From NCBI RefSeq assembly GCF_902713615.1, contig NC_052153.1, positions 149,249,772-149,313,771 on the forward strand: 64,000 nucleotides of DNA, in the 5' to 3' direction. A program made the translations under genes and the position numbers. Positions 1 through 64,000 of the stretch are shown one piece after another. The stretch is from Scyliorhinus canicula. Its lineage: Eukaryota. Numbering within the stretch: position 1 is the stretch's first letter; each line of letters begins with the position of its first letter. The notes under the pieces are model-generated. The model was given only the letters and a program-made list of their open reading frames with translations, did no database searches and was not told where the DNA came from.

Positions 1-156
1 CATAAACAGTATTATGCTAAAATGTCTTACTGTGCGACTTTGAAATTGCACTATAGGAAATACATTTGATAACTACAAAGTCTATTGTAATATTCCCCAT
101 CCTGCATGGTTCTGTGCTTCAAGTAACAAAATTGACACTTTTTTTTCCTTTTGCAG

Positions 157-236
157 GTGAATGTTTCTCTCCCAAGGAGAGGAGTGCAACATTTTTGCAA
201 TGGATTTGAAATGTTCCTAGTATCTGTATGAATAAA
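157..236 (+). other. Candidate terminal exon of an unidentified upstream gene
   Basis: Branch-like ATTGAC (131-136), long T/C tract and GCAG acceptor at 156; a phase-1 reading gives GECFSPKERSATFLQWI* (stop 207-209); AATAAA at 231-236. Confidence 0.35.
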
Positions 237-392
237 CCATTAATACATTTTTGGCGATCCTTGGGATTGAATATATGCTTTGTATTGAATAGTGAATTAA
301 AAAACTCTTTTGTTTCCATGGTTCCTTGTTTGTTGTTTTGGGGGAATTGGAATGCTGTTTTGAACAGGAAGGGAAATAGGTTTCCTTGCAAT

Positions 393-678
393 AAATGTTT
401 ATTAGTGTCACAAGTAGGCTTAAATCAACACTGCAATGAAGTTACTGTGAAATCCCCTAGTTGCCACATTCCGTCTCCTGTTCGGATGCACTGAGCAAGA
501 ATTCAGAATGTGCTAATAAGCACGTCTTTCGGGACTTGCAGGAGGAAACTAGAACACCCAGAGGAAACCCACGCAGACACGGGGAGAATGTGCAGAATCC
601 GCGCAGTGGCCCAAGCCGGGAATCGAACCTGTGTCCTTGCAAAGCAATAGTGATAACCACTATGCTGCCGTGCCACCC
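393..678 (-). mobile_element. V-SINE/HE1-like SINE, Rex1-type tail variant
   Basis: tRNA-like head and V core joined to tail TTTCACAGTAACTTCATTGCAGTGTTG...CCTACTTGTGAC. Confidence 0.8.
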
Positions 679-795
679 CACCCCCCCCCCCCCCCCCCCC
701 GTTATTAGCACTCCGTTTTAACACTCCATGGAATTAGCACTCCACTTTAAACCAAAGTTATTAGAACATCAACATGAAACGTATTATAATGATTA

Positions 796-1106
796 GGGGC
801 GGCACAGTGGTTCAGTGGTTGGCACTGCTGCCTCAGCGCTAGGGATTCCGGTTTGTTTTCGAGTTCGGGTGACTGTGTGGAGTTTGCACATTTTCCCTGC
901 ATCTGTGTGGGTTTTCTCCGGTTTCCTCCTACAGTCCAAAGATGTGTGCGTTAGGTGGATTGCCCATGATTATTTGCTCATGTCCAAAGGTTTGGTGGGG
1001 TTACCGGAAAAGGGTGGGAGATTGGGCCTAGGTATGGTGCTTTTTCAAAGAGTTGGTGCAGATTCGATGGACAAATGGCCCCTTGCACTGTCGGGATTCT
1101 ATGATT
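796..1106 (+). mobile_element. HE1/V-SINE, CR1-type tail
   Basis: A/B-box head, TGTGTGGAGTTTGCACATT core, ATTCTATGATT tail. Confidence 0.85.
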
Positions 1107-1329
1107 GGGCTGTGGATATTCTCTAAATCTCAGCTGTAAAAAAGAAAGGCACAATCAGCAATAACAAAAACTGGAAATACATCGATTTGTTAATGAAATT
1201 CTGCGTATGTAACCTTCGTTCGGAGCTAATTCTACATATCCTAGTTTTAGAGCAGTGCCAAGGTTAGGAACAGTCTCTGCCAGTAATGGTGCAAAGAAGA
1301 GCAATATCGTACACTGCACAGGTGTCATT

Positions 1330-2295
1330 CTACGATTCATCCCATCAAGTCTTTGTCACCCCTATGGTCGAGATAACCAGCTAGTTCCACTCACTATCTC
1401 TTTCACTGTAGCCCTACAAATATTTTCCTTTTGAAAGTTATTATTGAATTTGCTTCCACACTGCCGTCAGAGCAGTACAATCCAGATCATAATGAGAATA
1501 GGATAAGATCCCACTGAGTTAGCTCCACCATTCAGTAAGATCACGAGTCACTGTACAGAAAAAAATTGTTTCCTCATGTCACACTTGTTTTGCTAATCAC
1601 CTTAAATCTGTCATCTGGTTACTAACACTCTTGCACTGGAAACAATCTCTCCTTATTTACCATATCAAAGTCCCCATAGTTTTGAGCTCCTCCATCAAAT
1701 TTCCTTATGCCTTTTTCCGTTCCAAGGTGAACAACCCAAGCTTTTGGAGTCTTCCATGGAACTGAAGTGACAGTACAAATTAGGAGCAGACGTAGGCCAC
1801 TGCGCCCCTCAAACCTGCTCTGCTATTCAATAAGATCACGGCTGATATGATTTTAATCTCGACTCCACATTCCTGCCTGCCTCCAATAACTTTTCACCTC
1901 CTTGCTTATCAAGAATCCACCTAGCTTCATCTTAAAGATATTCAAAGACACTGCCTTCACCACTTTTTGAGGTGCAACCCTCTGAGCGAAGTTCCTCATT
2001 CCTGATTGCATTCTGTCAAATCTTCAGCTTCTCTAAGGTACTGGTGTCTCCTAAAGTATACTGCTAGAATTCACCCAAGAGAATGAGGAGGTAGATATGG
2101 AACTCGGGGAGAGAGAATGTGACGTTCTTGAGCAAATTGTCACAGGGAGTGACAACGTATTGGAGGTGTTGGTTGGCTTAAAAGGGGACAAATCCCATCT
2201 GGATGAATTGTGTCCCAGGGTGCTGTGGGAAGCGAGGGAGGAGTTTGCAGGTGCACTGACTCACTTTTTATTCCTCTCTGGCCATGGGGGAGGTA
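1330..2295. mobile_element. Degraded CR1-clade LINE fragments
   Basis: CR1-like 3' UTR/RT remnants on the minus strand; plus-strand LKGDKS..DELCPRVLWEAREE remnant at 2097-2295. Confidence 0.6.
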
Positions 2296-2298
2296 TTT

Positions 2299-3330
2299 GT
2301 CGTGTGTATAGTGAGGAATCTTAAAATAGATAGGTAGCTGTGCTTCCAGATTAAAATTGTGTTAAACAGTTCTTGCAGCTTACATTTTAAAAAGTACTTT
2401 TTTAATAATAAATCAATCATTGAGTTTATAAAAAGAAGCCTGCTTAAAGTCTCCTCTATTCTGGGTCTAACAGTAGCAAGGATAAAAAATGGGCCATTTT
2501 GGTCAATGAATTAAACTTACAAACTAATGGTGGGACCTATGAAGTAGTGGGGCTAGATAAACTGCACACTCCTCCCATCCCGGGCGTAACATAAATTGGT
2601 GGATCGTCCGGGATCTTTGATGCTGAATAATAATTGGGAAAGGATAAAAGGACAGACACAAGGTTTCTTATACATTAGTAAACCAAAATGGCTTTGGAAG
2701 TTGCCAAGACTTTTCTAAACGTGGAAGATTTATCCCTCACTAGTTTACAAAAAGTAACCAAGACTAAATGAATAGAATTGGCAGATAAGTTGATGTTACA
2801 ATTAACCTTGGGGGCAAGGAAAGGGGACATAGTCAAGTAATAGAACATAGAACATAGAACAGTACAGCACAGAACAGGCCCTTCGGCCCTCAATGTTGTG
2901 CCGAGCAATGATCACCCCACTTAAACCCACGTAACCCGTATACCCGTAACCCAACAATCCCCCCATTAACCTTACACTACGGGCAATTTAGCATGGCCAA
3001 TCCACCTAACCTGCACATCTTTGGACTGTGGGAGGAAACCGGAGCACCCGGAGGAAACCCACGCACACACGGGGAGGACGTGCAGACTCCACACAGACAG
3101 TGACCCAGCCGGGAATCGAACCTGGGACCCTGGAGCTGTGAAGCATTGATGCTAACCACCATGCTACCGTGAGGCCCCTAGTGCAGAATTTATAATGAGA
3201 GAGTGACCATGTTCTCCAGGATGCGAGTTAGCTGGAATTGAGCTGCATATGAAGCAGCTTGAACATGACAAAGATAAACTTGAACGGGATAGAGAATTGG
3301 AAATGAAAAAGCTTGAACCTCACGTCTAGA
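2299..3330 (+). mobile_element. 5' fragment of a Ty3/Gypsy LTR retrotransposon (LTR end, tRNA-Pro-type PBS, gag start)
   Basis: LTR ends ...CGTAACA (2591); TGGTGGATCGTCCGGGAT (2597-2614) is 2 mismatches from the tRNA-Pro PBS; ATG 2688 MALEVAKTFL..KVTKTK*IELADKL; coiled-coil remnant 3226-3320. Confidence 0.7.
2841..3178 (-). mobile_element. Young HE1/V-SINE, CR1-type tail
   Basis: Nearly identical to 17323-17666; (TTCTATG)n tail. Confidence 0.9.
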
Positions 3331-3340
3331 GAGAGAGAGA

Positions 3341-3966
3341 GGTTTCCAGAAGCCAAAACCCATCCAACTACTTTCCTGAGATCACCCTCCCCTCGCAGGA
3401 CACGCCCATCTCCCCTCCTCTCAGGCCCGCTCTCTTTCCCTATGACGAATATTAAACTAACTGGCCTGTAGTTTCCTTCTTTCAGGTTTCCTTCCTATCT
3501 TGGATCGAGTTACATTTGCTGGATTCTCACACTCCTCTCTCTATCATGCACACTCATCTCTCTCAAACACACATCTCTCATGCATACACACTCCTCTCTC
3601 TCACACTCATCTCTCACCTGCACTCATCTCACAGCAGCACACACATACCTCTCACACATTTGCACTCGCTCTTCTCTCACGCACTCGTCTCTCTCTGAGG
3701 ACCAAACCCCCCCCCCACATCAGCTCCTTTCCTGAGGTCCAACCCCTCCACTCCTTTCCTGAGGTCCGAACCCCACCACGTTTCTTTCCAGAGGCCCGAA
3801 TACCCCACTCCTTTGCCCAAGCCGGAACCCACCCAGCTACTTTCCTGAGACCTCCCTCCTCTCCTCGCAGACCCCATTCTCTCTTACTATGAAGAATGCT
3901 AAACTAAATTACCTTTAGTTTCCTTCTTTCTGTTTCCATCCTAACTTGAATTGAGTTACATTTGCT
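3341..3966 (+). repeat. Diverged direct duplication enclosing a CA/CT microsatellite and a ~27-30 bp minisatellite
   Basis: 3341-3520 resembles 3811-3966; repeated unit like TGAGGTCCAACCCC..CACTCCTTTCC at 3694-3850. Confidence 0.65.
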
Positions 3967-4874
3967 ATTATCAAATCTAATGAGACCTTTCCAGAAATGA
4001 GGGAATTTTGGAAAATTTAAACCAATGCACCTAGAACCTCAGCAGCCACTTTTTAGACCCTTGGATGAAGTCCATCAGAACCTGAGGACTTAAGAAACTG
4101 TTGGTGATTGCAGCCAGATGCAACTGCTTGCCAGTCTATTGACGGCTCCCTTACCAATATTGCTTCAATCGATGTGTCGTAGCAATGTGGGGAACATGTA
4201 GTAGTTTTGTCTTTGTACTCGCACTTGCCAAACTTCCAATAAGTTTTGGAAAGCATCTATTTCTTCACAGTGCCAAAAGCAATGAGGCTCAATTCATTTA
4301 GAATTGAAAACATGTCTGCAAGATAAGATATAGTTAGCATCCAACTCTCATTTGCCCATACTTCCCTGATTATAACTCGTGTGGGCTTTGCATCCTGATC
4401 TACATTGACACAATTAACAAAGCCATACTTCAATAAATCATCTTAATCGTGCTTTGTTCTTGATTTCAGTTTCTTAATGGGTTGTTCACCAGAGACCCTG
4501 GAGCTCTGTATACAGCACATATACCAGCACTGCTTTGTTCTGCCATGGACACTCCTCTGCAGCTCTCTCCAGCAGATTCAGTTGTGAGATCCTGGTCTGT
4601 TTGTGTCGCTGGCCTTCTCTTTGTTACGCCAAAATGACCCATCTTAGCTCTTCACAGTCCTGTTGCTTGCTTGCTGGCAGCTACAAAATTGAGTAATCTC
4701 TCCTCCATGATTTTGTGCCCAAAGCACGGACATATAGGGCGCATTGTCAATGTATGTGATGGGCACGAGACCTGATCTCTGCCACAGCTTCTGGTGGGCA
4801 GACTCCAGCGTTTGCATTTAAAGGCTGGTCACGGCTGACATTCTCAACTTCAAAGCTGGATGTGGCCGGCATTC

Positions 4875-6713
4875 TTTTTTTTTAATAAATGTTTTTATTC
4901 TCCATTTTCACATTTTCCTTCAAAATTTACACCCCACCCACAAACAGTAAACGGTAACAAATACAAAATCAATCCCCTTAACAATAACAACGATCCCATC
5001 CTCCCACCACCCCAAACAACGGCCCACCTGTCAATATATGCATCCAATAACACAAAGCCTCCCAAGGTGGAATCAAAAAAACAAAGGAAAAAAGGAGTCT
5101 GGGACCGCCCATGGTCACCATAGAGTCCACTCCCCCCCCCCCACATTCACCGCCGTCCAACCTCTGAAAGAGTACCGTACATGATACCCAAGAGTTGTAA
5201 ATCCACCCCCCTCCAACTCCTCCCATCCACTACCTCATGTAAAACTCCTTCCCCCAATCTCGGTTCCTTCCCCTCCAACTTTCCACCCCGGCTATACCAC
5301 TCGGACCCTGTTCTGCCAGGCTCCGATGGCCGCAGCCCCTCCCCCCACCTTATTCCCATTGACTGCCCGGTTTAAACCGGCCAGCGCGGAGGTCCCCGCC
5401 TGGGTCCCTTTCCCCTTGCCCGGCCCCAGGAAAGCCCAGAAATCCCCTTTCAGCACACACACCCCGCATATCCACCTACACCCCAAAGAGCCCTCACTTC
5501 GAGTGCAAGTCCCTCCTTCTTCCCTTGTCCAAGTATACAACATTGGCTCCTTTAGCCCACACACCCGCACGCAGTGAAACAGAAAAGAAGAAAATACAGT
5601 CCTGAGGTTACATCGTCACATGGCCATTTCTCAATTTCTCAGTTCTGCCACAGTCCTTCTGCCTTCGCAAACTCCTCCGCTGCTTCCGCTGTTCCAAAAT
5701 AAAAGTCCTTGAGCTTATAAGTCACCCTCAGCTTCGCTGGATATACAATGCCGCACTGCACCTTGCTAATGTACAGTGCCCTCTTCACCCGGTCGAAAGC
5801 AACCCGCCTCCTCGCCAGCTCCACCGTAAAGTCCTGGTATACACGTATACCAGCTCCAGCCCACTGCACCACCCGCTTCTGCTTGGCCCAGGACAGGACC
5901 TTCTCCTTCACACTGTACCTACGGAAGCACAGAGTCACTACCCTTGGCGGCTCACTTGCCTTTGGTACAGCCTCCATGACCGATGAGCCCTATCCAGATC
6001 ATATCGGGAGGGATCCTCCCCCTCCCCCAATAGTTTCGCCAGCATAGCGGCAAAATACTCAGTCGGCCTCGGCCCTTCAACTCCTTCGGGCAGCCCCACA
6101 ATCCTAAAATTCTGTGGCCTGGATTTGTTTTCCAGGTCTTCCATTTTCCCTCGTAGATCCTTGTTAATCTCCATCACCTTCCGCATCTCCTTCCCCACTG
6201 AGGTAAGTTGATCACCGTGCTGCAATAACGTCTCCTCCACTTCCTTCAGCACCTCCCCTTGCGCCCGCACCTCCGCTATTGCACTCGCTGCCGCCGTCGT
6301 CACCGGGGAAATCGCCTCTTTCACCAGCACACTCAAAACCTCCCTCATCTCCTTCCTCATCGCCTCCAAGTGTTTTGTAAACTGCCTTTCGAATTCTGTA
6401 GCCATCACCTTGGTTATCTCTTCAGCCGTAGGCAATGTGGCCTCTCCTGGTGCTCCAGCCTCCTTTTTCCTTGGTGACCCCGTGGTGACCTCTCCATTCC
6501 CCGACGGACCCTCAGCTGTCTTTTTAATGGCTGTTTTCTTGCTGGTCCTGGACATCCTCTTCTGCTGTGTCTCCTGTGTGGCTTCTATGTGCCTTCTGCC
6601 TGCTTTTTATGCGTCCGTGGAGCCTGGGAGCGGGCTTAAAGCCCCGAAAATGCCATTCCCGAGTGGGAGCCCTCCATTGCGCGGCTGCCTCCCGCCGCCG
6701 TCACCGGAAGTCC
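4875..6713 (-). mobile_element. L1-clade derivative with 5' UTR, ORF1 (frameshifted), 3' UTR and poly-A but no EN/RT (HAL1-like)
   Basis: 5' GGACTTCCGG; ORF1p motifs DLENKSR..NFRIVGLPEG, DRAHR, VYQDF, YPAKLRV (5639-6555); 3' UTR similar to 48549-48800; poly-A at 4875-4883. Confidence 0.85.
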
Positions 6714-6929
6714 TATGGACATTTTATTAAAAGGTTGGGTTTAGATAAACTGGCTATAGGTGTGAAAGTAAAAGGTACTGACAGAGGTTTTGCGTGGGAG
6801 AGGAAGAAATACTGAATAGTGTGCTCGGGGCTTGGTGTTTGATTTACATCAATAACTTGGATTTCAAAATTATAAAGTTGGAAACTTTGAAGCTGGTAAC
6901 AAATTATAAAGGTAGTGGAATTGAAGATT

Positions 6930-7553
6930 AGATTTAGATGTATTGACATGTGTACCGAGGTACTGTGAAAAGTATTGTTCTGCAGATTGTCCAGGCAGAT
7001 TGTTCCATGCATGAAAAAACAAAGGACATTATACACATTGTAAATACATAGACATCTGGTGAAGCATATGGAGTGTAGCGCTACAACAGTAGAGAAGATG
7101 CATGGAGAGATCAGTTCAGTCCATAAAAGGGTCATTCGGGAGTCTGGTAACAGCGGGGAAGAAGTTGGTTTTGAATCTGTTAGTACATGTTCTCAGATTT
7201 TTGTACCTTCTGCCCGATGGAAGAGGTTAGAAGAGAGAATAACTCAGGTGGGAGGCGTCTTTGATTATGCTGCCCGCTTTCACAAGGCAGCGGGCGGTGT
7301 AGACAGAGTTAATGGATGGGAGGCAGGTTCCTGTGATGACTGGGCAGTGTTCACAACCCTCTGTGTTTCTTGGGGTTTCGGGCCAAGCAGTTGCCATACC
7401 AGGCTGTGATGCAGCCAGATAAGATGCTTTTTATGGTGCACCTGTAAAGATTGGTAATAGTCAATGTGAACATACTGCATTTCCTTAGCTGTTGTGCTTT
7501 CTTTGTCATAGCTTCAACGTAGGTGGACCTGAACAGATTGTTGGTGATGTGTA
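6930..7553 (-). mobile_element. Rex1/Babar-clade LINE 3' fragment (continues at 12154-12290)
   Basis: Homologous to 27640-28200; 3' hairpin tail TTTTCACAGTACCTCGGTACACATGTC. Confidence 0.75.
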
Positions 7554-7628
7554 TGTTGTGTTATGTGATCTTGTCTGTGCAATGAATCGACAGAACTGCT
7601 GGTGACTTAACTAGAATGATGTTTTATT

Positions 7629-7878
7629 TTTTTAAAAATAATTTTTATTGAAATTTTTACAAAATACAAAATATAAACATCTTAACTCTATTAACAAACA
7701 ACCGTGGTAACACCCCATGAATAATACCCCCCAGCTTCAAGAGCAACTTCAAACAAAAGGAAAGAACAAAAACAAAAAAAAACAAAAACAAAAAAACAAA
7801 AGAGCACCCAGACAACGAAAGGGAAAGAGATAGCACCCTCCACAAACCCATGTGCACAGTTCTCCCCCCCCCCCCCAA
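7629..7878 (-). mobile_element. L1-type 3' UTR fragment inserted in an LTR
   Basis: Poly-A end; TSD TAGAAT(G/C)ATGTTTTATT at 7612-7628 and 7879-7895. Confidence 0.75.
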
Positions 7879-9777
7879 TAGAATCATGTTTTATTGATGT
7901 ACACATGGTAAAGTAACAACCAGAATGCTAGACAGACCAAGTTACTGACTGAGTTTCATTAACTCTCCTGGACGTATCCTTAAGTGCGACTGTCCTGGGG
8001 TACACCTTACAACCTTCTACCAATAGCTGGATGTCACATGACTGATGCCACCGCTGGTCGGAGGTCGCACTGCTGAGTCCATGCGATATTGTTCACAGGC
8101 ATATCACCACATCCCCCTTCCTTTGCAGGTTATTAATATCTATATACAAACATTGATCAACATCTGTAGTTTACACATTTGGTTTCTGTATCAACAATTT
8201 TAACTCATGTGTCCATAAACATGACAGGCCAACTAGGTGTGTACGTTCCTTAAACACAGCTCATTTTGCATCTCTCATGGGATCACCCCGCTGATCGCTT
8301 GGGCTGTTGCCAGTCTTTTTGAAGACTGGTTAACGTGCCGGTCTCTTGCTTTGAATCCTTCTGATGCAAAGCTTTTTGAAGGCATGTATCCTTGTTGGCC
8401 ACACCCGCGTCACCAGCTTTTCTTTCTTTTGTTTCTTTACATGACTCTGTTTGCTGCTCCTGCTGCGTCGTTGTGTGTTCTCTACCTCTGGTCTGTCGGC
8501 CCCAACATCGACATTTTCACTCCTGGTTTCGTCAATGGGATGCTCTGCCTCTCCCACTCTCCTTCACTTCCTCTTTTTAACTTTGATGAACCTTTTGTGA
8601 GTGCTTCTCTGTTTACATTTGGGTTTGGCAACCCCTGTCTTACTACTGGTCTGCACAATGTGCACAGATGTGCACATTGTAGTCTTATTGTCACAAGCCT
8701 ACTTGTGACAATAAGCAATTATTATTATTATGTGCACCCCGTGATTTCTAGTTCGTCAAAGAATTAAGATTCTTGCAGCTGGTACACCTTCGTAATCACC
8801 TCATTTGTGAAATACGCATTAGGCTAGAACTTAAACTCCAGAGTGAAGCTCCTTGGCTTTTCACACTTTGAACATTTAACATTCATTTCTTGTAGATGCT
8901 TTAATACAGGCTCATAATGCTGCTGTATCATGCCGCTGAGTATATATACCTTCTTGAAGACTGTTAACCCGAAGCCTGCAATGCTCTTTGGCTCTTCTGT
9001 CTCTGTCCGATTCGTCGCCCTCCACACAGACTTCTGTTGAATCCTCATCGAATGACTGCACTATCGTATCTCTTTGGGATTTGTCGAGTTCGGCTGGCCA
9101 CCCATCTTCTGGAATGTACAGTCACTCAACTAGGTTCAGGGACTCACTTGCATCCACTCCTATGATGGATTCAACTTTCATGTCCACAATATAAAATGGT
9201 AGTATGTACATTGTGTCGTGCACTCCTAGCTCAAGCTCAAATTCACCTAACGTCTCAATCCTTTTCTTACCGTGGTGTATGGGCGATCCCGGTCGATCAA
9301 CGACTTTCAGCTGCATGTTCAGCTTCTGCAAAACAGTTTGACTGAGGAGGTTGTCCCTCATTGCAATGTCAAGGCCTCAGCGTACAAATGAGTTGGTTTT
9401 GATGGCATCAGGTTTGTTCTTACTAATGCCGTTATCTTTTGAGATTATATCTTCATCTTTCTGGGTCGGTCTCTTCTAGTCCTTGGTTGCAATGAGATTG
9501 ATGAAGAACTGTTTGTCGGGAGGCATCTCATCAACTGTGTTGACTGATCTGATTTGGTCCATTGTAGGATGCGAGAAACATTGTTTCGCAAAATAGCCGA
9601 CACGGCCACACCTGGAACATACTTCTCCAAAGGCCGGACATTGCCGTGGGCCATGTCGGTTGTTACATTTCTGGCACAAGATAGCGGTCGCTTAAAATGG
9701 CTGCCGCACCGAGACCACGTTTCTTATTGGCCTGTGTCACACTGCACTCAAAATGGCCACCCACACTGAGACATTTC

Positions 9778-10530
9778 TTTTTGTTTTTAAATATTTTTAT
9801 TCTCCTTTTTCACATTTTCATCCAATTTTAAACCCACCAACAAACAATCAACAGTAACAAATACAATGTCAAACCCCTGGTCAACAATCCCTTCCTCCCA
9901 CCAACCTCCAACATTTTAAATACAAACATCAAGGAAAAGGAATCAGGAGTCCACCATCCACCCATACATAGTCATCAACAACATACACAGTCCAAATCTC
10001 CCGCATCCCCCCCCCACCCCAATTGTTCAATGTCATGCAATTCTTGAAAGTGCATAATTAAAAAAAAAAATTTAGAGTGCCCAATCTTTTCCAATTAAGG
10101 GGCAATTTAGCATGGCCAATCCACCTATCCCACACATCTTTTGGGTTGTGGGGGTGAAACCCACGCAAACACGGGGAGAATGTGCAAACTCCACACAGAC
10201 AGTGACCCAGGGCCAGGATTCGAACCCGGGTTCTCAGCGCCGTAGGCAGCAATGCTAACCACTGTGCCACTGTGCTGCCCTGGAAGTGCATAATGAACAA
10301 AGCCAATGAATTGTAGAACCCTTCCATCCTTCTCCTCACTTCAAACTTCACCTCTAGTGTTAAAAACATCAACAGATTCCCCCGCCACGCCAGGGCACAG
10401 GGTGGAGAAACTAACCTCCACCAAAACAGGATCCGCCTTCGGGCGATCAGCGAGGCGAAGGCTAAAACATCTGCCTCCGTTCCTGCTTCCACCCCGGCCG
10501 ATCCGATACCCTGAATATGGCCTCCAGAGG
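9778..10530 (-). mobile_element. 5'-truncated L1 (ORF2 C-terminus + 3' UTR)
   Basis: ADVLAFASLIARRRIL..W motif as in 48738-49214; poly-A end. Confidence 0.8.
10059..10280 (-). mobile_element. Short poly-A V-SINE nested in L1
   Basis: TSD AAGTGCATAAT at 10048-10058 and 10284-10294. Confidence 0.88.
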
Positions 10531-10976
10531 ACCTAGCTCGAGGACCACATATCTTTTTGGCCTGCATCACAGTGCTGATGACGCTGGCATCCTCTTCCAT
10601 GTTGGAGCCAAAATGTTTCAGAGTGAGTGTACTGTTTTGTTCTGCTCTGTTGAAGCCCTTCTTTCTGGGTACGCGTACTAAATGTGTCACGCTCAGAAGC
10701 TTCATTTTTCTTCAGAGAGCAGTACTGATCGAGGTCCTTTATCACCTCATCGTAGCTCTTACTCTCCTCTTCGCTATCACAAGCAAAGGTATGGTATAGT
10801 TCTATTGCTTGAGGTCCTGCTACTGTGAACAGCAACGCAATAAGCCTCTCGCCAGGCTGTGCCTGCGGCCAAGGGTTACAAAATAGAATCCGAATTGCTG
10901 CTTAAAAGCATGCCAAATGTTTTCTACGTTATCCGAGCATTAAAGCTGGTTGGGTGCCTTTAAACCTTCCATCACT

Positions 10977-11207
10977 GGGCAGCACGGTGGCCTAGTGGTT
11001 ACCACAACTGCCTCACGGCGCTGAGGTCCCAGGTTCAATCCTGGCTCTGGATCACTGTCCGTGTGGAGTTTGCACATTCTCCCCGTGTCTGTGTGGGTTT
11101 CGCCCCCACAACCCAAAAATTTGCAGAGTAGGTGGATTGGCCATGCTAAATTGCCCCTTAATTGGAAAAAATAATTGGGTAATCTAAATTTATAAAAAAA
11201 AAGAAAG
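10977..11207 (+). mobile_element. Short poly-A V-SINE
   Basis: 15-bp TSD AAACCTTCCATCACT at 10962-10976 and 11208-11222. Confidence 0.9.
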
Positions 11208-11379
11208 AAACCTTCCATCACTAACTTCATCACCGTTTTCTGTGTTGAGTCGCTAATGGTCGCAGTTCAACAGGTTGGTTCTATGGATTTAACTTCGCCT
11301 TTTCTGATGTTGCCCTCAAATCTTTTATTTTTAAGTTTAGAGTACCCAATTATTTTTTTCCAATTAAGGGGCAATTTAG

Positions 11380-11657
11380 GGAAGGGGGGGGGGATGTTTT
11401 GTTGTTTTATACTAAAGGGACGGGCATAGTTGTTCTGTGCCAATGTCGGGCATTAATTCATTTCCTCTTCTGTGTATACGGGGGGCGGGGGGAATGTTGG
11501 GTGTTAGTTTATCTCTTCTGCTGTGTATGCACAGGGGTGGGGGGGGAGGGGTGGGGGGGGGACTGTTCTTTCTGTTCTTTGTAAAAAAAAAAAGTTCTGT
11601 CTTTTTGTTGTTGATATTATGCAAAAATTTGAATAAAAATTATTTAAAAAAAAAAAA
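11380..11657 (+). mobile_element. L1-type 3' UTR fragment with poly-A
   Basis: G-rich/T-rich UTR, AATAAAAATTATTT then A-run. Confidence 0.6.
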
Positions 11658-11845
11658 TCTTCAGCACTCCTAGTACCATGTTGTGGTCTGTGATCTTGTC
11701 TATGCAATGAATCTACAGAACTGCTGGTGACTTAACTAGAATGATGTATTATTGATGTACACGTGGTAAAGTAACAATCAGAATGCTATTCAGACTAAGT
11801 CACTTTCTGAGTCTCCTTGACTCTCCTGGAACTTTCCTTATGGTT

Positions 11846-12018
11846 AGGGGCTGGTTTAGCTCACAAGGCTAAATCGTTGGCTTACCAAGCAGGCCAGCAG
11901 TACAGTTCGATTCCCGTACCAACCTCCCCGGACAGGTGTCAGAATGTGGCGACTAGGGGCTTTTCACAGTAACTTCATTGAAGCCTACTCGTGACAATAA
12001 GCGATTTTCATTTTTCAT
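11846..12018 (+). mobile_element. Second tRNA-head SINE family (no V core) with Rex1-type tail
   Basis: GGGGCTGGTTTAGCTCA head, GTTCGATTC B box, tail CTTTTCACAGTAACTTCATTGAAGCCTACTCGTGACAATAA; related copies 12333-12498, 17721-17833, 60946-61050. Confidence 0.8.
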
Positions 12019-12332
12019 GTGCGACTGTCCTGTTGTACACCTTACAACCTTCTGCCTTCTGCCGATAGCTGGATGTCACATGACTGATGCCTGACGCCAC
12101 CTGCTGGTTGGAGTTCACACTGCTGAGTGCATGTAATATTGTTCGCAGGCATAGTACACCTAGGCATTTGAAGCTGTCAACCATCTCCACCTCGGCACCA
12201 TTGATGCAGACAGGGGTGTGTACGACACTTTGCTTCCTGAAATCAATGACGAGCCCCTCAGCTTTGCTGACATTGATGGAGAGATTGTTGTCTATACTGT
12301 TGTCTATACTGTTGTCTACAGTGTTGTCTATA

Positions 12333-12498
12333 GGGCTGATTTAGCTCAGTGGGTTAGACAGCTAGTTTGTGATGGAGAATAAGGTCAGCAGTGCAGGTTC
12401 AAATCCTGTACCAGCTTACCTGAACAGGTGCCAGAATGTGGTGACTAGGGGTTTTTCACAATAACTTAATACTTGAGACAATAAAAGATTATTATTAT
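12333..12498 (+). mobile_element. tRNA-head SINE with Rex1-type tail
   Basis: Similar to 11846-12018; GGTTCAAATCC B box; (ATT)n end. Confidence 0.7.
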
Positions 12499-12653
12499 TG
12501 TATTTGCGCCATGCCACTAGACTCTCTACCTCACTCCTGTAATCTGACTTATTACTGCTGGCAGTTCAATAATTACAGAATGACTTGGACAAAACATGTT
12601 TCATGTATGCAGAACAAGGATATGAAATTTAATGCAGATTAATGTAAAATCTT

Positions 12654-12881
12654 AAAAAATATATATTTAGTGTACCCAATTCATTTTTTTCCAATTAAGG
12701 GGAAATTTAGAGTTTTCAATCCACCTACCTTGCACATCTTTGGATTGTGGGGGGCAAAACCCACGCAAACACGGGGAGAATGTGCAAACTCCACACGGAC
12801 AGTGACCCAGAGCTGGGATCAAACCTGGGACCTCAGCGCCGTGAGGCAACAGGGATAACCCACTGTGCCACCCTGCTGCCC
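12654..12881 (-). mobile_element. Short poly-A V-SINE
   Basis: 15-bp TSD TTAATGTAAAATCTT at 12639-12653 and 12882-12896. Confidence 0.88.
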
Positions 12882-13442
12882 TTAATGTAAAATCTTTAAT
12901 ATAGGATGGGAATGTAGCCCACAAATATACTCTGTGAATAGTCTTTAAATAGTCGAGGATGAAGCTGAAGGAGATAGTCGCCACACTGTTCGGTAACACC
13001 AATTTAGAATGTCCAATTTACCTATTATAAATTGAGACCAGCAAGTTTGTGATTCAACAGACGCCAGAGCGCTCCCATTAGCCACAACATATCCCAAAAA
13101 TGCCAGACCTCACGCTGTGTCTAATATTCCCCATATTACATACCTCCCCAGAACCACTTATGGGAACCAAGACTCACTTATATTGCTTTAAAACTTACAT
13201 TTGAAGGGTGGTACTTTTCAAAATAAGCAGTGCTCCCTATATATAAATGTGTTTGCAGCCTCTCTGATCACATCTTTCTGGTAGCAGATGTTGACACAAT
13301 TCTATCGACACCCGTGAAGACTGAAATAAAACAGAAAATTCTGGAAATTCTCAGCAAGTCTGTCGCCACCTTTGGAAACCAGAACATTTCAGGTTTTTAC
13401 ACCTTTCATCGGAACAGAAAGGAGTCAGGGAGTGGGGGTGGT

Positions 13443-13637
13443 ATGTGGTGCAGTGGTTAGCACTGGGACTACGGCACTGAGGACCTGGGTTCAAATCCCG
13501 GCTCTGTCCGTGTGGAGTTTGCACATTCTCCCCGTGTTTGTGGGGGTTTCGATGTGCAGGTTAGGTGGATTGGTCATGCTAAATTGCCCCTTAATTGGGA
13601 AAAAATAATTGGGTACTCTAAATTTATAAAAAAAAAG
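13443..13637 (+). mobile_element. Short poly-A V-SINE just upstream of BDP1 promoter
   Basis: V core and AATTGGGTACTCTAAATTTATAAAAA tail. Confidence 0.8.
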
Positions 13638-13692
13638 GACAGAAGTCTGACTTCTGTTGTTGCAAGGCTTTGCAACACCTGCAAAATGCGGT

Positions 13693-13712
13693 GCACGCTG
13701 GGAGATGCAGTT
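13693..13712 (-). promoter_or_regulatory. ZNF143/Staf-type binding site (reverse)
   Basis: Reverse complement reads AACTGCATCTCCCAGCGTGC, close to ACTACAnnTCCCAnnATGC. Confidence 0.6.
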
Positions 13713-13727
13713 GGCCAGGGCCCGGCG

Positions 13728-13748
13728 GACTACAACTCCCGTGAAGCC
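13728..13748 (+). promoter_or_regulatory. ZNF143/Staf-type binding site (forward)
   Basis: GACTACAACTCCCGTGAAGCC matches the ACTACAnnTCCC motif. Confidence 0.75.
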
Positions 13749-13759
13749 GTGCGGCGCCC

Positions 13760-13969
13760 AGAGGCTGATGGGATAGCGGGCTGCTGGAGGAGGAGGAGGA
13801 GGAGTGAGGGAGGGAGGATGGGCGGCCGAACCTGGATTGCGGTCGGGTTGTGAGGGCGCTCGGCAGTGGATGAGGACAGCACGTGTCCGGTGGGGGTCAC
13901 AGGGAGCTGCTCACACCACCACCAGCTGCAGCAGCAGGTGTGACAGGCCGGCCCGGGCCGCTCTGAGAG
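13760..13969 (+). other. BDP1: BDP1 non-coding exon 1 (5' UTR; start approximate)
   Basis: Within CpG island, ends at GAG|GTGAGT; the next exon acceptor (TTGCAG|G, 18522/18523) lies 1 nt before the ATG, so an upstream exon is required. Confidence 0.65.
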
Positions 13970-14431
13970 GTGAGTAACCAGGGACTGGGGTGGCTGGTGA
14001 GAAAGGCCCCGAGCGGGATCCATGCCTCGGTGTAAAACTTTCATCGCTGACAGCTCCGTCCCGCTGTGATTGGACCCTGTCTGCACTTGTTTCCAGCGTG
14101 TGCGGTACTTTTAAACACCCAGTAAGAGACTCGCCACCTCCGACTGTGCTCACAACTTTTAAAACTATATTCCTACATTCTGACAATTTTACATTTATTG
14201 TTCAGATTGCCCCTTTATTGTCTGTTTTGATGTCAGAGTTAAGTTTTATTGCAACTGTGTAATTGCTGACTGCCTGGGATTCAACGATGTAGTACGGAGA
14301 ATGCCAGTTTGATAATATAGACATGGATAATTGTGAACCATGGGATATTTAAAAGCATTGTTTCCTGCTAACTTCACCCGTTACTGGCTTTCTGTCTATA
14401 TCTTTTGCCCATGTATCTCCCATGAAAAGTC

Positions 14432-14710
14432 ATGACTCGGTGGTAGCTCTTCGGCCTCTGAGTCGAAAAGTCACAAGTCGAAGTCTGACTCCAGTTGTTT
14501 TAGCCCATAACCTAGGTTGACACTTGCCTTTGGTTACTGAGTGCTGGTTCTTTTATATAAGATGTTAAAGAGAGACAATCCTCACTGCCCTCTCAGCTGG
14601 AATAAGAGATCATTTGGCATTATATTGAAGAAGAGCAGGTGAATTTTCTTATTTTTGAAAGAATATTTGTCGCGGAACCGTTGGCACCATTGAAATAGTT
14701 TAACCGGTCA
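14432..14710 (+). mobile_element. Old Deu-domain SINE (SacSINE1/AmnSINE1-like); tail resumes ~15305-15368
   Basis: GATGTTAAA...TGCCCTCTCAGCTGGAATAAGAGATC..TGGCA..ATTGAAGAAGAGCAGG resembles Deu domain; similar to 54551-55163. Confidence 0.6.
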
Positions 14711-15007
14711 TAGAACATAAAACATAAAGTGCAGAAGGAGGCCATTCGGCCCATCGAGTCTGCACCAACCCACTTAAGCCCGCAATTCCACCCTATCCCC
14801 GTAACCCAAAAACCCCTCCTAACCTTTTTTGATCACTAATGGCAATTTATCATGGCCAATCCACCCAACCTGCACGTTAGGAAACCGGAGGAAACCCACG
14901 CAGACACGGGGAGAACGTGCAGACTCCGCACAGACAGTGACCCAGCAGGGAATCGAACCTGGGACTCTGTTGCTGTGAAGCCACAGTGCTAATCACTTGT
15001 GCTGCCC
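14711..15007 (-). mobile_element. HE1/V-SINE, CR1-type tail
   Basis: V core with TTCTATG-type tail. Confidence 0.85.
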
Positions 15008-15020
15008 ATAAATTATCTGC

Positions 15021-15298
15021 ACGGTGACACACTGAGTGGTTAGCATTGCTGCCTCACAGTGCCAAGGACCTGGGTTCGATTCTGGCCTTGAGTGGCAGAC
15101 TGTGTGGAGTTTGCACATTCTCCCAGTGTCTGTGTGCCCTCCCACAGTTCAAAGATGTGCAAGTTAGGTGGGTTGTGTGATGCGTGTGGGGTTATGGGAT
15201 AGGGTGGGGGAGTGGGCATCAGTAGAGTGCTGTTTTGAGGGTCAGTGCAGACTCGATGGGTTGAATGACCTCCTTCTGCTCTATAGGGATTCTATGGA
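15021..15298 (+). mobile_element. HE1/V-SINE, CR1-type tail
   Basis: V core, GGGATTCTATG end. Confidence 0.8.
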
Positions 15299-15506
15299 TC
15301 TCGATGATGTTTGTGAAACTTCACTGTGTGCACAAGAGTACTTAATTTATTTGTAAGTACTTTGTGATGAATTCTCCCTCAGTGTACCCAGAGAGGCGCC
15401 GTACTGTAGTGACTAGGGGATTTTCACAGTATCTTCATTGCAGTGTTAATGTAAGCCTACTTGTGACAATAATAAAGATTTAAAAAAAATTACTGAGGGC
15501 AGTATG

Positions 15507-15670
15507 TTTTTTATAACTTTAGAGCACCCAATTCATTTTTTCCCATTAAGCAACAATTTTAGTGTGGTGCACCTATCCTGCACATTTTTGGGTTGTGGGG
15601 GCGAAACCCACGCAAACACGGGGAGAATGTGCAAACTCCACACGGACAGTGACCCAGAGCTGGGATCAAA
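15507..15670 (-). mobile_element. Short poly-A V-SINE (head lost)
   Basis: V core and poly-A tail. Confidence 0.75.
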
Positions 15671-15719
15671 CCGGCCCTGGGCGATTCCCCGACCCTGCGG
15701 GGGATCGGAGAATTCCGCC

Positions 15720-16236
15720 CCTGTTCTCCAGGTCCTCCAGCTTCTCCTGCATTCTTTTCTGGCGGTCGTTCATCACCTCCACCTTGGTCTCCAGCACGGT
15801 TATGTATTCCTCGTGCTCGGACACCTTTTTCTCCACCTCCTGGATCGCTCTTCCGTGGGTCTCTTGATTCTGCACAACTTGATCATTCGAAGCCTTAATC
15901 GTGTCCAGCATGTCCTCCTTCAGCTTGGCGAAGCAATCTTCGAAAAACTTCACCAGCTGCTCCGTCGACCACTGTGCCGTCTCGCCGTAGCCCTTGCTCA
16001 CCGCCATGCTTTCCCGCGTTATCGGCTCTGCTCGCATCTTCCTTATAGGACTTTATCTTCTCACACAGCCACTTCTAGTCCAATTCTCCATACACCGGAG
16101 GGGGATTTCTCCTCGCTCTTCACCAATTTTATCCCATAAAATCCGGAAAGAAACGGGGGAAAAAGGTCCAAAACTCCGTCACAGACGGGAGCTATCAAAT
16201 GTGTGACCTACTCCTCCGTGGCCACCATCGGAAGTC
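15720..16236 (-). mobile_element. L1 5' end (5' UTR + ORF1 coiled coil), 3'-truncated
   Basis: Starts GACTTCCGATGG; ORF ...IQEVEKKVSEHEE...EKLEDLENR. Confidence 0.8.
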
Positions 16237-16794
16237 AACCACCAGCACTTTCTTAAATGCTATCCCAGCCAGCCAGTCAGAGTAAAAATTCATTTGAAAA
16301 AGGTTAGTCTCTTGACGATGAGCATTCTTCAGCAAGGGATGCTGATTGGACCTTGAGATGCTGATGCAAGGCCCCATTTTCTATACTGGTCTTCTAGGTT
16401 AGGACATTCTTGAAGCGGTTCGCCCATCTCTTCAGTCATGTTGGTCAACAAGATTGAGCCATCAATGCTCTTTAGAATAGTAGTGCTTTCAAATAAAAGA
16501 TAATGGATAGTTTGTAATGGCTCATAGAACTCTTTTTATATCCTGCTCGTTGGCATCCATGTAGATTTTTAATATTTGAGAGTGAAACCATCCAGTTTGG
16601 AGATTTGTCCATTTTGAATTCTATTATTATCTTTTTTAAACTTGTGTTAAGTCAAATAGGCTCACTCTTGACTTTTTACAGCTTACATTTTGTACTGTTA
16701 CTCAACTAAGAAAAATGAGGTGACTAGAACTGTTAGCCTTTTTCTTTCAAATGATCTTATCTCACGTAGCCTGTCCTGAAGATGGTGATGCGTA

Positions 16795-17320
16795 GCAGCT
16801 ACTTACATTTATATATTGCCTTTAACAAAGCTAAACCTTTCAAGGTGCTTGGAACCTTGGGAGAGTTATCAGACAAAATCTGACACCAAAGCTTTCTAAG
16901 GAGATGCTGACGCAGGTGAGCAAAAACATAGTCAAAGAGGTAGACTTCAGGGAGTATTTTGTAGGAGGGAAGAGAGGCAGAGAGATTTATTTGGGTAATT
17001 CCAACATTGGGCTCTAGGCACTGGACGTATGGCTACCCAGTGAGAAATAAAGGAAATCGGCGTAAAAGGCTGGAATTGGAGATTTCTTGGAAGAGGTTAC
17101 AGTGTTAGGCAAGGGTTTGAATGCATGAAAGATGATTTTATATCAAGGCATTTCTGGATTAAGAGCCTTTATAGGTCAACAAACAAAAAAATAGTGGGTG
17201 AATGGGACTTGGTGTTAATTGAGATATGGACAAAAGAGTTTTAGATGGACTCAAGTTGATGGAGGGGTGAAAATGTGATGCATGGTGGGGGAGCACTGGA
17301 ATAGTCAAATTTGGAGATAA
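16795..17320 (-). mobile_element. Degraded L2-like LINE 3' fragment
   Basis: Minus-strand end AAGGCAATATATAAATGTAAG resembles L2-type tails. Confidence 0.5.
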
Positions 17321-17322
17321 AG

Positions 17323-17666
17323 AGAACATAGAACAGTACAGCACAGAACAGGCCCTTCGGCCCTCGATGTTGTGCCGAGCCATGATCACCCCTACTCAAA
17401 CCCACGTATCCACCCTATACCCGTAACCCAACAACCCCCCCCCATACCTTACTTTTTAGGACACTACGGGCAATTTAGCATGGCCAATCCACCTAACCCA
17501 CACATCTTTGGACTGTGGGAGGAAACCGGAGCACCCGGAGGAAACCCACGCACACATGGGGAGGACGTGCAGACTCCGCACAGACAGTGACCCAGCCGGG
17601 AATCGAACCTGGGACCCTGGAGCTGTGAAGCATTTATGCTAACCACCATGCTACCGTACTGCCCCC
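17323..17666 (-). mobile_element. Young HE1/V-SINE, CR1-type tail
   Basis: Nearly identical to 2841-3178. Confidence 0.9.
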
Positions 17667-18523
17667 TAAGGAAGGATGAAGGTTTCAGCAGCAGATGGGC
17701 TGAGGCAGAAATGGTGTACCATTTCCCGTACCAGCCTCCCCGAACAGGTGCCGGAATGTAGTGATTAGGGGCTTTTCACAATAACTTAATTTTAAGCCTA
17801 CTTGTGACAATAAGCAATTTTCATTTTCATTTCAAATGGCTGATTTTTGTCAGCTACTTAACTGTAGTTGAATTTCTACCACTGTTGCCAGTCTGATCTG
17901 CTTCTGTCCACATCTTCACCAGAAATAGCTTGTTCTCTCCTCTGGCTTAGAGTGCTGATGTGATTGTTATCTGACCAGATGAGATTTAATGCAAACATAA
18001 AAATGAAAATGGGACTTTTAAGATCCAGCTCAATATGTCACTCTTGGATGTTTTTAACCATAGAGTTATTGGCCAGAGTATTTACCAGATCAACATATTA
18101 GACTGGGAAAGACTTCCTCCATCTACCCTGTCCCATACAGTTGTGATACCATGCGCAACTTGATCAAGTTACTCCTGGCCCACAAAATGCCAAGTAATCT
18201 ATTGGGAGAGGCGAGGAACTCGAATTTCTAAAAATGCCCATCCGCAAAAAGAAAATCTGGGAAAGTAATCACTTGGGTTGAGCATAGTTTGTGTGGTCCC
18301 TGTTGGAGCAGTTTTAAAACGTTATAATCTGTACCTAATATACAGTTTGAATTGTAGAGTGCTGTTACATCTATATTTTAACTCTCCTACAATTGGTGAA
18401 TGAACAATAAATTTCAGATTGAAAAATTAAGGGTTTTGAAGTATTTTCTGAGCTAAATCGAAGTGCTTAATTTGGAGGGTTTGATGTTATGAAATTCTGC
18501 AATGTTTTCCTGTACCTTGCAGG

Positions 18524-18783
18524 ATGTTTCGCCGCTCGAGACTCAGTATAAAACCTAATGTCAAACCTGGTGGAAGAGGTTCATCGCAAACTGCCAAGGA
18601 GGATGACAAGGCCCAAACTTCAGTTCAGCAACCAAGTCCAGAAAGAAAGGCTTCCAATGAAAAAGATGCTTCTGAGTCTCGAGCTGTGTTGTCAGTTCCA
18701 CCAGCACCACTACCCAATTCAGACATAGGACAGGAAGAAAAAGATGACCCTGATGAACAGCAAGAGAATGTTCCAGTTAACAG
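18524..18783 (+). CDS. BDP1: BDP1 coding exon 1 (MFRRSRLSIKPNVKPGGR...)
   Basis: N-terminus resembles vertebrate BDP1 (MFRRARLSVKPNV); acceptor at 18522, donor AG|GTTAGT, ends phase 2. Confidence 0.93.
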
Positions 18784-19164
18784 GTTAGTACTGAATTAAT
18801 TCAAATACAGGGTCCAAGGTATTGTTAAGGACAGGGCTGATGATAAATATCGAGTTGTTCCAAATCCCAGAAGAGAAACTTGAATCAACTGTAATTTTAC
18901 AATTTGGTTATAATATGAGAAAAGGTTGAAACCCAGAGAATTATGTCCCAGACGTTGTGATGATTTTAAATAAATGTATACTGAGCAATAAAAATAAAGA
19001 ACAATAAAGTAAACTAGAGGTACACAAAGTAAAAAAGACAATGGCTAGACACAGTATCACTAATTTTACACAGTTCCAAACAATCTTTACTTCACTACCT
19101 TCAGAACTAATTCTCCCCCAATGTTCCACAACACCTCAAAACTACAAAAATCCAGTAATGGTTA

Positions 19165-19345
19165 CTTTGTTTGGCCCCTTGTTCCGCACTGTAACCAATC
19201 ACTGTTTTGTCGATGTACCATTTGTCAATGTTCTCTGTTGATTATTCTTGTGTCTACTATGTACGTACTGTGTACGTTCCTCGGCCGCAGAAAAATACTT
19301 TTCACTGTACTTCGGTACATGTGACAATAAATCAAATCAAATCAA
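19165..19345 (+). mobile_element. Rex1/Babar-type 3' UTR
   Basis: ACTTTTCACTGTACTTCGGTACATGTGACAATAAATCAAATCAAATC tail, homologous to 6930-6980. Confidence 0.7.
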
Positions 19346-19968
19346 ATTAGAGATGTCTGATACCTTCCCCTCCCCTATCTCATCCCTCGACAGTACCTTA
19401 TCATGCAACCTCAGGCTCGGCAGCCCAGGGAACAATGGCACCTCTCTCTTTACAAAATCCAGGACCTGCAGGTACCTAAAACAGTTCCCCTGGGTATCTC
19501 ATACTCCTCTTCCAGGTACTCCAACCTCGCAAACTTGCCCCCTATGAACAGGTCAGCAAATCGCTCGATCCCTGCTCGTCGCCACCCCCGGAATCTCACG
19601 TTGTGGGTAATATTGTTGATACTTGGCCAGACCAGTCTCCCCTTGGCCCACATGACCTACTGTTGAAGTGGAAAACCATTCTTCTGCATCTCATCCTCTT
19701 TTGACCTCAAAGTTAATGTAGGCTAATTGATTTCTCAGTTAATTAAGCTATTAAACATCTTAGGAAGTAATTCTACCGTCATGATTTTACTAATTTGTTC
19801 CTTGTATTTCCATTAAGCGCCAAAATAGAAATTAAATGTGATGTTAGTTCGCACATGGTATTTCATTTGGACAATTAGTGATAAAGTAGGTTTTTCTTTA
19901 TTTACGTTTTTTCTAATTGGTATGTAAAATTAATTAAAACTTACAAACTTTTTCTTCTTTTTTTAAAG

Positions 19969-20575
19969 GAATGACAAAAATGATAAGGTTGGAGAATCTG
20001 GTGTCAACAGTAAACTCTCCATGGCACCTTTGCAAAGAAGGAAGCGTTTCTCCACCATGCCAAATTTGGCCAAACCCAGATCCACATCGGTGACTGTGCA
20101 ACCATCGAGCAGTGTCACACCAAAGTCTCCTCCTCGGCAACAAAGTCCATTAAATTCTGTTTCCAATGCGGTATCCATTCAAGGCAATGATTGTCCATCA
20201 CAGACCTCTACTACTGACAAACCGCTTCTGAGATCACAGGAGAAGCGAAAACCCTCTTCAGGACAAGATAACAAATTACCAGAAAAGCGAACTCCAATTC
20301 CTCAAGTACCTCAGTTCTCTCCAGTTAAAAACCCTGTGCACAAAGATTCAACGGTCGGAACCAACTCTGCTCGACTTCCGATGGCACGGAAGACACTGTC
20401 CACACCACTTAAAGAGAGGATTACCCCCAGTAACCCGCCCACAAAACGAAATGTGCCATCCCCAAGTCATTCGCCTGCACGTCCTAAGGCAGCAAAAATT
20501 CCATCTGATCTTGAGCGACTAAGGAAAGCTCGAAAACTGCGGGAACTGCTGAAAGAGGAGTTGAAGAAGGAGAAG
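19969..20575 (+). CDS. BDP1: BDP1 coding exon 2
   Basis: Polypyrimidine tract+AAAG acceptor; LQRRKRFSTMPNLAKPR and SDLERLRKARKLRELLKEELKKEK; donor AAG|GTAAAT; phase 2 to 0. Confidence 0.92.
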
Positions 20576-20822
20576 GTAAATTTGAATACATGTTGAGAGG
20601 TGTTTCTGTTGATAATTGCTTTCAATTATAACTTCTAAATTTAATTGTTCAGGAGAGTGGGAGCAAGGTTTTTTCCATGTTCCCATGGTGATGAAATATT
20701 ATCTTTTAGTTATTTAGATTTAATAAAATAAAATATCAAATCATTCTTTGGAAATTGAGCATGTAATACAAACTGGGACTCATGACTAAACTTCTAGGAT
20801 ACTTAACAAATGCAATTCTAAA

Positions 20823-21070
20823 TTGGGTCACTGCCTGTGCGGAGTCTGCATGTTCTCCCTGTGTCTGCGTGGGTTTCCTCGGGTGCTCCGGTTTCCTCCC
20901 AAAAAGTCACAAAAGGTGAGCTTGTTAGGTGAATTGAACATTCTGAATTCTCCCTCAGTGTACCCGAACGGGCGCCGGAGTGTGGTGACTGGGGATTTTC
21001 ACAGTAACTTAATTGCAGTGTTAATGTAAGCCTACTTGTGGCACCAATAAATATTATTAAAGATTATTAT
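20823..21070 (+). mobile_element. V-SINE, Rex1-type tail variant (5'-truncated)
   Basis: V core joined to TTTTCACAGTAACTTAATTGCAGTGTTAATGTAAGCCTACTTGTG, (ATT)n end. Confidence 0.8.
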
Positions 21071-21575
21071 TATATCCATTCAACTTGAGCAAATGGATCA
21101 CTATTTAGCATTATGAGTTGGATCACTAAAATGCTATGTTCCAGGAGGATAAAACATAGATTTGTGTTTGTAGTTCCTAAAACTGATGGTTTCCTAACTC
21201 AGGTGTAGCATCAAGAGGAAGAGGGAAAATCAAAAATCTAGTCACTCTAGGTAAGAGTTTTATACTTTTGAATGGCTCATCAATTCCATGGCACAGACTT
21301 TCAAGCATATTTTAGGCTTATTTGAGGTATATGTAGTAAGAAAAGAAAGAATCAATAGAATGCATATTGCACACAAGGAGGTCTTTCGGCCTTTGTGTCT
21401 GCAATGGCTCTCTGTAGTAACTACTTTGCTAGTCCCACTTCTGCCTTTTCCTAGTAGCCCTGCATATGTTGCTGATTTTTACAAATTTTTAAAAACAAAA
21501 TTGAGTAATATGCTATTTAAGATGAGCATATCAGAGAAAGTTTGCCTTATGGTGGTAGTTAAAATACTGGATGAG

Positions 21576-22158
21576 GGGCAGCATGGTGGCGCAGTGGTTA
21601 GCACTGCACCGAATATTGCTCAGCTATAATTTCTACCGGGTTTGGCATTCCTTGTGTTGCCATGAATATCTATTTCATAATTTGTATGTTTCAGAATATA
21701 ACTTTTCGTTTTAGGAGTTCAAGTTTAAAAAAAAAAGTTTTAACTGTAGAAAATGGGTGCTTCTGATTGAGAAGCAACTCTAAAGTAAATGTTATTCAAA
21801 CAAGCATGGAGTTAATTGTAGTTAAAACCTATCTTGTGTTTGTCCTACTAGGTCAGAGTTGATAGTGGGAAAGAAAAATTGAACATTGAGTGATCCATCG
21901 CCAGGCTTGTAATGGAGGCAGGGAATCTGGAGAGAGGGCAGTTAGAAATCCATTAGAAATATAAATTATTATAGCACCGAGGACGCGGCTTCGATCCCGG
22001 CCCCGGGTCGCTGTCCGTGTGGAGTTTTCACGTTCTCCCCGTGTCTGCATGGGTCTCGCCCCCACAACCCAAAGAGATGCAGGGTAGGTGGATTGGCCAT
22101 GCTAAAATTTCCCCTTAATTTGGGAAAAAAAATAATTGGGTACTCTAAATTTAAAAAA
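21576..22158 (+). mobile_element. Short poly-A V-SINE split by a ~361-bp insert (21613-21973)
   Basis: Head 21576-21612, body 21974-22158, GCACCGA repeated at both junctions. Confidence 0.65.
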
Positions 22159-22401
22159 ATATATCAATGATTCATGTGGGTTAGAGAACAATGGGCTAGT
22201 GCGCAATCAATTCCAGGCCTACTTTACCCCGAGTCACAACACAATTGAAACTAACAAATAATTTTTAGAAAATGCCAGACGTCTTTGGCTGCCCAATAGC
22301 TATAGTCACCGGGTTTGTAAATTTAAACATAATCCTTTTTTATTAATAACTGAGTAAATAGGCAGCAAATGCAACTGGTTATCTATTATCTCGCTCCTAA
22401 C

Positions 22402-23276
22402 CCACATTATTTACAAATGTACAGACCTACACAGGAATGGCTCATTCAGCAAGTATTCCTTATCAGCAGCCCCTGAGGAGCTGCTTCTGAGGAATACTGA
22501 CTCTGGTGCCAGTTAGTAAGAACGTTAAGATTAGAGTGTCTGAGGGCAGCACGGTGGTGCAATGGGTTAGCCCTGCTGCCTCACAGCGCCTAGGTCCCAG
22601 GTTCGATCCTGGCTCTGGGTCACTGTCCGTGTGGAGTTTGCACATTCTTCCCGTGTTTGCTTGGGTTTCGCCCCCACAATCCAAAGATGTGCAGGCTAGG
22701 TGGATTGGCCATGCTAAATTGCCCCTTAATTGATAAAAATGAATTGGGCACTCTAAATTTAGAAAAAAGATTAGTGTCTCAGTTTGTGAGGCATCACGAA
22801 GCCCCAAGGACAGTTGATAAGGGGGTCTGGAAGACGGCATGAGTAAGTCTCTATCGGCCCATGAGGTGATCATGCAGCCCCATGCTGCCTAATAACGAAT
22901 TTCATTGGATTTAACAAGCCAATATATGTAATCAATAATCGTTATGACTGAATTGTGTCTAGGGGCTGAGTAACTGTTTGAAACTGTATAAATTTTGATG
23001 ATTTCTTTGTTCAATGGAGAAGCGCATGGTGGTGCCCAGCGACTGGTGTAAAAACAATAAACTGTTTGACGTTTGGAGCAGACCCGAGTATTGGATGATC
23101 CTTTTGGACTCATTCTCGTTAACAGTCTGGCATCATCTAGGTTCAAATGAGCCTATCGGCAGGCAATACAGAACATCAGGCTCTGATAACTGACTTGGCC
23201 ACATTATTTACAAATCTACAGACTTACACAGGAATGGTTCATTCAGCAAGTATTCCTTATCAGCAGCCCCTGAGGA
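22402..23276 (+). repeat. 78-bp direct repeat pair (22402-22479 and 23199-23276)
   Basis: CCACATTATTTACAAAT...CAGCCCCTGAGGA, 3 mismatches. Confidence 0.85.
22544..22768 (+). mobile_element. Short poly-A V-SINE
   Basis: Flanked by AAGATTAG(AG)TGTCT near-duplicates. Confidence 0.85.
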
Positions 23277-24008
23277 AAACAGTTTACCTGACGTTGAGAG
23301 TTGGTGGAGACTTAGAGCAGTTCAGACACTGATCTCCTGAATTGGTGTGATGTCCTGAATTGGTGTGGAGTTTCTGAACTTTCATTGAGTAAAGGCGCAA
23401 AGCAGCAGCCAGGTTTCTGGCATTGGGTCTGGTGGGCAGCTTGAGGCAAAAGTGAAGTCGCCGTCCTAACATAGGGGTGCGAGCCTGCAAAGCGATTAGG
23501 AGGCACTGGCCATGATCCGTCTAGGGGAGCAACAGTACAACCTCCAGGTCGGGGCTGACGAGGGTGAGCGGGCAACCAACCAGAATGAACAGAGGCTACC
23601 AGGCCAGATAGTTAGCAGCAGCAGCCAGGAGTGCGCACAGTCATCGAGGCTCAAGGCCTCGCCACCGGAGCGAGAGCCGAGAGGTGAGCAGAGCAGCAAT
23701 CAAGAGGTGTGAAGAAGGCCAGGCAAATGACGATGTTGTGTTTCGGGGAATCAAGGAGCAGCAGCAAGTGGGAGCGGGGTGACTCGACTAGAGCCAGTGG
23801 CCAGCCAGGCAGAGCTGAGAGGGCTGGGCAGCAACCAACATAATCTTGTTGTTTTACATGTTGAATTTTCTGCCTTTTTTGGTGTCAGTCAGCCTGTGTG
23901 AGGCTGCTCTTGTTTGGTTCCATTCTTACCCATTGTAATTAGAGCATTTCCAGCTGTGACTTTCTTCCAACCTCTGCACTATTTCCTCTGAAACTTCCAA
24001 AAGACTCT

Positions 24009-24659
24009 GGGCTGGATTCTTCCTAGCCTGACGACGAAATCGTGATTGGTGTTCGGGCGGAGAATGGATTCCCACGGCGGAATAGGAACCAGCACCGGTT
24101 TGACACCAGTCCGCCATGCTCTGTCCCCTCCAAATTGGCGTCATCATGACGTGTGCCGTTTCAACACCGTTACTGCATCATCGGTCGGCCCACCCATGAT
24201 GCACCGCCCCCGATGGGCCGAGTTCCCAACGGCGCGGGACATGTGTGGTCCTGGTTGTACGGGAACGCGGCATGCGGGCTGTGGACAGTGTCCTGCACCG
24301 CCACACTCGGTCGGGATCCATGCCGCTGGGGGGGGGGGGGAGAGAGAGGCTTCTGCTAGTGCTGGGGGCTGGTGGAGAGTGGCCAAGGGGTGGGCTGTAG
24401 GGTTGCAGTTGGCGGGTTGGGTGCGGGCATGGCCAGCGCCATGTTGTATGGCGCGACTGGGGCAGGTCTTCAGCCGTGCGCATGTGCGACCCGGCCATTC
24501 TCCGGCCGTTTTTGGCGCAGTCTGCGGAAGTTTCACTCGGCGCCGGTGCTAGCCCCTCACCGGAATCGGTGAGGGTTTTGTGCTGATTTTTCAGTCGTGA
24601 AAGTCTACATATGCTCTGCTGGCATCAACACTTAGTCTCCCAAGCGGAGAATCCAGCCC
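24009..24659. mobile_element. GC-rich MITE with terminal inverted repeats
   Basis: GGGCTGGATTCT (24009-24020) / AGAATCCAGCCC (24648-24659). Confidence 0.75.
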
Positions 24660-24799
24660 CTATCCTTGGTCCTGTCTTTTTATCATCTGCTCCTGAGCAA
24701 CATTGTCTGAAGACTTCATCTAGAGCTACCTCTGCCAAATCTGGAATTCACTTTCTAAATCACTTTCGTTTAAGAGCCTCCTTAAATCATACACTAGAA

Positions 24800-25810
24800 C
24801 AGAGCAGAAAATAAGAGCAGGATTGGTCATTTGTCTCCGTGAGACTCGTCCATGTTTCAGTCAGATCATGGTGGATCTGATTGTGGCCCTAACTCCCATT
24901 TCCTGCAGTCCCTCTATAACCTTTGACTCCTTTGTCAATCAATAATCTGTCTACCTCAGCTTTGAATATTCAATGACCTAGCCTGCAGTGCTCTCTGGGG
25001 TAGAGAATTCCAAAGATTAATGACCCTCTGAGAGAAAAACAAAAACTCTCATTCCCATTTTAAATGGCAGGCGTCTATTTTAATATGTGCCATTTAGCTC
25101 TAGATTCCTATAGGAATATGGGAAACATCCTCTCAGCATCGACTAGTAGGACAGTAGTTAGCACAGTTGCTTCACAGCTCCAGGTATGATTCTCGGCTTG
25201 GGTCACTGTGCGGAGTCTGCATGTTCTCCCCGTGTCTGCATTGGTTTCCTCAGGGTGCTCTGGTTTCCTCCCACAGTCCAAAGATGTGCGGGTTAGGTGG
25301 ATTGGTCATGCTAAATTGCCATTAGTGTCCAAAAAGGTTAAGTGGGGTTACTGGGTTACAGGGATTGGGTGGAGGCGTGGGCTTGAGTAGGGTTCTCTTT
25401 CCAAGGATCGATGGGCCGAATGGCCGCCTTCAGCACTGTAAATTCTATGACCCTGTCAAGTCCTTTCAGAATTTTATATGTTTCAATGACATCACTTCTG
25501 ATTCTTCCAAACTCCACTATGTAGGCACAACCTGCTTAACCTTTCCTTATAAGACAACCCCTTGATCCCAAGAATCCGCCTAGTCAACCTTTTCTAAACT
25601 GTTTCTAATACTCCATTTTAATATCCCACTCTTCTTGCAATATAGGCTAATATTCCGTTTGCTTTCTCAATTACTTGCTGTACCTGCATGTATCTAACTT
25701 TGTGATTCATGTATGAGGACACTCCGATTCCTCTGTATCACAGCATTTTGCAGGTTCTCTCCAATTAAATAATATTCTGTTTGTCTATTTTTCATGCCAA
25801 AGTAGCCGAC
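24800..25810 (-). mobile_element. CR1-clade LINE 3' fragment, interrupted by HE1 SINE (~25150-25450, +)
   Basis: Similar to 39135-39600 and reverse of 58440-59045. Confidence 0.7.
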
Positions 25811-25834
25811 TTCACATTTTTGCATGATATATTT

Positions 25835-26358
25835 GGCGATTCATGGGACGCCGGCCCGCCGATTCTCCGGTGACCAGAGAATTGGCGCCTGCGCAGTTGG
25901 CAAGAAAGCCCGAGTCCCGCCGGCGCCGTTCACATCTGGTCTTAACCTGGTGGGACCTCGGCGTCCATCCTGCGGGGAGCAGCCTGTTGGGGGAGAGTGA
26001 GTCCAACCCCGGGTGGGTGGGGGGCTCCACCGTGGCCTGGCCCGCGATGGGGGCCTTCTGATCGGCTTGCCGGCTTCTCCTGCTGAGGGCCTCTTTTTTT
26101 ACTCCGCGCCGGCCCCTGTAGCTCTCCGCCATGTTGCGTTGGGTCCGGCGCGGAGAAGGAAGCTGGTGAGCATGCATGAGTTTGCGCCGCCGAAGCACGC
26201 ATGCGCAGATCCGCGGGGCACATTTGATGCCGGCATTGGCAGCTGGAGCTGTGTGAGTCGCTCAGGATCGCTGCTCCTGGGGGCCTGTTGACGCCGTCGT
26301 AAAACACTGTTTACGATGGCGTCAACACTTAGCCTCAGAATCAGAGAATCCTGACCCC
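25835..26358. mobile_element. GC-rich MITE related to 24009-24659
   Basis: Shares GGCGTCAACACTTAG..CTC...GAGAATCC end and GATTCTCC/GAGAAT internal palindromes. Confidence 0.6.
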
Positions 26359-27005
26359 AATATTTACTGATTTTCTCTTTTATCCACTTGGTTTGTTATA
26401 TCTTTAAAGAACTCCAAAATATTTTCAAACGCTATTTCTCTTTAGTAAAACAATGCTAATGCTGCTTAATTGCATAATTATTATTTAAATGTCCTGCAAC
26501 TGCAAATCTTAATAATGGTTTCAAGCATTTTCCCCAATGGCAAATGTTACATAGCCTGGCTTATAGTTTTTGAATCCTAGCTTTTTAAGTAAATTTTTAG
26601 TCATCTCTCCTATTTCTTCCTTTGTGGTGGATCAATTTTATTTGGTTATGCTACTGTGAAGAACCTTCTACCATTTTCCCATGTTAAAGGTGCTATATAA
26701 ATGTCACCATACAGAGGATACGTCTATCTTTTCTTTTATGACACTGGCTAACAAATATGTGTCTCGGAACCCCCACTTAACTGCTAAATTGTCATAACAT
26801 CATGAATTGGGCCTGTTGTAAGATAATAATTGATTCATTTTCTTACTGAACTATTTTCATTGGAATTAGCCACCTGCATACATTGTCCCATAGCGGATAC
26901 AATGGAACTGTTCATAGTGCTTCTTACAGCTGATTTTGTACAAATCTCCATTCATTATCTGCTTCTCTAAACTTTACCAAGACGATGGACATTCAGGTTA
27001 GTACA

Positions 27006-27320
27006 CAGCACGGTGGCACAGTGGCTAGCACTGCTGCCTCACAGCACCAGGACCCCAGGTTCGATTCCGATCTCGGGTGACTGTCTGTGTGCAGTTTGCA
27101 CATTCTCCCCTTGCCTGCGTGGGTTTTCTCCGGGTTCTCCGGTTTCCTCCCACAGTCCAAAGATGTGCATGTTAGGTGGATTGGCCATGCTAAATTGCCC
27201 CTTAGTGTCCACAAGGTTTGTGGGGTTATGGGAATAGGTGGGCATACAGGGCCTAGGTAGGGTCGGTGCAGACTCAATGGGCTGAATGGCTTTTTTCTGC
27301 ACTGTCGGGATTCTATGATT
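27006..27320 (+). mobile_element. HE1/V-SINE, CR1-type tail
   Basis: Full head, V core, GGGATTCTATGATTC. Confidence 0.88.
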
Positions 27321-27639
27321 CCAAGTATTGTACTTTCTTTACTCCAAGCAAAGTATGACTAATCAATATATTTAAAAATTCGCTTATAGACTTTGAATAT
27401 ATTATTAATACAACTAATTCTTCAATTATGGCTTACTTAAGGCTCAATAGTTAGTTAACTGTTTCTGGCTGGTTCCTAATTATGCAGTAATTCTTGATTG
27501 ATACATTTTGAGTAATTGTGAAGTACAGAATATAAAATGGCTTGTTCAGCCCAACGCAAATCTCTAAATGGATTTTTGTTAGCTTCAGTGATCAAAATAT
27601 TGGTGTTACTTTTTATGAAGTTACGGGATGTTACGGGAC

Positions 27640-28435
27640 ATACGATAAATATACGATGTAAATACATAGACATAGAAATACATAGACATTGGGTGAAGCA
27701 TACGGAGTGTAGTGCTACAACACTAGAGAAGATGCATAGAAAGATCAGTTCAGTCCATAAGAGGCCATTCAGGAATCTGGTAACAATTGGGAAAGAAGCT
27801 GTTTTTGAAGCTATTGGTGCGTGTTCTCAAACATTTGTATCTTCTGTCCGATGGAAGAGAGAATAACCAGGTGGGAGGGGTCTTTGATTATGCTGCTTGC
27901 TTTCCCAAGGAAGTGGGAGGTGTAGACAGAACAACTGGATGGGAGGCGGGTTTGCGTGATGGACTGGGCTGTGTTCATGATTCTGTAATTTCTTACGGCC
28001 TTGGTAGAGCAGTTGACATAGCAAGCTATGATGCAGCCAGATGGGATACTTTCTATGGTGCATCTATAAAAATTGTTGGCAGTCATTACAGACATGCCGA
28101 ATTTCCTTAATTTCCTGAGGAAGTATAGGCGCTGTTGTGCTTTTTTGGTCATAACATCGTTGTGAGTGGACCAGGACAAATTGTTGATGATATTTACACC
28201 TAGGAATTTGAAGCTGTCAACCATCTCCACCATGGCACCATTGATGCAGACAGGGGCGTGTACAACACTTTGCTTCCTGAAGTCAGTGACCAACTTCTTA
28301 GTTTTGCTGACGCGAGGGAGAGATTGTTATCATTGCCCCATGCCACTAAGTTGTCTATCCCCCTCCTGTACTCTGACTCATCGTTGTTTGAGATCTGACC
28401 CAATATGGTCGTGTCATCAGCAAATTTGTAGATAA
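27640..28435 (-). mobile_element. Rex1/Babar-clade LINE RT C-terminal fragment
   Basis: KFADDTTILGQISNNDESEYR, FKFLGVNI..NLSW, KKAQQRLYFLRKLRKF, FYRCTIES. Confidence 0.88.
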
Positions 28436-28440
28436 TGGAG

Positions 28441-28797
28441 TGCAGACAGGCAGTGATTGACACACAGGGTGACCAGTAAGCACACAGAACAGAGCAGCCA
28501 ATCACCAGACAGGACACTACCACTATAAAGCCAGAGGGCACCAGTTTTCCTGCTATCTCGGGACCCAGCCTCTGAGACAGTCGGAGCTCGTGAGCTAGCC
28601 AGTGCCAACGCCATGTGGTAGCTAGTAAGTCTGGTTAGGCTAGTATCAGGTCTCCAGCCAAGTCAGCATAGTGTCAACCCACAGTTGAACATGTACAATA
28701 ATTTAGACGTTAACTAAAACCGTGTTGTATCTTATCAAGTGTTGGAGGTCTGTGCATCAAGTGCAGTCCACATCGAACCAGTCTGCCCAACACATCA
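28441..28797 (+). mobile_element. Solo LTR inserted in Rex1 fragment
   Basis: TG...CA termini, 4-bp TSD GGAG (28437-28440, 28798-28801), CCAAT and TATAAA inside. Confidence 0.75.
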
Positions 28798-31248
28798 GGA
28801 GGTGGAACTGGATTTTGCCACTCATTCAGCAAAGATCTTTTCGAAGGCTTCAAGAGATCAGTATTGACGTTTCTTAGTCTGGAGGTGCTATTTTGTCCTT
28901 TTGGGACAGCTGGTCATTGGAATCCACAGACCAAGTCAGGTGATTCTTGACAACTATCTTTTGCAGAATTTTAATATCCATTTTTAAAACTTTGGTTTCA
29001 GAAGATCCCAAACTGATTTCAGCTCATGTTTCAAGAGTTATGGACAGGACATGCCTTTCCTGGATATTTGTTATACGTCACAGTCATGGCAGGGGTTTTT
29101 ACAGTGAAGTATAATTGCTTACAGCATTCTCTGAGCTAATCATCTGAAATATATTTCAGAAACATTGATATAAACAGACTTGTTAACTGCACTGAAATGA
29201 AGCGACAATGTGTGAACATAAAACATCAACTACTTTGAAGGCTTTAGTACTAAATAACTATCTTTCAAAATCATAAGCTTTCATGCAAGGTAACTCTGTT
29301 CATAGGTCCTGTAGAAAACCATAAGGTGAGAAAATATTTGTGTGCCTGCAGTGAATCTCTTTAAAAAAAAACATGGACACTTGAAATACAGAGCAGACCC
29401 ATTCTGTTGGGAAGTCTTTGCAATGCTGTTGAATTATAAGATTTATAACCAACCATAATCACAGCAAACTGAATTGTCAGATGCCACTGCTATATTTATT
29501 TGTAATGTGCATTAGTATAAAATATGTTTTCTAATCTTTAAAACAAAATGGACCTGATTTTATTGGGCAGTGGCAAAGGAATGGCACTTGCTGTTCACTA
29601 CATTGACAGATGTCAACAGAGTTTTCCAGGCATTAGAGCAGAAACCTCCCAAGTCACTCACCACCCTGACTTGGAAATATATCACCGTTCCTTCACTTGC
29701 TGGGGCAATATCCTGGAATTCCCTTCCTAACAGCACTCTGGGTGTACCTATACCTCAGGGACTTCAGTGGTTTAAGAAGGCAACTCACCACCACCGTCTG
29801 AAAGGCAACTAGGGATGGGCAATAAATGCTGGCCTGGCCATAACGCCCACATCCCGTAAATGAATAAAATCTGGCATATGTGAACTGAGCAAGAAACAGG
29901 AAGGCTCTTCAGCCAATCAGATTGAAGGGTCCTTATTGAGACACAAAGGGAGTTTCTGGCCTCTCCGCGGCATGTTTCTCGGTTGCGGAAGGCAGCCCAC
30001 TTAGCAAGCAGCCACTGTCAATGGGATCTCCCATTGAATCCACCCCACGACTGGGAAACCCATGTCGGGGATGCACCATCAGCGGGATAGGAAGATCTTG
30101 GCCAAAGTCTAAACCTAGAAATACTTACTTAAAAAAAGTATGTTTATTAACGTTTTACGTAATAACAGACATATCCAAGAATGCAAAAATTACAACAAAG
30201 AGAAAAAGAAAAACATTGACTAGCACACTATACCTAAAACCCTAACAGCTGACGGTGTCTAGTCCTTAAAGGATATCATTGGTTGCCATCTCAGGAAAAA
30301 TCTCTCCACTGAATCCCTATGGTGAATTTAAAAAAAAATTTTTTTAATTGGTATTTTCCAATTTTAACAGTATAACAGTTTAATATATAAAGCACATAAT
30401 ATTTAAAAGTTATGATTTTCTTAATCCACAAATTTTAAACACACCTTCTGTGCCGCCCCCCCCCCCTTTGACCCTGGGTGTCGTATCACCATTGGCTTCG
30501 AACAGGCTGGTGAATAGCCCCCACGCTGTGTGGAAGCCCTCGTCTGTGCCCAAGAATAGCAGTCTTCAGGGTTTCAGGCCAGCCAGAACTACACATGGGG
30601 AAGTGGGTCGTTGCCCTGACTTTTGCTTCCTTAATCGCGATCAGCAGCACCACCCACAGCTGCAGACTGGCTGGCAGACCTGTTGGAATTTCTCCACCGG
30701 GAGAAGATCAAGTACACAATCCCAGGGTCTGACGAGGGCTTCTCTATGGTAAATTTAATTTTCTCTAAGTGTAAGAAGGACATTAAGTCCACCATCCAGC
30801 CGGAGGCACTGGGTGGAACGGGAAACCTCCAACCAAGCAATATTCGCCTCCGGGCTTTCAGTGTGGCAAAGGCGACAACGTCTGCCTCTACCCCAGTGTG
30901 GAACGCTGGTGAATCCGCAACCCCAAATATGGCTACCAACGGACATGGGAGTAATTCCAAACCGAGTATCTCTGATATGATGCTAAACAAGAAAGGTCAG
31001 AAGATTGCGAGTTTGAGGCAGGACCAAAACCTATGCCTGTGGTAAACTGGCGCATGCGAACAGCGTTCACATCTGTCCTCCACGTTTGGGGAAAAACCCA
31101 CTCGTCCTCGCCTTGGTCAAGTGCGTCCTGTGCAGCACCTTAAACTGAATTAGTCTTAACTGGGCACAAGAGGATGTTGTATTGATCTTGTAAGGGGTTT
31201 CCCTCCAAACCTTGTCAGTAAGTATGGGACCCAACCCGCTCCTATTAT

Positions 31249-31475
31249 TTAAAAATAAATAAATTTAGAATTCCCAATTATTTTTCCAATTGAGGGGCAA
31301 TTTAGCATGGCCAATCCGCCTACCCTGCACATCTTTTGGGTTGTGGGGGTGAAACCCACGCAAACACTGGGAGAATCTGCAAACTCCACACGGACAGTGA
31401 CCCAGGGCCGGGATTCAAACCCGGGTCCTCGGCGCCGTAGGCAGCAATGCTAACCACTGTGCCACCGTGCTGCCC
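31249..31475 (-). mobile_element. Short poly-A V-SINE
   Basis: 14-bp TSD CCCGCTCCTATTAT at 31235-31248 and 31478-31491. Confidence 0.9.
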
Positions 31476-31621
31476 TTCCCGCTCCTATTATGAACTCACC
31501 CTGGCTAGTGGGGAGGGAACAGATGTGGGATTTGGCTATGTAGTCCAAGATAGACCCCTTACCAAGCTGAGCCAAGGATAAAATATTCTTCAGTAAAGAG
31601 GAAGGTGGAGCCAGAAGAAAA

Positions 31622-32280
31622 GGGGGGTGATTCTCCGCGGCGCGTATCAAGTGCCCGCGCCTTCGCATTTCACGCCTGCGCGAACAGGGCCCGGACACGA
31701 CCTATTCTTGCCCCACAGGGGGCCAGCAGGGCGCTGGAGCGGTTAAGCCGCTCCAGCGTCCTTGCGCGTCAACCCACGCATGCGCAGTTGCGGCAGCCCA
31801 ATCCTGCGCATGTGCAGTTGGGCCACGCCATCCTGCGCATGTGCGGCGAACGTCTTGCGTGCGCCAGGCCCTCACCAACATGGCGCCGGTGCTCTGGGGC
31901 TGTCCGCGGAATGTGAGGCCAGCCCGCCGATTGGTGGACCCCGATTGCGGGTCAGACCTGATCGGAGGTCCCCCCCGTCGTGTTGTAGTGGCTGCTCGGC
32001 CCATTTGGGCCGGAGAATCGCTGCCCACCATTTGTGGCGATTCTCCGAGCGGCCTGGCGTGAATTACACGACGCTGGTTTCGGGGACTGGGAGAATCGGG
32101 TGTCGGGGCGGCGTGGCACGATTTGCGCAGCGCCCTGGCGATTGTGTGTGTGTGTGTGTCCCGCGCCCAGGACGTGAAGGCCCGGCAGGTGACCTCGCAA
32201 CCATAGGCACGCGAACAAAGGCACGATGCGGGAGCTGCAACGTGTCCGCCGACTCTCTACAACTGGCAGACCCCCCCCCT
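31622..32280. mobile_element. GC/CpG-rich MITE(s)
   Basis: GGGGGTGATTCTCCG ... CGGAGAATCGCTGCCC inverted ends; repeated GCGCATGCGC. Confidence 0.65.
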
Positions 32281-35200
32281 CCACGAACAGGTCACCAAAA
32301 TGCTCAATTCCCTTCGCTTTCCACTATTTAAATGTTGAGTCCAATCCAGAGGGTAAGAAAGGGTGATTATTACAGATAGAGGACAGTGAAGACCGGGAAA
32401 GGGGTTAAAAACGTTGTCGTAATTGTTTCCAGATCCTTACAGAGGAGACCACTACTGGGTTTGAGGAAAATCTCGGGGGAAAAAAGGGCAAAGGTGTAGT
32501 AATCATAGCATGGAGAGTGGATGTAGTGCAAGAGCAAATCTCCATTTGTCCCTAAATGGAGTCGGGATCACTGATTCACAACAATGTTTTCAATATTAGC
32601 AGGCCAGTAATAAAACCATGTTTGGGAGGGCCAAGCCCCCTGTCTAAGTCTATCTTTCTGGTGTAGAATGCTGTGGATTCTGGGATTCTTACCCACCCAA
32701 ATAAAAGCAGATATCAATGTATTAACTCTTAAGAAAAAAAGATTTGGGCAGAAAAATGGGGAGACATTGAAAGAAAAACAAAAACCGAGGCAGTACGCTC
32801 ATTATTATTGTTTGAGACTAATTTGTTCTACCTCTGTAGGTCTGGAGTACACAATTATTATTATTTTTTTCCAACACCTACCCTGCACATCTTTGAGTTG
32901 TGGGGGTGAAACCCACGCAGACACTGGGAGAATGTGCAAACTCCACACGGATAGTGACCCAGGGCTGGAATTCGAACCTGGGTCCTCAGCGCCGTTGGCA
33001 GCAATGGTAACAACTGTGCCACAAGCCACCCTTCTAGGTCCATTTTAAAGTTATTGATCAGACCCGAGTAATTCAATGAACCCTGGATAGGGAGTCATTA
33101 AACATATCTAATAATAAAGGAGCAAGCTGTTCTGAGAACTACTTGTAAAATTCGATCAGAAAGCCATATGGGCCAGGGCCGGGAACATCCTGCATCAGCC
33201 CAATATACTTTTAAATCTTGTCTGGGCATAACAGGGAGTCCTACTTGCAGCTGTATCCGCTTGGACAGCTGGGATGGGCAGACTGTCCAGAAAATCAGAC
33301 ATGACTGATCCGCCCGAGGCAGATTCTGATTTATACAGGTCGCATTCATAGGATTTAAAAGCAGCATTGACCTGCGTAGCGGAAATTAGTTTGCTGCCTG
33401 GGTTACGTATTTGGGGAATCTCAAGGGAGGCCACTTTATGTCTGAATTGATGAGCCAGAAGATGACTGGCTTTCTCCCTCTACTCGTAAAAAGCACCCTT
33501 TGGAGCGCTGTAACTGATGTACAGCCTTGTTAGTGGACAGTAGCTCAAATTGTGCCTGCAATTCTTTTTTTGCTCACAAATAGCTCTGGAGTAGGATCAA
33601 GCGAGTATTGATGATCTACTTCTAAAATGGAGTCCACCAGCATCTACTGTTCCAACTTTTTCGTCCTCCGCATTTATGCTCTATAAGAAATTATTTTTCC
33701 CCCTAGGGGCGTCCTTAAGAGCCTCTCTCAGGGTGTAGGGGGAGATTGACTCAGACCTATTTAATTTGATGTAGTCATCAATAGAGGTGGACAGGCGCTT
33801 GCAAAATATTTTATCGGCCAGCAAAGTAGTATCCAGTCTCCAGGGTGGGGCCAGACTCCAGCAATACATCAACAAAGTGTGGGGTGTGTTCAGAAATTAC
33901 AATCTCCCTATCATTGAAACTGAAATGAAACACTTGCCCAATCCAACCCTAAAGTAGCCTGGTCTGATCCTTGATGTAAATGGGTGTCCTACAAAAAGAT
34001 AATAGCTGACTTTAGGTTCTTGAGATGAGCAAAAGCTTTCAACCATTTTACAGGGCTGTTAAAACCCCTAACTTTCCAGGTAACTAGACCGGTTAGAGGT
34101 CTCCCACCACCCCTCAAACCAAATTCCGCCATTCCCAAAGAGGTATTAAACAAGGGACACAATTCAGATAAAACAAAAGGGTCCACCCAAGATGGCCACC
34201 GAGCCAAGTCAGATGACTCGACAAAGAGAGATCAGCAGACACTGTCAACAAACTAACAAGAAAACCCACCCTACCCCTGCCCCTTCGCAAAAACACCATC
34301 GCAGTTGAGTATCACCACACCAAAAATAAATGTAACAATGGCAAACTAGAACTTACCCCAAACCTACAATTACATAAACCAAACTAAACACAAACTCTAA
34401 GCTCATTTAAAAAACTATCATTATGAACAGCGGCAAACCCTCTATCACCACTCCTGTTAGCCTGAACTCCTTGTTAGCAGGGAGACTCCCAACTGGAAAA
34501 AAAACCATGTTTGATTTACAATGCCACATTAGCGATTAAAAGGCACGCCAAATGACAATAATGAAAAAAAAAAGGGTACAATCAAGTAATGTACAAAACA
34601 AACAGCAGAATTCTCTCAAATATAACTAAAGGCATCAAGAGTATACCCAAACAACGAATACGAAAAGATACAAAATACAAAGTGCCTGTGCACAGAGCCA
34701 TATAACAGATTAAACTCAACTTGCGCTTTTGGACAAAGGAGTCCGCATCTCCCGGTGAATCAAAAAACTGGTCTTTTTTCGGAACATTACATAAACTATT
34801 CTGAACCTGACTCCACTCTTGTATAGGATAGATTCACTATATTAAAAGCAACCCTCTTTTAGCTAGGTCCGCACCTGGCACAGCCTAATAGTGGCTGGTC
34901 AAGTGTAGTATCTGCTCTGTCTTTTGGCTCAGATCTGGTATGTCTCTCTTGTGGGGACTGTGAATTGGATTTAATTTGAATTTGAATTGGTTTTTGGAGC
35001 AGGCAAGGAGCTGGAGTAGGGGTTTGCCCCTGTCCACACTCTGAGCCCTGGCTTTGTAACTCAGGAACAAGTAATAGAGTGGCATTCCCACTTGAGATCC
35101 CGATGCTCTCTTGCCCATCTAAAAACCAGCTCCTTTTCTTTAAAACTATGAAATCTTGCGATCACCGTATGAGGAGGATCAGCAGAGTGAGGCTTGGGTC

Positions 35201-36186
35201 AAAGTGATGGGGAGGGGGGGGGCTTCAGGGTCAGTCGACGAGCTTCAGGCCAATTAAGTTTTGGCTTTGCCTCCCTTCGGCATCTTAGATAAGAGAGCTC
35301 AACACAACCAAGTTTCAAGATTTTCCCAAGAAGTTAAAGACCTGTGTTGCTGGGACAGAGGGTAAAAATATCAGGTTTTCAGGCAGGAGCCACCTTGTGC
35401 GCACCTTCTCTTCAAATAGTTCCACAGAAGTCCCTAAACCTAAAAATTCAAATCAGGAAATAAAAATTAGATTTAAATGATATTTAAATTATTGAAAGCA
35501 AAATAGTAATTGCAAAATACAGCTGGTAATAAGAGAAAGAGGTTTTAAAAAAGTAGAAAAAATTAATTATATTCTCCAGTACAAATTAACTTATGAAGGA
35601 ATGAAACGTTTTTAATTTTTCGGGGCTGGGGGATTGTCTAGTAGTAATGATCAATCGTTACAATTTAAAAATTCAAACTCATGATTGCACCATTGCTAAC
35701 TTTTTCTGACATCTTTAACTAGAAACAAGTAGGAAACTACTTTACTTCATGCCTTGTGTTGACATTGTGAATACTGTTTGAGCACACCCCGTGGAGGAGT
35801 TGGGTATCTCCTCAAGTTCTGGATTTCCACATTTAGCTGCCAGAGGTTGCAGTTCGATTTATGCAGGTATAATGTTGGTGAGTCTTGCTAGCCTCACCAT
35901 TGCAATGCAATCTTGGCAAAATTTGGACCATTGCAATCTGTGCAACATTTGGACCAATGTGTGCTGTGTAATTGAAACACCACACCAATTAACCTGTGGA
36001 TCCAGTTGTTTATATATTAGCTGACCTAATGAAGTTTGTATTTAAATATAGTATCGTAACAGGGCACATTTGATGTGTTTTGTTTATTCTTTTCTCTGTA
36101 CATCGCGATTGATGTATTGCACATCAATGTCTTTTTTAACTCTTTCCTGTTAATAATCCAATTTTTTTTCTTTTGGGCCATTGTAG

Positions 36187-36296
36187 AAAGCTCGCAGAGA
36201 AACCGTTCCAATTTGGGAAACTGGTGCCCCTCCAGAACGTACTAAAATGACAATGAGAGACTTCATCTACTACTTGCCTGATACAAATCCAATGCT
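36187..36296 (+). CDS. BDP1: BDP1 coding exon 3 (KARRETVPIWETGAPPERTKMTMRDFIYYLPDTNPM)
   Basis: Conserved BDP1 motif KMTMRDFIYYLP; TGTAG acceptor, GTAAGT donor; phase 0 to 2. Confidence 0.95.
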
Positions 36297-36451
36297 GTAA
36301 GTGACCTGATGATATTCAAACTGGTATTTATTTTATAATATTTCTGATTGAATGCATTTTAAAGGTGTGAAATTAGATTTTTCATACTACATTTATTTTT
36401 TCGGTGCATGTAAGATGAATTTTGATATTATTTGAATTCAACTCCTTACAG

Positions 36452-36502
36452 ATCTTCATTTGAAGAAGAAAAGAGACTATCTTTCCCAGTTCTAACCAAA
36501 GA
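36452..36502 (+). CDS. BDP1: BDP1 coding exon 4 (SSFEEEKRLSFPVLTK)
   Basis: TTACAG acceptor, GTGAGT donor, 51 nt, phase 2 to 2. Confidence 0.88.
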
Positions 36503-36855
36503 GTGAGTATATGTTCAGCCATTTACAAAAGTTAGCTTCATTTTTTTAGAATGTCGTAGGTGTCTTGGAGATTTTTACCAGATTTTCACTCACCAAGTTT
36601 TATCACAGGATTTTGAAATTAATGATAAAACACTGTTTTGGTAATAGTGTGAATTTATTTTCCAGGATCTGTTGCATCAATGGTAAAAATGAAAAATAAA
36701 CATATAATGATTGCAGGATAAAAAATAAGAGCATTGCCTAGTCATCAACACCACACTTATTATTAACGATTCTTAAATTTCTCATGGTCATGGCAATTAT
36801 AGTATGAGAGAATTTGGACTCTGACAATCACTATATGTCTTGCTTTATATTGTAG

Positions 36856-36978
36856 GCCAGAAGTGGGAACCGTTAGTTCCCCACCTAATGAGGATGAAGA
36901 TGAAGAATCTGATGATGCAGTTTTGGGTCCAAGAGTCAAAGTAGCTGAAGATGGCACTATTATTATTGATGATGAAAG
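36856..36978 (+). CDS. BDP1: BDP1 coding exon 5 (...PRVKVAEDGTIIIDDE)
   Basis: Conserved PRVKVAEDG motif; TGTAG acceptor, AG|GTAAGT donor; phase 2 to 2. Confidence 0.95.
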
Positions 36979-37343
36979 GTAAGTCCATACTACAAAAACA
37001 TTTACGATTTAAACACTTTACATTTCATTAGCAGATCATCAATTAGAATTATCTTAGATGATTGAATTATTATTGAATACCATTGTTTATGTTCTAACAT
37101 TTTGTTATAGGGCTAGATAGATCCTTTTTGCCAAAACTACTCAGTGACCTTCGTTTAAAATCGGTTAATTTATCCTGAAGCTCTGTATATTTAAGGGGGT
37201 TTAAGATTGGCTTCACCACCTTGGTGGTAGGAAAATATGTGGAGATGTTAAACTGGGCCAGAAATTAGTAGTCATTTGCCAAGTGCAGATTATTTAGTAA
37301 AAACAGCACAGATTTGTTAAAGACCAATCTCATTTCTCTCTTT

Positions 37344-37472
37344 TCTGAAGAAAAGTCACATTTGACTCAATATTAATTCTGTTTCTCTTTCCATGAATGC
37401 AGCAAGACCCGCTGAGTATTTCCAGTATTTTCTGTTTTTATTTCAGATATACAGCATCCACAGTATTTTGCT
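37344..37472 (+). repeat. Penelope-associated shark repeat with decayed hammerhead-like core; reverse-oriented relative at 13321-13395
   Basis: CTGAAGA..AGTCA-loop-TGACT..then CTGCTGAGTATTTCCAG-like TTTTCTGTTTTTATTTCAG. Confidence 0.45.
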
Positions 37473-37494
37473 TTAATTTTCATATTTAATCAAC

Positions 37495-37704
37495 TTGATT
37501 GCACAATTATTTTTTCCAATTATGGGGCAATTTAGTGTGGCCAATCCGCCTACCCTGCACATCTTTGGGTTGTGGGGGTGAAACCCACGCAGACACGGGG
37601 AGAATGTGCAAACTCCACACAGACAGTGACCCAGGGCCGGGATTCGAACCCAGGTCCTCAGCGCCGTAGGCAGCAATGCTAACCACTGTGCCACCGTGCT
37701 GCCC
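37495..37704 (-). mobile_element. Short poly-A V-SINE
   Basis: Near-identical to 10059-10280 and 31249-31475. Confidence 0.88.
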
Positions 37705-37896
37705 CGCCTATGGAATAAAAGGGAAAGTTACCATTTCAAGCAATAAATGAGAGAATACGCAGTGATAGTTCAGGGCAGATAAAAGTTGACTGTGCTCTGT
37801 AATGGAGGGAGAACAAACAGCACTGTTTTAAGCTAGCAATGATTTTCCATGGAATGCAAATTTACTTGACTGTACTTTTCTTCAAACAAAAAATAG

Positions 37897-38030
37897 TTTA
37901 ACGGTTGAGGTTTTGAGGAAGAAGGGACCTAATATAGCTGAAGAAAGCGATCCTATTTTTGAACGTGGCTCTCAAACAACCTATTCCAGTTTTAGGAAGA
38001 GCACTCACACAAAGCCATGGTCTAATAAAG
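37897..38030 (+). CDS. BDP1: BDP1 coding exon 6 (LTVEVLRKKGP...DPIFERGSQTTYSSFRK...KPWSNK)
   Basis: Conserved pre-SANT linker and start of SANT domain; AATAG acceptor, G|GTATGT donor; phase 2 to 1. Confidence 0.95.
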
Positions 38031-38585
38031 GTATGTATGAAATTAGTTTTAACGGCTTAAATTTAGAAAACCTATTACTCCACCATTTTACTTCTGATTT
38101 TAAAAAATGTTCCCGAAACATTTCCAGGTGTGCTGCATTCCAAAATTGTTAAACTGTATAGCATCAAATGTTTCATGCGTTTCAAGGATATGTCAATGGT
38201 CACATCTAAAATTGTTATCAGTTGAAAAAATGCATCCATTCCCGGTGTATAACATTTTTTGCCCATTTTAGCTAACTTTTTTTCAACTCAATGCAAAAAG
38301 TTATCACCGCACCATCCTAATCTGTAAAATGAAAGTTGATAGTTGTTCCTAACTATTCCTACTTTTAAAAGTACAGTCATGCATTGATAGTGTGGAATAG
38401 GATTTCATCATTCCTGTCAGTGCCATGTTTGCTCCTGAGTACACATGATCTTTCAGAGAAATTTACTTCTTTAAATTTAGTCTTTCACGTGAATATACAT
38501 CCCCATGCTAAAAGTCTTGTACGACTCTGTTGCCTCTATTATTTTGACAGAGAGTTAATATCTAGTGGGGTAGTGCAAGGAGGAT

Positions 38586-38812
38586 TTTATTTTTAAATTT
38601 AATTGAAGTACCCAATTATTCTTTTTTCCAATTAAGGGGCAATTTAGTGTGGCCAATCTACGTTACTTGCACATCTTTGGATTGTGGGGTGACCCACTCA
38701 GACACGGGGAGAATGTAAAAACTCCACACGGATAGTGACCCGGGGCCGAGATCGAACCTGGGTCCTCGGCGCCGTAAGGCAGCAGTGCTAACCACTGCAC
38801 TACCGTGCTACC
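38586..38812 (-). mobile_element. Short poly-A V-SINE
   Basis: V core and tail. Confidence 0.82.
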
Positions 38813-38819
38813 CATGCTC

Positions 38820-39600
38820 TCTCTTAACTTAAATCTATGCCCCTGGTTATTGACTGCTCTACTAATGGAAAAAGTGCCTTCTTAGCCATTCTATTTATGC
38901 CCCTTATAATCTTAGACACCTCTATCAGGTTCACTCTCAACATGCGCTGCAAGGGCAGCAGTCCCAACCTATCCAATCTTTCCTCATGGCTCAGATCCTC
39001 CAGTCCAGGCAACACCCTCTCCAGTGCAATGACATCCTTCTGATAATGTGGTGTCCAGAACTGCATGAAGTATTCCAATTGTGGCCTTACCAGCGTTTTG
39101 TATAGAGTTCCAGCATGATATTCCTGCTCTTATAAGACATAGGAGCTGAATTAGGCCACTTGGCCCATTGAGTCTGCTCTGCCATTCAATCATGGCTGAT
39201 ATTTTCTCACCCCCATTCTCTTGCCTTCTCCCCATAAGCCCTTATTAATCAAGAACCTATGTATCTCTGTCTTAAAAGACACTCAGTGATTTGGCCTCCA
39301 CAGCCTTCTGTGGCAAAGAGTTCCACAGATTCACCACCCTCTGGCTGAAAAAAGTCCTCCTCATCTCTGTTTTAAAGGACCATCCCTTTAATCTGAGATG
39401 GTGTCCTCTGGTTCTTGTTTTTCCTACAAGTGGAAACATCCTCTGCATGTCCACTCTATCCAGGCCTCGCAGTATCTTGTATGCTTCAATAAGGTCCCCT
39501 CTCATCCTTCTAAACTCCAACGAGTACACTCCCAGAGTCCTCAAACGTTCCTCATACGACCTCATATATTCTATTCCTCGGCTAATAAAGGCCAGTATCC
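38820..39600 (-). mobile_element. Two nested CR1-clade LINE 3' fragments
   Basis: SYEERLRTLGVYSLEFRRMRGDLIEAYKI..TRGH..FFSQRVVNLWNSLP. Confidence 0.88.
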
Positions 39601-41143
39601 ATATGTTGTCTTAAACCTTATCTACCTGCCCTTCCACCTTCAGGGATCTGTGGAATGCACTTCAAGGTCCCTCTGTCATAACTGCTCATATTCCTGCAGC
39701 ATCGGTACCTACCTGGAGTATGGCATCTTGATCTTTCCTCTCCAGCCTCGAGATGTTCTTGACCCTGGTATCAGACAGGCAAGATGGTTTTTGGGGCTCA
39801 TGCTTTCAGTTGCAGAGAACATCCCTCTAATGCCCAAGTCTGCTATGCCTACTACATTTCTTCTCACTGCGCAAACTTGAATTGCCCCCGTACCACTGTG
39901 CTGTGGTCAGTATGTGCATCCGACCTTCTCTCATCCACAAAGGCTCCAAGAATAAGTGCAAGGGCTAAAGCTCCTCCTGTGCTATTTTCTGGACCCCAAT
40001 ATCTGCTTCATTTGTAGTTACACATTCTCTATCCTTGACCATGGACGACATCTGAAATACTTAATGTAAGAGTTGTGACTGCCTGCTGGAACAAAGTTTA
40101 CAGGTCACTCCTACGTCAACTCGAGTTGAAAACACTTACTGAAGATGTCGTTGTTGTGGATCACACTTCCACCAGCTCCCACATGCTGCACTTACAACAC
40201 ATCACCTGCCCTGCCCTCTTGGTTGTATTTAATTGAACTTATTAGATTTTCAAGTTTTGAAATAAAAACAGAATTGTTTGTACTTTTTAATCTGATTGAG
40301 AGCCTTGTTAAATTTATTAAATTTGGTTATATGCTTTTGGTTTTTACTGTAATATAGCCTGCAGTCCTAATTTAATCCTATTTGTTTATGTTTATCTTTT
40401 ATATATCAAGCAGCATTCCTTATTCCCACCTCACCCATTTCCCAAACTCAGTAAATTCCTTTGCACTCTGGTGAAATCTGCACTCAGGTGAAATTAATAT
40501 GTGCTCACCTACATTATTAACTCATTTAGTTTTATTTACCCAGCCGAAATGTTTTATTTCCCGACTCTTAGTGCTAAACAATGCCTAGTTTAGAGAGGGG
40601 AGAAAATGGAATTACTCACTAACAAAACACTTGACCACTTTCCTGTGATGTAACAATTTCTTCTTCCTACATTTTCAAACTCTTGAACCCGATCCACTAC
40701 TGTAAAAATTCACTTCCTGTTCACCACCAGCGCACCGAGGCAGCAGTGTGTACCATCAACAGGATGCACAGCAAAAACTTAGGAAGCTTCCTTTGAATGT
40801 AACTTTCAAACGTACGACCTCTACTATGTTACAGGACAAGGAACAACAGCCACAAGGGAACCACCAAGTTCCCCTCCAAGTCACACACTATTCTGATGTG
40901 GAACTATATTGCTGTTCCTTCACTGTTGTTGGAAACCTATTCACTTTCTAACAGCACTATGGGTGTACCTACAGCAAATGGATTGCAGTGGTTCAAGAAG
41001 GTGGCTTACCACCACCTTCTCTGCAATTGGGGATGAGTAAATGAATGGAAATAAAAATGTAAGTTGGAAAACCACTATCGTACTTGGACCGTGACACAGA
41101 ATATAATAAATTCATTGTGTGTTGAAACATACATTTTTTTTTT

Positions 41144-41492
41144 AACATAGAATTTAGTGTGCAGAAGGAGGCCATTCGGCCCATCGAGTCTGCACCGGCT
41201 CCTGGAAAGAGCACCCTACCCAAGGTTAACACCTCCACCCTATCCCCATAACCCAGTAACCCCACCCAACACTAAGGGCAATTTTGGACACTAGGGGCAA
41301 TTTATCATGGCCAATCCACCTAACCTGCACATCTTTGGACTGTGTGAGGAAACCGGAGCACCCGGAGGAAACCCACGCACACACGGGGAGGATGTGCAGA
41401 CTCCGCACAGACAGTGACCCAAGCCGGAATCGAACCTGGGACCCTGGAGCTGTGAAGCGATTGTGCTATCCACAATGCTACCGTGCTGCCCC
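41144..41492 (-). mobile_element. Young HE1/V-SINE, CR1-type tail
   Basis: Head/core nearly identical to 2841-3178. Confidence 0.9.
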
Positions 41493-41659
41493 ATTTAAAG
41501 AGACATTAGAAGTTTCTAACGTTCTGTATATCCTTTTATTCTGTTTTGTATTGCATATTTTTGTTTTAAAAAAAATAAGTAACTTTTTTTGCCTTCTGTT
41601 GATTTTATTTGTAATATGTTGGTTCGTTTAGTAAATTTGTAAACTTTAATTCTTTCCAG

Positions 41660-41754
41660 AAACAGACATGTTCTTTCTAGCAATCAGTATGGTTGGAACA
41701 GATTTTTCTATGATTGGTCAATTGTTCCCCAACAGGACAAGAGTAGAAATAAAG
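41660..41754 (+). CDS. BDP1: BDP1 coding exon 7, SANT/Myb domain (ETDMFFLAISMVGTDFSMIGQLFPNRTRVEIK)
   Basis: Diagnostic BDP1 SANT sequence; TTCCAG acceptor, AAG|GTAATT donor; phase 1 to 0. Confidence 0.97.
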
Positions 41755-42045
41755 GTAATTTCGGTTGTCTTCAGAACTTATTTCCCACTTCATCTAGTAG
41801 TTTATATAATCAAAGAGCTTTACAGCATGGAGACCATTTGGTCCATCAAAAATGCATTTTTGTGTCTTGCAGCATCAGGTTGTAGACCTGTCTTTTAAAG
41901 TTGGAACATGTAATCATGCTTGTCTTTATCAACATAGTATATAGTATACACAAGATATAGTATGCACAAGATACACTAAAAAAATGTGTACAATCACTTT
42001 TACATAAGTGAAAAATATTTTTTATTAACAGTTATTTTTCCGCAG

Positions 42046-42100
42046 AACAAGTTTAAACGTGAAGAAAAAATGAACTCGTGGAGGATTGACAAAGCATTCA
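42046..42100 (+). CDS. BDP1: BDP1 coding exon 8 (NKFKREEKMNSWRIDKAF)
   Basis: End of SANT domain; CGCAG acceptor, GTAAGT donor; phase 0 to 1. Confidence 0.96.
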
Positions 42101-42537
42101 GTAAGTATGGTCGTTTTTAAATGGGCAGGGAATTCTCTACTTCAAAGTGATTATTGTACTTTGCATATTTGCATAAGGTGGAAAGATCAGACAATCAATT
42201 TGAACACTAATAGCATAACTGGAGAGCAGTGAGATACTGCAGAAGCGAACATCATGATATTTGGAGTGCTAAGAGTGTGGGAAAGTTAGCAGTAAGCAAC
42301 CAGAATATTAAAATGTGCTAATTGTAGAAAATGTTTACTGCTTGACTAATTTTCCTAACTTGTTTTCTTTGTGTGGTGCCTATGATTCCATGTGGTTCGA
42401 TGTTTTTTTTAATAACACACAGTTGCTCCATTATTTCTATTTGTTTAGTAGTTGAAGTTTTAGTTTGTCACCGTGTACCTCATTATCTGTTGTACATTGT
42501 TGGGCTGATACATTTTAATTTGCTCGTTCTCACACAG

Positions 42538-42684
42538 AGGAGAAAAAGCCGCTTGATCTGGCATTTTTTGGAGAGCTGTTAACTCGAGTTTTGGAAGTAG
42601 AGTCAAAGAGGAAGAAAGAAAGGAATGAGAAAACAAAAAGCCAAGCTCCAAGGAAGAAATCGATGACCAAACGGAACAGAAAAG
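42538..42684 (+). CDS. BDP1: BDP1 coding exon 9 (KEKKPLDLAFFGELLTRVLEVESKRKK...)
   Basis: Post-SANT helix similar to vertebrate BDP1; CACAG acceptor, G|GTAATA donor; phase 1 to 1. Confidence 0.92.
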
Positions 42685-42789
42685 GTAATATAATTTTAAA
42701 ATATTGAATTATCTTCATAGTGGAAAGGCCATTTTACAGCAAACTAATGAAGATGGATTCTTCAAGCTGCTGTCAGAACTGTCCAGCCG

Positions 42790-43204
42790 TTCACGCTGGC
42801 AGGATCTTCTGGTCCTGCCGACAGTGCACCCCCGCTGTGGGTTTATCGGCGCTGTGGGGTGCATTCAATGTGAATTCCTCTTGACAACGGCCGGCCAGAA
42901 GATTCCCACTGCTGGTCAATGGTGAACCTTCGCCGCCTCTGCGGAACATGCGGCTGGTTGTGGAAAAATCCTGCCCTCAGTATTTAAACATTGATATATA
43001 CTCTTTAAAGACCATCTGCGGAATTCTCTGTTGGCGGGATCCTCCACTAGCAGCGCATCCACACCTGTAGGTTTCCCGAAGGCGCGGGCTGGCCACAATG
43101 GGGAACCCCATTGGCTGGCTGCGGAAACGGAGAGTCCTGCTGTCAGTGGAGGCACGAAAAAACGTGCCGGAAAACGCGGCAGGCGGACTGGAGAATCTCG
43201 CCCC
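42790..43204. mobile_element. Two short palindromic MITE-like elements
   Basis: Ends such as GCGGAATTCTC / GAGAATCTCGCCCC; central CAATGGGGAACCCCATTG palindrome; relative at 29948-30102. Confidence 0.55.
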
Positions 43205-43323
43205 ATAACTATAGTTCCATATCTGTGTAGTTTTTGAGACCTTTTGCCTTGAACTAAGATTGAAAGTTGAGTGTGAAACAACAGATATCTAAATGTCATA
43301 TACCATGTGCCTCAGTGGCCAGG

Positions 43324-44010
43324 TGTAGCCATCTGAGCTGGCCACTTACAGCAAGAACATGGACGTTCGCAAAGCCTAAAGGGAAATATGGACAATGTAA
43401 GATTCAGGCAGGCACAGAGCCTGAATGTATATTTGTCAGCAGAGAATCCAGACAGCATCGAAACCCCCAACCGATTAACATTTTAATAGCCCATCTCCAT
43501 GAGACAAAGGACTGATACTCGGGTAACCGATAGAATCGGAGACATTTCAGCGCTACTCCTTTTACTCAGGATGCATAAACAGCAAGGTCAATGACCACTT
43601 AGGACACACCCAGCTATCTAGGCACCCGCCCCTTTATTGGTTCAGATCGAAGTTAGTGATTGAGAACTGCCCAATTAATTGAGTCCAAACCTAAGGACTG
43701 CCCAAAAGAGTGCGAAACCCCCAAGGATAAAGAGACACTGCCTGGTGTTCGATCTCTTTTGGACCTGGCGCTCCGGCAACGTCCATCTGCAATCACAGCA
43801 GCATGACCAGAAGCAAGTTCAAGTTCAACACTCGCTACCAGACGGATGAGCCCAGCTGAACAGCAGTTACTTCTCCAGACCCAGTGGATCCAGATTCGAA
43901 CAAAGGCCACTGTTCCTCTGACCTAAGCCGGGTGTCTGAAGTTAAGTACAGGTTGTCATAGCTGTTAGGTGTCGTTTAACTAGTAGTGTTTATTTTGCAT
44001 GATTAATCCT
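43324..44010 (+). mobile_element. Probable LTR fragment
   Basis: Begins TGTAGCCATCTGAGCTGGCCAC; TATA-like GGATAAAG; 3' end unclear. Confidence 0.4.
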
Positions 44011-44209
44011 TCCTTAAATGAGGTGTCAGCGGGCAGCACTGTGGCACACTGCTGCATCATGATGCCGAGGTCCGAGGTTTGATCACAGCCCTCGGTCACT
44101 GTCCATATGGGGTTTGCACATTCTCCCCGTGTTTGCGTGGATTGCGCCCCCATAACCCAAAGATGTGCAGGGTGCATGGATTGGTCACGCTAAATTGCCC
44201 CTTAATTGG

Positions 44210-45046
44210 TGTTGGGTGAAAATATTCACAAGCAGACTTTTGAATGAGTAATGAAGCAGTTTATTATATCAGAGCTCTGGGAGAAAACGCTTAGACTCCG
44301 CAGTCTTTGTCAGCACACTTTCTCGCTTGAGCTAGGCTTGCACTTAGTTAATATACAGTTTAAATGCGGAAGTAGCTGCATTCTCATTTACATATAATCT
44401 ATCAACTCTCTTCGCGTCATAATTCATTACATGCAGTCAATCAATTTTCTTTGTATCCCAGTTTAGGCAAAATATATGGTTAAAGTGGGTTGGTGTCTTA
44501 CCAGCCCCTAACTTCATGCAGAAGTTACTCAAAACTAACAAAGTTATGTCTCCTGCCTGCATCTGGAGACCGTGAGCTATTGAGGATACATTGTGCTCGT
44601 TGTCCTGTGGAGCTGTTATCAGTGGCTGTTAAAATATCCCTAGAAACACCCACGTCTGGGTCCCATTCAATGAGGTTGTTTATACAGTTTGTAACTTAAC
44701 CCAGCTAATGAATGTTTAGGAATGTGGTTAGTTCAGCTAAAAACCGTTTGTGTCTTTTAGCATTGCCAGCTCAGCTAATAGCCATTTTGTGTCCTTTCTG
44801 ATATTAGTAATTCTTAGGTTACAAAATCACAAGCATTGTGTATACACAATCTATTCTTACAAATTGCGTCTTGTAAGGGCATCTAAGCCAATGAGTACCT
44901 TTTGTCTAAAAACCTTCTTTCCAAATCTGACTTCAACTACTGTTTTGTGTAAAGAGCTACCGTCTCAAACATAGTGTCAAACATAACTTTGCAACATAGT
45001 TAATTATCCGGTTTACATTGTAAAACACAAAATTTTTCCCACAACA
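44210..45046 (-). mobile_element. Solo LTR (837 bp) inserted in tail of a poly-A V-SINE (44031-44209, 45047-45076)
   Basis: TGTTG...CAACA termini; ATTGG on both sides; AATAAA on minus strand at ~44261. Confidence 0.7.
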
Positions 45047-45715
45047 ATTGGGTATTCTAAAATTAATTTTAAAAAATGAGGTGTCCAGTACTACACAGTA
45101 CCCCAGATGTGGTCTTCCAGTACAATTGAAGCATAATCTCCCATTTTAGTATTCACCTCCCCTTGTAATAAATGATAGCATTCTATAAATGATAGCTTTC
45201 CCAATTACATTCTGTACCTGCATACTAGCCTTTTGTAATTTGTGCTCTAGCACACCCAGATCCCTCTGCACCTCAGCTCTCCAATCTCTCAGCATTTGGA
45301 TAGCATGTTTCCTTTTTTATTCTTTCTGCCAAATGGCCAATTCAACATTTTCCCACGTTATATTCCCTTTGCCAGATCCTTGCCCACTCACTGAACCCAT
45401 CCATATCTTTTTGTAGCCTCATTATATCCTCTTCACAACTTATTGTACCTGACCCAAGTATGCTTAATGCTGACTTTTAATGAATAAAAAGTGTTCCTTT
45501 CCCCAGTACCCATTATTCATCTTGACGAGCATTCAATTCACACACATTGCTTTTGGACCAGTGTGGCAGTTTTTGAACTGACTTTTTTTACCCAGTTCGT
45601 GTCCATTTCCTGTGTTGCATAATTTGCCTGTGAACTTAACAAGTGTTGTGCACACGCAAAGGATTTTGCACCGATAAATGCATGTTATCTTCTATCTTTT
45701 TACATGTGCATTTAG

Positions 45716-46024
45716 GCAAGCAAGTGTCAGAGATAGAAAGTGATCCTGACGATCCTGATCCAGTTGAAGCTGGTGTCAATGAATTAGTTGAAGCTGACCC
45801 TAATGCTGTGGTGGAGGCAAATGAGGCACCTTGCAGAGTGGAAGGGCAAGAAGATGCACAGGAAAACGAAACCATATCAAAGCTTTCCCCAACCAAACGC
45901 AAGCGAAAAAGGAAAAAGAAAGTTGCTGCAGAACTGGCAGTGCAAGAAACTGATGGAGGAGAACTACCTCGGGAGGAAAGTGGTTCTCAGGAACCAAAGC
46001 AAGAAGTACTGCAGTGCAAGAAAG
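45716..46024 (+). CDS. BDP1: BDP1 coding exon 10 (acidic/basic low-complexity; probable GC donor)
   Basis: TTTAG acceptor in phase 1, open E/D/K-rich frame with KRKRKRKKK; best donor AAG|GCAAGA gives the phase needed by the next exon. Confidence 0.78.
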
Positions 46025-46328
46025 GCAAGAATTGTTGTAGTTCTCGGTCTCTCTATTTATTTAAGCAACCCCCCCCCCCCCCCATGGCTCCTGTGATAAC
46101 ATGCCCCATTAAGGAAACAACATTGTCAAAATAGTTGCACCCTGTAAAGCAGTATGTTTGAACTCATTTATGTTGTGCCACTATAGCAAACAGATTTTTA
46201 AAGTTATAAAAATTGCCTAAAAGAAAACTGACCCACATGAATTTGAAGTTGAGAAAAAACAAAATGCTTTTTTTCTGGCTTCAGTTGCCACATTGATGTA
46301 ATTTGTTTGTGGTAAACAATTTGAATAG

Positions 46329-46509
46329 ACATCCAGAAGTCTTCAACTTTGGATTCTGGTCAAGAAGATGATGTTGGGGAGCAGATTGCAGAAGGTGAAG
46401 CTGAATGCCCCATGGTCACGGGTGAAATATCAACTAACCAAGGAACCTCTGAAAACAAACGACCTTCAGAAACCAAGAGAAAGGAGAAGCGCAATGATAA
46501 ATCCTTAAG
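46329..46509 (+). CDS. BDP1: BDP1 coding exon 11 (DIQKSSTLDSGQEDD...DKSL)
   Basis: AATAG acceptor, open frame, AAG|GTAACT donor; phase 1 to 2. Confidence 0.8.
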
Positions 46510-47279
46510 GTAACTTGTGTTTATATAGTGCTTTTAATGATGTGTAAATTTAAGATGATGTTTGGGGGGGGGGGGGGGGGGGGGGGGCATGGTGTTGTCA
46601 TTCTGTCTGATTAACATTACATTTACATGCCTGCTCCAAGTACATATGCTCTACTGTGTCTCACTCCAAGAAGTCCCATAAGTACAAGTATAAGGCACCT
46701 TTATTTTTCCTTCTGCATTATGCTTGACTAATAAATATATACAGGGTGCAAAGTAGTGGTAAATGGACCCAATAAGATGTTACCTGTACCAACAAAATTT
46801 CTTTAAAATTATCTCATTATGCATTATTTTACATATTTTACATATTACATTACCTTCCTACAAGAAAGAAAATTGCAGGTAGTTATGAAGGGAACTAAGT
46901 TACAAATGGGTGGGGATATGTTGGCGGTAGTTGCTGGTATCGGGTGGAGTGCCCAGGGATTTGTATAGGGATCTTTCCTGTTCCAGATGCCCATAAATAA
47001 CTTGGAGTTAAATGTCCTAAATCTAGTTGCATTTGGAGTGGGCATCAGAGCGGTGGTTATGGTGAGGAGAGGAGTAATTGAAGGTATGCCAGTTATTACA
47101 CAAAGCTTTTGACTTAACTGAGTTTTTACTGGGATGACCTTCAAAATGGAGAAATGCAAGGCAATACATGAAATGAAGGAAAAAAACTAGCAAGGACATT
47201 GATGTGTTAGAATTACCCATGCAGTATATTACTAATAACCAGAATGGGGAGATTTCACCATGCTCTGGGAGGCGCTGAA

Positions 47280-48110
47280 GACTGTGATCAGGGGTGATCA
47301 ATGCTTAAAAAACACAAAGAAATAGGGGGGAGAGAGAGTGGCGAGACAACAGCTAGTCGACTCCATACTGAAGGTGGACTGGCGACACTCCGAGGCCCTG
47401 ACCATAGAACTCCAGGCAGAGAGCAAAACGCTACAAATGAACTTTGATCTGCTCTCCATGTGGAAATCAGTGGACCAACTCCGCCACGCATGGGATAACA
47501 CGGAGATGAGGCTAGCTGCCTGCTGGCTCACCAGCTGAGAAAGCAGGCAGCCAAGGGAAATAGCCCAGATTAGAGACAGCAGAGGCAACTAGTAATGGAA
47601 CCGGAAAAGGTCAGTCGAGGCCTTCTACCGGGGTCTGTACACCTCAGGCTCCCGCATGGGGGAATTGGTGATGAAACAGTGCCAAAAACTGGACATACCA
47701 GTTATAGGGGAGGATAGGAAACGGGGGCTGGAAGCACCTTTATAACTGGGAGAAGTCATGGAGAGGATCTACTCCATGTAGGAGTGGATGGCTCCAGGAC
47801 CAGATGGGTTCCCCAAGGGGGTGGGGCAGAACTGGAGGGACTGCCATTTAAACAGGCCCAAAACAAATTCCACTACCTGGGGATCCAAATTGTCCATGAC
47901 TGGACAAGCTTCCATAAAGTGGAACCTAAGCAGCCTGGTGGAGAAAGTCAAAAAGGACCTGCAGAGGTGAGGCACACTTCCACACTCCCTGCTGAGGAGG
48001 GTGCAGACAATCAAGATGAACGTACTGCCAGGTTCCTCTCCCTGTTCAGATCCATCCCGATCTACATCCCCATGCTTTCTTCAACTCAGTGGAAAAATTG
48101 ATCATTTGTG
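47280..48110 (+). mobile_element. Heavily deleted L1 ORF2 fragment (sense)
   Basis: APGPDGFP, FHYLGIQI, RVQTIKMN motifs. Confidence 0.7.
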
Positions 48111-48548
48111 TGTCTGTGTGTGGAATACTCTATGCACTTCCCGTTAGTGCAACATAAGGAAGCCAAGGTCTTGCGCATTGCGAGGTAAGCAATGAGGCTT
48201 TGTGCTCGGTGTCAGACAGAGGTCTATGTGTGACATCATGATAAGCTGAGATAATTAAGCTTGTTAAGTAATGTATCTGAGGAAAAGTTAGTTATATTGG
48301 AAACTCATGGAATATAGTAACTTGAAACAGTCATTTCAGAAAACAAAAAAATGTAAATTGTATCTTTTGCGGCAACATAAAGTAAAAATAAAATTCATGG
48401 ATTACACCTCTTCTAGAATAAATGTTCTTCCAAGAATTGTAAAATAGTGCAGTTTTAGAAGAAGAGTGAAAATAGCTATGTGCCTGTTGCATCTACTATT
48501 GAAGCTGCAACACCTTTGAATAGCTTGATTGTTCAGGGAGGATTTATT

Positions 48549-50508
48549 TTTAAAAAAAAAAATATTTTTATTCTCCTTTTTCACATTTTCTCCCGAATTT
48601 ACACCCACCAACAATAAACAATAAGCAGCAACAAATATGTCAATCCCTATAATAATAACAACTATCCCATCCTCCCACCAACCCCCAAACATCAGCCCGC
48701 ATGTTTACATAAACAAATGACAAAAAGGAATAAGGGATTACCCATAGTCACCCTTAATACACACAGCCCCCCCCAACCCTCCCACCCATATCCCCCCCAA
48801 CCAATGTTCGATGTTATCCAGTTTTTGAAAGTGCATAATGAATAATGCCCATGACTTGTAGAACCCCTCTATCCTCCCCCTCAGTTCAAACTTAACCTTA
48901 TCCAGGGTCAAGTATTCCAACAGGTCCCCCCCCCGCCACGCCAGGGCACAAGGTGGAGAGGCTGCTCTCCATCCCAGCAGGATCCGCCTTCGGGCGATCA
49001 ATGAGGCGAAGGCTACGATATCTGCCTCCGCACCCGTTTCCAACCCTGGCTGATCTGACACCCCGAATATGGCCTCCCGGGCACCCGGGTCCAGTTTCAC
49101 GTGCACCACCTTGGAGATTACCCTAAAAACCTCCTTCCAGTAATCCTCTAGCTTTGGACAGGACCAAAACATATGAACGTGATTAGCGGGGCCCCCTGCA
49201 ACGTTCACGCACATCTTCTACTTCTTCAAAGAATCGGCTCATCCTCGCCCTCGTGAGGTGTGCTCTGTATACCATCTTCAGCTGTATCAGCTCCAACCTC
49301 GCACATGAGGTGGAGGCATTTACGCCTCCGGAGCACCTCACACCAGACCCCCTCCTCTATAACCTCTCCCAACTCTTCCTCCCACTTTGTTTTGATCCCT
49401 TCCAGTGGCGCCTTATCCTCTTCCAAAATAGCTCCATACACTGTTGACACTACCCCCTTCTCCAGTCCCCTTGTCGTCAGCAACTCCTCCAGCAATGTGG
49501 AGACCAGTTCCTCCGGGAAGCTCTGTATCTCCTTTCTGGCAAAATCTCAAACCAGCATGTATCTAAACATTTCTCCCCGCTCCAGCCCATACTTCGCTTC
49601 CAGCTCCTTCAATCCTGCAAACCGACCCCTAAGAAACAAATCTTTTAGCATCTTAATCCCCTTCTCTTCCCATTTTGAAAATTTCCATCCCACCTCCCTG
49701 GCTCAAATCTGTAGTTCCCCCAAATGGCATTTCCCTTGACCCTGCCCCCAACCCGAAGTGTTGGCGAAACTGCCTCCAGATTTTCAAGGAAGCTATTATA
49801 ACCGGACTTTCCGAGTATTTCCCCAGAGCTATTGGGAGCGGCGCTGTTGCTAGCGCTTTCAGTCCCGACCCCCTGCACAATCGCTCCTCCATTCTGATCC
49901 ACTGGGAATCAACCCCTCTGACCCAGCACCGCACCTTCTCCACATTCGCTGCCTAGTAGTTGTAATCAGCTTCGGGAGACCCAAATCCCCTGCCTGCCTT
50001 TCCCTCTGTAGCAGCACCTTTCTCACTCTGGCCACCTTCCCTCTCCATATGAACGAGGTAATCCTTCCCTCAATCTCCCTGAAAAAAGCCTTCGGCAGGA
50101 AAATCGGTAGGCATTGAAAAATAAACAGAAATCACGACAACACATTCATTTTAACCGCCTGCAACCGACCCGCCAGTGACAGAGGGAGACCATCCCACCT
50201 TGCCAGATCGGCTTTCACTCTCACCACCAAACTAGTGATATTGTACCTGCAAAACCTCCCCCACTCCGGGGCAACCTGCACCCCCAGATACCTAAAGTGA
50301 GTCCCTGCCCTACGGAATTGCAGCCCCCCCACCCCTGCCCCCACCCCCGGCCGAGACACCACAAAATACTCACTCTTGTCGAGGCTCAGCTTGTACCCCG
50401 AGAAAGACCCAAATACTTGCAGTAGCTCCAATATGCCCTCTATCAACACACTCGGTTCCGACACATACAGCAGCAAGTCGTCGGCATATAAGGACACCCT
50501 ATGCTCTA

Positions 50509-50549
<41 letters not shown>

Positions 50550-52573
50550 CACTATTCCTTTCCATGCTCCCGAACTTCTTAATGCGATGGCCAATGGCTC
50601 AATCGCAAGTGCAAACAGCAGGGGGGGACATTGGACATCCCTGCCTTGCCCCACGGTGGAGAGAAAAGTATCTCGAGCTGATGTTGTTTGTGCGGACACT
50701 CGCCTTCTGCTCCTTATATAATAGTTTTACCCAGTTCACAAATCTTGGTCCAATCCCAAACCGCTCCAGAACTGCCATCAAGTACCCCCATTCTACCTGG
50801 TCAAACGCTTTCTCGGCATCCAATGCCACAACCACCTCTGTTTCCTTCCCTCCCGCCGGTGCCATAACAACGTTCAAAATCCTCCTAACGTTCGAAAAAA
50901 GCTGCCTCCCTCTCACAAACCCCATCTGATCCTCACCTATTACCTTCAGGAGGCACTCCTCCAGCCTACCCGCCAGTACCTTCGCCAATACTTTTGCGTC
51001 CACATTCAGAAGTGATATGGACCTATACGACCCACACTCTGTCGGATCCTTATCTTTTTTAAGCAACAGTGAAATCGATGCCTGCCCCAAGGTTTGTGGC
51101 AACACCCCCTTCCCTATCGCCTCATCAAACATCCCCGCCGTCACGGGTGCCAGCTTATCCTTGAATTTTGTATAATATTCCACTGGAAACCCATCCGGCC
51201 CTGCCACCTTCCCCGACTGCATCCTCCCAATCGCATCCTTTATCTCCTGCTCCACTATTGCTTCTTCTAATGTAGCCCTGTCCCCCTCCCCTAGCCTCGA
51301 GTACTCCAACCCATCTAGAAATTCCTGCATCTCACGGTCTCCCCCGGGTGGCTCTGACCTGTACAACCTCTCGTAAAACTCCTCAAAAACATTGTTAATT
51401 GGCTCCGGGGCCACCACCAATTTCCCTGCCCTATCCATCACCTGGAGAATTTCCCTTGCCGTTGCTTCCCTCTGGAGCTGACCTGCTAAAATACCCCCAT
51501 TCTTACCCGCCTTATCTCCATGTTCATAAACTGCACCCCTCGCTTGTCTCAGTTGGCGCACCGCCTTCCTGGTGGACAGACGGTCTAACTCGCCTGTAGT
51601 TCCTTCCTTTTTTCCAGCTTCGCTGGGTCCCCATCTTCTGCAAAACTCCTATCTACCTCCAACATCTCATCTATTACCCTCTGCCGCTCCAACCTCTCCT
51701 CTTTGTCCACCCTGGCCTTAAACTAAATTACCTCACCCCTCACCACCCCCTTTAGAGCCTCCCAGACAACTGCCTTCAACACCTCACCCATACAGTTGAA
51801 ACCTAGATATTCCTTAATTACCTTTTCAATTTTCTCACAGAACAATTGGTTCCCCAAAAGCCCCACATCCAGTTTCCACCCTGGCCTCTGCGCTAGCCCC
51901 TTACCAGTACCATATCCACCCAATGCGGAGCATGATCTGACACTGCAATTGCCGAGTATTCCGACCCCTTAACCCCAGCCAACAAAGTCTTCCCCACCAC
52001 GAAAAAGTCGATCCGCGAGTATACCTTATGGACTACTGAGAAAAACGAGTACTCCCGTTCCCTCAGGTGCAGAAACCTCCAAGGGTCCACCCCTCCCATT
52101 TCCACCATTAGCCCAGCCAGCGCCTTGCCCCCCCACCTTTGATGGGACCAGCGAGCGTGGCTGTGACCTGTCCGACCTTGGCACCTGCATCAAGTTCCAG
52201 TCCCCCCCCTCCCCCCAATCCGTTTGTGTGTGTCCAAGTCGTGGATGGCCCCGAACACCTTCTTTGCGAATCCCACATTGTCCCAATTGGGACTGTATAC
52301 ACTTAACAGCACCACTAACCTCCCCTCCAGCGCCTCCTGTCACAATCACACATCGACCCCCCCTGATCTGCCACCACCACCTCCATCTGGAAGTGTACCC
52401 TTTTGCTGACCATTACCGCTACCCCTCGAGCCCTTCCGTCAAATCCAGAGTGAAACACCTGACTAACCCAGGCCTTTTTATTTCTCACCTGGTCCTTCAC
52501 CCTCAAGTGAGTCTCCTGCAGCATTGCCACATCGGCTTTCAAACTTTTAAGATGCGCAAGCACCCTTGACCTC
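48549..52573 (-). mobile_element. 5'-truncated L1 with nearly all of ORF2 (EN, RT, C-terminal Cys domain), frameshifted
   Basis: LQETHL, SRIDFF, SDHAP, GPDGFPVEYY, LDAEKAFD, RQGCP, YADD, HMFWSCP; 20-bp TSD TTGTTCAGG(G/A)AGGATTTATT at 48529-48548 and 52574-52593. Confidence 0.95.
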
Positions 52574-52995
52574 TTGTTCAGGAAGGATTTATTCATGAAG
52601 TTTATTTCAAGAACTTGGGTGCAGTGGAAACGTGACAGAAAATTACCATGATATAATAAGGAGCCCTTTCCTGTGGTTGCGACTTAAGTCGCATTGTTAT
52701 ATATTTGCACTGGGAATGCTTCATGCTGACACTTGGTGTTCAAAGTAGAAACAATGCTTTCCGCAGAACAGAAATCTGCATCTTGGCAAGCAATAAAACA
52801 AAATTAGGGTAAAAGTGGAGTGGTAGTTTGTAGCAGCGAATTGCATGCCACTTAGAATTATTTATTAGAATTCCACTGTATTTTACCAGCTTAATTGTCA
52901 TTGCTTGCTGGTGTGGTTGGAGTCTTGAAAATCAGTTGCACTTTAAATTTGAATTTCATTTTGAAATTATTCTGGTGTCTAAATATTTGTTTCAG

Positions 52996-53278
52996 TGACC
53001 ATGGAAGTGTAGCACTATCAGAAGAAACCCCACCAGTTGGAACAGAAAATGCTACAAAACCACAGCATGCCCACCTCCAGAAACCTAAACCCAATTTAAA
53101 AGTGACTGGAAGGAAAAAAGCAGGTGGAAAAGGGAGTGATCAAACTGCTTCAGAAGCTCTTGCATCTTATGATGATGCGAAGGAAAACACCAGTGACAAA
53201 GTGAAAGAATCATCTGTGCAGGATCAGGATGCTCCCGATGATGAATCTTCTGAGATCAATGATAAAGTGTCAGAAAAG
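52996..53278 (+). CDS. BDP1: BDP1 coding exon 12 (DHGSVALSEE...HLQKPKPNL...VSEK)
   Basis: TTTCAG acceptor, AAG|GTATAA donor; phase 2 to 0; KPKPNL motif. Confidence 0.85.
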
Positions 53279-54550
53279 GTATAATATATACTGTCCTTTA
53301 AGTGAACAGGACACCTGCAGGCTGTCTTTTTGTTCAGCGGGTATCCTTATTTTAAAAATGGTTATTGTGCGCACTGTAAAATATTTTCCCAACAGTTTTG
53401 AAGAACCAGCTGAAATTATTATCTGCATCTAATAAGCTGCAACAATGCTAAGAACCCTCTCCCACGCTCCAGAATTTGGCTCTGTTCACCTCAGTTTTAC
53501 AATCGCAATTTCCATTCCAAATTGTTCTCACTTGGAGCAAAGTATAACTTCAGGGAATGAATTGTAGTTCTCTTGTTCTACTTAGTAAAATTAGGATGGT
53601 CACAGAACAGAGAAAGAGAGAAATGTAATGGTAGGTTGTACAGACGCCACATGGATTGCTAACATTTGGGATGGAAAACAGAAAAGATCACTGTGCATGA
53701 GTGATACTGCAGTTTCCTGCTTGAGCAGTGAGCCTGCAGGAAGATTGATTGATGGTGGGATCCACAGGCCTGTTTGTCACTCTAGACCAGCAGGAACTCG
53801 GAGAAACCCAGGATGGCCATCCAGCTTCAGTCCCCAATGCAAGAGTTCCTCAAAGAAGCAGATCCACGACCAAACAGTGAGGGAAAGAAAATTATGGCAA
53901 AGTCAGAGGGGAAGAGCTCCCAGAAGCTTCTGAAAGGGTGCACTGATGGAGTGTTGTGACAGGAAAGGATGCTCCTCTTTGTTTTTTGCATCAGTTTACT
54001 TGATTTGGAAGTCTGATGAGGTCTATGACTACGGGTCAGGATGAGACAGTTGAGTTTCTGAAAGAAATTCTCAATCCCAAGTTGGAACAATTTTTCTGTT
54101 GCTATGGTTGCTGAGTAACAAACTCCCCGTTGCACAAAATGAATCTTCCACAAAATAGCTGCTGCTTTGCATAGGAAACAACTTGCAAGGAGAAATACTT
54201 GAGATTCTGAGTGTATAAAATATTAGCTCCTGAAGCTTTGCAGTAGATTGTACCCTGTATTTAAAGTTGTAAAATGGCTTGAGGAATTGATGGCTATTAC
54301 ATTTTGTAATTTGTGAGTGCTTGTGGTTTCACAGTGCCTCTTGTATGTTACATCATGCAATTTACCTCAAATCTGTGCCCCCTGATTCAAGGGTCTCAAG
54401 AAGCATTTTTGAAGATGTCTGTGTTTAGAGCATGTCCATATCAACAGTTTTCACTGTACAGTGATTCATTAATTAAGTCTGGCAAACCATTGGGTGAAAT
54501 CCTTTTATCATCAAGTTGTACCTATGCGTTTGTTAAAGCTAGTTGTCAGC

Positions 54551-55163
54551 TGTAGTTCAGTTGTTGGCCCTCTCTCCTGAGTTGGAAGGTTGTGCTTTCA
54601 AGTCCCATTCTAGAACTAGAGCATAAAGATCAATGTTGACACTCCCCTGCAGTATTCAGGGAGTGTACTATTGAGACCTAAGAGGGATTGGGCGGCATGG
54701 TGGCGCAGTTTTTAGCACTGCTGCCTCACGGCACTGAGGACCTGGGTTTGATTCCGGTCCTGGGTCACTGTCCGTGTGGAGTTTGCACATTCTCCCATGT
54801 CTGTGTGGGTCTCACCCCCACAACTCAAATATGTGCACGGTAGGTGGATTGGCCACGCTAAATTGCCCTATAATTGTAAAAAATATAGAAATAAACTGAG
54901 GGTTCATTTGCCTCCTCAATGGATGTAAATGATTCCGTGGCAGAATTTTAATGAAAACTAGTTGAGTTCTTCACAGTGTCCTGGCCAATATTTTACCCTG
55001 TATTAACATCACAGAAACAGATTATCTGGTCATTATTGCATTTCTGTTTGTCGAAGTGCTGTGTGCAAACTGGGATTTCCCACATTATATGAGGGACTAC
55101 ACTTCAAAAGTGTTTCAGTGCTGTGAAGAGACTTGGGAGGTCCTGAGATTGTGAAAGGCGCTA
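54551..55163 (+). mobile_element. Deu-domain SINE (SacSINE1-like) interrupted by a poly-A V-SINE (54689-54885)
   Basis: GTGTCCTGGCCAATATT...CAGATTATCTGGTCATTATTGCAT...GACTACACTTCAAAAG...GTGAAAGGCGCTAT. Confidence 0.72.
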
Positions 55164-56345
55164 TTTTTTTTCCATTTCAGAACTGAGTGGTACGGAACTC
55201 AAAATGAGAGCATAACAACTGTAGCTAGTAGAAGTTAATGGCCTAAAAATATAAAGAGAAGAGAAGGTTGTGAGGAAATTTGATCGAGGTATTCAAGATC
55301 TTGCGCCGGTTGGGCAGAGTAGAAAGGGAAGAACTGTTTGCGTAGCTTATGAGGGCTGCGAATCAGAGGGAATTATTAAAAGAAGCAATGGCTACATGAG
55401 GTAGAACATTTTCATGCTGAGAGCGTGTGGTGGAGGCAGGGGCAATTGAGGCTTTCAAAAAGGAATTGGATCATTATCTGAAAAGGAAAAATTTGCAGGG
55501 CAATGGGGGAAAGGCAAGGCAGTAGCAGTTGGTGAATTGCTCCATCAGGGAGCCAGTTCAGACGTGATGGGCTGAACAGCCTCCTGTGCTGTCATCATTC
55601 TTTGATTTTATAAATATTCTTGCATGGTGCACCAAATAGCATTTTTGGGTTCACTGGATAATTCTTGTTCTTGGTGTTGTTTGTTTTCTTAAACTCTTGT
55701 TTATATGGCAGTCTTGTAGGATTTTAACACGGCAGAATCTCTCTACTCGTGACTTCTTCTTTCACGAATTTGCTTATCTGCGCAAACGTTTTTGTGGATC
55801 AGTTCACCCATTATAGGCCCAAATGTTCATTTATCTGTGGTTTTAAAATAAAAACTAGAAGCCATCTTAAACAAAATTGCCGAAAAACTGCACAAATAAA
55901 GTAACAAAAAAGGGTGCCCATGATATATTTGCTGTTGTAGAAAGTGTGCACTACACGTGTGTCGTTTGTTGCTTGTAGGGACTCTTCTTTTACCTTCTAA
56001 TAAGAATCGGTAGTCCGGTTGGTTGAAGGTGTCAAAAGTATGGCTTTATTGCTAATTACTCACTTGATTATGAATTGAATCAAAAATAAGATATGAAATA
56101 TCAATCAATACATAAAAAGGGTCAAGCACATGGCAAAAAACATAAAGCACAAAAAGAAATCACTTTAGCACAAACAAACAGATAGATGATTCAAAAATTC
56201 AGGTACAAAGACCTCGACCACAATGTCTTACTTTTAAGGGAATTCTTATATCTGGTTTGACCCCTCATTTACTTTCATTGATTTCTAATTCTCGGCTGAG
56301 ACCTCTTAGTTTGTTTAAATGAATGTCTGATACTTACAGGATGAT

Positions 56346-56572
56346 TTAAAAAAAATATAGATTTAGAGTACCCAATTAAATTTTTTCAATTAAGGGGCAA
56401 TTTAGCGTGGCCAATCCACCTAGCCTGCACATCTTTGGATTGTGGGGCGAAATCCTCGCAAACACAGGGAGAATGTGCAAACTCCACACTGACAGTGATC
56501 CAGAGTCGGGATCAAACTGGGACCTCGGTGCCGCGAGGCAGCAGTGCTAACCATTGTGCCACCGTGCTGCCC
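56346..56572 (-). mobile_element. Short poly-A V-SINE
   Basis: V core and tail. Confidence 0.85.
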
Positions 56573-57167
56573 TAGAGGATCAACTGTTAATCAAACATTG
56601 GACATTAGTTAAGATTGACTGGTGCCTCTCAAAACTAGCTTACCGTCTGTGTGTGCAGTCTTAGGAAAATTACTGGATATATTTCTCTCACTTTCTATGT
56701 TACACTCGTCGGAGACTTTGCTAGAACTCATTGGTTCATTAGACAGCGAGCAATACATTCTTAGGGCTGATTACTCTGGAATACAATGTTTAATTTATTA
56801 TATGAGATAATGACTGGATTCCCACAGTCATAAGACCCGTTTAATATTTAGCACACTTTTATCTATATGCATTCAACTAGCCCCTATAGGAATAAATTAG
56901 GAATAAAGTAATACTCTAGCAATGCTGTTTCCATGTGGGTGTTTCTGTGATTTAATTCAGTTTTGAATTTTTTCCCCTTGTTTTATTAAATTTACCAAAA
57001 GCATACTTTCCGACCCCACCGTGGTTGGTTTTCCACTGAAGGATGAGACAATTCATTTAAACCCTTGTTGACTTTAGCAGGAAGATCCCGCCGGTGGGCG
57101 GGACTGGAAAATCCTTTAACCCGTTATACATATGAAAGTTTAGCATGGCTGGACCTGGACCTACCTC

Positions 57168-57403
57168 TTTTATTTATTTTTTATTTTTATAAATTTAAGA
57201 GTACCCAATTGTTTTTCCAATTAAGGAGCAATTTAGCATGTCCAATCCACCTATCCTGCACATCTTTGGGTTGTGGGGTGAGACCCATGCAGACAAGGGG
57301 AGAATGTGCAAACTCCACACAGACAGTGACCCGGGGCCGGGATCGAACCCCGGTCCTCGGTGCCGTGAGGCAGCAGTGCTAACCACTGTGCCACCGTACC
57401 ACC
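57168..57403 (-). mobile_element. Short poly-A V-SINE
   Basis: V core and tail. Confidence 0.85.
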
Positions 57404-57774
57404 CTGGCTGGAGCTATCTAATTGACTCCTATTGTAAAGTATGTTTGCTGTTCACGGTTTCACAGTTTGTAGATTTTTGTGGAAATATGGGGACTGTGAA
57501 TAGCGGGACTTTACAATACCTGATATCAGTTATAATCTTTCAAGATTAGGTTAGTTTATACGGGATTCCTAGAGGGCTTAATATATGACTACACCACTAT
57601 TCATGCAGCAAGATTGCCATTATTGATACCGACAGTATTATAGAAAAATAGGACTTGAGTTTTTAGTGATTTGTTTTCTCATCAGTAAAATCATTCTCTT
57701 TATATGACTTTTTTCAATGGCTATTTTTGTCTCCAATTTCAATATAATCTTGAACTGGTTTTACTTTTCTATAG

Positions 57775-57875
57775 GAGGTCAGCAGTGCACCAATACCTGA
57801 AGCAGTGGAAGCTGATAAAATCGTAACTGAGGAGCTATTAGCAAGTAATACACAAGATTCCGGCACTGAATCATG
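57775..57875 (+). CDS. BDP1: BDP1 coding exon 13 (EVSSAPIPEAVEADK...TES)
   Basis: TTTTCTATAG acceptor, open frame, phase 0 to 2 bridges neighbours; donor may be 57875 or 57878. Confidence 0.78.
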
Positions 57876-58439
57876 GTAGTAAATCGCTTTTTCTTGTCTT
57901 TTTTGCTTCGTTTCAGCAGAGTTCACCATTTACTGGGCAGACAGACGGAACATCTGCTCTCAGGTCGTTTTTGGTGTTGCTACACAATCGGTTGTTTAGT
58001 GGATTTGAGAGTGACTTACCGTCTGACTTTTCAGTTCCTTCACAAGGCATAATCTATTATGCCGACTGCGGATCTATTCTTGGCTCCTACGAGTAATATA
58101 AAAGCGAGCAACTGGAAAGCTTAATTACAATCAAGAAATATTTATTTTGAGGAGTTCTTCGTGATGGGCCAATGTCTGTAGCAGGGGTCAAAACCTTTTA
58201 TTTGAGGGCTTTTTGAGAAAAATCTGCTTAGCTTCATTCTGTCAAGGTCTATGTTTTGATTTTCGGGTCTATGTTTTGATTTTCGGGGGCACCTCTTTTA
58301 TTTCACATGCATTCAGGATACCATTTTGCCGTAGTTCCATGGTATTTTCTGTGACATTTGGATTCCAAGTCCAATTCCCAATTTACAGTAATAAACTAAG
58401 ATCAGATTCATCTCAAATTCTGCCAATTTGACACAATGA

Positions 58440-59045
58440 TGCATCAGGCGGTAAAGAAGGCAAATGGCATGCTGGCCTTCTTTGTGAGAGGATTTGAGTA
58501 CAGGAGCAGGGATGTCTTGCTGCAATTATACAGGGCCTTGGTGAGGCCACACCTCGAATGTTTGTGAAGTTTTGGTCTCCTTATCCGAGGAAGGATGTTC
58601 TTACAACAGAGGGTGTGCAACGAAGGTTTACCAGACTGATGCCTGGGATGGCATAACTGAAGTATGAGGAGAGATTGAGTTGGTTAGTATAATATTCGCT
58701 GGAATTTAGAAGAGATAGGGGGGGATATCATAGAAAGCTATAAAATTCTAACAGAACTCGACAGGATAGATGAAGAAAGTGTATTCCTGATGGCGGGAAT
58801 ACGGGGTAAACCATTTAGGACTGAGATGAGAAATGTCTTCATCCAGAGAATGGTAAGCCAGTCGAATTTCCTGCGACAGAAAGCAGCTGAGTTGTATGTT
58901 TTCAAGAGGAGTTGGATATCGCTGAAGGAATCAAAGGAAATGGGTGGGAAAGTAGGAACAGGCGGCTGAGTTAGATGATCAGCCATGATTATAATGGAGC
59001 AGTCTTGAAGGGTTGAATGGCCTCCTGCTCCTATTTTCTATGCTT
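58440..59045 (+). mobile_element. CR1-clade LINE 3' fragment
   Basis: LQLYRALVRPHLE..FWSP remnant; ends GAATGGCCTCCTGCTCCTATTTTCTATG. Confidence 0.85.
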
Positions 59046-59636
59046 CAAAGAGCTAGAACAGGTTTAATGCCCCCCACCACCGATTGACTGGTATATTAGC
59101 ATGCAAATGTATGTTTTATTCCATTCCCATCAAACCTTCTGAGTTTTTCTGCAATGTAATGGATGTGATTACAAAATATGTTTGAACTGGATGAAAGAAA
59201 ATTCACTGTGTAGTAACCTATGCATTGCCTTTCCGCCTCTGATCACAGATTTCCTCCCTCCCACACTCCCGTCCTTTCTACTCCTCCAATCATCGGTTCT
59301 GCCTCTGGAGGAACAGCAATGTGGGAAAAAGGGATTCTATGATAGGAATTGAGGCAATGGGCATGGCAGAATCTGTGATTGGAGGAGCAGCTCCTCATAG
59401 ATTGTCTCTTTCAAGCTCACTACACCAACAATCAAACTCTAAATTATGTGCAGGTCTGACCTTTCTTTCTATATTTTAAATTTTTGTGGGCTATTTGTGA
59501 GGCTTTGAGGAAGAATCTGTGGATTTTGAACCCTGTGTGTGTAAAATCGCCAAGGCTGGAAAGATTTAAATAAAGCCATCACAGTTTAAAGATGCCAAAT
59601 TTAGGTTTTATGTATTAATATTTCTTTCTGCTTCAG

Positions 59637-60000
59637 TTCAATGGAGAAACCAGAGGAATCCAGAGGAAAACCAGGCCTAGTAACAAGGAGCCGATTCCAG
59701 AAGCCTAAGCCAAATTTAGGAAGAGCAGTTGTGAAGAAAGATGTGTCAACTGATGAAAGAAAGAGGGTTGCAGCACAGGAAAAAGCTATTACAACCAAAG
59801 AGGCCACAACACTGAGCCCAAATATCCCCATTACTGAAGGAAGTAATGCTAGTGAAGTCATTAAGACTGGATCTGATATTTGCTTTTCTCCAGAGGCAAG
59901 AATGAAAGATGCTTTGATACCTGACAACATTCCAATCCAGGAGGGGGCAGTGCATGGTCCACCAGGAGCAGCTATTGAATTAATCACCCCAGTATCTGAG
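59637..60000 (+). CDS. BDP1: BDP1 coding exon 14 (SMEKPEES...RSRFQKPKPNLGRA...VSE)
   Basis: CTTCAG acceptor, GAG|GTATAT donor; phase 2 to 0; RSRFQKPKPNL motif typical of vertebrate BDP1. Confidence 0.88.
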
Positions 60001-61347
60001 GTATATCTGAAAGCCATTCATTCCTGGTATCATTTTGATGAATCTTATGTGGCACGCTATCTGGTTTTAATGGGATTTCCATCGTGCCACCTGAAACTGA
60101 ATGCAGAAATCTGATTGTGGTCTAATTATTGCCGTCCCAAAATTCTTATGACCTCTTGTCCTTAAAATCTATTCCCCTATTCATGCTATTATGCTATTTA
60201 TGATTTTATTTACCTCTCAGACCTTCATTAACTGATGTTCCAGCATACACTTCAGTGCATTTCCTGTCTACACATCTCTCTACAATAAATTCCATGTTGT
60301 ATTTGGCTGCACATTTTGAAAACTAGCTTGGTGCCCTCCTGGAGTTTTCAATGCAGTGGGTTAAGTTGCTAATTTTGTCAAGATATTAATGTTGTGTTTG
60401 CAGTGCAAATATGCAAATGATCTACCATCACTTTCTTGAGGGTGTTCACTTTAATTGAGTTGTAGGAGATATTCAGTACTATTTGCCTGTCACTTAAAGC
60501 ACACTTGTTGCCTGCTTCCATTCCTTACTAACTCACTTGCCCAGTTGCCTGATCATCTATAATTTGGAGTCCAGGTATACTTCAGATTCCAATATCAGCC
60601 AGAGTGTCCTTAGCTGCACCTCTAGCCCAAGATCATTTGAGATCAAAGGAGATGCATCCTGCAGTATGATGTTCCAAAATACTGGGAGCATCCAGTGTAG
60701 TAATCTTGCAGTACAGGTTTTAGTTATTTTCTCCTCTTCTCACCTATATAGATTGCTCTTAAAACTTTAAAGAGAGTCAAACACTAACTTAATTATTTAA
60801 CCTGTCTAATAAAAGGCCAACTATACCTCAATGCTAAACTCCATCTTCAATAAACTTCTACATTCTTCTGCTGTATGCTACACTTGGTGCTCAGAACAAT
60901 CTCTCACTCGTAAACTGAAATTTATGCTGTCTTAATTTACACAAGGGGCTACTCCCCGAACAGGCGGCGGAATGTGGCGACTAGGGGCTTTTCAAAGTAA
61001 CTTCATTTGAAGCCTACTTGTGACAATAAGCGATTTTCATTTCATTTCATTAACATTTCATTTCCCACTATAAAGACAGCCAATCACTGCAATTACATAA
61101 TCGATAATTAAGCTGTTAGCATCTCAAACTAGATGTTTATACAGTTACATTATTGAAAAGCGAAAATAAAATACATTAAACTCAAAATGCAAGAAAAGAA
61201 TACATATTTCAGTACTATTTCTTAATTTATTGTGTCTCCTGTTTTAATGAAATAGTGTGTAAAAGTAGATATACATTTCCTAGTAATGTTCTATTTATTG
61301 TACATTTGTCCAACTGTAAAATTGTGTTTTTATACTTTGGTTTTCAG

Positions 61348-61568
61348 TCAAAAGCACAAACTCCAGAAGCAGCCCCTGTGCCCTCAAATTCTGTAGAATT
61401 ACCGAGGCAAAGTATTACAGCTTTGGATACTGAGATATCAAGAAGAAGCTGCCGGGGTTCGAACAAAGTGCAGCAATCAGAAAGGACATTTGAGTGCGAC
61501 AGTCATGATGAACATGAAGATTTAAAACTGGATTCTATTCAAGAATCTATTACAAGCAAACCAACGAG
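61348..61568 (+). CDS. BDP1: BDP1 coding exon 15 (SKAQTPEAA...ITSKPT); gene continues beyond window
   Basis: TTTTCAG acceptor, AG|GTATTG donor; phase 0 to 2. Confidence 0.82.
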
Positions 61569-62360
61569 GTATTGCATAAAGAAAAAGGGGCCAGGGTGGA
61601 CTGTTTTTGTCAGTTATATTCCATTTGAATATATAAAGGAAGATTTGGAATTTAAGACCTCTGTTACTCAGCTATCAAAAGCCTTATCTGTTCCATTTAT
61701 CTAATGAATACCTCATTATCAATGAGTAAGCATATCATGTAATTTGCCAATCTGTCGTAGAGTCTGGTTCGATTCCTGTTCTGAGCTTATTTAGCTAAGC
61801 TCAACTAGAATGGTAGTGGGAAATTATACCATTGGCCTTCTTTCCCCTAAATTGAGAGAAGAAAAAATTGGCGAAGGCATGCTTACTTGATCATTGACCA
61901 GTGACTACTTCTAGACTCATGTGCAAGGAAGCCCCTTGAGCACAGAGTATGGATTGGCGATGACGCCTCTACTGGAGAATAGCACATTGACATCAACTTA
62001 AAGGTACCTGTCCATTAAGCATCCATGGATCTAAATGATAACACAAAAATAAAGAAAAAAAAGGGAATCAGCAGGAAGACTCTTATACTTTGCATCCTTT
62101 TATTTGCATCCTTTACAGTTTCTATCGCTTCACTGATTTCTCTCTTATAGTACTGAATTTTTAAAATTATGTTAAACTTTGGTTGCAGTATATTTTTCTG
62201 TATCTTCCTTTGTATTTCAGATCACTCATTCAACTTCTGTATTCTCTTACTTTCATTGTAAATTCTGTGCCCTTTTTTTTTTTGAAGGATTGACAGAGAT
62301 CAAATTTCTTTGTTTGTTTACTTCTAATTTGCTACGCCATCTATTTAATCGGAACTATTA

Positions 62361-63053
62361 AGCATGGTGGCACGGTGGTTAGCACTGCTGCCTCACAGCA
62401 CCAGGGAGACCCGTATTTAATTCTGGCCTTGGGTGACTGTCTGTGTGGAGTTTGTAGTTTCTCCCTGTGTCTACGTAGGTTTCTCTGGGTGCTCCAATTT
62501 CCTCCCACACTCCAAAGATGTGCAGGTTAGGTGGATTGGCCATGCTAAAATTGCCCCTTAGTGTCCAGGGATGTGCAGATTAAGTTAAAGGGTTATTGGG
62601 ATAGGGCGGGGAAGTGGGTTTGGTGGAGTGCTCTTTCAGAGGGTCGGTGCAGATATGATGAGCCGAATGGCCTCCTGCACTGTCTATGAAGGGATTCTAT
62701 GAAGCATGGCTGCCGCATTGAGTTATAAGTTTGTTCTGATCACTTGTGATGCAGTCTTTCATCAAAGTAGGGTAAGAATATCGACCGGTGACTGTGTGGA
62801 GTTTGCATATTCTCTCCGTGTCTGCATGGGTTTCCTCCGGGTGCACTTGTTTCCTCCCACAGTCCAAGAATATGTAGATTAGATGGATTAAATTACCCCT
62901 CAGTGACCAGGGATGTGTGGGTTAGTTGGGCTTACGTGGGTTTATGCGGTTGCGTTGTGTGGGCCTTGATAGGCTGCTCTTTTGGATGGCCTGTGCAGGC
63001 TTGATGGGCTGAATGGCCTCTTTCTGCACTATATAGATTCTATGGTTCTATGA
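62361..63053 (+). mobile_element. Two tandem HE1/V-SINEs, CR1-type tails
   Basis: 62361-62701 full, 62786-63053 5'-truncated; ATTCTATG tails. Confidence 0.82.
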
Positions 63054-63083
63054 TCTAATTGCTTTCATCTTCATTGTAGTTGC

Positions 63084-64000
63084 TTCTTTTTTAAAAAATA
63101 ATTTTTATTGGAATTTTCTACAGAAAATATAAAATATAAGGACAAACAATGAAATGCAACAAAATAACCCATAATAACTGTAAGCCCCCCCACCGGGTTG
63201 CTGCTGCTACTGTCCCCGTACCCTATCGTTGAGCCAGAAAGTCGAGGAAAGGTTGCCACCGCCTAAAGACCCCTTGTACCGATCCTCTCAGGGCGAATTT
63301 GACCTTCTCTAGCTTAATAAATCCCGCCATGTCATTGATCCAGGTCTCCACGCTTGGGGGCCTCGCATCCTTCCATTGTAGCAAAATCCTTCGCCGGGCT
63401 ACTAGGGACTCAAAGGCCAGCACACCGGCCTCTTTCGCCTCCTGCACTCCCGGCTCCACCCCCACCCCAAAAATCGCGAATCCCCATCCTGGCTTGACCC
63501 TGGATCCCACCACCCTCGACACCGTCCTCGCCACCCCCTTCCAGAACTCCTCCAGTGCCGGGCATGCCCAGAACATTATGGGCATGGTTCGCTGGACTCT
63601 CCGAACACCTGACACACCTGTCTTCACCCCCAAAGAACCTACTCATCCTAGACCCGGACATGTGGGCCCGGTGCAGCACCTTGAATTGGATGAGGCTAAG
63701 CCGCGCACACGAGGAGGAAGAATTAACCCTCTCCAGGGCATCAGCCCATGTCCCGTCTTCGATCTGTTCCCCCAGTTCCCCCTCCCACTTAGCTTTCAGC
63801 TCCTCTACTAATGCCTCCTCCACCACCTGCATAACCTTGTAGATATCAGATATCTTCCCCTCTCCGACCCAGACCCCCGAAAGCACCCTGTCACTCACCC
63901 CCCTCGTGGGAAGCGAAGGGAATCCCTCCACCTGCCGTCTAGCAAACGCCTTTACCTGCAGATACCTGAACATGTTTCCCGGGGGGAGCCCAAATTTCTC
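63084..64000 (-). mobile_element. L1 3' end (ORF2 C-terminus, 3' UTR, poly-A), continues beyond window
   Basis: FRYLQV, CARLSLIQFKVLHR, MFWACP, ARRRILLQWK. Confidence 0.9.

What the first reader, a model, noticed from the sequence alone, without database searches (positions are those of the whole stretch)
4875..6713. ORF1-only 'half-L1' (HAL1-like) retroposon
A ~1.84-kb unit has an intact L1 5' end, a complete ORF1 (one frameshift near 5960-5977), a spacer, then jumps to the last ~20 codons of ORF2 (WIYNSWVSCTVLFQRLD vs GFYKSWALFIMHFQKLD at 48800-48870), the 3' UTR and poly-A. All of EN and RT is missing. The ORF2 remnant is far more diverged than ORF1 appears decayed, as expected if it spread as a non-autonomous family keeping ORF1p rather than arising from a one-off deletion. 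HAL1 elements are known from mammals; an independent shark lineage would be notable. No clear TSD was found.
Basis: partly seen in the sequence, partly recalled or inferred. Interest (0 to 1): 0.72.

Follow-up and report, generated by a model that had tools for sequence, protein, structure and literature searches.

The report
Dead ORF1-only L1 copy, catshark
This is a worn 1.84-kb copy of a jumping gene that keeps the RNA-binding gene (ORF1) and the tail of a shark L1 element but has no copying-enzyme gene. It is most likely one member of a shark counterpart of the mammalian "half-L1" (HAL1) parasites, which this scan has already noted elsewhere in the same genome.

Summary
On the minus strand, 6713-4875 reads:
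- a ~158-nt GC-rich leader;
- a 305-codon L1-type ORF1, broken once by a 1-nt deletion in codon 196 (5969/5970);
- a 409-nt spacer with no detectable homology;
- a decayed remnant of the last ~17-24 ORF2 codons;
- an L1 3' UTR, AATAAA and an A9 tail.

No endonuclease or reverse transcriptase is present, and no target-site duplication (TSD) rises above chance.

The ORF1 product is an L1 ORF1p by sequence and fold (coiled coil, RRM, CTD), although Pfam is silent.

An intact 305-aa paralogue (81-91% identical) and two further copies are annotated in Scyliorhinus torazame.

Two results fit long evolution as an ORF2-less lineage better than a one-off deletion. The last 174 nt are 83% identical to a complete-type L1 in the window, while the ORF2 remnant is only 66%. 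ORF1 differences fall from 28% at the N-terminus to 8% in the CTD.

The decisive test, other copies sharing the same junction, could not be run.

The scan found this before: at least ten other notes of ORF1-only L1 derivatives, most of them 1.7-1.96 kb, in the same genome. Some follow-ups report several insertion sites. I did not check those notes.

Verdict: a new member of a known kind (HAL1-like), of modest interest.

The parts
6556..6713 (-). Putative 5' UTR / leader (about 158 nt), GC 62%, CpG o/e 0.73. An ETS-like CCGGAAGT sits at 6704-6711, a few nt from the presumed 5' end. The 5' boundary is approximate.
   Evidence: boundary set by the composition shift only; no TSD; no match to any other sequence in the window
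5971..6555 (-). ORF1 codons 1-195: disordered N-terminus, long coiled coil, start of the RRM
   Evidence: 80.5% identical to P0001 aa 1-195; alignment A1; model of P0001
5969..5970 (-). The only break in ORF1: two nt left for codon 196 (a 1-nt deletion)
   Evidence: tblastn pieces end at 5971 and start at 5968
5639..5968 (-). ORF1 codons 197-305 plus stop (5641-5639): rest of the RRM and the CTD
   Evidence: 90.8% identical to P0001 aa 197-305; phmmer to human L1 ORF1p 2ldy/2ykp/2yko at E 6e-4 to 1e-3 and mouse CTD 2jrb at 4e-3
5230..5638 (-). Spacer of 409 nt with no detectable homology. It is most likely the native inter-ORF region of the parent L1 (inferred).
   Evidence: No hit to the window L1 ORF2, EN start or Pfam. 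A 45-46% identical ORF1 (P0015) sits about 570 nt upstream of a 1275-aa EN+RT ORF2 on an ENA contig.
5128..5229 (-). Decayed remnant of the last ~17-24 codons of ORF2 (WIYNSWVSCTVLFQRLD = 5205-5155). The frame is not kept relative to the L1 stop region.
   Evidence: 66% nt identity to 48860-48789
4884..5127 (-). L1-derived 3' UTR. The last 174 nt (5057-4884) are 83% identical to L1a and 80% to L1b. AATAAA is at 4899-4894.
4875..4883 (-). Poly-A tail, 9 A
48557..52596 (-). Comparator, not part of the element: decayed L1 ('L1a') with EN, RT and the ORF2 C-terminus / 3' tail used as reference
9775..10560 (-). Comparator, not part of the element: 3' fragment of a second L1 ('L1b'), interrupted by a SINE

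Best explanation
This is a dead copy of a non-autonomous, ORF1-only derivative of a catshark L1, analogous to HAL1.

Inferred life cycle of the source lineage:
- Transcription starts from a promoter in the GC-rich leader.
- The RNA is translated into an L1-type ORF1p (trimeric coiled coil, RRM, CTD), which coats its own RNA in cis.
- The RNA ends in an L1 3' UTR and poly-A, so the ORF2 protein (endonuclease and reverse transcriptase) of complete L1s with the same tail can copy it into new sites by target-primed reverse transcription.

Shown here: the anatomy, the L1 ORF1p identity, the absence of EN/RT, the L1 tail, and paralogues in a sister species.

Inferred: the promoter, cis-binding, mobilisation in trans, and that the ORF2 loss is shared by a family.

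After insertion, this copy took one frameshift and a change at a conserved Arg (SRRQN to SRPQN).
For: - ORF1p identity. The C-terminal piece hits only L1 ORF1p in the PDB. The AF2 model of the intact paralogue has a helix at 44-144, an RRM and a CTD. The Foldseek top 10 are all the human L1 ORF1p trimer (E ~3e-9), with the RRM 2w7a at TMt 0.75 and the mouse CTD 2jrb at 0.71. Relatives are named L1 ORF1 / RRM proteins in teleosts.
- No EN or RT.
- The tail is collinear with L1a from the ORF2 remnant to AATAAA.
- Uneven divergence: 83% identity in the last 174 nt against 66% in the ORF2 remnant, with nothing upstream. L1a against L1b is even across the same parts, at 81-86%. Neutral decay of one copy cannot produce this pattern.
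- ORF1 differences from P0001 fall from 28% (aa 1-50) to 19%, 11.5% and 8% (CTD), Fisher p=0.021. There are no stops where about 2.5 would be expected, P(0)=0.07.
- S. torazame carries an intact 305-aa copy as a single 918-nt exon with no other gene called within 6 kb. It also carries two more copies at 77-93% and 60% identity.
- Leads I did not test: at least ten other scan notes of ORF1-only L1 derivatives, most 1.7-1.96 kb, in this genome.
Against: - No second copy with the same junction was seen by me, and none is in this window.
- This copy has no TSD.
- The selection signals are weak (p=0.02 and 0.07), and dN/dS could not be computed without paralogue DNA.
- A parent L1 with a naturally divergent ORF2 end but a similar tail could produce the uneven divergence.
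- The absence of a neighbouring ORF2 gene call in S. torazame is weak evidence, because annotation pipelines mask repeats.
- Pfam's L1 ORF1 models do not hit.
Confidence: 0.7

Rival explanations
1. This is a one-off product: a single full-length L1 that lost ORF2. The loss would have come from an internal deletion, from splicing of its RNA before insertion, or from template jumping during reverse transcription. It has no descendants.
For: Only one copy is in the window. There is no TSD, and atypical L1 insertions and later deletions often lack one. A related full-length L1 with a long ORF1-ORF2 gap exists (P0015 contig), so a simple ORF2 deletion would give exactly this layout.
Against: The ORF2 remnant is much more diverged than the adjacent tail (66% against 83%), and homology disappears upstream. 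That points to decay before insertion. The other same-sized units noted in this genome are unchecked leads.
Confidence: 0.2
2. This is a processed pseudogene (retrocopy) of a host gene domesticated from L1 ORF1, in the way L1TD1 arose in mammals. P0001 would represent the parent gene.
For: P0001 is annotated as an intact single-exon gene in S. torazame with no ORF2 called nearby. The window copy has a poly-A tail and a frameshift, like a retropseudogene.
Against: The unit carries its own L1 3' UTR to the very end, and AATAAA. S. torazame has several diverged paralogues at 60-93% identity. N-terminal and coiled-coil turnover is fast, which is typical of active L1 ORF1. No orthologues turned up in other vertebrates above about 46% identity.
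Confidence: 0.06

Closest known systems
Mammalian HAL1 (half-L1) elements (Smit 1999; Bao & Jurka 2010, as cited in PMC5753468, PMC13756887 and PMC2241872)
   Same: A non-autonomous L1 derivative that encodes only ORF1p, keeps an L1 3' end and poly-A, and is presumed to be mobilised by L1 ORF2p. HAL1 arose several times independently in mammals.
   Different: The host is a shark. The ORF1p is only about 20% identical to human ORF1p in structure alignments, so this is not descended from any mammalian HAL1. Copy number and a shared junction were not shown here. My three full-text searches of the held papers turned up no report of a HAL1-like element in a shark.
Autonomous L1 of the same genome (window copies at 48557-52596 and 9775-10560)
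   Same: The 3' terminal ~175 nt, AATAAA and the ORF2 C-terminal motif are shared.
   Different: The element lacks about 3.7 kb of ORF2. Its ORF1, leader and spacer have no counterpart in the window's L1 relics.
Drosophila HeT-A (own knowledge, not tested here)
   Same: A non-LTR retrotransposon that encodes only a Gag/ORF1-like protein and depends on the reverse transcriptase of other elements.
   Different: It belongs to the Jockey clade, targets telomeres, has a host function, and its ORF1 fold is unrelated.
L1TD1, a domesticated L1 ORF1 gene of mammals (PMC4161310, PMC11925450)
   Same: A stand-alone protein derived from L1 ORF1.
   Different: L1TD1 is a single syntenic host gene. Here the unit has retroposon hallmarks and diverged paralogues.

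Membership tests
L1-type ORF1p (coiled coil + RRM + CTD) | Long N-terminal coiled coil | tested here: met
   AF2 model of the intact paralogue P0001: a single helix over residues 44-144, pLDDT 86-95. The window copy is 81% identical over this part.
L1-type ORF1p (coiled coil + RRM + CTD) | Central RRM domain | tested here: met
   Foldseek: human ORF1p central domain 2w7a at TMt 0.75, rmsd 3.6 A; ORF1p trimers at E ~3e-9.
L1-type ORF1p (coiled coil + RRM + CTD) | C-terminal domain (CTD) | tested here: met
   phmmer of window 5639-5977: 2ldy at 6e-4, 2ykp at 1e-3, mouse CTD 2jrb at 4e-3. Foldseek 2jrb at TMt 0.71.
L1-type ORF1p (coiled coil + RRM + CTD) | Match to Pfam's L1 ORF1 models | tested here: not met
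   No L1 ORF1 family at E<=1 for the window pieces, or at E<=0.1 for P0001. Those models come mainly from mammals (own knowledge, not checked here). The PDB sequence and fold matches stand.
HAL1-like (ORF1-only, non-autonomous L1 derivative) | Encodes ORF1 of L1 origin | tested here: met
HAL1-like (ORF1-only, non-autonomous L1 derivative) | Lacks the EN and RT of ORF2 | tested here: met
   only about 24 decayed terminal codons remain
HAL1-like (ORF1-only, non-autonomous L1 derivative) | L1 3' end with poly-A signal and A-tail | tested here: met
HAL1-like (ORF1-only, non-autonomous L1 derivative) | Amplified as such: several copies with the same ORF2 deletion junction at different sites | not testable with these tools
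   No catshark genome DNA could be fetched ('file too large' or not on record). The metagenome scan was blank. Scan notes report other copies, unchecked.
HAL1-like (ORF1-only, non-autonomous L1 derivative) | Target-site duplication around the unit | tested here: not met
   The best direct repeat is no better than in control stretches. This may reflect decay or an atypical insertion.
HAL1-like (ORF1-only, non-autonomous L1 derivative) | ORF1 kept by purifying selection in the lineage | tested here: inconclusive
   Domain gradient of aa differences, p=0.021. No stops in either copy, P=0.07 under neutral simulation. dN/dS not computable without paralogue DNA.
Mammalian HAL1 families (by descent) | ORF1 and flanks derived from a mammalian L1 lineage | tested here: not met
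   The host is Scyliorhinus-like. The nearest relatives outside Scyliorhinus are an L1 ORF1 on an ENA contig of unknown origin (P0015, 45-46% identical) and L1 ORF1s at about 37-43%, the named ones from teleosts. Identity to human ORF1p is about 20%. This is an analogue, not a member.

The most novel reading that the evidence does not exclude
Catsharks carry an old, possibly still active, ORF1-only L1 lineage that arose independently of mammalian HAL1. Its ORF1 and last ~175 nt would be kept by selection while the rest of ORF2 decayed, which would make retention of ORF1p a recurrent strategy for parasitising L1 across jawed vertebrates. The intact 305-aa copy in S. torazame would then be a live master element or a domesticated gene.
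Probability: 0.55. Interest if true: 0.55.

Novelty: new member of a known kind. Interest (0 to 1): 0.4.

Why it matters
HAL1 elements have been described only from mammals. Their repeated origin there is the main argument that carrying ORF1p gives an RNA better access to the L1 machinery.

An independent lineage in sharks, about 450 million years removed (own knowledge), would extend that argument to all jawed vertebrates. It would also give a natural system for asking what ORF1p contributes in cis.

This particular copy adds little beyond one more locus. What it does show is the uneven constraint along the unit: tail and ORF1 kept, ORF2 remnant decayed.

Tried and rejected
There is no read-based test of copy number, expression or junctions.
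- The look-up of encoding contigs returned gene tables but no DNA for P0001, P0002, P0014 and P0015. The window's own 205-aa ORF is not on record.
- The search for related loci in metagenome contigs found no relative.
- The search of earlier findings by place (near) and by sequence was blank.
- Bao & Jurka 2010 is not held in the paper library.
- Pfam on the ORF1 pieces and on P0001 gave no L1 family.
- Rfam on 4000-11000 gave nothing.
- Consensus folding of the three L1 tails gave -3.7 kcal/mol and no covariation. There is therefore no evidence for a conserved 3' stem-loop.
- The scan of the spacer for the EN N-terminus reached a best score of 21 against a null maximum of 20, so that idea was rejected.
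- A second weak match of the ORF2 C-terminal peptide inside the spacer (5488-5435) is G-rich and not collinear. I treated it as chance.
- No empty-site paralogue of the flanks exists in the window.

Full report
**What is there**

The unit lies on the minus strand. From 5' to 3' it reads:
- **Leader:** a GC-rich leader of about 158 nt (6713-6556; GC 62%, CpG o/e 0.73).
- **ORF1:** it starts at 6555.
- **Spacer:** 409 nt (5638-5230).
- **ORF2 remnant:** a short remnant of the end of ORF2 (5229-5128).
- **3' UTR:** 5127-4884, with AATAAA at 4899-4894.
- **Tail:** nine A (4883-4875).

tblastn with the intact paralogue P0001 splits ORF1 into 6555-5971 (aa 1-195, 80.5% identical) and 5968-5642 (aa 197-305, 90.8%). 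Neither piece contains a stop codon.

**ORF1 is L1-type**

- Pfam is silent on both pieces and on P0001.
- The C-terminal piece finds only L1 ORF1p among solved structures: 2ldy at 6e-4, 2ykp and 2yko at 1e-3, and the mouse CTD 2jrb at 4e-3.
- An AlphaFold2 model of P0001 (pLDDT 76) has a disordered head, one helix over residues 44-144, an RRM and a CTD.
- Its ten best Foldseek matches in the PDB are all the human L1 ORF1p trimer (E ~3e-9). The isolated RRM (2w7a, TMt 0.75) and the mouse CTD (2jrb, TMt 0.71) also match.
- More distant relatives (37-46% identical) are L1 ORF1 proteins. Those that carry names come from teleosts.

**ORF2 is gone except for its tail end**

The spacer ORFs hit no Pfam family. 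The window's own L1 relic at 48557-52596 ('L1a') gives RVT_1 (1e-23) and Exo_endo_phos. tblastx, tblastn and a motif scan for the endonuclease N-terminus find nothing in 5230-5638 above chance.

The remnant is real. The L1a peptide YKSWALFIMHFQKLD scores 38 against YNSWVSCTVLFQRLD at 5199. That is the best match outside the two L1 copies among 127,912 six-frame positions of the window. DNA homology then continues collinearly (5144-5079 at 73.5%, 5057-4884 at 83%) to the AATAAA.

**Ends**

No direct repeat flanking the unit exceeds what control stretches give.

The 5' boundary rests on the composition shift alone. An ETS-like CCGGAAGT sits at 6704-6711, close to the presumed first base. It would suit an internal promoter, but that is inference.

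**One-off deletion or lineage?**

Three results bear on this.

1. *Divergence from L1a is uneven.* It is 83% in the last 174 nt, 69% in the next 70 nt, 66% in the last 24 ORF2 codons, and undetectable upstream. The two ordinary L1 relics in the window are evenly similar to each other over the same parts, at 81-83% and 86%. Decay after insertion acts evenly. The unevenness therefore predates the insertion. Either the source had long been free of ORF2 constraint while keeping its 3' end, or the tail was exchanged between lineages.

2. *ORF1 differences from P0001 fall along the protein.* The rates are 28% (aa 1-50), 19% (coiled coil), 11.5% (RRM) and 8% (CTD), Fisher p=0.021. A neutral simulation that reaches the same 48 replacements needs about 73 substitutions and produces 2.5 stops on average, with P(0 stops)=0.07. 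This is suggestive, not strong.

3. *The lineage is multi-copy in the sister species.* S. torazame has an intact 305-aa copy on a single 918-nt exon with no other gene called within 6 kb. It also has a second copy at 77-93% identity and a third at 60%.

A more distant full-length L1 supports reading the spacer as the parent's native inter-ORF region. On an ENA contig, an ORF1 45-46% identical (P0015) is followed about 570 nt downstream by a 1275-aa EN+RT ORF2. That reading is inferred.

**What could not be done**

- The contig look-ups gave gene tables but no DNA.
- The metagenome scan was blank.

The scan's own notebook lists at least ten other first-reader notes of ORF1-only L1 derivatives in this genome, most between 1.7 and 1.96 kb. 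Two follow-ups state that the family occurs at three or more sites and in a sister species, and one names the genome as the small-spotted catshark. These are leads that raised my odds. I did not verify them.

**Comparison with what is known**

HAL1 elements are ORF1-only L1 derivatives described from mammals. There they arose several times and are thought to use L1 ORF2p (PMC5753468, PMC13756887, PMC2241872, PMC4161310). My three full-text searches of the held papers turned up no report of a HAL1-like element in a shark.

This unit works like a HAL1 on every feature I could test. It is not a member of the mammalian families by descent.

**Verdict**

This is a real, decayed copy of what is most likely (0.7) a shark HAL1-like lineage. 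It is a new member of a known kind, and the scan has already met it at other loci. A one-off ORF2 deletion (0.2) and a retrocopy of a domesticated ORF1 gene (0.06) remain possible.

Noticed in passing
window 48557-52596 (minus): Decayed L1 with EN (Exo_endo_phos) and RT (RVT_1) in several broken frames. It begins at or near the ORF2 start codon (52596), and no ORF1 is detectable upstream. I used it as the reference for the tail.
   Followed up: partly
window 9775-10560 (minus), SINE at about 10062-10275: 3' fragment of a second L1 whose ORF2 C-terminus is interrupted by a SINE. The L1 sequence (ATTATGCACTT..CA.G) is repeated on both sides, as a target-site duplication would be. ARAGORN finds no tRNA in the SINE.
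   Followed up: partly
window, 10 sites (e.g. 10253, 31448, 37677, 57377): The SINE head motif GGCACAGTGGTTAGCA occurs 10 times with at most 2 mismatches, against 0.04 expected by chance. This is a high-copy SINE family.
   Followed up: no
window 15666-16037 (minus): A 123-aa ORF with a coiled-coil segment ending in KLEDLENR. It is 23-30% identical to the coiled coil of the ORF1 proteins P0001-P0003. It is probably a fragment of another, unrelated L1 ORF1.
   Followed up: no
window 7031-7548 and 27666-28191: Two copies of an unidentified dispersed repeat, 75.6% identical over 540 nt, about 320 nt from the 5' side of the element.
   Followed up: no
S. torazame GCA_047496885.1 (no DNA held): All three annotated ORF1 paralogues (P0001, P0002, P0014) are reported on the same 330.8-Mb contig. 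This may be clustering, or only partial coverage of that assembly in the collection.
   Followed up: no
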